A stretch of 64,000 nucleotides of DNA from Eledone cirrhosa (Eukaryota): positions 37,696,001-37,760,000 of the forward strand of contig OZ024751.1 of NCBI GenBank assembly GCA_964016885.1, given 5' to 3'. Position 1 is the first letter of the stretch, and each line of letters opens with the position of its first letter. Of this stretch, positions 1 to 64,000 are shown piece by piece. The notes below the pieces were generated by a model that saw only the letters and a program-made list of their open reading frames with translations, did no database searches and had not been told where the DNA came from. The translations under genes were made by a program, and so were the position numbers.

Positions 1-1012
1 CATTGTTCCTAGTTCCGTTTAGGATTAACATGGTTTCGCATGCGTGTCATTTAGAATTAAGTAACATTTATGTCATAGCTAATGGCATACCAAATTGAAT
101 TACTTGGGTAATTTTAGCCTTCTGCATTAATTTCGTTTGAATCTCAGTGTGGTTAACTTCTAGCTCACAGCACGGAGGATTCTTAGTCAGATTTGCATAT
201 TCTAATATGACTGAGAAATGCGTGGTTTCATATTTAACTTTCACTAGAATATTACTAACATGATATCACTAATCGTATCCACGTTACGCACTATTTTACT
301 ACATTCTTGATTTCAAGTATTAGATATTAAGTTAAAGGATCTATTAATTTATTTAAATCAGTACATAGCAAAGATATGATGAGTTGAGTCAATTGATATC
401 GCTACTGAGATTAGAGAAATATGTGATATTGAAGCTAAGGTGACCTGGTTATTTCGCCACAGTTATTTGTACACATTACCGATTGTGAATGGCCGTATAT
501 TATATCCTTGAGGTTTCTAAAACATTATCGCATGATTTATGATAATATATTCTCCATTAACTGCAGCGATGGGCATTTAGTACTTCAATGAACGGAGCGA
601 CCAGCTCCAATTTAACCTTTAAGTATTTCACTATTCCACAGAAACGTTCAGTCAACGTATTTCTCAGGCCAAATCAGGGTGACAGAATATTTGACAAGGC
701 TGTATCTTTCAATTACGGACTCAATCCCTTGGAAGAGCTCCTACAGAGTTTCCGTTTGATCGAATTAACTGACAATGAATGGGTGAAACCTGGGCATTAT
801 CAAAGAGATATTTGCAAGACGTGAAGAAGCGCGTCGAAGAAAAGATCTCGTGATCGTGTAGTAAACTACTTGAGCATTTAACCATAACATCGTCTATGAT
901 TTGGAGCTGCGAAATATATTTTGTGGTGAGATATGGTTCGTTTTGTGTTTTTGTATTCACTTACTTTTATTTGATATGGGTAGGGTTAAGAGAGAAGACT
1001 GCACATCATGTT

Positions 1013-1045
<33 letters not shown>

Positions 1046-1177
1046 GCAGAAGATTCTATTTAATGTTGTTGGGATACAACAAGTAAATATTTTTATAACT
1101 GATATAAAGCACTCGACACATATTTGGAGTAGATATACGATATTAATAAATGGAAACTATATTTATAAAACCATATT

Positions 1178-1242
1178 TATTTCATTATACATATTTCAGG
1201 GATACCACATTAAATTATGGTATGCCTTCATCAGACAAAATA
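1178..1242 (-). ncRNA. Minimal type-I hammerhead ribozyme (family A)
   Basis: Minus strand reads UAUUUUGU-CUGAUGA-[AGGC AUACCAUA..UGUGGUAU CCCU]-GAAA-UAUGUAUA^AUGAAAUA. Stem I is 8 bp, stem III is the self-complementary AUAUGUAU, and the triplet is AUA. Confidence 0.8.
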
Positions 1243-1409
1243 CAATATATAACAGTTTTACAAATAGGTTTGACGTACCCTTTAAAATACAACCATTACT
1301 TTTGGAGGCAGCCTCCAAAAGTAATGGTTGTATTTTAAAAGGTACGTCAAAAGTAATGGTTGTATTTTAAAGGGTACGTCAAACCTATTTGTAAAACTGT
1401 TATATATTG

Positions 1410-1474
1410 TATTTTCTCTGATGAAGGCATACCATAATTTAATGTGGTATCCCTGAAATATGTATATTGAAATA
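1410..1474 (+). ncRNA. Hammerhead ribozyme (family A, inverted arm; stem I mismatched)
   Basis: CTGATGA at 1418-1424 and GAAA at 1455-1458. Two substitutions weaken the proximal stem I. Confidence 0.65.
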
Positions 1475-1513
1475 AATATGGTTTTATAAATATAGTTTCC
1501 ATTTATTAATATC

Positions 1514-1550
<37 letters not shown>

Positions 1551-1947
1551 TACATACACAGACACACACATCGAAAAACTAAGTCTCCTTCAGTGTAATG
1601 TCCAGAGGTGAAAATGTGTTGTATAAGTAAAACATACTTATCTGTAATATAAAATGAAATATTTCCGAGGGCAGATTTATATAGGTAAGTGTAGTCTCTG
1701 TAATAGACCAATTTATTGTTTCATTGATGCGGTTCCCCTTCAAACTTAATATACGTTACAAGAGTGATGTTCAGTTCATTTTACTGGGAGAGGTGGAGGT
1801 GTTATGGAATATGGTAAAGTGGTTTTATCTTACGTCTCTATCTGCTTCTATGACTGACACTTCAAAACTCCATTTAATTGTATACACTGCTCTATCGTGA
1901 CGTATGTACACACATGTATATATAGGCATATTTTTACACACACACAC

Positions 1948-2011
<64 letters not shown>

Positions 2012-2264
2012 GTGTGTGTATGTATGTATGTACATACATATATTTGTGTGTGTGTTTATGTGTATGCAATTCTAGGAATGTATATTTTTCTTTATTTTCT
2101 CCATATTAAAGTGTTATATTTGCCTTTAAATTATCCTCCGTTGGTTTTTTTCTTTTTATTTAGGTAAGAATAAGTTAAATATTTCTATGATAAAAGGAGG
2201 ACAGGTAAAAAGACAGTACTAAGACGATAATAGTTTAACGCTTGAAATAGTGAGAAATAAATGT

Positions 2265-2615
2265 TAATGATTAAAGGATAGGCCTTAATCGAATGAATCA
2301 AATCCTGTACATATCTGATTCTTATTGAATACATACAGGTGCAAATATAAACATGTAGCTACAAATGAAAAACAATATAAGCGCCGAAACATCTTGATCT
2401 CGGTTTTTACAGCTGATGAAGGATTCCTTTCTTCTTTTCTTTTCTTCTCTTGTTTCTTCCCACTCAGAGAAAACTAGTTTCGTCTCATATGTAATTTTAC
2501 CTTTTTGTATTTCATTTGTAGCTACATTTTTATATTTGCACCTGTATGTATTCAATGAGAATCAGATATGTACTGGGTTTGATTCAATCGATTAAGGCCT
2601 ATCCTTTAAACATTA
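2265..2615. mobile_element. Fold-back/MITE-like element with ~110-bp terminal inverted repeats
   Basis: 2265-2375 is the near-perfect reverse complement of 2505-2615, around a ~130-bp spacer. Confidence 0.7.
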
Positions 2616-3161
2616 TTGAATTGTATTAATACGTGAGATTATAATTCACTTGTCAGATTTTTGAAATACATTTATAATTGCGAAATAATTTCTTAATTAC
2701 CTTTGATTAAATCTTATTTTCTGCAACATTTTAAATGACATTTACAAAAAAAAAAAAAAAAAAAAAAAAAATGTCTTAATTGAATATTTCTCAGAGAAGC
2801 GATAAATATTATCAAGTAATAGAATTGCCTTTGTCCTTATTTTTCAGTTATACTTGATCATTGATCCCGCTATAATTTTGATTATGTAAATCAATGATCA
2901 AAAGGATTCAATAATTGACCATCCGTTTTTTTATTGATTTGGTTTTGTTTTCAATCAGTAGTCGATATTATTCAATATGTTCTTCCTCTTGGAGATAGTT
3001 GGCTGTAATATGATCGACATTTGGCTGTTATTTTTATCATAGAGCGCTACCACTTAGTACTCTTTTGCTGCTGATCCTAATCAGCTGAGCACGAATGGGT
3101 TTTCGTTCGTACTTAGCTATAACTGCATATCATATCGATAGACAAGCATCATGAGAACGCT

Positions 3162-3320
3162 TGGTATAGTAGCTAAGTTATTGGAACAAGTATCACAAGG
3201 ACTTGGGTTCGATTTCTGGACCTGGCACTGTATTGTCTCCTTGAACAAGGCGCTTCATTTCTAGTTCATCCAGTCTACCCAGCTGAAGAAAAGATATTTG
3301 CCAGCAGCTGGGGTTAACCT
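3162..3320 (+). mobile_element. Degenerate tRNA-derived CORE-type SINE
   Basis: B-box gggttcgattt followed by CORE-like tgtctccttgaacaaggcgctt. Similar to 8790-8922. Confidence 0.55.
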
Positions 3321-3854
3321 ATATACCAGACAAGTGACAGGTTCGGCGAGACAGGACCCTACAATTAAGGCCCCCAAGAAATCACATATGTAATGCAACT
3401 AAAGAAAAGGTAGCCTTCCGTTGACGTAGGTCTAGTCAGAACGATAATTATTGAAATATATAATCAAACACGAACTGTAAAATTTTCAAATAAATTAAAT
3501 AAGATAAAAACATTTTAAAAAGCAATCTAATGTCTTGTAACGTCACACTAATGGCATATTTCAAGATATTAATTTTGGAATTGAATTCGTGACATTCAAA
3601 TGAATTTTTACTTAATAATTGAAAATCATTGATGTATTAATCTGACATGAATGTCAAAAAGAAAATAATAATAATAAAGATGATAATAATAATAATAATA
3701 ATAATAATGATAATAATAATATGAACTACCATATCTTCTGCGATATCTTAGTTATAATAACTGTCACATATTTATCACAAGGTGGATTATGAATTTGAAT
3801 ATACAGACTGCAAAACCGTTTTCTCTCATCAAACGCACCTCTCTCTCTCTCTCC

Positions 3855-3919
<65 letters not shown>

Positions 3920-4184
3920 GTGTGTGTTTGTAGATATATAAACTTTAATCAATTTTGCAAACGATATAGCCGTTTTCTGAAAGCAATTATAAAACTTTAA
4001 AAGATTAAAAGCAATAACATAGTGTCTCATATTTCGAGAAAAGGAATGTCTTCATAGACATAGATGTCACGTTAGATATATTATTTAGTCACTTTGATCA
4101 TTGAATGCTTAGTAAACTCTCTACAGTTAAGCAAGAGGCGTTGTGGGTATGTTGATACAAATATATGTCGCTAATCTTCGCTGT

Positions 4185-4325
4185 GACTTAAAGGAATTCG
4201 CTGTGCAACCATGTTGTTTAAGGGTTCGATCCTACTGTATTACAACTTGGACTACTATAGCAGCGGATCAGTCCAAGACTCATAAGTTGAAATACAAAGA
4301 CGAAATCTTTGCGAAAACTCATCGA
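4185..4325 (+). mobile_element. Degenerate SINE
   Basis: caaccatg..gggttcgatcctactg..ctactatagc resembles a common octopus SINE body (from recall). Confidence 0.4.
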
Positions 4326-4357
4326 TGGGGTTATTCTTATCAGTGAAGGCTCCATGG

Positions 4358-4560
4358 CGGTGAATTGACAATATTGGGAGAGCGTCGGACAACATGTTTT
4401 GCAGAATAGAGTTACGCTCCTTTACCTTCTTATGTGAAATCCTGCCAAGGTAAGATTTTTCCTTTCATCCTTACGGGATCGATAAAATAAAGCACTAGTA
4501 ACGTATTTCGTTCGATTTAATCGAGTTTCCCCACTTCCCATCAATCTGCTGGTCTCGTGC
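4358..4560 (+). mobile_element. Degenerate tRNA-derived SINE with Deu/Nin-like core
   Basis: cctttcatccttacgggatcgataaaataaagcactag is homologous to the copy at 59792-59980. Confidence 0.6.
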
Positions 4561-6652
4561 CAACAAGTAGAAACATTTATTGAATTATACAACTTTGAAA
4601 GTTTCATCAATGTCATTTTCCAAAGCTGATTCAACTTCTGAGTTATGTTAAGGCTACAGGTGTCTGTGGAAATCTTAAACATTTACATTCTAATTAACGA
4701 GACTGGTAGTCACATCACAATACTCATCTTCGAAATCAACGGATGATCAATCACACCTCTGTAATAAACTGCATGTAATACAAGTTAAAGTATAACAGCT
4801 GTTATGTAATGAAGAGGTCGTATCCGTTTTAGCTTTAAGGACATGAACTTTCATCTGTCTATACAATGAATTATATGGCGAAACACTGAGTGCTATAATG
4901 TTGTTACAATGTTAACAGAAAAATAAGTGTCGTGTTTTTCATGAACTATGATCTAACAACATAGTTTTCTTGTCATTAAGTATATTATGTTAGAGATAAA
5001 CAAAGGTATGGATCAAAACAGCAGACCATTGGTAATATATATTAAAAATGTATTTGATTTGATAAGTGGAAAGCAGCTGTTAACGCAACGCCAACGTCGT
5101 TATTGAAGCAATAAAGCTGGTATTACAAATATTATACTATTTTTTTCATTGATTCTATAATTGGCTTATAACAGCCTGCTGTGATATAACAGTGATAACC
5201 ATAAAATTCTCTCTAATTTACTTAGAAAACTCGTGGATTTCATCATATTTCCATAGCGTAGGAATAAATCTTACGGAAACATACTTGATGTTGTCGTTTA
5301 TATTAGTAAATTTTTAACTAAACAACGCTAGTACAGCGATTTATTGCAAACAAACAATAATCTAAAAATATATTTCAATAATAATATTTCAGATCAAACA
5401 AATTACATTTTTATGGCAACTACTAAACTCGCAGACGAGACTCCTCATAAGCTCAGAATACGACATAATTCATTTAATGTATTGGTTATTTTTCAAAGGA
5501 AAAATATATAACATTTAATAGATTCATAATGACTAACAGAATGTTAAGAGAAAATAAGAGAATGGACATGACATTTTACATTGTAATAGAATTGGAACTA
5601 TATTGTATAAAGTGTTGTTTATATACGGAAGCGAATCGCAGCCAAACACTTGAAATTATGTTACGCAGTGTAGAAACAGTCATTATAAACTCATACAAAA
5701 TATGACTTCTGATATCCTCACCTGTCTTGTGTGTTGTTGCAATGTGTTACGGGTAGCAAGTTAAATATGAAGTGAGTTCTTTTGTAGTATAATGAATATC
5801 ATATTAAAGAATGATGTGGTTTAAAAGTTTTAAAAGTCTTCAGATTACGCACAGACTAGAATATATTGATAAGAGGACTTATTTTATCGATCTTTTTTAG
5901 TCGAACCGCTAAGATAGAGAGCGTATACAGAGAAACGCACACATATTTACATACATGTACATAAACCTATATATACATACACGTATATCTATGTCTCTCT
6001 CTCTGTCTCTCTCTCTATATATATATATATCTCTCTCTATATATATATATATCTCTCTCTGTATATATATATATATATATATATATAAACACGCACACAC
6101 ACAATCAAGTAAGAACTCGGATACATCTAAACTACGTGTATTTAGATGACATTAAATGTTAAATACAATCATGAAAGATTGCTGAATCTAAATTATTTTC
6201 TGTTTGGTTTTAACATCTGAGCTTATATCGGGGTCGAATTCTCCTCTATATATCTGAATACAATAAGATAAATTCGTAAACGAGGAGCGATAGACACCTT
6301 CAGGTTTATATGTTCAAGACACGCGATATACCATAAATTACGTCCCGAGACCAGACCAGACCAGAAAATAAGGGCCCACAAGCAACACACACGTTTCAGA
6401 AGTATTGAATGTCTCCACAGCCAATGGATTGTGTGGCTTCTCTGTAAACTTGTGATATATAAGCTTTCTCTTAATGTATTTCTGTGTGTATTTAAATGCT
6501 CGTTTCCTCTATTAATTCAAGAAATTGTTTGAAACTTCCTATCCAGGTTTTCGTTTTCATCTATCGTCTGTCTCAGAAGGTCTATAAACATATCGATAAA
6601 TACACTTCATTTCCTAACATCATTAACTATTCATATATAAAAAAAAACATAC

Positions 6653-6725
<73 letters not shown>

Positions 6726-7129
6726 ATGTGTGTATGTATGTATGTATGATGTGTACGTATGTATGTTTTAAAAAGAGCATTCCCATTAGGTTTCACCTTC
6801 TTAGGTTTGTCTCAGTAGGCAAGCGTAGCATTTTCCCTTCAACGAAGATTTCGCTGAGTGGTTGAATGTGTGCTATGAGTCGGAAGGAATGAGATGAAAG
6901 AGCCACAAGGTACGGCCATTAAGCATTGCTTTAACAGAGAACTGCAGTTCCTACGAGAATCTGCTTTCTTCTCTCTAATGCATAGTTCGAAGCGGTCCGT
7001 CAAAAGCGTAGACACTAAAATACTGGATGATGAACGGCTATTTGATCAGTAGTTTTATATATATATATAAGTATGTGTATGTATATATACATATGTATAT
7101 ATATATATATATATATATAAAAGTATGTG

Positions 7130-7187
<58 letters not shown>

Positions 7188-7821
7188 TATGTGTATGTGT
7201 CTGTAAATATATATTTATATATATATATACGTATGCGCTGTCTCTAAATATATATATACACACGTAACTGAACGTATTTTCTAACAAGAAATATATACCC
7301 ATTTGTAAAAGCATTTGATCATTCGTGTTCTTTTTGTTTTTACTTTTTACCTTTTATTCCAGTTGCTTCCAACCACCATAGAGTTGCTAGTAGAGGTAGT
7401 AGATAAGATCTTACATATATTTGTGTATGTATGTGTTTCCATAAACTACGTCTCTCAACCTGTCAGCACAAGAGAAGTACCATTTTAATAGCATTACTTA
7501 AATGTTATTTAAAACATCAGTCTTTGCATTTATTCTGATACGCGAATAATATGAATGTATATATATATATACATATATATCCACATACATATACATATAT
7601 ATGCATACCTATACATATATACACATAAACATACATATATATACATATATATATACATACCTATACCTATATACACATACCTATATACACATACCTATAC
7701 ATATATACACATACCTATACATATATATACAAACCTATACATATATATACAAATGTATACCTATATATATGTGTATATATATATATACAATTTTCCCTCC
7801 TGCAACTTTCTTTGTTTTCCA

Positions 7822-7856
<35 letters not shown>

Positions 7857-8492
7857 GTATATAGATAGATATGTGTGTATGTATGTATATACGCGAGTAA
7901 ACAAATACAGTAATACATGTTCATATCATTTTAAATATATATGTATGTCTGTTCATGTGGTAACGGTGTATGAGTTTACATGAGGAAGTGTATCGCAGTC
8001 TTTATATATGGATTTAAGTATAATACTAGTTAACAAGCGCACACATACACACACAAACATATATATATATATATATATATATATGTGCGTGTTTGTGTGT
8101 GTGTGTGTGTGTGTATGTGTGTGTTCGTGTACACGCCAACAATTTATTCGTGAATACATTTTAATGTAAACACACTGTACCATACTTCATCGCTGTGTTC
8201 TGTAGAGGTTCCACAGATATATACAAATACGATAGAAAGCACCGCTGCAGTCGCCGTAGTCAAGAAACACTAACATAGCTTGCAATCATCCAGAGATGAA
8301 ATATCCAAACATACGACATGGTTATCTATAGATACATCTAAAGAAGGTATATTTAGATGTCACTTGGGACAAATATACATACAAAAGATTGGTGAATCGA
8401 AAATATCTTCACATTCTTTTAAAAGTAGTAATGTATGTGGTTGGAAACGGCTGCAAATATCATATCGTATAGCATATATATATATTTATGGA

Positions 8493-8566
8493 GTCTCTGT
8501 GGCGCAATTGGTTAGCGCGTTCTGCCATTAACCGAAAGGTTGGTAGTTCGAATCGTCCTAGTGATG
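8493..8566 (+). pseudogene. tRNA-Asn pseudogene (anticodon loop CCATTAA)
   Basis: 74 nt, closely matching metazoan tRNA-Asn-GTT (GTCTCTGTGGCGCAAT.GGTTAGCGCGTTC...AACCGAAAGGTTGGT.GTTCGA). Mismatches in the anticodon, T and acceptor stems. Confidence 0.8.
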
Positions 8567-8789
8567 AAATTATACAATACTTTTCAATTAACAAATTAAG
8601 GTAAAAGACTAATTGTCAGCGCTATCATTTACAATCATAATCTATCTCCAAACCTGCATTGTTCTGGCCTTCTAACTTCTATCGATCTATCTATCTATAT
8701 ATAGGAAGACGATCGACTTTCGTCAAATCGGACCGAGGGAACAATGTCTCCGTTGGTCTTTCCAATTGCTAATACTATCTATCGGTCGC

Positions 8790-8922
8790 AACTCCAGGTA
8801 GAAGGAGCAACGTGAAATAAAGTGTCTTGCTCAAGGACATAACGCATCGCTTGGTCCGGGAATCGAACTCACAACCTCACGATTGCGAATCTAATTCTCT
8901 AACCACTCAGCCACGCGCCTCC
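8790..8922 (-). mobile_element. tRNA-derived CORE SINE
   Basis: Minus strand: A-box (gtggctgagtggtt), B-box (gagttcgattccc), then CORE tgtccttgagcaagacactt. Confidence 0.75.
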
Positions 8923-9178
8923 ATATACATATATATATACAGAGAGAGACACGTAGTCATGTATTGAAATATAACGACCTAACGCAGATGACGGTAAATA
9001 GTTGAAACTGATGGCAGAGAAATATGTATTGCAGCCATTATGAATAAAATGAATTATGAATATCTACAGAAACCTCAGAATATAGGTACAACTTATGACG
9101 CTTATGTTGAATCTATAAGCAGCATATGTGTCATGATTGGTGTGTTTATCTCAAATCCTAATAAAACAACACACACAC

Positions 9179-9212
<34 letters not shown>

Positions 9213-9264
9213 TATTTACATATGTTCATGTATTTATACAAGTGTGTGCGTATGTGCGTTTGTG

Positions 9265-9300
<36 letters not shown>

Positions 9301-9668
9301 CTGTTAGATGTTTATCATTAGTAGTATTGTTATTAATATTTTTATTATATAGGCTAAGGTAGATATATTATATCTATAAGCCTTGATTTAATTTTCAAAC
9401 TTCTATAACCCACTTTTTCTCAATGAAAGTTTATAACCTAATCAAAATGATTCCACATTACTGAGTTACCTACCTTTGTTTCCTCCCTACTATTGAAATT
9501 AAATGTAACTTTGATGTTAATTGAATTATTCTGGAGAGGAATATTCTAACTTAGCTACACTTAATATATTTAGGATATTTTCAGCTGTGTACAATACAGA
9601 ATGCATGTATCTCTTGCGTATATAATGAGACAAAAAACCTGGGATCTTTATAATTTTATGTTGAACAC

Positions 9669-9784
<116 letters not shown>

Positions 9785-10004
9785 GTGTGTGTGTGTATGT
9801 TAGGAATGTGTGTGTATATGTATATATATATATATATAATTAATATATATATATACATATACACATATATATATACATAATTTATATATATATATACATA
9901 TACACATATATATATAATTAATATATATATATATATATATACATATACACATATATATATATATAATTTATATATATATACATATACACATATATATATA
10001 ATTA

Positions 10005-10035
<31 letters not shown>

Positions 10036-10163
10036 CACACACATTCCTAACACACACACACAAATATATATATCCATATACATTAAGTATATATTAAGTA
10101 TATATTAATATACACATATACATAATTATACATAAATATATATACGCACACATTATATATATA

Positions 10164-10432
10164 TATCTATCTATCTATCTATCTATCTAAAGCGGGTAAA
10201 ATTCCCGAGATCCATGGACGAGTTCTCTCCAGCGGTCTCTGTCCCTCATTATCGCTGCCATATCCTGCATCTCCAACAGACCAGTGTCTGTCCTTAGGGC
10301 ATCAACATATGTTAACCTTGGTCTTCCTCTTCTAGTGTGTCCATGTAGGGGCTCCCAAAGGAGCACTGAGTGCAATGTCAACTTTGGATGTCGGTGAGCA
10401 TGTCCAGCCAACCTCAGTCTCCTCTGTGTCAC
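10164..10432 (-). mobile_element. 5'-truncated RTE-clade LINE 3' end with (TAGA)n tail
   Basis: QRRLRLAGH..R..LLWEP..G..RRGRPRLTYVD..RDRDRWR is a typical RTE ORF C-terminus. The stop is followed directly by TAGA repeats. Confidence 0.8.
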
Positions 10433-10971
10433 ACATATATTTAAGGGGAAATATTAGCAGATTAGGCCCAATGAAACGACAGTTTCATCTTCTGTCACTA
10501 CAGATTATGCAATAATTCAATTTCAATACGTATGTTAGGGCAGGGAGTCAAACAGCTGCTGTGGGCCACTTTTAAGGTTTCACCTACTGAGAGATAAACA
10601 AGGAACACAGATACGAATTTATATTTCGACTAAATAGTATAGTACATGAGAGAAAGCGAAGGAATCTAGAGATTCTTTAAAGCGACGTTTATTAGCAGAT
10701 TTGGTAATGTAGGATAATATGTAGTATGATGTATGGCTCTTTACATACTGATTAAAAATCCTATCAAGGGCCCCTCTGCATATGGCCCACCCGTGGTTGA
10801 TAAAATAAGGTACCAGTTTCGTCAGGGTTGGATTTCGACCTTAGGGGTCCCATCGCACTAAAGGTTTGGTGGGGTGTCTCTTGCACAAGAAATTTGAATA
10901 TACATTTTACGTATCAAAATATATTTGAAACACATTTCGTCTCAATATAAATAATAAATAACTAATTATTT

Positions 10972-11140
10972 TTAGTTTTGGCACAAGGCCAGCAATTACC
11001 CAGTGTATTACTGGTACTTTATTTTATCGACACCGTAAGAATGAAAGGCAAAGTTAACATCGGCGGGATTTGAACTCAGAACGGCAAGGGCCGAAATTCT
11101 ATGTCCGACCCTCCGCTGATACTGCCAATCTACCACCCTA
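10972..11140 (-). mobile_element. tRNA-derived SINE (Deu/Nin-like core)
   Basis: ggcacaaggccagcaatt..actggtactttattttatcga..atgaaaggcaaag..gatttgaactcag; multiple copies in the window. Confidence 0.8.
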
Positions 11141-11811
11141 ATATAAATAACTATAATATCAGTTGATAACTATAGTTAAAAATTAAATAAATCGGGTAAA
11201 GTATCCTTGGAGACGGAATAGTGGATAGTGACGTTTTATTTAAATATTCAATTATAGCTATCTGCAATGTGACGAATCTATTTGTGTGTGCGGGTGCGTG
11301 TCGCAAGTGCTCTGTACCTACTGCCATGCCATCGCTGTCTTTTGTTAAACGATCTCATATTTGATCTATCTACAAAATGTTTCACTAAATTGTCCAAGAT
11401 TGTTTGCAAATATTTTCAAAATATCCCGTCTGTTTCAAGCTCAATTTTTATTAATACACTATAATATAATTTTCCTTGTCTTGAAGCATCGTGCTTACTT
11501 GCTTTTCATATTTCCGATTCAATCATGCGTCTTGGCTTCATCTAATATTTATGTGTAATTCTATAAGTAAAGTTGCCAGAGACAAACAGATCCAGCAACA
11601 ACCAACACACTTATTTCACTACTAACACAATTGATATTATTACAAATAGTATCAACAGTAGTAGTAGTAGTTGTAGTAGTAGTATAATTCTTCAAGTATG
11701 TTACTACGAAGACTATTTCTATCTCTAGTATTGCTATTACTACTATTAATAAGAATACGAAGAGAATGACGAAACAAACGGAGTGAAATGTGAACGAAGA
11801 AATAATATATT

Positions 11812-12092
11812 TGTTTCTACTTTAAGCACAAGGCCAGCAATTAACCAGTGCATTACTGGTACTTTATTTTATCGACCCCGTAAGGATGAAAGGCAAAGAT
11901 ATTCTAATATATTATAATTGTTTCTATTTTTGGCACAATGCCATTAGTTAACCAGTACATTACTGGTACTTTATTTTATCGACCCAGTAAGGATGAAAGA
12001 CAAAGTGAACCTCGGCGGGATTTGAACTCAGAATGGCAAGGGCCGTAACTCAAAGCATGGCATCCGACGCTCTACCGATACTGTCAATCCAC
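11812..12092 (-). mobile_element. Two tandem SINE copies (partial 11812-11898, near-full 11920-12092)
   Basis: Same family as 10972-11140. Confidence 0.8.
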
Positions 12093-12095
12093 ATA

Positions 12096-12275
12096 CGAGG
12101 AACGGCTGAAACGTTCAGTGGATGACTCCCGTGGAAGTATGCCACATTTTTTAACATAGTCCCTGGAATGAAATAATGCAGTTATCAATAAGAGTTGAAA
12201 TTAATGCATGCAAGATTTCATAGCTCTAGCATCAATACTTCATAGTCAGTCTATGAACTGTTCATCCTCAATTCG
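12096..12275. mobile_element. Degenerate Tc1/mariner-type MITE
   Basis: TA-cgagg..gctgaaacgttca at the left end and tgaactgttcatcc..tcg-TA at the right form imperfect TIRs with TA flanks. Confidence 0.45.
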
Positions 12276-12539
12276 TATACATTAGGTTATATATTAAGGG
12301 GACAACTAAGGTTTAAGAGATGGAAACCACTGTTTGGCTCCCTTAATTGTATTGTCTCCCCTTCCAATGTATGATGGTAGATAACATTTGTTCACATTAG
12401 AATAATAATTCTAATTTCTGCTGAAATCAAAGAATTGAAAGTGATTATATCGACCGTAGTATTGAACTCGTTCTGTAATCATATCGCCCTCCATTTATCG
12501 GAATGATTGTAGACAAGGGTGTCCACATGAAAATAATCA

Positions 12540-12760
12540 TTACTTCTAATTTAAGTAAAAGGCCAGCAATTGGCTAATGGGGAAATTCGATTAGATTGAT
12601 GAGAGTACTAGAAATTCACTGTACTTTATAGACTTTGGAAATATGTAAAACAAAGTCGTACTCGGTGATGTTTGGGCATAGAGAGCCGGAAGTAAACACT
12701 GCAAACCCTTCGAAGCTCTGCAAAGTTTGCCAAATAAGGGATATTAACTTAGGTTGAAGA
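12540..12760 (-). mobile_element. Highly degenerate SINE
   Basis: aaggccagcaatt and caaagtcgtactcggtgatgtttg resemble the main SINE family. Confidence 0.4.
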
Positions 12761-12882
12761 CCTGTAATTTGTGGGGAGTAGAAAGTTGAATATATCGACC
12801 ACATTATTTGACAGGAAAGTATGTGTATCTATATGTGTATACACACATATGTGCATATATGTGTGTGTATACATACGGGAGA

Positions 12883-12951
<69 letters not shown>

Positions 12952-13309
12952 GCTACGTGCTCAATCTCCTACACTGCATATCATCACATAAAATGTTGCA
13001 GTACAAGATTACATAAGGACATCAGTTATGAGAGCGATCAGAAGGAAGATATCAATACAATGCATGAAGTACGCATGCGCTGTTCAGCCTGTAACTATTG
13101 TTACTAACATTGAGTTCTGCAAATGTCATCCCGAAAAAAAAAAACACACACACACACACATTACACACCCACACACACACACATATATATATACACGCAA
13201 AAACAAGGAAAACAATGCTTAACCCTCTACATGTATCACACCCCACCCAGTACCGACATTATCGAGAACGCAGCCATTATTTATAAGATCAAAGAAAATA
13301 TAAAAGATA

Positions 13310-13930
13310 GCACCCTCTCTCTCTCTCTTTTCATCTTTCGCTCTCCAGTTCTCATTCTAACAATCTACTCTTTGACACTCTCACACTCTCTCTCTACCTC
13401 TCTCTCTCTACCTCTCTCTCTCTACCTCTTTCTCTACCTCTCTCTCTACCTCTCTCTCTCTACCTCTTTCTCTCTCTCTCTACATCTTTCTCTACCTCTC
13501 TCTCTACCTCTCTCCATACCTCTCTCTCTCTCTCTCTCTCTCTCTGACTGAGTATCTTTCCACTCGTTTTTCCTTTCACTCTCTCTCTCTCACTCTCGCT
13601 CTCTCTCTACCTCTACCTCTCTTTCTTTCACTCTCTCTCTACCTCTCTTTCTACCTCTCTCTCTGACTGACTATCTACTCGTTTTTCCTTTCACTCTCTC
13701 TCTCTCTCTACCTCTTTTTCTCACTCTCTTTCTACCCCTCTCTCTCTCTCTCTCTCTCTGACTATCTTTCTACTCGTTTTTCCTCTGACTATCTACCTCT
13801 TTCTCTCTCTAATTCCTTCTCTAATTATCTTAGAAATTCTACCGATTTTATTACATCCAAATCCCTTACGCTTTCTATTCATTATCACTCTTCCCCCTCT
13901 CTCTTAGATCCCTATATCTGTCCTGCCCCT

Positions 13931-13963
<33 letters not shown>

Positions 13964-14140
13964 TAGAGCCCTATATCTGTCCTGTCCCCCTCTCTCTCTC
14001 TTAGATCCCTATATCTGTACTGCCCCCCCTCTCTTTCTCTTAGATCCCTATATCTGCCATTATACTCTCTCTCTCTCTAAATCACTATCTCTCTCTCTCA
14101 TTCCCTCTCTATCTCACTCTTCTGCTTCTCTCTGTCTCTC
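13310..14140. repeat. CT-rich low-complexity tract with four ttagatccctatatctg-type units (13903-14057)
   Basis: Direct inspection. Confidence 0.8.
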
Positions 14141-14362
14141 ACGTACATATGTATCTTTATTACACTTTCTCTTCATCTGATCCCTATCCTTCTCTCTCAA
14201 TTCCCATCCCTCTTTCTCATATTCTTCTATCATTCTACCTCTCACTCTCCACACACATATATATATATACATATATATTTATATATACACATATACGCAC
14301 ACATATATATACATATACACACACACACACATTTATATATATATACACACATATGTACACAT

Positions 14363-14401
<39 letters not shown>

Positions 14402-14989
14402 TCTCCCTCTCTATATATGTGTGTCTATGTGTTTCCATCTCTTTATACTCTCACTTCCTTCTTCATGTTCAATCCACTACCGCCTCTGTACTTATCTCTT
14501 TTGTTTTATTTGTATTTATCTTTCACTAAAATACTCTACATTTTCTTTGTTTTGATTTCAATCTACCCCCCCCCCCCCCCCTCTCTCTCTATTCTCTGGT
14601 TATCCCCACCACCACCACCACCAACAACAACACCACTGGCCGCCATTTTATCTGATATTTATTTATTGATTTGTATTTTGGTTTTGTTTATATTATTTTG
14701 TTGTTATTTATAAATGTTTTTCTTATTGTGTATTGTGTATGATTTTTCTTGTTCGCTCGTTCGTCAATCTATCCATCTGTATTCTTTCTGTTACATCATC
14801 CTATGTCTGGATCGATCGATCAATCTATTCAGATCGATAATACAATAAATAAATAAATAAAGAGGAAGAGAGGAAGAGAGGAAGAGGAAGGAGTTGAAAG
14901 CTTTATCAGCCAATGCAAAACGTTATAAGCTTAGATGTATCTGTTTAGTTCTGCAGAGAGTGACATGCTTAAGATAAGAGTGAACGGTT

Positions 14990-16850
14990 GGAAGGTGGCG
15001 GTGCTGGTGTTGATGGTGTTGGTGATGGTGGTGATGGTGTTGGTGATGATGGTGGTGATGGTGCTGGTGATGGTGCTGGTGATGGTGCTGGTGCTGCTGG
15101 TGATGTTGGTAGTGGTGCAGGTGGTGGTGATGGTGGTGTTGATGGTGGTGGTGTTGGTGATGGTGATGGTGGTGATGTTGGTAGCGGTGCAGGTGGTGGT
15201 GGTGGTGATGGTGTTGGTGATGTTGTTAGTGGTGTTGTTGTTAGTGATGTTGGTGCCAACATCATTGTAGGTGGTGTTGATGTTGAGAGCCGTGATGGTA
15301 TAGCTGCTGTTGGTGTTGATAATGATGATGATGATGATGGTAATAATGGTAACAGTGAATGTGAGAGTATTGTTAGATGGAGATCGTTGTTAAGGGGGTG
15401 TGGGGTGTTGAGTGTGGGGGTGGTGAGTTTGGGGTGGTGGGTGGTGGGTGGTGGGTGGTGGGGGATCCAGGCAAGAATTGGAAAAAGAAAGATAAATTGT
15501 GTATGACGTGGTTTTAACGTCTTCCTTCAAAATAATAGAAGTGGTGGTGGTGGGGTGGCTTGGAAGTTGTGGTGGTGGTGGGGTGGCTTGGAAGTTTTGG
15601 TGGTGGTGGGGTGGCTTGGATGTTGTGGTGGTGGTGGCGTGGAAGTTGTGGTGGTGGTGGTGGTGGCGTGGAAGTTGTGGTGGTGGTGGTGGCGTGGCTT
15701 GGAAGTTGTGGTGGTGGTGGTGGCGTGGCTTGGAAGTTGTGGTGGTGGTGGTGGGGTGGCTTGGAAGTGATGATGGTGGGGTAGCTTGGAAGTAGTGGTG
15801 GTGGTGGGGTAGTTTAGAAGTCATGATGGTGGGGTGCCTTGGAAGGAAGCATGTGGTATTGTTAAAAGTAGCATGTTGATATACATAAAAAAGGATAGAG
15901 ACATCATGTATTTTTATAGTTTGATTATATATAGTGATGATGATGATGCTGATAGAGAGATGGATTGATGGTGGATGCATGGAATGATGGATTGATGGAT
16001 GGTAATCGCTGCAATAAAATTGATATTGTGTATCAAGATGTAGGAAATCTGTAGTCGTATAGAAATCAGTGAATGGTAAAGCCAATGTGTAGAGATATGG
16101 TGATGATGATGATAGCGATGTTGGCAATGATAATAGTGATGTTGGTAATGATGGTGGTAGATGTGGGGGTTATGGATGTGGTGGTGATGGTGATGGATGT
16201 GGTGGTGATGGTGATGGATGTGGTGGTGAAGGTGGTAGATGTGGTAGTGATGGTGGTGGATGTGGTGGTGATGGTGGTGGATGTGGTGGTGATGGTGGTA
16301 GATGTGGTGGTGATGGTGGTGGATGTGGTGGTGATGGTGGTGGATGTGGTGGTGATGGTGGTAGATGTGGTGGTGATGGTGGTGGATGTGGTGGTGATGG
16401 TGGTGGATGTGGTGGTGATGGTGGTAGATGTGGTGGTGATGGTGGTGGATGTGGTGGTGATGGTGGTGGATGTGGTGGTGATGGTGGTAGATGTGGTGGT
16501 GATGGTGGTAGATGTGGTAGTGATGGTAGTAGATGTGGTAGTGATGGTGGTAGATGTGGTAGTGATGGTGGTGGATGTGGTGGTGATGGATGTGGTGGTG
16601 ATGGATGTGGTGGATGTGGTGGTGATGGTGGTGGATGTGGTGGTGATGGATGTGGTGGTGATGGTGGTGGATGTGGTGGTGATGGTGGTGGATGTGGTGG
16701 TGATGGTGGTAGATGTGGTAGTGAAGGTGGTGGATGTGGGAGTGATGGTGGTCGATGTGGTGGTGATGGATGTGGTGGTGATGGATGGTGGGGGTGACGG
16801 TGGTAGATGCAGCAGTGATTGTGATGGATGTGGTGGTGATGTTACTAGTG
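14990..16850. repeat. (GGT/GAT)-based degenerate repeats, including GGCTTGGAAGTTG(TGG)n units (15540-15845) and a 21-bp minisatellite (16150-16790)
   Basis: Direct inspection. This tract explains the poly-Val and poly-His ORFs. Confidence 0.9.
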
Positions 16851-17011
16851 ACGATAATATATATAATGAGGAAGGTGAAGTTGTCTGCCAATGCTATTTG
16901 CGACGTAATACGAAACAGGCTGAGAACATTAATAAACATATATTGTATTATATGTTTGAAGGCGATGAAAAATTTAAACTAAGTTCACTTAAAGACATAT
17001 CCACATAACGA

Positions 17012-20000
17012 GTTGCATAAGACTAGTGTTGGATAAGACTAGTGTTTGATAAGACTAGTGTTGGATAAGACTAGTGTTGGATAAGACTAGTGTTGGATAA
17101 GAATAGTGTTGCATAAGACTAGTGTTGGATAAGACTAGTGTTGGATAAGACTAGTGTTGGATAAGACTAGTGTTGGATAAGACTAGTGTTGGATAAGAAT
17201 AGTATTGGATAAGACCAGTGTTGGATAAGACTAGTGTTGCATAAGACTAGTGTTGGATAAGACTAGTGTTGGATAAGACTAGTGTTGGATAAGACTAGTG
17301 TTGGATAAGACTAGTGTTGGATAAGACTAGTGTTGGATAAGACTAGTGTTTGATAAGACTAGTGTTGGATAAGACTAGTGTTGGATAAGACTAGTGTTGG
17401 ATAAGAATAGTGTTGCATAAGACTAGTGTTGGATAAGACTAGTGTTGGATAAGACTAGTGTTGGATAAGACTAGTGTTGGATAAGACTAGTGTTGGATAA
17501 GACTAGTGTTGGATAAGACTAGTGTTGGATAAGAGTAGTGTTGGATAAGACTAGTGTTGGATAAGACTAGTGTTGGATAAGAGTAGTGTTGGATAAGACT
17601 AGTGTTGCATAAGACTAGTGTTGGATAAGACTAGTGTTGCATAAGACTAGTGTTGGATAAGACTAGTGTTGGATAAGACTAGTGTTGGATAAGACTAGTG
17701 TTGGATAAGACTAGTGTTGGATAAGACTAGTGTTGCATAAGACTAGTGTTGGATAAGACTAGTGTTGGATAAGACTAGTGTTGGATAAGACTAGTGTTGG
17801 ATAAGACTAGTGTTGGATAAGACTAGTGTTGGATAAGACTAGTGTTGGATAAGACTAGTGTTGCATAAGACTAGTGTTGGATAAGACTAGTGTTGGATAA
17901 GACTAGTGTTGGATAAGACTAGTGTTGGATAAGACTAGTGTTGGATAAGACTAGTGTTTGATAAGACTAGTGTTGCATAAGACCAGTGTTGCATAAGACT
18001 AGTGTTGCATAAGAATAGTGTTGCATAAGACTAGTGTTGGATAAGACTAGTGTTGGATAAGAATAGTGTTGCATAAGACTAGTGTTGGATAAGACTAGTG
18101 TTGGATAAGACTAGTGTTGGATAAGACTAGTGTTGGATAAGACTAGTGTTGGATAAGACTAGTGTTGGATAAGACTAGTGTTGGATAAGACTAGTGTTGG
18201 ATAAGAGTAGTGTTGGATAAGACTAGTGTTGGATAAGACTAGTGTTGGATGAGACTAGTGTTGGATAAGACTAGTGTTGCATAATACTAGTGTTGGATAA
18301 GACTAGTGTTGCATAAGACTAGTGTTGGATAAGACTAGTGTTGGATAAGACTAGTGTTGGATAAGACTAGTGTTGGATAAGACTAGTGTTGGATAAGACT
18401 AGTGTTGGATAAGAGTAGTGTTGGATAAGACTAGTGTTGCATAAGACTAGTGTTGGATAAGACTAGTGTTGCATAAGACTAGTGTTGGATAAGACTAGTG
18501 TTGGATAAGACTAGTGTTGGATAAGACTAGTGTTGGATAAGACTAGTGTTGGATAAGACTAGTGTTGCATAAGACTAGTGTTGGATAAGACTAGTGTTGG
18601 ATAAGACTAGTGTTGGATAAGAGTAGTGTTGGATAAGACTAGTGTTGCATAAGACTAGTGTTGGATAAGACTAGTGTTGCATAAGACTAGTGTTGGATAA
18701 GACTAGTGTTGGATAAGACTAGTGTTGGATAAGACTAGTGTTGGATAAGACTAGTGTTGGATAAGAGTAGTGTTGGATAAGACTAGTGTTGGATAAGAAT
18801 AGTGTTGGATAAGACTAGTGTTGGATAAGACTAGTGTTGGATAAGAATAGTGTTGGATAAGACTAGTGTTGGATAAGACTAGTGTTGCATAAGACTAGTG
18901 TTGGATAAGACTAGTGTTGGATAAGACTAGTGTTGGATAAGACTAGTGTTGGATAAGAATAGTGTTGGATAAGACTAGTGTTGGATAAGACTAGTGTTGG
19001 ATAAGAATAGTGTTGGATAAGACTACTGTTGGATAAGACTAGTGTTGGATAAGAATAGTGTTGGATAAGACTAGTGTTGCATAAGACTAGTGTTGGATAA
19101 GACTAGTGTTGGATAAGACTAGTGTTGGATAAGACTAGTGTTGGATAAGAATAGTGTTGGATAAGACTAGTGTTGGATAAGACTAGTGTTGGATAAGACT
19201 AGTGTTGGATAAGACTAGTGTTGGATAAGACTAGTGTTGGATAAGAATAGTGTTGGATAAGACTAGTGTTGGATAAGACTAGTGTTGGATAAGACTAGTG
19301 TTGGATAAGACTAGTGTTGGATAAGACTAGTGTTGGATAAGACTAGTGTTGGATAAGAATAGTGTTGGATAAGACTATTGTTGCATAATACTAGTGTTGG
19401 ATAAGAATAGTGTTGGATAAGACTAGTGTTGTATAAGACTAGTGTTGGATAAGTCTAGTGTTGGATAAGACTAGTGTTGGATAAGACTAGTGTTGCATAA
19501 GACTAGTGTTGCATAAGACTAGTGTTGGATAAGACTAGTGTTGCATAAGACTAGTGTTGGATAAGACTAGTGTTGGATAAGACTAGTGTTGGATAAGACT
19601 AGTTTTGGATAAGACTAGTGTTGGATAAGAATAGTGTTGGATAAGACTAGTGTTGCATAAGACTAGTGTTGGATAAGACTAGTGTTGGATAAGAATAGTG
19701 TTGGATAAGACTAGTGTTGCATAAGACTAGTGTTGGATAAGAATAGTGTTGGATAAGAATAGTGTTGGATAAGACTAGTGTTGGATAAGACTAGTGTTGG
19801 ATAAGACTAGTGTTGGATAAGAATAGTGTTGGATAAGACTAGTGTTGGATAAGACTAGTGTTGGATAAGACTAGTGTTGGATAAGAATAGTGTTGGATAA
19901 GACTAGTGTTGGATAAGACTAGTGTTGGATAAGACTAGTGTTACATAAGACTAGTGTTGCATAAGACTAGTGTTGGATAAGAATAGTGTTGGATAAGACT

Positions 20001-23000
20001 AGTGTTGCATAAGACTAGTGTTGGATAAGACTAGTGTTGGATAAGAATAGTGTTGGATAAGACTAGTGTTGGATAAGAATAGTGTTGGATAAGACTAGTG
20101 TTGGATAAGACTAGTGTTGGATAAGAATAATGTTGGATAAGACTAGTGTTGGATAAGACTAGTGTTGGATAAGACTAGTGTTGGATAAGAATAGTGTTGG
20201 ATAAGACTAGTGTTGGATAAGACTAGTGTTGGATAAGACTAGTGTTGGATAAGACTAGTGTTGGATAAGAGTAGTGTTGGGTAAGACTAGTGTTGGATAA
20301 GACTAGTGTTGCATAAGACTAGTGTTGGATAAGACTAGTGTTGGATAAGACTAGTGTTGGATAAGACTAGTGTTGCATAAGACTAGTGTTGGATAAGACT
20401 AGTGTTGGATAAGACTAGTGTTGGATAAGACTAGTGTTGCATAAGACTAGTGTTGGATAAGACTAGTGTTGGATAAGACTAGTGTTGGATAAGACTAGTG
20501 TTGCATAAGACTAGTGTTGGATAAGACTAGTGTTGGATAAGACTAGTGTTGGATAAGACTAGTGTTGCATAAGACTAGTGTTGGATAAGACTAGTGTTGG
20601 ATAAGAATAGTGTTGGATAAGACTAGTGTTGGATAAGACTAGTGTTGGATAAGACTAGTGTTGGATAAGACTAGTGTTGGATAAGAGTAGTGTTGGATAA
20701 GACTAGTGTTGCATAAGACTAGTGTTGCATAAGACTAGTGTTGGATAAGACTAGTGTTGGATAAGACCAGTGTTGGATAAGACTAGTGTTGGATAAGACT
20801 AGTGTTGGATAAGACTAGTGTTGGATAAGAGTAGTGTTGGATAAGACTAGTGTTGGATAAGACTAGTGTTGGATAAGAGTAGTGTTGCATAAGACTAGTG
20901 TTGGATAAGACTAGTGTTGCATAAGACTAGAGTTGGATAAGACTAGTGTTGCATAAGACTAGTGTTGGATAAAACTAGTGTTGCATAAGACTAGTGTTGG
21001 ATAAGACTAGTGTTGTATAAGACTAGTGTTGGATAAGACTAGTGTTGGATAAGACTAGTGTTGCATAAGACTAGTGTTGGATAAGACTAGTGTTGTATAA
21101 GACCAGTGTTGGATAAGACTAGTGTTGGATAAGACTAGTGTTGGATAAGACTAGTGTTGGATAACACTAGTGTTGCATAAGACTAGTGTTGGATAAGACT
21201 AGTGTTGGATAAGACTAGTGTTGGATAAGACTAGTGTTGGATAAGACTAGTGTTGGATAAGAGTAGTGTTGGATAAGACTAGTGTTGCATAAGACTAGTG
21301 TTGGATAAGACTAGTGTTGGATAAGACTAGTGTTGCATAAGACTAGTGTTGGATAAGACTAGTGTTGGATAAGACTAGTGTTGGATAAGACTAGTGTTGC
21401 ATAAGACTAGTGTTTGATAAGACTAGTGTTGGATAAGACTAGTGTTGGATAAGACTAGTGTTGGATAAGACTAGTGTTGGATAAGAATAGTGTTGGACAA
21501 GACTAGTGTTGGATAAGACTAGTGTTGCATAAGACTAGTGTTGGATAAGACTAGTGTTGGATAAGACTAGTGTTGGATAAGACTAGTGTTGCATAAGACC
21601 AGTGTTGGATAAGACTAGTGTTGGATAAGACTAGTGTTGAATAAGACTAGTGTTGGATAAGACTAGTGTTGCATAAGACTAGTGTTTGATAAGACTAGTG
21701 TTGCATAAGACTAGTGTTGGATAAGACTAGTGTTGGATAAGACTAGTGTTGGATAAGACTAGTGTTGGATAAGACTAGTGTTGCATAAGACTAGTGTTTG
21801 ATAAGACTAGTGTTGGATAAGACTAGTGTTTGATAAGACTAGTGTTGCATAAGACTAGTGTTGGATAAGACTAGTGTTGGATAAGACTAGTGTTGGATAA
21901 GACTAGTGTTGCATAAGACTAGTGTTGGATAAGACTAGTGTTGTATAAGACTAGTGTTGCATAAGACTAGTGTTGGATAAGACTAGTGTTGCATAAGACT
22001 AGAGTTGGATAAGACTAGTGTTGCATAAGACTAGTGTTGGATAAGACTAGTGTTGCATAAGACTAGTGTTGGATAAGACTAGTGTTGGATAAGACTAGTG
22101 TTGGATAAGAATAGTGTTGGATAAGACTAGTGTTGGATAAGAGTAGTGTTGGATAAGACTAGTGTTGCATAAGACAAGAGTTGGATAAGACTAGTGTTGG
22201 ATAAGACTAGTGTTGGATAAGACTAGTGTTGGATAAGACTAGTGTTGGATAAGAGTAGTGTTGGATAAGACTAGTGTTGGATAAGACTAGTGTTGGATAA
22301 GAATAGTGTTGGATAAGACTAGTGTTGGATAAGAGTAGTGTTGGATAAGACTAGTGTTGGATAAGACTAGTGTTGGATAAGACTAGTGTTGGATAAGAGT
22401 AGTGTTGGATAAGACTAGTGTTGGATAAGACTAGTGTTGGATAAGACTAGTGTTGGATAAGAATAGTGTTGGATAAGACTAGTGTTGGATAAGAGTAGTG
22501 TTGGATAAGACTAGTGTTGGATAAGACTAGTGTTGGATAAGAATAGTGTTGGATAAGACTAGTGTTGGATAAGACTAGTGTTGGATAAGACTAGTGTTGG
22601 ATAAGACTAGTGTTGGATAAGACTAGTGTTGGATAAGACTAGTGTTGGATAAGAATAGTGTTGGATATGACTAGTGTTGGATAAGACTAGTGTTGGATAA
22701 GACTAGTGTTGGATAAGACTAGTGTTGGATAAGAATAGTGTTGGATAAGACTAGTGTTGGATAAGAGTAGTGTTGGATAAGACTAGTGTTGCATAAGACT
22801 AGAGTTGGATAAGACTAGTGTTGGATAAGACTAGTGTTGGATAAGACTAGTGTTGCATAAGACTAGTGTTGGATAAGACTAGTGTTGGATAAGACTAGTG
22901 TTGGATAAGACTAGTGTTGGATAAGACTAGTGTTGGATAAGAATAGTGTTGGATAAGACTAGTGTTGGATAAGAGTAGTGTTGGATAAGACTAGTGTTGC

Positions 23001-26000
23001 ATAAGACTAGAGTTGGATAAGACTAGTGTTGCATAAGACTAGTGTTGGATAAGACTAGTGTTGCATAAGACTAGTGTTGGATAAGACTAGTGTTGGATAA
23101 GACTAGTGTTGGATAAGACTAGTGTTGGATAAGACTAGTGTTGGATAAGAGTAGTGTTGGATAAGACTAGTGTTGCATAAGACTAGTGTTGGATAAGACT
23201 AGTGTTGGATAAGACTAGTGTTGCATAAGACTAGTGTTGGATAAGACTAGTGTTGGATAAGACTAGTGTTGGATAAGACTAGTGTTGGATAAGACTAGTG
23301 TTGCATAAGACTAGTGTTGGATAAGACTAGTGTTGGATAAGACTAGTGTTGGATAAGACTAGTGTTGGATAAGACTAGTGTTGGATAAGACTAGTGTTGG
23401 ATAAGAATAGTGTTGGATAAGACTAGTGTTGGATAAGAGTAGTGTTGGATAAGACTAGTGTTGGATAAGACTAGTGTTGGATAAGAGTAGTGTTGGATAA
23501 GACTAGTGTTGGATAAGACTAGTGTTACATAAGACTAGTGTTGGATAAGACTAGTGTTGCATAAGACTAGTGTTGGATAAGACTAGTGTTGGATAAGACT
23601 AGTGTTGCATAAGACTAGTGTTGGATAAGACTAGTGTTGGATAAGACTAGTGTTGGATAAGAGTAGTGTTGGATAAGACTAGTGTTGCATAAGACTAGTG
23701 TTGGATAAGACTAGTGTTGGATAAGACTAGTGTTGCATAAGACTAGTGTTGGATAAGACTAGTGTTGGATAAGAGTAGTGTTGGATAAGACTAGTGTTGC
23801 ATAAGACTAGTGTTGGATAAGACTAGTGTTGGATGAGACTAGTGTTGGATAAGAGTAGTGTTGGATAAGACTAGTGTTGCATAAGACTAGTGTTGGATAA
23901 GACTAGTGTTGGATAAGACTAGTGTTGCATAAGACTAGTGTTGGATAAGACTAGTGTTGGATAAGAGTAGTGTTGCATAAGACTAGTGTTGCATAAGACT
24001 AGTGTTGGATAAGACTAGTGTTGGATAAGACTAGTGTTGGATAAGAGTAGTGTTGGATAAGACTAGTGTTGCATAAGACTAGTGTTGGATAAGACTAGTG
24101 TTGGATAAGACTAGTGTTGGATAAGACTAGTGTTGCATAAGACTAGTGTTGGATAAGACTAGTGTTGCATAAGACTAGTGTTGGATAAGACTAGTGTTGG
24201 ATAAGAGTAGTGTTGGATAAGACTAGTGTTGCATAAGACTAGTGTTGGATAAGACTAGTGTTGGATAAGAATAGTGTTGGATAAGAATAGTGTTGGATAA
24301 GACTAGTGTTGGATAAGACTAGTGTTGGATAAGAGTAGTGTTGGATAAGACTAGTGTTGCATAAGACTAGTGTTGCATAAGACTAGTGTTGGATAAGACT
24401 AGTGTTGGATAAGAGTAGTGTTGGATAAGACTAGTGTTGCATAAGACTAGTGTTGGATAAGACTAGTGTTGGATAAGAATAGTGTTGGATAAGAATAGTG
24501 TTGGATAAGACTAGTGTTGGATAAGACTAGTGTTGGATAAGACTAGTGTTGGATAAGACTAGTGTTGCATAAGACTAGTGTTGGATAAGACTAGTGTTGG
24601 ATAAGACTAGTGTTACATAAGACTAGTGTTGGATAAGACTAGTGTTGCATAAGACTAGTGTTGGATAAGACTAGTGTTGGATAAGACTAGTGTTGGATAA
24701 GACTAGTGTTGGATAAGACTAGTGTTGCATAAGACTAGTGTTGGATAAGACTAGTGTTGGATAAGACTAGTGTTGGATAAGACTAGTGTTGGATAAGAAT
24801 AGTGTTGGATAAGACTAGTGTTGGATAAGACTAGTGTTGGATAAGAATAGTGTTGCATAAGACTAGTGTTGGATAAGACTAGTGTTGGATAAGACTAGTG
24901 TTGGATAAGACTAGTGTTGGATAAGACTAGTGTTGGATAAGACTAGTGTTGGATAAGACTAGTGTTGGATAAGACTAGTGTTGGATAAGACTAGTGTTGG
25001 ATAAGAATAGTGTTGGATAAGACTAGTGTTGGATAAGACTAGTGTTGGATAAGACTAGTGTTGGATAAGACTAGTGTTGGATAAGAATAGTGTTGGATAA
25101 GACTAGTGTTGGATAAGACTAGTGTTGGATAAGAATAGTGTTGGATAAGACTAGTGTTGCATAAGACTAGTGTTGGATAAGACTAGTGTTGGATAAGACT
25201 AGTGTTGGCTAAGACTAGTGTTGGATAAGAATAGTGTTGGATAAGACTAGTGTTGGATAAGACTAGTGTTGGATAAGACTAATGTTGGATAAGACTAGTG
25301 TTGGATAAGACTAGTGTTGCATAAGACTAGTGTTGGATAAGACTAGTGTTGGATAAGACTAGTGTTTGATAAGACTAGTGTTGGATAAGACTAGTGTTGG
25401 ATAAGACTAGTGTTGGATAAGACTAGTGTTTGATAAGACTAGTGTTGGATAAGACTAGTGTTGGATAAGACTAGTGTTTGATAAGACTAGTGTTGGATAA
25501 GACTAGTGTTGGATAAGACTAGTGTTGGATAAGACTAGTGTTGGATAAGACTAGTGTTGGATAAGACTAGTGTTGGATAAGAGTAGTGTTGGATAAGACT
25601 AGTGTTGCATAAGACTAGTGTTGGATAAGACTAGTGTTGGATAAGAATAGTGTTGGATAAGACTAGTGTTGGATAAGACTAGTGTTGGATAAGACTAGTG
25701 TTGGATAAGACTAGTGTTGGATAAGAATAGTGTTGGATAAGACTAGTGTTGGATAAGACTAGTGTTGGATAAGAATAGTGTTGCATAAGACTAGTGTTGG
25801 ATAAGACTAGTGTTGGATAAGACTAGTGTTTGATAAGACTAGTGTTGGATAAGACTAGTGTTGGATAAGACTAGTGTTGGATAAGACTAGTGTTGGATAA
25901 GACTAGTGTTGGATAAGACTAGTGTTGGATAAGAGTAGTGTTGGATAAGACTAGTGTTGCATAAGACTAGTGTTGGATAAGACTAGTGTTGGATAAGAAT

Positions 26001-29000
26001 AGTGTTGGATAAGAATAGTGTTGGATAAGACTAGTGTTGGATAAGACTAGTGTTGGATAAGACTAGTGTTGGATAAGACTAGTGTTGCATAAGACTAGTG
26101 TTGGATAAGACTAGTGTTGGATAAGACTAGTGTTACATAAGACTAGTGTTGGATAAGACTAGTGTTGCATAAGACTAGAGTTGGATAAGACTAGTGTTGG
26201 ATAAGACTAGTGTTGGATAAGACTAGTGTTGGATAAGACTAGTGTTGGATAAGAGTAGTGTTGGATAAGACTAGTGTTGGATAAGACTAGTGTTGGATAA
26301 GAATAGTGTTGGATAAGACTAGTGTTGGATAAGAGTAGTGTTGGATAAGACTAGTTTTGGATAAGACTAGTGTTGGATAAGACTAGTGTTGGATAAGACT
26401 AGTGTTGGATAAGAGTAGTGTTGGATAAGACTAGTGTTGGATAAGACTAGTGTTGGATAAGACTAGTGTTGGATAAGAATAGTGTTGGATAAGACTAGTG
26501 TTGGATAAGAGTAGTGTTGGATAAGACTAGTGTTGGATAAGACTAGTGTTGGATAAGAATAGTGTTGGATAAGACTAGTGTTGGATAAGACTAGTGTTGG
26601 ATAAGACTAGTGTTGGATAAGACTAGTGTTGGATAAGAATAGTGTTGGATAAGACTAGTGTTGGATAAGAGTAGTGTTGGATAAGACTAGTGTTGCATAA
26701 GACTAGAGTTGGATAAGACTAGTGTTGGATAAGACTAGTGTTGGATAAGACTAGTGTTGCATAAGACTAGTGTTGGATAAGACTAGTGTTGGATAAGACT
26801 AGTGTTGGATAAGACTAGTGTTGGATAAGACTAGTGTTGGATAAGAGTATTGTTGGATAAGACTAGTGTTGCATAAGACTAGTGTTGGATAAGACTAGTG
26901 TTGGATAAGACTAGTGTTGCATAAGACTAGTGTTGGATAAGACTAGTGTTGGATAAGACTAGTGTTGGATAAGACTAGTGTTGGATAAGACTAGTGTTGC
27001 ATAAGACTAGTGTTGGATAAGACTAGTGTTGGATAAGACTAGTGTTGGATAAGACTAGTGTTGGATAAGACTAGTGTTGGATAAAAATAGTGTTGGATAA
27101 GACTAGTGTTGGATAAGAGTAGTGTTGGATAAGACTAGTTTTGGATAAGACTAGTGTTGGATAAGAGTAGTGTTGGATAAGACTAGTGTTGGATAAGACT
27201 AGTGTTACATAAGACTAGTGTTGGATAAGACTAGTGTTGCATAAGACTAGTGTTGGATAAGACTAGTGTTGGATAAGACTAGTGTTGCATAAGACTAGTG
27301 TTGGATAAGACTAGTGTTGGATAAGACTAGTGTTGGATAAGAGTAGTGTTGGATAAGACTAGTGTTGCATAAGACTAGTGTTGGATAAGACTAGTGTTGG
27401 ATAAGACTAGTGTTGCATAAGACTAGTGTTGGATAAGACTAGTGTTGGATAAGAGTAGTGTTGGATAAGACTAGTGTTGCATAAGACTAGTGTTGGATAA
27501 GACTAGTGTTGGATAAGACTAGTGTTGGATAAGAGTAGTGTTGGATAAGACTAGTGTTGCATAAGACTAGTGTTGGATAAGACTAGTGTTGGATAAGACT
27601 AGTGTTGCATAAGACTAGTGTTGGATAAGACTAGTGTTGGATAAGAGTAGTGTTGCATAAGACTAGTGTTGCAGAAGACTAGTGTTGGATAAGACTAGTG
27701 TTGGATAAGACTAGTGTTGGATAAGAGTAGTGTTGGATAAGACTAGTGTTGCATAAGACTAGTGTTGGATAAGACTAGTGTTGGATAAGACTAGTGTTGG
27801 ATAAGACTAGTGTTGCATAAGACTAGTGTTGGATAAGACTAGTGTTGCATAAGACTAGTGTTGGATAAGACTAGTGTTGGATAAGAGTAGTGTTGGATAA
27901 GACTAGTGTTGCATAAGACTAGTGTTGGATAAGACTAGTGTTGGATAAGAATAGTGTTGGATAAGAATAGTGTTGGATAAGACTAGTGTTGGATAAGACT
28001 AGTGTTGGATAAGAGTAGTGTTGGATAAGACTAGTGTTGCATAAGACTAGTGTTGCATAAGACTAGTGTTGGATAAGACTAGTGTTGGATAAGAGTAGTG
28101 TTGGATAAGACTAGTGTTGCATAAGACTAGTGTTGGATAAGACTAGTGTTGGATAAGAATAGTGTTGGATAAGAATAGTGTTGGATAAGACTAGTGTTGG
28201 ATAAGACTAGTGTTGGATAAGACTAGTGTTGGATAAGACTAGTGTTGCATAAGACTAGTGTTGGATAAGACTAGTGTTGGATAAGACTAGTGTTACATAA
28301 GACTAGTGTTGGATAAGACTAGTGTTGCATAAGACTAGTGTTGGATAAGACTAGTGTTGGATAAGACTAGTGTTGGATAAGACTAGTGTTGGATAAGACT
28401 AGTGTTGCATAAGACTAGTGTTGGATAAGACTAGTGTTGGATAAGACTAGTGTTGGATAAGACTAGTGTTGGATAAGAATAGTGTTGGATAAGACTAGTG
28501 TTGGATAAGACTAGTGTTGGATAAGAATAGTGTTGCATAAGACTAGTGTTGGATAAGACTAGTGTTGGATAAGACTAGTGTTGGATAAGACTAGTGTTGG
28601 ATAAGACTAGTGTTGGATAAGACTAGTGTTGGATAAGACTAGTGTTGGATAAGACTAGTGTTGGATAAGACTAGTGTTGGATAAGAATAGTGTTGGATAA
28701 GACTAGTGTTGGATAAGACTAGTGTTGGATAAGACTAGTGTTGGATAAGACTAGTGTTGGATAAGACTAGTGTTGGATAAGAATAGTGTTGGATAAGACT
28801 AGTGTTGGATAAGAATAGTGTTGGATAAGACTAGTGTTGCATAAGACTAGTGTTGGATAAGACTAGTGTTGGATAAGACTAGTGTTGGATAAGACTAGTG
28901 TTGGATAAGAATAGTGTTGGATAGGACTAGTGTTGGATAAGACTAGTGTTGGATAAGACTAATGTTGGATAAGACTAGTGTTGGATAAGACTAGTGTTGC

Positions 29001-32000
29001 ATAAGACTAGTGTTGGATAAGACTAGTGTTGGATAAGACTAGTGTTTGATAAGACTAGTGTTGGATAAGACTAGTGTTGGATAAGACTAGTGTTGGATAA
29101 GACTAGTGTTTGATAAGACTAGTGTTGGATAAGACTAGTGTTGGATAAGACTAGTGTTTGATAAGACTAGTGTTGGATAAGACTAGTGTTGGATAAGACT
29201 AGTGTTGGATAAGTCTAGTGTTGGATAAGACTAGTGTTGGATAAGACTAGTGTTGGATAAGACTAGTGTTGGATAAGACTAGTGTTGCATAAGACTAGTG
29301 TTGGATAAGACTAGTGTTGGATAAGAATAGTGTTGGATAAGACTAGTGTTGGATAAGACTAGTGTTGGATAAGAATAGTGTTGGATAAGACTAGTGTTGC
29401 ATAAGACTAGTGTTGGATAAGACTAGTGTTGGATAAGACTAGTGTTGGCTAAGACTAGTGTTGGATAAGAATAGTGTTGGATAAGACTAGTGTTGGATAA
29501 GACTAGTGTTGGATAAGACTAATGTTGGATAAGACTAGTGTTGGATAAGACTAGTGTTGCATAAGACTAGTGTTGGATAAGACTAGTGTTGGATAAGACT
29601 AGTGTTTGATAAGACTAGTGTTGGATAAGACTAGTGTTGGATAAGACTAGTGTTGGATAAGACTAGTGTTTGATAAGACTAGTGTTGGATAAGACAAGTG
29701 TTGGATAAGACTAGTGTTTGATAAGACTAGTGTTGGATAAGACTAGTGTTGGATAAGACTAGTGTTGGATAAGACTAGTGTTGGATAAGACTAGTGTTGG
29801 ATAAGACTAGTGTTGGATAAGAGTAGTGTTGGATAAGACTAGTGTTGCATAAGACTAGTGTTGGATAAGACTAGTGTTGGATAAGAATAGTGTTGGATAA
29901 GACTAGTGTTGGATAAGACTAGTGTTGGATAAGACTAGTGTTGGATAAGACTAGTGTTGGATAAGAATAGTGTTGGATAAGACTAGTGTTGGATAAGACT
30001 AGTGTTGGATAAGAATAGTGTTGCATAAGACTAGTGTTGGATAAGACTAGTGTTGGATAAGACTAGTGTTTGATAAGACTAGTGTTGGATAAGACTAGTG
30101 TTGGATAAGACTAGTGTTGGATAAGACTAGTGTTGGATAAGACTAGTGTTGGATAAGACTAGTGTTGGATAAGAGTAGTGTTGGATAAGACTAGTGTTGC
30201 ATAAGACTAGTGTTGGATAAGACTAGTGTTGGATAAGAATAGTGTTGGATAAGAATAGTGTTGGATAAGACTAGTGTTGGATAAGACTAGTGTTGGATAA
30301 GACTAGTGTTGGATAAGACTAGTGTTGCATAAGACTAGTGTTGGATAAGACTAGTGTTGGATAAGACTAGTGTTACATAAGACTAGTGTTGGATAAGACT
30401 AGTGTTGCATAAGACTAGAGTTGGATAAGACTAGTGTTGGATAAGACTAGTGTTGGATAAGACTAGTGTTGGATAAGACTAGTGTTGGATAAGAGTAGTG
30501 TTGGATAAGACTAGTGTTGGATAAGACTAGTGTTGGATAAGAATAGTGTTGGATAAGACTAGTGTTGGATAAGAGTAGTGTTGGATAAGACTAGTGTTGG
30601 ATAAGACTAGTGTTGGATAAGACTAGTGTTGGATAAGACTAGTGTTGGATAAGAGTAGTGTTGGATAAGACTAGTGTTGGATAAGACTAGTGTTGGATAA
30701 GACTAGTGTTGGATAAGAATAGTGTTGGATAAGACTAGTGTTGGATAAGAGTAGTGTTGGATAAGACTAGTGTTGGATAAGACTAGTGTTGGATAAGAAT
30801 AGTGTTGGATAAGACTAGTGTTGGATAAGACTAGTGTTGGATAAGACTAGTGTTGGATAAGACTAGTGTTGGATAAGAATAGTGTTGGATAAGACTAGTG
30901 TTGGATAAGAGTAGTGTTGGATAAGACTAGTGTTGCATAAGACTAGAGTTGGATAAGACTAGTGTTGGATAAGACTAGTGTTGGATAAGACTAGTGTTGC
31001 ATAAGACTAGTGTTGGATAAGACTAGTGTTGGATAAGACTAGTGTTGGATAAGACTAGTGTTGGATAAGACTAGTGTTGGATAAGAGTAGTGTTGGATAA
31101 GACTAGTGTTGCATAAGACTAGTGTTGGATAAGACTAGTGTTGGATAAGACTAGTGTTGCATAAGACTAGTGTTGGATAAGACTAGTGTTGGATAAGACT
31201 AGTGTTGGATAAGACTAGTGTTGGATAAGACTAGTGTTGCATAAGACTAGTGTTGGATAAGACTAGTGTTGGATAAGACTAGTGTTGGATAAGACTAGTG
31301 TTGGATAAGACTAGTGTTGGATAAGACTAGTGTTGGATAAAAATAGTGTTGGATAAGACTAGTGTTGGATAAGAGTAGTGTTGGATAAGACTAGTTTTGG
31401 ATAAGACTAGTGTTGGATAAGAGTAGTGTTGGATAAGACTAGTGTTGGATAAGACTAGTGTTACATAAGACTAGTGTTGGATAAGACTAGTGTTGCATAA
31501 GACTAGTGTTGGATAAGACTAGTGTTGGATAAGACTAGTGTTGCATAAGACTAGTGTTGGATAAGACTAGTGTTGGATAAGACTAGTGTTGGATAAGAGT
31601 AGTGTTGGATAAGACTAGTGTTGCATAAGACTAGTGTTGGATAAGACTAGTGTTGGATAAGACTAGTGTTGCATAAGACTAGTGTTGGATAAGACTAGTG
31701 TTGGATAAGAGTAGTGTTGGATAAGACTAGTGTTGCATAAGACTAGTGTTGGATAAGACTAGTGTTGGATAAGACTAGTGTTGGATAAGAGTAGTGTTGG
31801 ATAAGACTAGTGTTGCATAAGACTAGTGTTGGATAAGACTAGTGTTGGATAAGACTAGTGTTGCATAAGACTAGTGTTGGATAAGACTAGTGTTGGATAA
31901 GAGTAGTGTTGCATAAGACTAGTGTTGCATAAGACTAGTGTTGGATAAGACTAGTGTTGGATAAGACTAGTGTTGGATAAGAGTAGTGTTGGATAAGACT

Positions 32001-34877
32001 AGTGTTGCATAAGACTAGTGTTGGATAAGACTAGTGTTGGATAAGACTAGTGTTGGATAAGACTAGTGTTGCATAAGACTAGTGTTGGATAAGACTAGTG
32101 TTGCATAAGACTAGTGTTGGATAAGACTAGTGTTGGATAAGAGTAGTGTTGGATAAGACTAGTGTTGCATAAGACTAGTGTTGGATAAGACTAGTGTTGG
32201 ATAAGAATAGTGTTGGATAAGAATAGTGTTGGATAAGACTAGTGTTGGATAAGACTAGTGTTGGATAAGAGTAGTGTTGGATAAGACTAGTGTTGCATAA
32301 GACTAGTGTTGCATAAGACTAGTGTTGGATAAGACTAGTGTTGGATAAGAGTAGTGTTGGATAAGACTAGTGTTGCATAAGACTAGTGTTGGATAAGACT
32401 AGTGTTGGATAAGAATAGTGTTGGATAAGAATAGTGTTGGATAAGACTAGTGTTGGATAAGACTAGTGTTGGATAAGACTAGTGTTGGATAAGACTAGTG
32501 TTGCATAAGACTAGTGTTGGATAAGACTAGTGTTGGATAAGACTAGTGTTACATAAGACTAGTGTTGGATAAGACTAGTGTTGCATAAGACTAGTGTTGG
32601 ATAAGACTAGTGTTGGATAAGACTAGTGTTGGATAAGACTAGTGTTGGATAAGACTAGTGTTGCATAAGACTAGTGTTGGATAAGACTAGTGTTGGATAA
32701 GACTAGTGTTGGATAAGACTAGTGTTGGATAAGAATAGTGTTGGATAAGACTAGTGTTGGATAAGACTAGTGTTGGATAAGAATAGTGTTGCATAAGACT
32801 AGTGTTGGATAAGACTAGTGTTGGATAAGACTAGTGTTGGATAAGACTAGTGTTGGATAAGACTAGTGTTGGATAAGACTAGTGTTGGATAAGACTAGTG
32901 TTGGATAAGACTAGTGTTGGATAAGACTAGTGTTGGATAAGAATAGTGTTGGATAAGACTAGTGTTGGATAAGACTAGTGTTGGATAAGACTAGTGTTGG
33001 ATAAGACTAGTGTTGGATAAGACTAGTGTTGGATAAGACTAGTGTTGGATAAGAATAGTGTTGGATAAGACTAGTGTTGGATAAGAATAGTGTTGGATAA
33101 GACTAGTGTTGCATAAGACTAGTGTTGGATAAGACTAGTGTTGGATAAGACTAGTGTTGGATAAGACTAGTGTTGGATAAGAATAGTGTTGGATAGGACT
33201 AGTGTTGGATAAGACTAGTGTTGGATAAGACTAATGTTGGATAAGACTAGTGTTGGATAAGACTAGTGTTGCATAAGACTAGTGTTGGATAAGACTAGTG
33301 TTGGATAAGACTAGTGTTTGATAAGACTAGTGTTGGATAAGACTAGTGTTGGATAAGACTAGTGTTGGATAAGACTAGTGTTTGATAAGACTAGTGTTGG
33401 ATAAGACTAGTGTTGGATAAGACTAGTGTTTGATAAGACTAGTGTTGGATAAGACTAGTGTTGGATAAGACTAGTGTTGGATAAGACTAGTGTTGGATAA
33501 GACTAGTGTTGGATAAGACTAGTGTTGGATAAGAGTAGTGTTGGATAAGACTAGTGTTGCATAAGACTAGTGTTGGATAAGACTAGTGTTGGATAAGAAT
33601 AGTGTTGGATAAGAATAGTGTTGGATAAGACTAGTGTTGGATAAGACTAGTGTTGGATAAGACTAGTGTTGGATAAGACTAGTGTTGCATAAGACTAGTG
33701 TTGGATAAGACTAGTGTTGGATAAGACTAGTGTTACATAAGACTAGTGTTGGATAAGACTAGTGTTGCATAAGACTAGTGTTGGATAAGACTAGTGTTGG
33801 ATAAGACTAGTGTTGGATAAGACTAGTGTTGGATAAGACTAGTGTTGCATAAGACTAGTGTTGGATAAGACTAGTGTTGGATAAGACTAGTGTTGGATAA
33901 GACTAGTGTTGGATAAGAATAGTGTTGGATAAGACTAGTGTTGGATAAGACTAGTGTTGGATAAGAATAGTGTTGCATAAGACTAGTGTTGGATAAGACT
34001 AGTGTTGGATAAGACTAGTGTTGGATAAGACTAGTGTTGGATAAGACTAGTGTTGGATAAGACTAGTGTTGGATAAGACTAGTGTTGGATAAGACTAGTG
34101 TTGGATAAGACTAGTGTTGGATAAGAATAGTGTTGGATAAGACTAGTGTTGGATAAGACTAGTGTTGGATAAGACTAGTGTTGGATAAGACTAGTGTTGG
34201 ATAAGAATAGTGTTGGATAAGACTAGTGTTGGATAAGACTAGTGTTGGATAAGAATAGTGTTGCATAAGACTAGTGTTGGATAAGACTAGTGTTGGATAA
34301 GACTAGTGTTGGATAAGACTAGTGTTGGATAAGACTAGTGTTGGATAAGAATAGTGTTGGATAAGACTAGTGTTGGATAAGAATAGTGTTGGATAAGACT
34401 AGTGTTGCATAAGACTAGTGTTGGATAAGACTAGTGTTGGATAAGACTAGTGTTGGATAAGACTAGTGTTGGATAAGAATAGTGTTGGATAAGACTAGTG
34501 TTGGATAAGACTAGTGTTGGATAAGACTAATGTTGGATAAGACTAGTGTTGGATAAGATTAGTGTTGCATAAGACTAGTGTTGGATAAGACTAGTGTTGG
34601 ATAAGACTAGTGTTTGATAAGACTAGTGTTGGATAAGACTAGTGTTGGATAAGACTAGTGTTGGATAAGACTAGTGTTTGATAAGACTAGTGTTGGATAA
34701 GACTAGTGTTGGATAAGACTAGTGTTTGATAAGACTAGTGTTGGATAAGACTAGTGTTGGATAAGACTAGTGTTGGATAAGACTAGTGTTGGATAAGACT
34801 AGTGTTGGATAAGACTAGTGTTTGATAAGACTAGTGTTGGATAAGACTAGTGTTGGATAAGACTAGTGTTGGATAAG
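17012..34877. repeat. Satellite array, 16-bp unit GGATAAGACTAGTGTT, ~1,117 copies
   Basis: Continuous tandem array. The 16-bp phase holds from start to end and only substitution variants were seen. Confidence 0.99.
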
Positions 34878-34965
34878 CCATTGTATTACAGACGAAATAA
34901 GTAATATTGGGTATCTTCATGACATGTTATCAAGGTTTTGTTTAATGACCTTATATATATATATA

Positions 34966-35260
34966 TTTAAAGGTTAAACAAGGTTCAATGAATAAATCAA
35001 AGAATGAGTTTTACAATAGATTGGAAGCACTCAACAGAAATAGTTTTCCGGAGTTATTAATATTAATTCAAAATATTAATATTAACTCATGACTACCATG
35101 ACTGAATATTAACCATCTACTAAGTCAGGGTATATCATGCATCATCTTATTTTATCTGATGAGGACGTACTGTTGAAGATAACTCAGTACCTCTGAAATA
35201 TGTATAATAAAATATACTTGATCACACGAATGTCTATTTTTGTTAATGTTTTGAATTAAT
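34966..35260 (+). mobile_element. Family B hammerhead element, copy B1, in (TA)n
   Basis: Inverted tail plus ~20-bp inverted end (atattaattcaaaatattaa / ttaatgtttttgaattaat), then the sense body. Reverse-complement homolog at 44311-44616. Confidence 0.8.
35148..35214 (+). ncRNA. Minimal type-I hammerhead ribozyme (family B)
   Basis: UAUUUUAU-CUGAUGA-GGAC GUACUG..CAGUAC CUCU-GAAA-UAUGUAUA^AUAAAAUA. Stem I is a perfect 8 bp; predicted cut after 35206. Confidence 0.85.
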
Positions 35261-35283
35261 ATATATATATATATATATATAAG

Positions 35284-35468
35284 TGTTTCTACTTTTGGCA
35301 CAAGGCCAGCAATTACTCAGTGCATTACTGGTACTTTATTGTATCGACCCCGTAGGATGAAAGGCAAAGTTAACCTCGGTGGGATTTGAACTTAGAATGG
35401 CAAGGGCTGTAAGTCTATACGTCAAAGCATGGCGTCGACGCTCTACCGATACTGCCAATCCACCGCCC
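35284..35468 (-). mobile_element. tRNA-derived SINE (Deu/Nin-like core)
   Basis: Near-full copy of the main SINE family. Confidence 0.85.
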
Positions 35469-35622
35469 TTATACATATATATATACATATATATATACAT
35501 ATATATACATATATAATATATAGTGCAGAAAAAACGGTGCACGCGGTTCAGCGAAACTGCAGTCGGGACTTTGAAGAACAAATAGGTATATCTCTGTCTA
35601 TTATTTCCTCATAGTTTGTAAT

Positions 35623-35695
<73 letters not shown>

Positions 35696-36419
35696 ATTTG
35701 CATTTAATCTTTAGTAGTGAGAGTATTTGGCTCACGAAAGTAAGGACGTGATTTCCATTCTCAGCGGTGCCTGATTTCCCAGAACAACGCAATATTTATT
35801 CCACATTGCTTCAGCTCACTATACTGGAAATAAAAATGACATATAGTCGTAATACAAAGGTTCTCCCTTATCACATACCGTGTCACAGTGAAACTCCCTG
35901 AGAAATTCATTAAAAGCAATGCGTGTCTGTTCAAAATTGTGTCCAGGGCACGTATAATTTAACGAACAGGCTGTACATTTCATCGAATCAACTGGAGAAC
36001 ATTACACCAAGCAAGACGAAGGTCCAACAACAAAGTAGTTTTGTACTTTATCGTTTCGGTCAATCGATTTTGTACTAGATAACAAAACATATCCGTTAAT
36101 TTTGTTATCCATGTTTCTTGTTTGTTATTGTCTTACTTATTTCCCTTTGTTCCAGATGTAAGTATTTCCCCATTGGTTGATTATTTAGGAGAAGGTGTCA
36201 TCAGTTTCGATTTCAAAGAATAATTACTTAGATAAGCAAATCACTTATTCATTCATCAGTATGTTACGATTGACTGGTGGACGGTGGACGTTCATCAAGT
36301 TTACAGAAATCATGACTGGACATAGGTTTACTGTAATTACTACAGATCACTTTTGTTGTAGGTCATCTTCACTCAAACACACACAGCCTGCCTGTCTGTA
36401 TGTCACTCGCCACACACAT

Positions 36420-37215
<796 letters not shown>

Positions 37216-37554
37216 CATATTTCGTATTGTGATTTCCTCCTGCTGTACATTATAAAGGATTCTAACTAACTATTCACTAGACTAGATAAATCATTCATGC
37301 ACTACAGAGCAGAGATTTTGTTCTCTGCATGTTGGGCAGATGTTTTGTAGTCACGAAACAAAAGCTTTTGTTGATCATGAATTAATTATCATAATGTTAC
37401 TCTCTTGTGTTTATCACATACAACAACATATATATATATATATATATACATGTATACATGTATACATACACATATACATAAACACATACATAGAAGCATA
37501 TATATATATATACACACATATATACATACATATATACATACACATATACATACG

Positions 37555-37616
<62 letters not shown>

Positions 37617-37988
37617 TATGTGATGCGTGTGTTCTCTTTATTGCAACTATGGGGTATTGTCTTGTTTACTACCAGTAATTCTTTTTTCTTTTGTAGTTTC
37701 TGATAATTATTTTTCTACAAATGTAATACAGCGAAACAATTATTACTGATATGTAGCGAATGTATAATGATAATCTAATTATGTTTCAAAGCTCTTTTTA
37801 AAATATATATTTTCTTTTAGCTTGATTCGGTTGGATTACTTGATAAGTTTGACTTTTCAAATGCGTTCTGTTCTGTCTTTCACACAATTCTGTATATCGA
37901 AACTTCAGTATCTAATTCACAGTTATGGGCAGAATGGTAAAGCGTGGGACATTTCTATGTCACTTTTTATTCATGCATGTACGACTTT

Positions 37989-38182
37989 CAGAGCGGCCAA
38001 CACTCCCCATCCAACAGGGAGATTTCCCACCCACTTTGGGATTGATGAGAGATGATTTTACATGTGAAAATGGGTATAGCTTTCATCATGTAAACATCTC
38101 CCATTTTGCATCATTTCTCCCCATTTTGGGGTAGTTTCTACCATGGTACACTCTGTTTGGCTTTTTAGAGATTGGCAGGTCT
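37989..38182. mobile_element. Possible degenerate hAT-like MITE
   Basis: Imperfect TIRs cagagcggccaac / gattggcaggtctg; no clear TSD. Confidence 0.25.
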
Positions 38183-38938
38183 GGGCTTAGCTGAATACCA
38201 GACCTAATCCTAGTTTCGTGATGTGTTATGTTACCCAGAAAACAATACCCTCACCCCAGTAGATTGCATGAGAATCTATCCACAACCGGGCTATCACTGG
38301 ATGTCATTTTTAGTAGAAGGCTCTAGAACAAAGAAAAATGATATGCCTCACACAACATCACATCAATACACCCTGTCTAAGGGAAACATTTTACCATCAC
38401 ACGCAATATATTACATCTGAGTAATTGACACATCCTCCCACAAGAAATCACTCCAACCCTGCGCAGTTGTTCAAATCATATAACCATGATTTTGTGTGCT
38501 AATGTTTTACATTATACCTTATAATATTAGAAGTTCGTTTATCTAATAGGTGTGTGGATTTTGTCTAGTGAGTTTCATGACCTGTTCTGTTTATACACGC
38601 AGTGGCGTCGAAACTGGTGATGTTTGAACTTACTACTCTCGATCCAAATGTACTTTGAATATAAACACGTTTATACTTCTTTCTCTCTCTCTGTATATAT
38701 ATATATGTTTATATATATACAATTGCTAAATATCTCAGTGGAAAACCCAATTATATGGACTAGCAAACAGTAGCTTTTGGTGTCGTAAAGTATCTCATAC
38801 AATTTTTAGTGCAAGTATATCCACAGACGTACGCATGGCTTGATTTTCTGAAAGACCACCTGTAGACTGTAACCATTTCAAAGATTTTCAAAGGTTTCCA
38901 GTGTATTTGCTAATGTACAACTCTCTCTCTCTCTCTCT

Positions 38939-39064
<126 letters not shown>

Positions 39065-39384
39065 GTGTCCACATGTGGTAGACATTTATTCGGAAAGAAT
39101 TTTTAGGTGAAAACATATGTATCATATATAATTTCACTATAAACATAATAACTGTCCATTTATTTATATGTATTATTTGCAATCATTACGTTGTATATGA
39201 GATTTCTATTAGCTTATAGCCTCCTTCTGTATATATGCGTATGTTATAGTTGTGCGCTGCAAACATGAGTGGGCGAAAACAAGACAATTAAATATATTTT
39301 TTTTGAATGAATTTCTTAGAGCAATACAGCTGATTCATCTTTATCTCCATACATACACCACACACACATATGAATGCCTGTATG

Positions 39385-39428
<44 letters not shown>

Positions 39429-39429
39429 G

Positions 39430-39602
39430 CGCGAGCAGAAACGACCACTCGGAAGGCCTCCACGAAGGTGGAGTTATGATTTGAGGAATATGATTGGGAC
39501 TACATGGATGAGGAAAGCACGATCCAGAGAGGAATGGACGGCGTACATTGACCAGCTGCGCCGAATGGACGCCCGACAGACTGGTCAGTCAAGGTGATCA
39601 AG

Positions 39603-39609
<7 letters not shown>
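39430..39609 (+). mobile_element. 5'-truncated RTE-clade LINE 3' end
   Basis: KRPLGRPPRRWSYDL...W...ARSREEW motif, with a short tandem tail (tcaaggtga)x2. Confidence 0.75.
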
Positions 39610-39636
<27 letters not shown>

Positions 39637-39834
39637 CTATAACTTTTTTTTAAAGCCGGTTCAATGCGGTGGAAAAATACGAAGGGTAAATGATGACAAG
39701 TGCAACAGAACAAAAGAAACTGATGTTCTACGCTATGTATTACAGATGCGAAGCTGAAACAGTCCAAGGCTAAACGAACAAGCGATCGGAGTTTCCAGAG
39801 TCGTCTCTCTCCCTCATATATACACACTCATATA

Positions 39835-40022
39835 CAAGGTGGCCCAAAAGTCACACAGGGGTTGCAATATTTAGTAATTTAAAGGTGTGACAAGGATTGA
39901 CGAGAGCAGAATAATTTCCATCCTGTCCTTTAAGTTGTATTAACATTTCATACATCAATCTGTAAATTTCAGGAAGTTAATAATAAAAACTAAAATCCCT
40001 GTGTGACTTTTGAGCCACCCGG
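39835..40022. mobile_element. Tc1/mariner-type MITE
   Basis: ~26-bp TIRs caaggtggcccaaaagtcacacaggg / ccctgtgtgacttttgagccacccgg, flanked by TA on both sides. Confidence 0.8.
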
Positions 40023-40039
40023 TATATATATAAATAATT

Positions 40040-40124
40040 GTTTCTACTTTTGGCACAAGGCCAGCAATTATCCCAGTGCATTACTGGTACTTTATTTTAT
40101 CGACCCCATAAGGATGAAAGGCAA
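40040..40124 (-). mobile_element. Partial SINE (3' part)
   Basis: Same family as 35284-35468. Confidence 0.75.
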
Positions 40125-40467
40125 CAATATTCTGATAAAGGAACACAAACGTAGCCATAGTTGTCTCATCTCGTAACCCTATTTGAAATAACATGGCTAT
40201 TTTTTAATGTAATTTCAAATCACTGTTGGCGTCGTGTAGATTGTTTTCAATGTGAAGCATGCTTGTGACAAATTGATTACGAACTAAGGTGTTACCTTTT
40301 TGGCGTCACTCAATAGAAAAATATCATGAAGTCTCTTTCCAAATAAGTGCAACAATCTTATAGTAGATACAACAGATACTACCTGTAATCTCAGTGCTCA
40401 TTTATATTTACTAATAGAAAAACAAATTCTAGATGACCATTCACTTCATAATTCCAGATATATGTGT

Positions 40468-40552
<85 letters not shown>

Positions 40553-40555
40553 TAC

Positions 40556-40645
<90 letters not shown>

Positions 40646-41381
40646 CTGTATGTATATACACACCATATTTCGGAGACATATTATTTAGGAATTGAGATTA
40701 GGTTTAGCAAAATTGTGGAACTCTATTTCCTTTTTAATAAACTATCTTTGACTGAAGAATGGAAAAGAAAATATAACTGGAATTATATTTCGGATATATC
40801 CATACATCAATCAATAGTAATGTCCAGAAGCAAAAGATGATACCAGATTGATGCAGTACTAGGTCAGTTGCTTAATAATATGAATATCTTTACATAACTT
40901 ATAATTATATAACGCTGTTTTGAAAATTGTTCAATAGAGCAACAGCCCTGACAACCAATATAATATCCATTCATTGTGGCCCATTCATTCAATCTGTGCA
41001 TTGTGAAAATTTATGTAGTGTACGTTTGGAATGATAGAACTAACACATGTTTCACCTGGTATGTTATCATGACAGAATTTAGACCTTGGAAGGAGGGCAC
41101 TCATAAAAAATATTATAATACACAACGAACCCCCAAATTTATCTTTCAAAGTCGACTTGGTGCATGAAATTGTCAAGCTATATATACAGATGTTAAATGA
41201 AAATATCTGAGCAACAGTTTCATTGCATATTCCACACATAAATGTTCATAGAAGCAAACAAAGGAGCAGACACACATACACAAATAGTCATATACATATA
41301 TAAATACATTACGAAGGAAGTGTTGCAAAGAACCAGGTGGACCATATTTTCTAACGTCAAAGATGAGTTTTGAAGTTTGTT

Positions 41382-41420
<39 letters not shown>

Positions 41421-41422
<2 letters not shown>

Positions 41423-41622
41423 CGAAGGAAGTGTGGTAAGGAACCAGGTGGACCGTAATGCACTAGAGTACTCAATACTTTGGGTAGTAGAGTGGGTATT
41501 AGGAAAATGTTCAAGACCCCGACGGCAGAGCTCAAGCCGTTTCGACGGCTATTTCTGGACAGTCCAGAAATAGACGTCGAAACGGCTTGAGCTCTGTTGT
41601 CGGGGTCTTGAATATATTCCTA
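41421..41622. mobile_element. Family C fold-back element, copy C1
   Basis: ~79-nt tail plus ~61-bp inverted arms centred at 41561; (TA)n flanks. Confidence 0.85.
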
Positions 41623-42273
41623 TATAAATACATATATATATACATCATATTCTATCGCGATCAGACACCCTTTACCCTCAACAATAACCATCTGATACCG
41701 CAAAAATAGGGAAATTTCGATAAATTACCCACGGGATTGTCATTAAGTATTTTATAATGTATTGTTCTGGTGTGTCTAAACGTTAAAATCGAAAAAAATC
41801 AAAAAGCCCCACAGGACACGCGATGGCAGTCCCAGGGAATATCTATCTTACACCCCCCCCCCCAGCGATAGGGCTCCCAGCTGGTAAAGAGCCAGAGACA
41901 AATGGCCAGTCCACCTTGTTATAAATCTGGCCCTGTATATGATTATCATAGCCTCAACCCCACTCACCAACTGATTCTATCGAATATATTATGTGACGTG
42001 AAAACCGATCTTTACAACGAAAACGATGTATCTAACTTGCGTACAGTTTTATTCCAGGTCAATATGTGAACTTTTATTTGGGGGGAAATCTCCCCAAACT
42101 ATATTGTATCGAAACATGCCTTCCACCACCAACGAAATCAATAGCCTTGCCAATAATTACTACTAAAATATATAAGACAAAGGAAGTTTTATAAAGAAAC
42201 AGGAACAGTGTGATTACGGGGAAGATAGCATGCTATAATGACTTGGCAACAATCTATTAGATACATTGATTAT

Positions 42274-42351
<78 letters not shown>

Positions 42352-42511
42352 CTTTAGTATATAAACTCAGGTAATCCTAGTACATCACAATTTGGATATT
42401 TAATCACTGAAAGTGCAGAAACACTATATTCGTAGCTATGTTTCTTTGCGTGAATTTAACTGGACACATCTCTCTTTCTCTCTCTCTCTCTCATATATAT
42501 ATACGCCCATT

Positions 42512-42569
<58 letters not shown>

Positions 42570-42634
42570 CGGAAACGAAGCGTATATATATGTGCATTAT
42601 ATAAATTTTATGACGCACATCTATCTATCTATCT

Positions 42635-43496
42635 GGTGCGACGACGCCCTCGGAGAAGCCCTAGACATGGAGGAGGACGAACTGGCCAGCCTGTTCGGTA
42701 GGACATTCAGCCCGGGACCTATGGACAACTTCCAGAAGTCCCTGGCCTGGCAGTGCTACCGAGGGGCTTTACCCGTTCGAGAAAGGCTCTACAGACACGG
42801 GCGCCCGGGTAGGGACCCCGCCAAAAAGATCTGTCCCAGATGCGTGTGCGACGAGGAAACCGTTGCACACGCATTAGTACACTGCTCGGGCGTAGCCGAT
42901 CTGTGGGGCTATGTCGAACAACTGCTGTCAAGGGTGGGACCGATCCGGTTGACCACCGAGTCTATTGTAATGATCAAGCCGCCTCCCCCCTTCAAAGATG
43001 AAGCAGAGGCGGTGTTTCTGTGCGTAATAGCCATGGCGAAAGAGGTTGTATGGTGGACGCGTCTGAAAGGACTGAGGTCGGGCACCTTTCTCTCTGGCCA
43101 ACAACTGGTCCGTTTCTTCCGATATCATTTCGGAAGAAGGATCAGGATGGAGAGAGAGGTGCTGCACCCCAGCCGTTTCTATGAAAGATGGGTGAAAGTG
43201 GCGAGAATGGCCCGTGTGAATGGGCCTTCACTCTACATCAGACTATAGGTGAGGAAGATGAAAGACCAAGGGAGCACCCCTTCTCTGTGCTCCTGAGGAG
43301 AAGGGTTGCACACTTTTTTCGGGGGTGTGTGCGACAATAGAGATTGAGGATTTTGTTAAAAATTTTATTTTTTGTTATATCTTATTTTATTTTTATATTT
43401 TGTTATTGCCTCCTCCTTATTGAGGACGCCTTTTTGTGTAAACTCCCCCCTTTGTACTTGTCCCACTTTTGATGCCCTAGTGGCAAATAAAAGAAA
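42635..43496 (+). mobile_element. 5'-truncated Tx1/L1-clade non-LTR retrotransposon (ORF2 C-terminal CCHC zinc finger and 3'UTR) in (CTAT)n
   Basis: Frame open to 43248: SLAWQCYRGALPVRERL..CPRC..EETVAHALVHC (zf-RVT-like). AATAAA end; TCTATCTAT on both flanks. Confidence 0.85.
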
Positions 43497-44092
43497 TATA
43501 TCTATCTATCTATAAAAAGCAAGCTAACTAACTAGATATCTATCTATCTATATATATATAATGTGCACGTGTATACTCTTTCGCGGCAAGAAAGGGCTCG
43601 GCACTTGATCATTTTCCACGTCACTAACAATGTTCTGAGATAGGAAGGTAGCAAAACATCATCAAACCATGGATTTGGTTCGAAAACGTTTGACAGAGTT
43701 CCTCAAATAAAGACAGTCACGAATCATGGACTGAAATATCAAGATGAAATCTAACAGCCAGGTCGGTCTCAGAGGTATACGGACGTATCTAGAGAGTGCA
43801 AATACCACAAATACCACATTATATTCTGTCTGGCACACTAAAATGTCTGTGTATTTACTCTCAAACGCTTGCAATCGATGTGTGTTTGTATGTGTGTGAG
43901 AGAAGGTGGGGTAATATATTGAAACAGGAATATGAAAGCTATCTACATGACTTATTTTCTTTTAGTTTCTAAAGATATCAATTGTAATTCTTTATTGCTG
44001 GGATCAAGTAAAGTAAAGAACGTATTATACCTTAGAAAGATTCGTGTTTATGTGAGCATTCAATTCAGTTCAAACACACACTATATATATAT

Positions 44093-44283
44093 AACGAAGG
44101 AAATGTGGTAAGGAACCAGGTGGACCATAACGCACCAAAGTACTCAATACTTAGGGCAGTAGAGTGGGTAATAGGAACCAGTAAGACCCCGACGGCTGAG
44201 CTCAAGCCGTTTCGACGGCTAATTCTGGACCAAGAATTAGCCGTCGAAACGGCTTGAGCTCAGCCGTCGGGGTCTTACTGGTT

Positions 44284-44287
<4 letters not shown>
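44093..44287. mobile_element. Family C fold-back element, copy C2
   Basis: Tail plus perfect inverted arms around ggacca (44227-44232); (TA)n flanks. Confidence 0.85.
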
Positions 44288-44310
<23 letters not shown>

Positions 44311-44317
<7 letters not shown>

Positions 44318-44616
44318 TTCAAAATATTAACAAACTAGATATTCTTGTGATCAATTATATATTATTATACATATTTCAGAGGTACTGAGTTAAGGTGAAC
44401 AGTACGTCCTCATCAGATAAGATAAAATGATACATGACATACCCTGACATATTACATGGTTAAGATTTAGTCATGGTAGTGATTAACTTATTTATTTTGT
44501 TAATATTTTGAATTAATATTAATAACTCTGGAAAACCTTTTTTCTGTTGAGTGCTTCCAATCTATTGTAAAACTCATTCTTTGAAGTATTCATTGAACCT
44601 TGTTTAACTTTTAAAT
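44311..44616 (-). mobile_element. Family B hammerhead element, copy B2
   Basis: Reverse-complement homolog of 34966-35260. Confidence 0.8.
44358..44424 (-). ncRNA. Hammerhead ribozyme (family B)
   Basis: tcatcag at 44410-44416 and tttc at 44374-44377. Same stem II as B1 with a different loop. Confidence 0.8.
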
Positions 44617-44670
44617 ATATATATATGCATAAACAAATACACACACACACATATATATGCATAAACAAAT

Positions 44671-44702
<32 letters not shown>

Positions 44703-44756
44703 GCATAAACAAATACACACACACACACACACATATATATATATGCATAAACAAAT

Positions 44757-44799
<43 letters not shown>

Positions 44800-44942
44800 A
44801 TATATATATATGCATAAACAAATATATATATATACATGCATAAAAAATATATATATATATATGGTTTCTTAGATGGACCGACATTTAATATCGTAATGAA
44901 TGTACACTTACTAGATAAACGCCAGTTTAAATAACGGAACCA

Positions 44943-45053
<111 letters not shown>

Positions 45054-45765
45054 TATGTGTGTGTGCTAGTGGTTAGATGGGGGAGGTGGTGTGAAGTAAA
45101 TCTCGATAAAAACAATAAATATATGACAAAAACAATGGCTCGTCTATTTTGACGACAAGTTTAAATAATAGATTGGAGATATTTACAAATACGAGAGCAA
45201 ACAAACTGTCGCGATGTTAGCAGGTCAAAAGTGTTCGATGATGAAAGTGTCAACAAAAAATATTGATGTATTACGATAGCTTTGACATTATTCTCTAGGA
45301 GGAAAGAAAATAAAGAGTTTTATCGTTACTATATCTCGACATTGTGTAATATTACTTTGTCTTGTTTGTTTCTGTCGTTATTCCTGTTATTGCGTGGACC
45401 AAACAATATTAATGCTTTTAACATTATTGTCAACAACGTGAAACCAGTAACATTGGAATGTACTTGTCTTGTGCTTATTATCTCTTCTGATACGTTTGTA
45501 ATTACACACACACACATACACACAAACATATATTTATACATATATATATATACATACACATACACCCAAATACATATATACACACAATCACATACACACA
45601 TATATATTTGCACACACACACACATATATATATTTATATATATATTTATATAAACACACATATATATATATACACACACAAATTCATGTATACATATACA
45701 CACAAATATATGGCTGTGTACGTATGTTTATATGTATCTATATATTTATATAAACACACATATAA

Positions 45766-45808
<43 letters not shown>

Positions 45809-46150
45809 AATTCATGTATACATATACACACAAATATATGGGTGTGTACGTATTTTTATATATATCTATATATTTATATGAACACACACATATAAACACA
45901 CACATATAAATACATACATATATATATACACACACACAAATACATGTATACATATACACACAAATATATGGGTGTGTACGTATTTTTATATATATCTATA
46001 TACATACAAACATACTAACCTATATGAATATATGTGTGCAAACGTATATACGTATTTATTTCATATATGACTTCCCCCAGAATATTTGTTTCCTGTGTCT
46101 ATGTGAGCATGTATGTATATATATATATCTTACTAGGAATTGTGAGCATG

Positions 46151-46198
<48 letters not shown>

Positions 46199-46201
<3 letters not shown>

Positions 46202-46441
46202 AAAGAACACAAGAGCGTCTACAACATCAAAAGATTTATATTGGCTTACAATGTTTCTTCCTTACGTAACCGTAGGATTCGTCAGAGCTATAAAAGGGGT
46301 TTGATTGGTGTTATGGACTCTACCAACCAAACATTCAAGTATCATATATACGGCTCTGCTCCAAAGCATAGAGCTAATTATTATGCTGCCAATACCTTAA
46401 TGGGACACGGGTATACAATACCTAGCTCCTATTAACCTAAG
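46199..46441 (-). mobile_element. Family E hammerhead-containing insertion between two (TA)n tracts
   Basis: ~243-bp unique segment bounded by (TA)n and containing the hammerhead at 46242-46290. Confidence 0.55.
46242..46290 (-). ncRNA. Minimal type-I hammerhead ribozyme (family E)
   Basis: UAGCU-CUGACGA-A UCC UACG guua CGUA a GGA A-GAAA-CAUUGUA^AGCCA. Confidence 0.65.
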
Positions 46442-46878
46442 TATATATATATATATATATCTTACAAGGTATTGTGTGCATGTATATTGAGATGATGTCA
46501 CAACAGACAAAGAACCAGACACAACTCTATATTTATTGAAATGTGAGCGTCAAGACTAAATATGCTATTGAATGTTCCAATGCTACTTAATCCATTTGGT
46601 ATATCAATATGACACGTATATATTTTATTTGTATCTATGAATTTAATCAGAGGTATTGAAACACTGCTAAATTTCCTCTGGTGTGATTTTTAATATACTA
46701 ATCGGCAAGGTAAAGACAAACGAGTTCAGTGTTTCATCGTTTAACCACTCATCAAAGCACTTGTAATTTGTATGTATTTAAAGAGAGAAAACAAACGTAT
46801 CTATATCACTTTCTATTTAATTCCTGTTTCTTGGTAATTGTTCTCGTGTTACCGATATATATATACACACGCACAGAT

Positions 46879-46912
<34 letters not shown>

Positions 46913-47378
46913 ATATTTATGTGTACTCTGCAGTATTTATAATTGAAATACTGACAGATCTGTACCACTTAAAACCAAACTAATACTTAAATATATTTGT
47001 CAATATTACTTCTTTTGAACTGTCGTGGTAGTAAACATACTTTCAAATATATTTTGTAACGTGAAAGATGAAGTTTGAAGTTTGATTGTATATATATATA
47101 TATATATAAACGGAAAAAATGAAACGAAATTTCATTTCACACTCTTAGTACGGCTGTTACTTAAATATAAGTATGTACACGTACATACATATATGTATAC
47201 AGACGTACAGTAGTATGTATATATATATACATACATGTATGCACACATATATATATATGTACGTATGGATTCACCGACCATTTATTATAATGCTCGGTGT
47301 GTTTGTAAACAAACATCCCGTATTCAGCAGTAGTGTCTAGCAACCATCGTTGCTCGTTTGTTCAACACTGACAAATGA

Positions 47379-47421
47379 ACGCTGTACTAGTTTCAAGCTT
47401 ATTAGCTATCGTCAGCAACGT
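47379..47421 (-). ncRNA. Minimal type-I hammerhead ribozyme (family D)
   Basis: ACGUUG-CUGACGA-U AGCU aaua AGCU U-GAAA-CUAGUA^CAGCGU. Stem I is 6 bp, stem III is the palindrome ACUAGU, and the triplet is GUA. Confidence 0.8.
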
Positions 47422-47588
47422 ATACCTTCCTGCCAGATTGTTGAACGTATATACTTACCTTATGCATATTAACGGCTGAGTAGCCCAATTTGCATATCGA
47501 GTGGGTTAATCGATATGCAAATTGCGCTACTCAGCCGTTAAAATGCATAAGGTAAGTATATACGTTCAACAATCTGGCAGGAAGGTAT

Positions 47589-47631
47589 ACGTTGCCGACG
47601 ATAGCTAATAAGCTTGAAACTAGTACAGCGT
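47589..47631 (+). ncRNA. Hammerhead (family D) with core mutation CCGACGA
   Basis: Inverted copy of 47379-47421 carrying U4C. Confidence 0.6.
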
Positions 47632-47824
47632 GCCTTTGTCAGTGTTGAACAAACGAGCAACGATAGTTGCTAGACACTACGGCTTAATACGGGATGTTTG
47701 TTTACAAACACACCGAGCATTATAATAAATGTTCGGAGAATCCATACGTACATATATACATGTGTGCATGTATGTATATATATATACATACTACTGTACG
47801 TCTGTACACATATATGTATGTACA

Positions 47825-47877
<53 letters not shown>

Positions 47878-47971
47878 GTACATATATATATATAGTCGAG
47901 GAATTTAGGAACAGTTTAGGTATGATACATTTTATTACTAATTATATCTAAATGTTTCTTCTCTCTTCATA

Positions 47972-48047
<76 letters not shown>

Positions 48048-48049
<2 letters not shown>

Positions 48050-48253
48050 CGAATGAAGTGTGGTAAGGAACCAGATGGACCGTAACGCACCAGAGTACTC
48101 GATAATTTGGGTAGTAGAGTGGGTAATAGGAAAATGTTCAGAACCCGACGGCAGAGCTCAAGCCGTTTCGACGGCGATTTCTGAACTCTTTCTGGACCGT
48201 CCAGAAATAGCCGTCGAAACGGCTTGAGCTCTGCCGTCGGGGTCCTGAACGTT

Positions 48254-48257
<4 letters not shown>
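48048..48257. mobile_element. Family C fold-back element, copy C3
   Basis: Tail plus inverted arms; the centre contains tttctggac-c-gtccagaaa; (TA)n flanks. Confidence 0.85.
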
Positions 48258-48305
<48 letters not shown>

Positions 48306-48310
<5 letters not shown>

Positions 48311-48660
48311 GTGTGTATACTTACATTTATGTATCAGCTGTAGTAGGGCGAGAAATAAAATTCTAATTTTAATTTTAATATTCAGCAAGGCCTACTCGCT
48401 CATTATGCAAATGCGGTTACTAAGCCAATCTATACTTAAGAAAATATTATATATTAACAGATTGGCCTGATGAAGGGTAAAGACCCAGAAACATGTTGAT
48501 TCTTCCTCTAAGCCAGTGTTGAATAAACAAGTGATGATCGGTCCCCGGGACGGCACAGCTTCAAATTGGGCCGTTTGTTTACAAACCAATCGAAATGTTT
48601 TATTAATGTTCGATAAACCCATACGTACATATATATATATGTTTATATGTATGTGTATAT
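48306..48660 (+). mobile_element. Diverged family D' unit with hammerhead core at 48467-48497
   Basis: Colinear homology with D (tatgcaaat..tact.agcc; cagtgttgaa.aaac; gtttgtttacaaac; ccatacgtaca). Core reads CUGAUGA-a GGGU aaag ACCC a-GAAA-CAUGUU; stem I is degenerate. Confidence 0.7.
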
Positions 48661-48682
48661 GTATATATATATATGTGTGTGT

Positions 48683-48777
48683 AAATGAAGTAATTCCGTC
48701 GGAAAAGTCCAGGAAAAAAGAGTGCTCTATGTAGGTAACAGAGTTTAATAGTTATGTAATAAACAATGTTTATTACA

Positions 48778-48784
<7 letters not shown>
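48683..48784. mobile_element. Family G minimal fold-back insertion (65-nt tail plus 18-bp inverted arms)
   Basis: atagttatgtaataaaca-a-tgtttattacataactat running into (TA)n. Confidence 0.55.
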
Positions 48785-48828
<44 letters not shown>

Positions 48829-49410
48829 TTACGTGTGCATACTTACATATATGAGTGTGTGTTGACACAAGAATGTTTGTCTATGTCGTGTATAGCTACA
48901 CTACGTCCTTGTGCCTATCTAACATAAATAATAATGATTATAACATAGTGGCATACAATCGGATATGAATATAAAATCGACAAATTCCTAGAGCTTACAA
49001 ACACACACAACCCCCTCACATTACTCACCTACATACACACATTGTATTCAGTCTATTTGTACCCATATCTATCTAGTATGGATATTATAAAGAGATATAA
49101 TTAAGCAGACCGTACAAGAGAATATTATCGAGTGTATATACGGTGAATGGTAAAAAAGAATGTAAAAGTATGTAAAAGGTAGCGGTGAAAGGTGAACGCT
49201 TGTTGTATGATCCAGCGATAGTTCACCTCTTCTGACCTCCATCATAGCAAGACTTACAATAACAAGATGCAGCTGTCAGAAAGTCTGTGACTCCATCTAA
49301 TTTCCTGTGAGGTTCAATCTAAGGAAGTTACGTACGTTCATTCATAGATAGATACGAAACTACATATAGACGCATATACAAGCATATGTGTATATTATTA
49401 TGTAAATGTG

Positions 49411-49450
<40 letters not shown>

Positions 49451-49584
49451 CGTGCGTGTGGGTGTGTGTGTGCACGCGCATGTGGGTGTGTGTATGTGTG
49501 GGGGTATATGTATATATGCTTATATATATATATATATATATATATAAATGTGTGTCTGTATGTATACATATATTTGTATACATA

Positions 49585-49623
<39 letters not shown>

Positions 49624-50392
49624 CTGTCGATATATACATATATACGCATGCACACACGCACACACACGCACACACACACACACATATATATGTATACACA
49701 CACACATCGATACATACGCACACACACACACATATATACACACACACACACGTTTAATCTTGACTTAGTACGTGAAATGCTGTCTGTGCCGTTACAACTG
49801 AATGTACTGTTATATATGTTTTATATAATTCTCCTGGAACATTCATCAACGAACGCGTGTCAACAATTTTCTTCTTTCTCTTTGTCGTTTTATTACGTCT
49901 TTTATTTTGTCACATTGCTTCCGGCTCTCGAGCTCAACTCATCTGACTATTATTATAAGCAAATGGGGGCCGACGCACTGGCCGCCCCGCGAATAGAGAA
50001 GGCGTTTGTGAGAGAGAGAGACGCGTTGGAAGACCCATTCCAGCTCCTGGGGCTTACATTTGCGAGTAGCCAACTCCGTAGTGAGTAGCAATGTGATCCA
50101 AGGGTCAAGGTCACTTGATACTTAAGGGTGAGCATCAGAGACTGGCTATTTAATCCTGCCGGGGACTAATGTTCAATATAAATATATATATATATATAAA
50201 TATATATATATATAAGATATATTCTTTATTAGGGATTATGATGTATCTGGTTACTCCGAGGAGTCTTGTCTGATGTTCCTGTTACAATTCTAGAATAATG
50301 AAACACCCCACTTGGCCATATTGAAGAATTTAAACACTGCATCTGTATTGAGAACTCATCTCCTCGTCCGTCAATAACAGCAGGATACACGT

Positions 50393-50444
<52 letters not shown>

Positions 50445-50519
50445 TCTCTCTTTCTGTCATATATATATTTATGTATATATATATATATATAGGAACGAGT
50501 GGGACCCCGACGGGGTATA

Positions 50520-52170
<1,651 letters not shown>

Positions 52171-52275
52171 ACAAACATAACTATTCATATATATACGCAT
52201 ATATATACGCACGTATGTATGTATGTATGTATGTATGTATGTATGTATGTATGTATGTATGTATGTATGTATGTA

Positions 52276-52644
52276 GGAGAAGGAAAACTCTGATATAACA
52301 CCTGCAACTCTGATGGTATCCAATGATGTTGACATGTTCTTCTTTTTGGTAAATATCATCTTGGTTAAGAGAGTGGGACTGGCTTTGTGCAGTGCCTTTG
52401 CTCACTATAAAAGCTTCACGGCACAGGCATTGCTTTATATCTGGAGATCTCTCTGCACTTGCCATCACATGGTACCATGGGCCCAGCACTATGTGTCAAT
52501 AATTGTCACAAGTGTAGTGTTTGTACCAGAGTTTTCAAGTCGCTGGCCTGACTAAAAAGTCACACTTGTTTAGCGCATCAGTAGGGGTTCTTCTACATGG
52601 ATATAAAGTAGTGGCCGTACTCGAAAACGAGTTGGCAGCCACCA
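52276..52644 (+). mobile_element. Interspersed repeat embedded in (TATG)n, possibly RTE 5' region
   Basis: Homologous to 53590-53830. Starts with ggagaaggaaaactctga, which I recall from RTE 5'UTRs. Confidence 0.4.
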
Positions 52645-53336
52645 TGTATGTATGTATGTATGTATGTATGTATGTATATCTGTGCCTTTAGATATAACAA
52701 AAGAAAATATTCCTAGTGGCATAATTGGCACTGCCGTCAACTACAATATAATATTTCCCAAAACTAGAAGGTCAGGCGGTTTATTCAACCGGAGATCAAT
52801 GATGAGCTAGATATGAATAAAATATACCTGGATTTCGTCTCCACCATTGCTGCTATCTGCCACTAGGTAAAATTATTCTTAACACGTGCCTCTCTTATAT
52901 ATGGAAGTTGGGAAGGTATTCACAATGATTGTGTTTTGTGTTATGCCAACATCAATGCTGACACCGTTTACATTTAAAAAGCATTATTTATGAAGGTTAG
53001 CATTTATCTGTGCTTGTTTTTGTGCTCACGCACTAAAAGTACTTTCTCATTCATATGGGAATCAGAGCCATTTATTATTCATATCAGACAAGATTGCATG
53101 GCATAGATTGCCTAACTTAGGAGGTCATGATACTTAGTCAGAATATATATTGTTGTTACTGGTTTATATCAGTGAAGCTAACCTTATGATCAGACTAACA
53201 GCATTATTCCTTCTCCACGTTTACTGTGTATGTCTGCTTCTCATTTGCATCCGATTTTAGAGAGCTTTCTTTAAATTGTCTCACACACTGAAACATACTG
53301 ACACATACACACACACACATCTCTCACTCTCTCTCG

Positions 53337-53402
<66 letters not shown>

Positions 53403-53589
53403 CATGTGTGTATAAAATAGTGTAGGGTGGATAATCCGTCGATTTCTTCAATGCACGTTTAGTTGATAAACTCCATGATGTTTCAATGAATTAAGGAGAA
53501 AATTAGCAGTGACTTCGAAGTTACAGCTCCATCACTTCATCTGGCTGTATATACCTATGTATGTAACTATGTATGTATGTATGTTAATC

Positions 53590-53890
53590 CACTGGGAGTG
53601 AAGGACCCCTAGTCTTTGTCAGGGTATTCTTCTAGGAGAATGCAACTCAGGAAACTGGGATAACTCCGACATAAAACCTACGGCTCAGTATTTACCGATG
53701 ATGTTGAGCTTTTCTTATTTTCGGCTTATGGCTACTGTCGCTCAGAGAGTGGGATTGGTTCAGTACACAGTCTTTCCTCAGTTTTACAAAAATCTTCATG
53801 CACAGGCATTGCACGATAGCATTAATTGATAATTATTAATAATTTTATATCGTGCAATGGCCATAATCGATAACATGGGGGCAGCCATCA
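53590..53890 (+). mobile_element. Second diverged copy of the (TATG)n-associated repeat
   Basis: Shares the blocks atgatgttga, gagagtggga.tgg and aaaa.cttca..gcacaggcattgc with 52276-52644. Confidence 0.4.
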
Positions 53891-56800
53891 TCTATCTATG
53901 TACTTATGTATGTATGTACGTTCGTACATATGCATGTATGTACATATTAACACACATATATATGCATGTATGTACGTATTCACACAATGAAATCAGATTT
54001 TTCACCTTTGTTACGCTAGATTACACATTGTCGCATTTCAAACCCACTAAATTAAATTTTTATTCAAATTAGATTTAACCATGTATACACGTATTTCATC
54101 AAAAGAAGACATACATTTTAATATTTTAATTCCCAATTTGAAATATATATGAAGAAGCATATAATAGTTGGCGACTTGTTTAAATAAAACATCTGAAAAT
54201 AAATTGGATGAAGAGATTGAATCTACCTAGGCGTACAGCTGTAGAATCAAAGTCACAGAGCTACACATGAACATAGATGGAGAGAATGAGAAACAGGAAG
54301 GAGCGATAAAGAAAAGAAGAGATATGATAGCGAACGAGTTAGTAAGAGAGGAAGAAATGGATCTGCCGATAGACACATAAGCTGTTTGAAATAGGGAGAA
54401 ATATAGAGTTGTTTTCTTTTTAGAATTTTGTACAGAAATTCATAAGAAGATAGAAGGCTAATTAGATGTATACAGAAAAAAGCTGAGGGTGAGAAGGTTG
54501 AGCAATTTGTATCTGTGTTCTATGCAATGGTATGGGAAGAAAAGATCATAAAGAAGGCTTTGAACATTAGATAGAAACTGTGCTTATGAAAAAGGAATGT
54601 TCAATCGAATAATGCATTGGACTTTGTAGGATGAGTTGTGTTGAAATAGAAAGAGGTAAAGGTGAAGAAATGAAGTGACAGATAGATATCACAGCTCTGT
54701 ACTTCAGACATGGGGTCACAATATATCACCAAAAAATCACTAGACAGATTTAACAGACATTGACAACAGGCAGAAGACCGAAATTTAGACCCCCCCCCCT
54801 CCCAAGAAACATGGGTAGATAACATCCATGAGTTCAGACATTTGTTTCTGATAGTAAACACTTGTTATGAAAAATACCTTCATCATATTTTAGTTATCTA
54901 TATTTAGTTATCTTCCTTAGACCATGATTGAACAGCATTCAGCTAAGAATGTAGAGAGACAGCAGCAGAGACGAAGGTGTATTTCCGAATGTAGAAATAC
55001 TTTGAAATAAATAAATATATATATACATATAAACAAAGTTATATGAAAAACAACAACAACAACAAAAACGTAGAAAGTGAGGACAAACAAAGAAGTAAAT
55101 GAAAAACGACAGATGTATAAGAGGAGGGATATATTTATATTATATAGAGTACAGGAAAAACTGCTGATGTGTGGTAAAGCAAATACACAAAATGCAATAA
55201 AGTAAAATACAGATGAAAAGTGCAAACAGTTCCTCAAATAGGTTCAAGTTCTTTTATCAATATTGAAAAAAAGGAAACCAAAAGCGAAAATTATAATAGG
55301 AAACAATACAATTTTCTAATCGTCTTAGGTATTTCTAGATAAAAAAAAATCTTTGAAGAACACTGGGCAATTAAAGAGCCTTTGACAGAACATGCCGGTT
55401 AAAAGGGAGAATTCTAGATATCCATAGGATAGTATAAGGCTTCGGCTTACTTCTAAAAGATAGAAGAATTTCAAAGAAATTCTACTCATATATGAACTTG
55501 CATGTATCTAACCTGTGGGCAGAAAAAACATTTTTTCTTGTTTTGGGTTCTTTTTAAAGATAAATATATTTTCGTGACGGTATCTTGAAACTATCTTTTT
55601 CTTTAAATATATCAGGTTGGTGAGAAAGAATGAAGAATGTTTCACAGGAGATAAACAGCATGACCCAAACTCACTCGAATATAGTGAGGGAAATTCTACT
55701 AGTGAACGCAGTAATTTAAAGTATTGTGACACATAGATCTTTAATTGACATATATACTGTGTGAGAGAGAAAGAGAGGTAGTGTTTTTGCTAACGAGAGG
55801 ACCGAAAGACGTGAGATATATATATATGTGTGTATTGTAAAGTACTTTTCGTTAAATCTAAAGAGGTTTGTTTAATTTAGTCTACCAACTTCACTTTCGC
55901 ACAATATACCAACTTTTGTTGAGTCACAATGAAAATTTGGCACTATCACAATTAAAGTTTTGTAGCATTCTATTATAACGCCTTGAAAGAAAGACAATTT
56001 CATATATGAATGCTATACATATTCTGTCCCTTTATTCTCCCCTTGTTTTTCTTTCTTTTCTCTTCTTTCACCTCTCTCTCATTCAATCTCGAACTCTTTG
56101 TCTCTCCCTTTCTCTCACTAAATATCTCTCTTCTTCAATATCTATTTCTATCTCAAACTCGGTTATAAGGTTTATAAAAGACGGGTTACATTTTCACACG
56201 TTTATAGATAGTCTTGTGCCTACGAAATATAATTACTTTCACCACATATAATGTGGTTTATTAAGCAACACTTACTTTTATTTCTTCCTGCATCTATTTA
56301 ACGTTGTAAATTCCATCCAAACCTTGTCTTTATTCTCGTAAATATATAATAATTTATATAGAACAGAACTGTTATATAACTCTATATAATGTTTAAGTAT
56401 GTGTAATCTTAAACATCTTTGAGTAGATGTGATGGGAATCTAGAAGTGAGACACATAGTAATCCTTCACTGTTAGAGAAATCTCACAGTAACGAACGTAG
56501 GGCTATGTTAAAAAAATTGCTTTCCTTTTTACTACTTTGATTATTTGTGTACCCACCACTGAGGAATGAAGATTGTCCTTGTAATTTCGTAACTATTACT
56601 AATATTGTTGCTGTTATAATATGTTGCAGTTTCTACTCTATTTTGTATTCATGCAAACCGAAAATAGTTGCAAATAGATGCTAAATCTATTTCCTATTCC
56701 AAATTGTGTTTGGTAAAAAATGCAAGTTACAAATAACGACTTCACATAAAATCCACCTACGTCGTTCACATTGATGTATATTTATCTATCATGCGGGTTA

Positions 56801-57776
56801 TCTTTTGTGTCTTAAATTATATATTAGGGACTATAATGCCAGATCCTATATCCGTGTGGTTTTGGTTTATCTGCCAAAATTACTACCAAAACCTTCATAG
56901 GACGGATCACATCGAGGAAACCTAAGATCAAAGGCGTTTGAGTTTTGACTATCTCACCTATATATACACTAGAGTGTGTAATATTACATTATATATTATT
57001 TCCTTACCATTTTAAGTTGATAGGCTTGGATTTGAGGAAGATTTAGCTACTGAATCTAGCATTTCAAAACGATAAACTCATTCTTACCAATTGGCTATAT
57101 TTATACAGAAGTAGCTGATCCTTAGCTACTATAGAAGATACTAATAAGATCAAAGTGAATTTGTAATAATGTGATATGTAACACTGTGATAAATTATTCA
57201 GTAAAATATAATGAGAATGAATCCCTCTCTGTGTATTTATGAGCACTCGCATATATTTATGTCGGCCTGACAGTTGATCTGCATATACTCTGTATATCTC
57301 TCCTCCATTCAATCCGCCATTCTTTTTCTCTCTGTCAATCCATCATTCACCGTTCACCATCTCACAATGTAACACACCCTCCCTCACACTCTCTCTTTTC
57401 CCTCTCACTTTCTATCTCACTATGTAACATCCTCTCTGTCTATTTCTCCCCCTCTCTATCTCCCTTTGTAACACAATCTCTCTCACTACGTAACATCGCC
57501 TCTCCCTATCTCTCTTTCACTAAGTAATACATTCACTCTCCAACTCACAATACCAAATATGCTCTCCCCATCACTCTATCTTTCTAACCATCACCGTCTC
57601 AACCTCCATTTGTCCTTCCTTCTCTCTGTAACAATCTATATATCTATGTACAAAGCTATGGTTATATCCATATGTCTATCATCCAGTGTCTCGCTCTACA
57701 GCTACCTTTCTCCCACACTCTTCTCCTCTCTCTTTGTGTCTATCTATCTCTCTATCTCTCTATCTATCTATCTATC

Positions 57777-58096
57777 AGAGAGGTGCTCTACCCCAGCAAG
57801 TTTTATGAAAGGTGGGTGAAAGTAGCGAGAATGGCCTGTGTGAATGGGCCTTCTCTCTTTATCAGCCTGTAGGTGGAAAGGTGGAAGTTGAAAGGAGCAC
57901 CCCCTTTCTGTGCTCCTAAGGAAAAGGGTTGCACACTTTTTCGGGGGTGTGTGTAACCCCCCAAACGCCTCCTCCCTATTGAGGACTGTATTATTAATTT
58001 TATATTTGTTATTTGTTTTTTTACTCGTTCCTTTATGTACCCCCCCCCCTTGTATTTGTTCCCTTCTTTTGTGCCCTCGATGCAAATAAATAGAAA
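57777..58096 (+). mobile_element. Shorter 5'-truncated copy of the Tx1/L1 element in (TCTA)n
   Basis: EVLYPSKFYERWVKVARMACVNGPSL plus 3'UTR, homologous to 43153-43496. Confidence 0.85.
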
Positions 58097-58495
58097 CTTA
58101 TCTTTCTATCTATCTATTTATCTATCTGTCTCCCTTTCAGTCTCAGATTTAACCCTTTGCCTATCTATCATACACTATATTATCTCACGCCCTTTGATAT
58201 CCGATATATATCACAACGAATCCCAGCCTGTTATTTGCTATGATCTTCACTAGATCTCACAGATTGATAACCTATACATCTCTATATTTACCTGCAGGTC
58301 ATTCTATATATCTATGTTACTCTTATACTCAACCTTTCTCATACTTCATTCATATCAACTCTATTTCTTTCGTTTTTCCATCATTTGCAATTTACTAACA
58401 TATTCGTTTTCTATCTGTGTCTTTTCATACACAAACTAACAATATCAAACGCCCTTTTGGCTGAAGAATTGCTGCCATTCCACCTTTTCTCTCGC

Positions 58496-58566
<71 letters not shown>

Positions 58567-58568
<2 letters not shown>

Positions 58569-58661
58569 GCTTCTACAGGATTAGAACTGTTTCATTCGGG
58601 AGAAATCATGAGGTCCTGATAATTTCTCCTGAATGAAACAGTTCTAGTCATGTAGAAGCCT
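58567..58661. repeat. Family F ~40-bp-arm hairpin containing a hammerhead-like 3' half
   Basis: aggcttctaca..gggagaaat / atttctcct..tgtagaagcct. The right arm reads stem-GAAA-CAGUUCUAG-UC. Confidence 0.6.
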
Positions 58662-58756
58662 GCCTTTCTATATTAAATATTTATACTCTGCTTAGTATTG
58701 AATAACTTACTTACTGTGGTTACCCCCGATTGAACCCGGGATTAACATATATATAT

Positions 58757-59406
58757 ATATAAGTATGTACACGTACATACATATATGTATACAGACATAC
58801 AGTAGTATGTATATATATACATACATGCGCACATATATATATATATGTACGTATGGATTCACCGAACATTTATTATAATGCTCGGTGTGTTTGTAAACAA
58901 ACATCCCGTATAAAGCCGTAGTGTCCAGCAACCATCGTAGCTCGTTTGCTCAACACTGACAAAGGAACGCTGTGCTAGTTTCAAGCTTATTAGCTATCGT
59001 CAGCAACGTATACCTTCATGCCAGATTGTTGAACGTATATACTTACCTTATGCATTTTAACGGCTGAGTAGCGCAATTTGCATATCGAGTGGGTTAATCG
59101 GCCGGGTGCACCGAAAACGATAAACGGAAAAAATGAAACGAAATTTCATTCCCCACTCTTAGTACGGCTGTTACTATAATATATCCTTTGTCAGTGTTGA
59201 ACAAACGAGCTACGATGGTTGCTGGACACTACGGCTTAATACGGGATGTTTGTTTACAAACACACCGAGCATTATAATAAATGTTTGGTGAATCCATACG
59301 TACATATATATATGTGTGCATGTATGTATATATATATACATACTACTGTACGTCTGTATAGATATATGTATGTACGTGTACATACTTATATTTAAGTAAC
59401 AGCCGT
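58757..59406. mobile_element. Family D copy D2: one near-complete permuted monomer (58757-59175) plus an inverted arm (59184-59406)
   Basis: Near-identical to D1. Hammerhead on the minus strand at 58967-59009 with the triplet mutated to GCA. Confidence 0.85.
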
Positions 59407-59677
59407 TGTTAAGCATCATTCTTCATCTTTACCTTTTCCCCTTTCCTTCTTTCAAGGTTTCATATCGATTCCCACTCTCTATAATCGTTTATAATATCAC
59501 CTTCCTTATCATATTCTCTCCCCTCCACTCTATCTCTCAGTCTCTCTATATCTATCTATCTAGCCCCCTCTCTCTCCTTCCCTCTGGCTGTTTTTATCTA
59601 CGTATCTCTTCCTCTCCTCTTAATAATTTCCTTCTGCCTCTCTCCTTCTTAACCTAATTCCTTTCAGTATCTCTTAC

Positions 59678-59980
59678 GAGGTTGACTTTGCCTTTCATCC
59701 TTACGTGGTTGATTAAATAAAGTACCAGAAATGCACTGGGGTAATTGCTGGCCTTGTGCCTAAAGTAGAAACAATTATCTCTTACACACACGGGCGGGTG
59801 ATTGGCAGAATCGGTAGAGGGTCGGACGCCATGCTTTGACGCATAGAGTTACGGTCCTTGTCATTGTGAGTTCAAATCCGGCCGGTGTTAACTTTGCCTT
59901 TCATCCTTTCGGGGTCGATAAAATAAAGTACCAGTAATGTACTGGATAATTGCTTGCCTTGTGCCAAATGTAGAAACAAT
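59678..59980 (+). mobile_element. Two tandem SINE copies (partial 59678-59778, near-full 59792-59980)
   Basis: Main SINE family; B-box gagttcaaatcc. Confidence 0.8.
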
Positions 59981-60182
59981 TACCTCTTACACACACATAG
60001 ACATATACAGAAACATCCGCACAAATACGCACAAAAATATATATATATACATACATATGAACCAGCGGGTACACACACACACACGCACACACACAAATAT
60101 ACATATATACATACATATGAACCAGCGGGTACACACACACACACACGCACACACACACATACATATAAATATATATATATAT

Positions 60183-60570
60183 GCAAAAGTTTTATTTAAA
60201 ATTTTGGGTTACAACAAGTAAATATTTTATAACTGATATAAAGCACTCGACAAGTTTTGGGAGTAGATATACGATATTAAACAAATGGAAACTATATTTA
60301 TAAAACCATATTTATTTCATTATACATATTTCAGGGATACCATATTAAAAATATGGCATGCCTTCGTCAGATAAAATACAATATATAAACAGTCTTATAA
60401 ATAATTTTGGTCGCTTTTAATAGGGTACGTCAAAATTATTTATAAAGCTGTTTATATATTGTATTTTATCTGACGAAGGCATGCCATATTTTTAATATGG
60501 TATCCCTGAGATATGTATAATGAAATAAATATGGTTTTATAAATATAGTTTCCATTTATTTAATATCGTA
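60183..60570. mobile_element. Family A fold-back, copy A2; hammerheads at 60313-60378 (-) and 60462-60527 (+)
   Basis: CUGACGA variant in both arms; the + copy has GAAA>GAGA. Confidence 0.85.
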
Positions 60571-61300
60571 TATATATATATATATATACCCGCTGATTCA
60601 GTCTCTTTCTTGCTCTGCCTTCCAACTAGTCAGTCGGCGGTTGCATTAAGCCCTAAGATATGTTATCAGCACGAGCCAGCGGGCGTGAGACCGTTATAGG
60701 AACTCCTGATGTGTAGCCTGACAACCTTTTAATACCGAGAGCCTTGATGTTGTGTAGCACACAACCAGACATACACACATATATATATATATTTATACAC
60801 ACACACGTGTATATATATATACACATGTATATATAAATATATATGTTATGGAATACTGTTAGCTTCTCGCTACAACAATTTCTATACTTTTCATTTATAT
60901 ATAAATATAAATATGTATATATATATGCATGCTTATACACATACATACATATATATACATAAGTATATATACACACATATATATGTGCACATATACATAC
61001 ATATATATATATATATACATATACACACACATGTGCATATATATAGAGAGAGAGAGGAGGGGGGCAGGTAGAGAAGAGAGAGAAAGAGAAGAAAGAGAGG
61101 AAGGGGTAATGTGATGAGGGTGGATCCCACATAGATACACAAGGAAAAGAGATAAAGTAAGTATGAAAGGTGGAAGTAATAAAAGTAAAAACAAAAGAGA
61201 GTAGAGTGATACAGCAGGACTGGTAACATGAAAGGTAGGGGAGGGAGGGAGAGGGAGAGAGGAACATACTAGAGAGAATATAGTGGATATATATATATAC

Positions 61301-61436
61301 AAGAAGAAGGAGAAGAAGAAGAAGAAGAAGAAGAAGAAGAAGAAGAAGAAGAAGAAGAAGAAGAAGAAGAAGAAGAAGAAGAAGAAGAAGAAGAAGAAGA
61401 AGAAGAAGAAGAAGGCGAAGGCGAAGAAGAAGAAGA
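61301..61436. repeat. (GAA)n microsatellite
   Basis: Direct inspection. Confidence 0.95.
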
Positions 61437-61469
61437 CTATTGCAGAAAGTAATATATATATATATATAT

Positions 61470-62154
61470 GTAGAGGTTATATTTAATTTGTTGGGATACA
61501 ACAAGCAAATATTTTTATAACTGATATAAAGCACTCAACAAAAGTTTGGAGTAAAAATACAATATATTAACAAATGGAAACTATATTTATAAAAGCATAT
61601 TTATTTCATTATACATATTTCAAGGACACCAAAGCAAATTATGGTGCGCTTTCATCAGATAAAATATTTATTTATTTATTTATCTATCCATGCTATATTT
61701 ATCCACTATATATTTATCTTTTCGCTTCAACATCTCATAAAATTACGTTAATACAACACTCTCTCACTTAGGGTTTTATCTCTTTCTCTTTCTTTTGTTT
61801 TTCTTATTCCTTTTCCTTTTCTTTTTTTTTTGTTTTCCTTCTTTGGGTTTGCTCTTTCTTTCTCTTTTTCTTTTTTCCCTATTCCAACGGCTTAATTTAA
61901 ATGTACGGGATTTAAACCTCTCCGACACTAATTTGCATAATAGACCAATAATAAAATTAGTAACCCCACTATCCGGGAGCTTCCAACAGACATGGTCGCA
62001 TTCCTTCAAGGGTATGTCAATATTTGTTTATAAAACTGATCTATATTATATTTTATCTGATGAAAGCGCACCATAATTTGCTTTGGTGTCCTTGAAATAT
62101 GTATAATGAAATAAATATGGTTTTATAAATTTAGTTTCCATTTGTTAATATATT
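61470..62154. mobile_element. Family A copy A3; hammerheads at 61602-61666 (-) and 62049-62113 (+), ~380-bp spacer
   Basis: Tail, inverted arms and (TA)n flanks; both cores are intact. Confidence 0.85.
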
Positions 62155-62260
62155 ATATATATATATATCAGGATTAATATGTATGGGAATCCATATTTTT
62201 CATGAAGTGGTAAGACAATTAAAAGCTCATTGCAATTATACGTGCGTGGATGTAATAGAT

Positions 62261-62290
<30 letters not shown>

Positions 62291-62293
<3 letters not shown>

Positions 62294-62481
62294 AACAAGT
62301 AAGACCCCGACGGCTGAGCTCAAGCCGTTTCGACGGCTAATTCTGGACTGGGTTAGCCGTCGAAACGGCTTGAGCTCAGCCGTCGGGGGTCTTACTTGTT
62401 CCTATTACCCACTCTACTACCCTAAGTATTGAGTACTTTGGTGCGTTATGGTCCACCTGGTTCCTTACCACATTTCCTTTG

Positions 62482-62484
<3 letters not shown>
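62291..62484. mobile_element. Family C fold-back element, copy C4 (opposite orientation)
   Basis: Inverted arms 62291-62405, then a tail to 62484; (TA)n flanks. Confidence 0.85.
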
Positions 62485-62526
<42 letters not shown>

Positions 62527-63100
62527 CTACAGCTGTCACTCGTAATCGAATGTACCTTGAGAGTATGCATCATGTTTCTTTAAGGGCTTTATTTGCCCAT
62601 ACAGTCTGAAGTACTTATGGACATGACCTCCAAGATGCGGTCCTTGATTTTACGGAACATCCCGGTGTGATAGCTGAAAAGTGTGAGGTCTACACCAGCT
62701 CTGAAGTCGTACGTTCTTTATTAATACAAAAACAATGAATGTTGTACTTAGAACGCAAAGAACTGAAACGAATACAGCAAAGTATTCTATCCGACGTTTA
62801 TGATGGTTGGATAACATCCATGAACTTGGTTGCGCATGGTTGGGGATCCAGCTGGATCAGTTGGCTACAGCTACTTCTGACAAGACCCGCTGGAAGGTGT
62901 GTTTGAGGACTCAGCCCCCAATGCCCTCTCAGAAATAAGAGGGCGAAGAAAAAGAAAAAGGACTATAAAAATTACAGTAGACATTGTATATTGATATTTT
63001 TCTGTTCAATTTTCTGTAATATGTGGGGTTTTATCAGATATGAGCAAGCACTTTATCTAGTGGGGGTTTCGTTCACTGGGGACGTTTGTCCTGGTGTTTT

Positions 63101-63138
<38 letters not shown>

Positions 63139-63397
63139 TTTTTGTATACCCATATTGACTTGCTTCATGTTAGCTCAATGACCTGTCTATCAAAAAAAAT
63201 CTTCTTTGCATTATACGGACAAATATTTTCCCTTCATGAAACTACTAGAAAGTGGAACATCAAATAAGACATGCTAACATATAAAATATGTCTGTGTTTA
63301 CATATCTATTTCTCAAAACTTCGTCTAAAACATGTACAGCTTTTCTACACAATACTTATTTGTATATCCATAAGTTTTCATTCATCTATCTATCTAG

Positions 63398-63436
<39 letters not shown>

Positions 63437-64000
63437 TATGTGTGTGTAGAGAGAGAGAGATAGTGAGAGAGAGATACATAGATAGAGAGACAGATAGATA
63501 TGTTTTGTATGTGTTCTGGTAAGTATGTGTGTCTGAGAAAGAGGATGAGAGAAAGAGAGAGGGGAGGAACACTGGGTAAAAGAGACAGAGAGAGAGATAG
63601 AGTGAGTGGTTTCTGTGTATAAATGCCCCTATCGTCTATACATCTACCAAATTATCCCCTGTCTCTTCTCTTCTGTTTTTATGTCTTTCTCTGTCATCTC
63701 TTAACATTTCACATAAAACGAAAAATATTTTATTGAAACAGTATATGTCAATTTGTCAAATTACAAAGAAATCCAAGTGATTTGATTTGGTATTAGTCTT
63801 TATGGTTTTCTCTCTTGAAATATTCTTCCATTTGTTTAACTCCTGACTAAGTCTGATAGAAACAGCAGCAGACTATGGTGTAGATAATATTTGCAAGGTT
63901 ATGGATATTTCTTATGATTTCAAACAAGATTAGACAAAAATTGATTTCCTACATCAGAATAAATCTCCATATTTTATAGAGCTACTACATCTTACAATGA

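Follow-up and report, generated by a model that had tools for sequence, protein, structure and literature searches.

Family D, a repeat of about 422 nt found in the genome of Eledone cirrhosa, is best explained as a non-LTR retrozyme, which probably spreads from a circular RNA monomer with the help of a Penelope-like element (PLE) of the Neptune type. From the sequence data we put the probability of this reading at about 0.68. In the scheme proposed here, arrays with two or more hammerheads would be transcribed, adjacent ribozymes would form a double hammerhead by pairing between their palindromic stems III and would excise monomers, and a host ligase would circularise these. The PLE endonuclease would cut a TA run, and from each DNA end reverse transcription would begin at its own fixed internal position on the RNA and go round the circle, past the ligated cleavage site, a varying number of times. 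Both cDNAs would be joined head-to-head, and older arrays would afterwards be expanded and scrambled locally by recombination. The anatomy of the insertions, the read-through of the cleavage site and the uniformity of young arrays fit such rolling-circle reverse transcription. Non-LTR retrozymes and a model of circle-templated reverse transcription have been described in metazoans including coral, mussel and axolotl (Cervera and de la Pena 2020, PMC7229834).

Two copies of the family, D1 and D2, and one copy of a sister family, D', are present in the window, that is, in the whole stretch of 64,000 nt that was analysed. Unit positions u1 to u422 are counted on the plus strand, beginning at the tail end (u1 is window position 59120 and u63 is 58760); the hammerhead-sense RNA of the D2 main arm corresponds to the minus strand. 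The features are as follows.

47106 to 47512, minus strand: D1 left arm (u1-403), which starts at the tail end inside a TA run.
47510 to 47842, plus strand: D1 inverted arm (u391 to u57), whose outer limit is the second fixed end, within a TA run.
48306 to 48630, plus strand: D', a one-armed member of the older sister family, with the hammerhead core from 48467.
58757 to 59183, minus strand: D2 main arm, one full lap from the second fixed end, which adjoins a TA run (about 58750-58760); 58754-59119 is u57-422, followed by 59120-59183 as u1-64.
58967 to 59009, minus strand: D2 minimal type I hammerhead, with stem I, CUGACGA from 59003, stem II AGCU/AGCU, GAAA and the palindromic stem III.
59120 to 59181, minus strand: tail segment of about 60 nt between the two fixed insertion ends, 59120 being the first of these (u1).
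59184 to 59406, plus strand: D2 inverted arm (u269 to u45), which crosses the junction and is without most of the tail.

Between the end of the D2 main arm (59120-59183) and the outer beginning of D1 (47106-47169) the match is 93.8%, and D1 47162-47512 leads back into the start of D2 (58754-59100) with a match of 94.3%, so that the unit closes head-to-tail. The junction is crossed once more by the D2 inverted arm and is also spanned by D', at about 70% identity. Closure into a ring of about 420 nt had been claimed in an earlier note on this DNA and is borne out, both by these matches and by tandem D arrays with periods of 420-430 nt. That note expected the junction to recur in other copies and proposed a genome search for tandem arrays. 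The junction 33-mer was found in 5,775 exact copies in the 3.0-Gb genome of the species itself, the hammerhead 35-mer in 5,424 and the tail pattern in 10,316, with no match to the reversed-pattern control in each case; the copies are dispersed over many chromosomes, within TA runs, and arrays reach 16 units per arm in one young insertion. The note had also described three permutations of the unit. D2 and D' do cross the junction, but the three copies represent two fixed outer ends with variable inner breakpoints and not random permutation; two fixed priming sites and random stops would account for all three.

The unit has a G+C content of 38% and is non-coding, with one minimal type I hammerhead, as the note had it: the longest stop-free frame in a natural four-unit D stretch is 53 aa, and no ORF lies between abutting units. 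An ORF for reverse transcriptase (RT) and GIY-YIG endonuclease between pseudo-LTRs (pLTRs) is absent from D. At the DNA level, tandem 422-nt units with one type I hammerhead each and no ORF support the assignment to retrozymes made in the same note.

Scanning of the window with Rfam at the gathering score gave no match to a hammerhead family and only a tRNA-like match; the hammerhead call rests on motif and covariation. In an alignment of 16 natural stretches of D, older D and D', which represent about three lineages, double changes that keep the pairing were found in 3 of 6 pairs of stem I and 2 of 4 pairs of stem II, and further hairpins of the unit covary too. The core was intact in 46 of 57 hammerhead motifs from the 30 loci best matching the D core. 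No inherited variants (0/64, against 2.4 expected) fell in the catalytic core, a difference that is not significant. Stem III consists of one pair closed off with a tetraloop that is palindromic, and the division into two subfamilies by this palindrome, ACUAGU in D and ACAUGU in D', which had been suggested earlier, is supported, D' being the older sister family. The two palindromes self-pair with computed energies of -6.8 and -6.4 kcal/mol; such pairing is a requirement for a double hammerhead between neighbouring units. The monomer is predicted to fold well beyond 100 shuffled sequences (z = -7.38), and the predicted circular fold amounts to -146 kcal/mol in the hammerhead sense versus -119 kcal/mol in the antisense. 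The one-pair stem III with its tetraloop resembles that of axolotl HHR_Amex1, which is described as best cleaved as a dimer; for axolotl motifs of such shape, cleavage is poor in single motifs and good in dimers (PMC7229834). We infer from this that a lone circle would be protected from recutting.

The predicted cleavage site in D2 lies between 58973 and 58972 (u276 and u275). A GUA triplet had been read there; the sequence is ACUAGC-A, the triplet is hence GCA, and the D2 hammerhead is predicted to be inactive as a result of this mutation. The D2 inverted arm starts 6 nt beyond the cleavage site and so contains no hammerhead. Among the arms of D1 and D2, the D1 left arm alone has an intact hammerhead, with its core from 47415 and a predicted cut after 47385; the core in the D1 inverted arm is mutated (CCGACGA at 47595). 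With one hammerhead per strand in D1 and one mutated motif in D2, neither copy can release a monomer. The D' hammerhead has stem II GGGU/ACCC and a GUU triplet; in the window copy a deletion has removed part of stem I. The D' family, for which 2,505 candidates were found (75-90% alike to the window copy among the matches listed), has the GUU triplet and shares the tail layout of D. D1, D2 and D' are thus ordinary insertions, dead-end products. Two adjacent intact hammerhead cores in one arm, a combination not present in these three, were found in 10 of 85 loci within the stretches examined.

These 85 loci were taken from the first 86 listed among 2,567 exact TA-plus-tail ends in the genome (2 of the 85 duplicate each other) and were therefore selected on the u1 end but not on the second end, at u53-63. 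An inverted second arm was present in 47 of them, with scattered inner ends, and 41 of the 47 inverted arms ended at u53-63. In 30 loci chosen by core similarity, with the ends ignored, most outer ends were again at u1 or close to u60, within TA runs. The outer ends of D insertions are thus fixed at two positions some 60 nt from each other, within (TA)n, and the inner breakpoints vary. Judged from the sequences, this is the tail and inverted-arm signature of PLEs, for which tandem, inverted and tail structures are described (PMC8557442). In anole Poseidon, RT has two internal start sites, between which the tail lies, and each of the DNA strands is cut and extended (PMC11167929).

The cleavage site itself left little trace among the breakpoints. 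Only 3 of 131 inner ends lay within 10 nt of it, against 6.8 expected, and 57 of 84 tail arms ran through it; a cut linear monomer was on these grounds rejected as the main template. An excess of inner ends was seen in the tail arms near u395-15 (15/84 against 8.6 expected, p = 0.02, for an interval picked post hoc) and none in the inverted arms (2/47). The idea that each arm halts after exactly one lap was accordingly set aside.

D has much in common with the endonuclease-bearing PLEs of the Neptune/Nematis type described by Craig et al. (2021, PMC8557442) and Frangieh et al. (2024, PMC11167929): both form partial tandems with an inverted arm truncated at the 5' end, have a tail at one end only, insert into microsatellites and contain a minimal hammerhead with a palindromic stem III. 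Unlike these elements, D has no ORF and the whole element is the repeat unit. Its tail of about 60 nt is as long as in local autonomous families, versus 30-40 nt in the PLEs described in these two sources. Multicopy head-to-tail insertions are also described for non-autonomous elements of Chlamys such as MRC1 (PMC8557442).

GIY-YIG loci are abundant in the genome, with 10,597 candidates, of which 150 were listed, and some contain long RT plus GIY-YIG frames. One frame of 938 aa has a CX4CX2C linker ahead of the endonuclease, a linker tied to Neptune/Nematis PLEs (PMC11167929). Two autonomous families end in TA runs, the first 76 or 142-144 nt and the second 122 or 177-183 nt beyond their respective hammerheads; the spacing of their ends, about 55-66 nt, is as found for D. 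A D-like pLTR after the ORF was searched for by DNA homology in 59 of the 150 listed GIY-YIG loci and none was found. The D-like matches in these loci were at a distance from the endonuclease (L082 and L083 were inspected at single-base level), and in L083 a TA run separates the D-like copy from the PLE end. The sampled autonomous families have pLTR hammerheads of their own, unrelated to D. In nine loci with autonomous RT plus GIY-YIG families (L072, L073, L081, L083, L088, L090, L211, L216 and L219) we observed a degenerate hammerhead-like core in the pLTR, which reads UUGAAAA or UUGAUAA instead of CUGANGA, has an ACCGGU stem III and is kept across copies.

Head-to-tail closure is also expected from tandem DNA or from a linear multimer and is by itself not proof of circular RNA. 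Better evidence for the putative circle comes from the uniformity of young two-armed arrays. One young insertion (L071, at C1:348.707-348.717 Mb) contains 22 hammerheads in two arms (16 and 6) with a period of 422, and 19 of its 20 complete units are identical, the remaining one having a 3-nt insertion. A second insertion of the same young subfamily (L231) is likewise uniform in both arms, and two changes that are absent from L071 are present in all 9 of its pieces, over both arms. For a new change to become fixed throughout the two arms, the copies must have passed through a single monomer, that is, a bottleneck. Rare variants were shared at 1.74 per kb within the same arm, 2.25 per kb with the other arm and 0.06 per kb between loci (126 of 131 loci had usable units; L206 and L021 were excluded from the within-locus pairs). 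In L071, all 28 bins of positions 2579-2912 were covered by contigs from another organism's run of unrecorded kind, one 98-nt piece being identical. A relative, contamination or diet would each fit as the source, and contigs cannot show strand, ends or circles.

Not all variants follow this pattern. In 33 loci with at least 3 overlapping units, 54 variants occurred in every unit, 24 in both arms yet not in every unit, 17 in one arm only and 243 in a single unit; rare variants present in all units numbered only 7, in 5 loci. These counts indicate that conversion between arms or a mixed template occurs. The older long arrays have a mosaic make-up with higher-order repeats of 2 and 4 units, which shows local expansion and conversion; local expansion can thus also make or homogenise arrays, and long arrays alone were rejected as evidence for a rolling circle. 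Arrays of about 40 or more units at C1:51.77-51.79 Mb (L207-L209) and C1:53.354-53.371 Mb (L241-L242) show such mosaic, higher-order structure, as of a retrozyme turning into a minisatellite. Arrays of two alternating units (L206 and L210) were considered as copies of a dimeric circle, and for L210 this was rejected; its last partial unit is without the variants of its phase, and local duplication fits better. The identity of tandem units could in part be an assembly effect. That the young arrays directly record rolling-circle, target-primed reverse transcription of one 422-nt circle, for up to 16 laps, is on the sequence data a possibility that we place somewhat short of an even chance. A Neptune-type PLE would in that case have primed the circle at two internal sites, at both ends of a cut TA repeat, and the 9-kb head-to-head insertion would have been written in a single event.

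The alternative that deserves most attention keeps the PLE and dispenses with the circle. D would be a non-autonomous PLE parasite whose template is the uncleaved linear multimeric transcript of a tandem array, the hammerhead being dispensable for insertion, and uniformity would come from homogeneous source arrays with local unequal crossover or conversion. Uncleaved RNA is the dominant template in vitro for the autonomous anole Poseidon, and hammerhead mutants of this PLE inserted normally (PMC11167929), which counts against a circular template in D. A linear multimer also explains the read-through of the cleavage site and the 24 variants common to in-register units of both arms but not to all units, it accounts for the mosaic old arrays, and the ten loci with two adjacent intact hammerheads are possible sources of it. 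It would, however, need an extra fast route by which a new mutation could fill both arms first, as the comparison of L071 with L231 requires. Tandem units, moreover, favour cleavage as double hammerheads, given the self-duplex energy of the D palindrome and the efficient cleavage of axolotl dimers (PMC7229834), and compensatory changes have kept the hammerhead in an element without an ORF. We therefore regard a linear template as unlikely, though a serious competitor. In vitro data on retrozymes also weigh against the circular-monomer reading: 8 of 9 predicted Xenopus retrozyme dimers were reported not to cleave (10.64898/2026.07.22.740005).

Two further alternatives are much less probable. 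D might be only the pLTR and tail of a long coding PLE, known from truncated remnants, as would suit its PLE-like ends, tail and inverted arms and the presence in the window of truncated pLTR remnants of other families. Units nevertheless join directly, up to 16 of them to an arm, no shared flank, adjoining RT or other adjoining coding flank follows the inner end in any of 37 single-arm insertions, and the pLTR hammerheads of the sampled autonomous families are unrelated ones. Together with the 53-aa limit on tandem frames, this contradicts the pLTR explanation for the sampled copies, and we consider it very improbable; the earlier view that D is not a mere pLTR holds in the samples tested. 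Still less credible is a DNA-level satellite or foldback element without an RNA stage, in which the hammerhead would be a relic. The long mosaic arrays do resemble minisatellites and the palindromic arms foldback elements, but the outer ends are different sequences 60 nt apart and not terminal inverted repeats, the inner ends are variably truncated, copies are dispersed in TA runs over many chromosomes, and the RNA fold is strand-biased and covarying.

As a retrozyme, D agrees in most respects with the metazoan non-LTR retrozymes described in PMC7229834, which are short tandem non-coding units with G+C below 45% and one type I hammerhead each, have self-paired monomers (a fold predicted for D) and occur in genomes that also contain PLEs. 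The D unit is slightly longer than the 170-400 nt given there. The main text of that source does not mention inverted arms or target sites. D also resembles the vertebrate non-LTR retrozymes of Li, Clavereau and Pollet (2026, 10.64898/2026.07.22.740005) in its monomer, dimer and multimer copies, its co-occurrence with PLEs and the local amplification of arrays. Those retrozymes are argued to be PLE derivatives from pLTR homology in 24 of 57 Xenopus families (10.64898/2026.07.22.740005); the link of D to PLEs rests instead on insertion anatomy and within-insertion uniformity, no pLTR homology having been found in the 59 GIY-YIG loci. For giant squid, 235 hammerhead-1 matches are tabulated without analysis (PMC6962438). 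In the literature searched, most subscription papers being outside its scope, we found no description of a cephalopod retrozyme, nor of two-site priming and inverted arms in any retrozyme.

A circular intermediate of retrozymes and their dependence on PLEs have already been proposed, the latter from co-occurrence and pLTR homology. What family D adds is evidence at the level of the insertion, namely a tail between two start sites, inverted arms, TA targeting and read-through of the cleavage site, as well as very young insertions in whose two arms a single monomer recurs. If the young arrays do record rolling-circle reverse transcription of one circle by a Neptune-type PLE, hammerhead-made circles would be tied to the unexplained tandem, inverted and tail structure of PLEs, and a still-active system would be available in which to test the role of the PLE hammerhead. 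Since the genome combines upwards of 5,000 intact hammerheads with a very young subfamily and with RT plus GIY-YIG elements that have open frames, the proposed step from circle to tandem is directly testable.

Several other elements were observed in the window. Inverted pairs at 1186-1468 and 61610-62105 contain another hammerhead family with a longer stem II and an ATATAT-type stem III; since a similar motif follows the GIY-YIG ORF in L082, they are likely pLTR remnants of another PLE family. Just upstream of D2, at 58567-58661, a short palindrome resembles the CTGATGA...GAAACAGTTCTAG motif of L077, L081 and L087 and is probably a small two-armed insertion of another family. A G+C-rich palindromic repeat family occurs in TA runs at 48126-48253, with copies near 41506-41623, 44185-44275 and 62289-62388, and another single hammerhead-like motif, with stem III ACATTG(T), is present on the minus strand at 46247-46285. 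Upstream of the hammerhead, ATGCAAAT stands beside a conserved GGCT-ACTC-AGCC hairpin and is kept in both D (59077-59085 region) and D' (48405-48412). We take ATGCAAAT to be octamer-like, and it could presumably be part of an internal promoter. The tRNA-like Rfam match lies at 8493-8566 (33.9 bits, with several mispairs) and is possibly the head of a tRNA-derived SINE.
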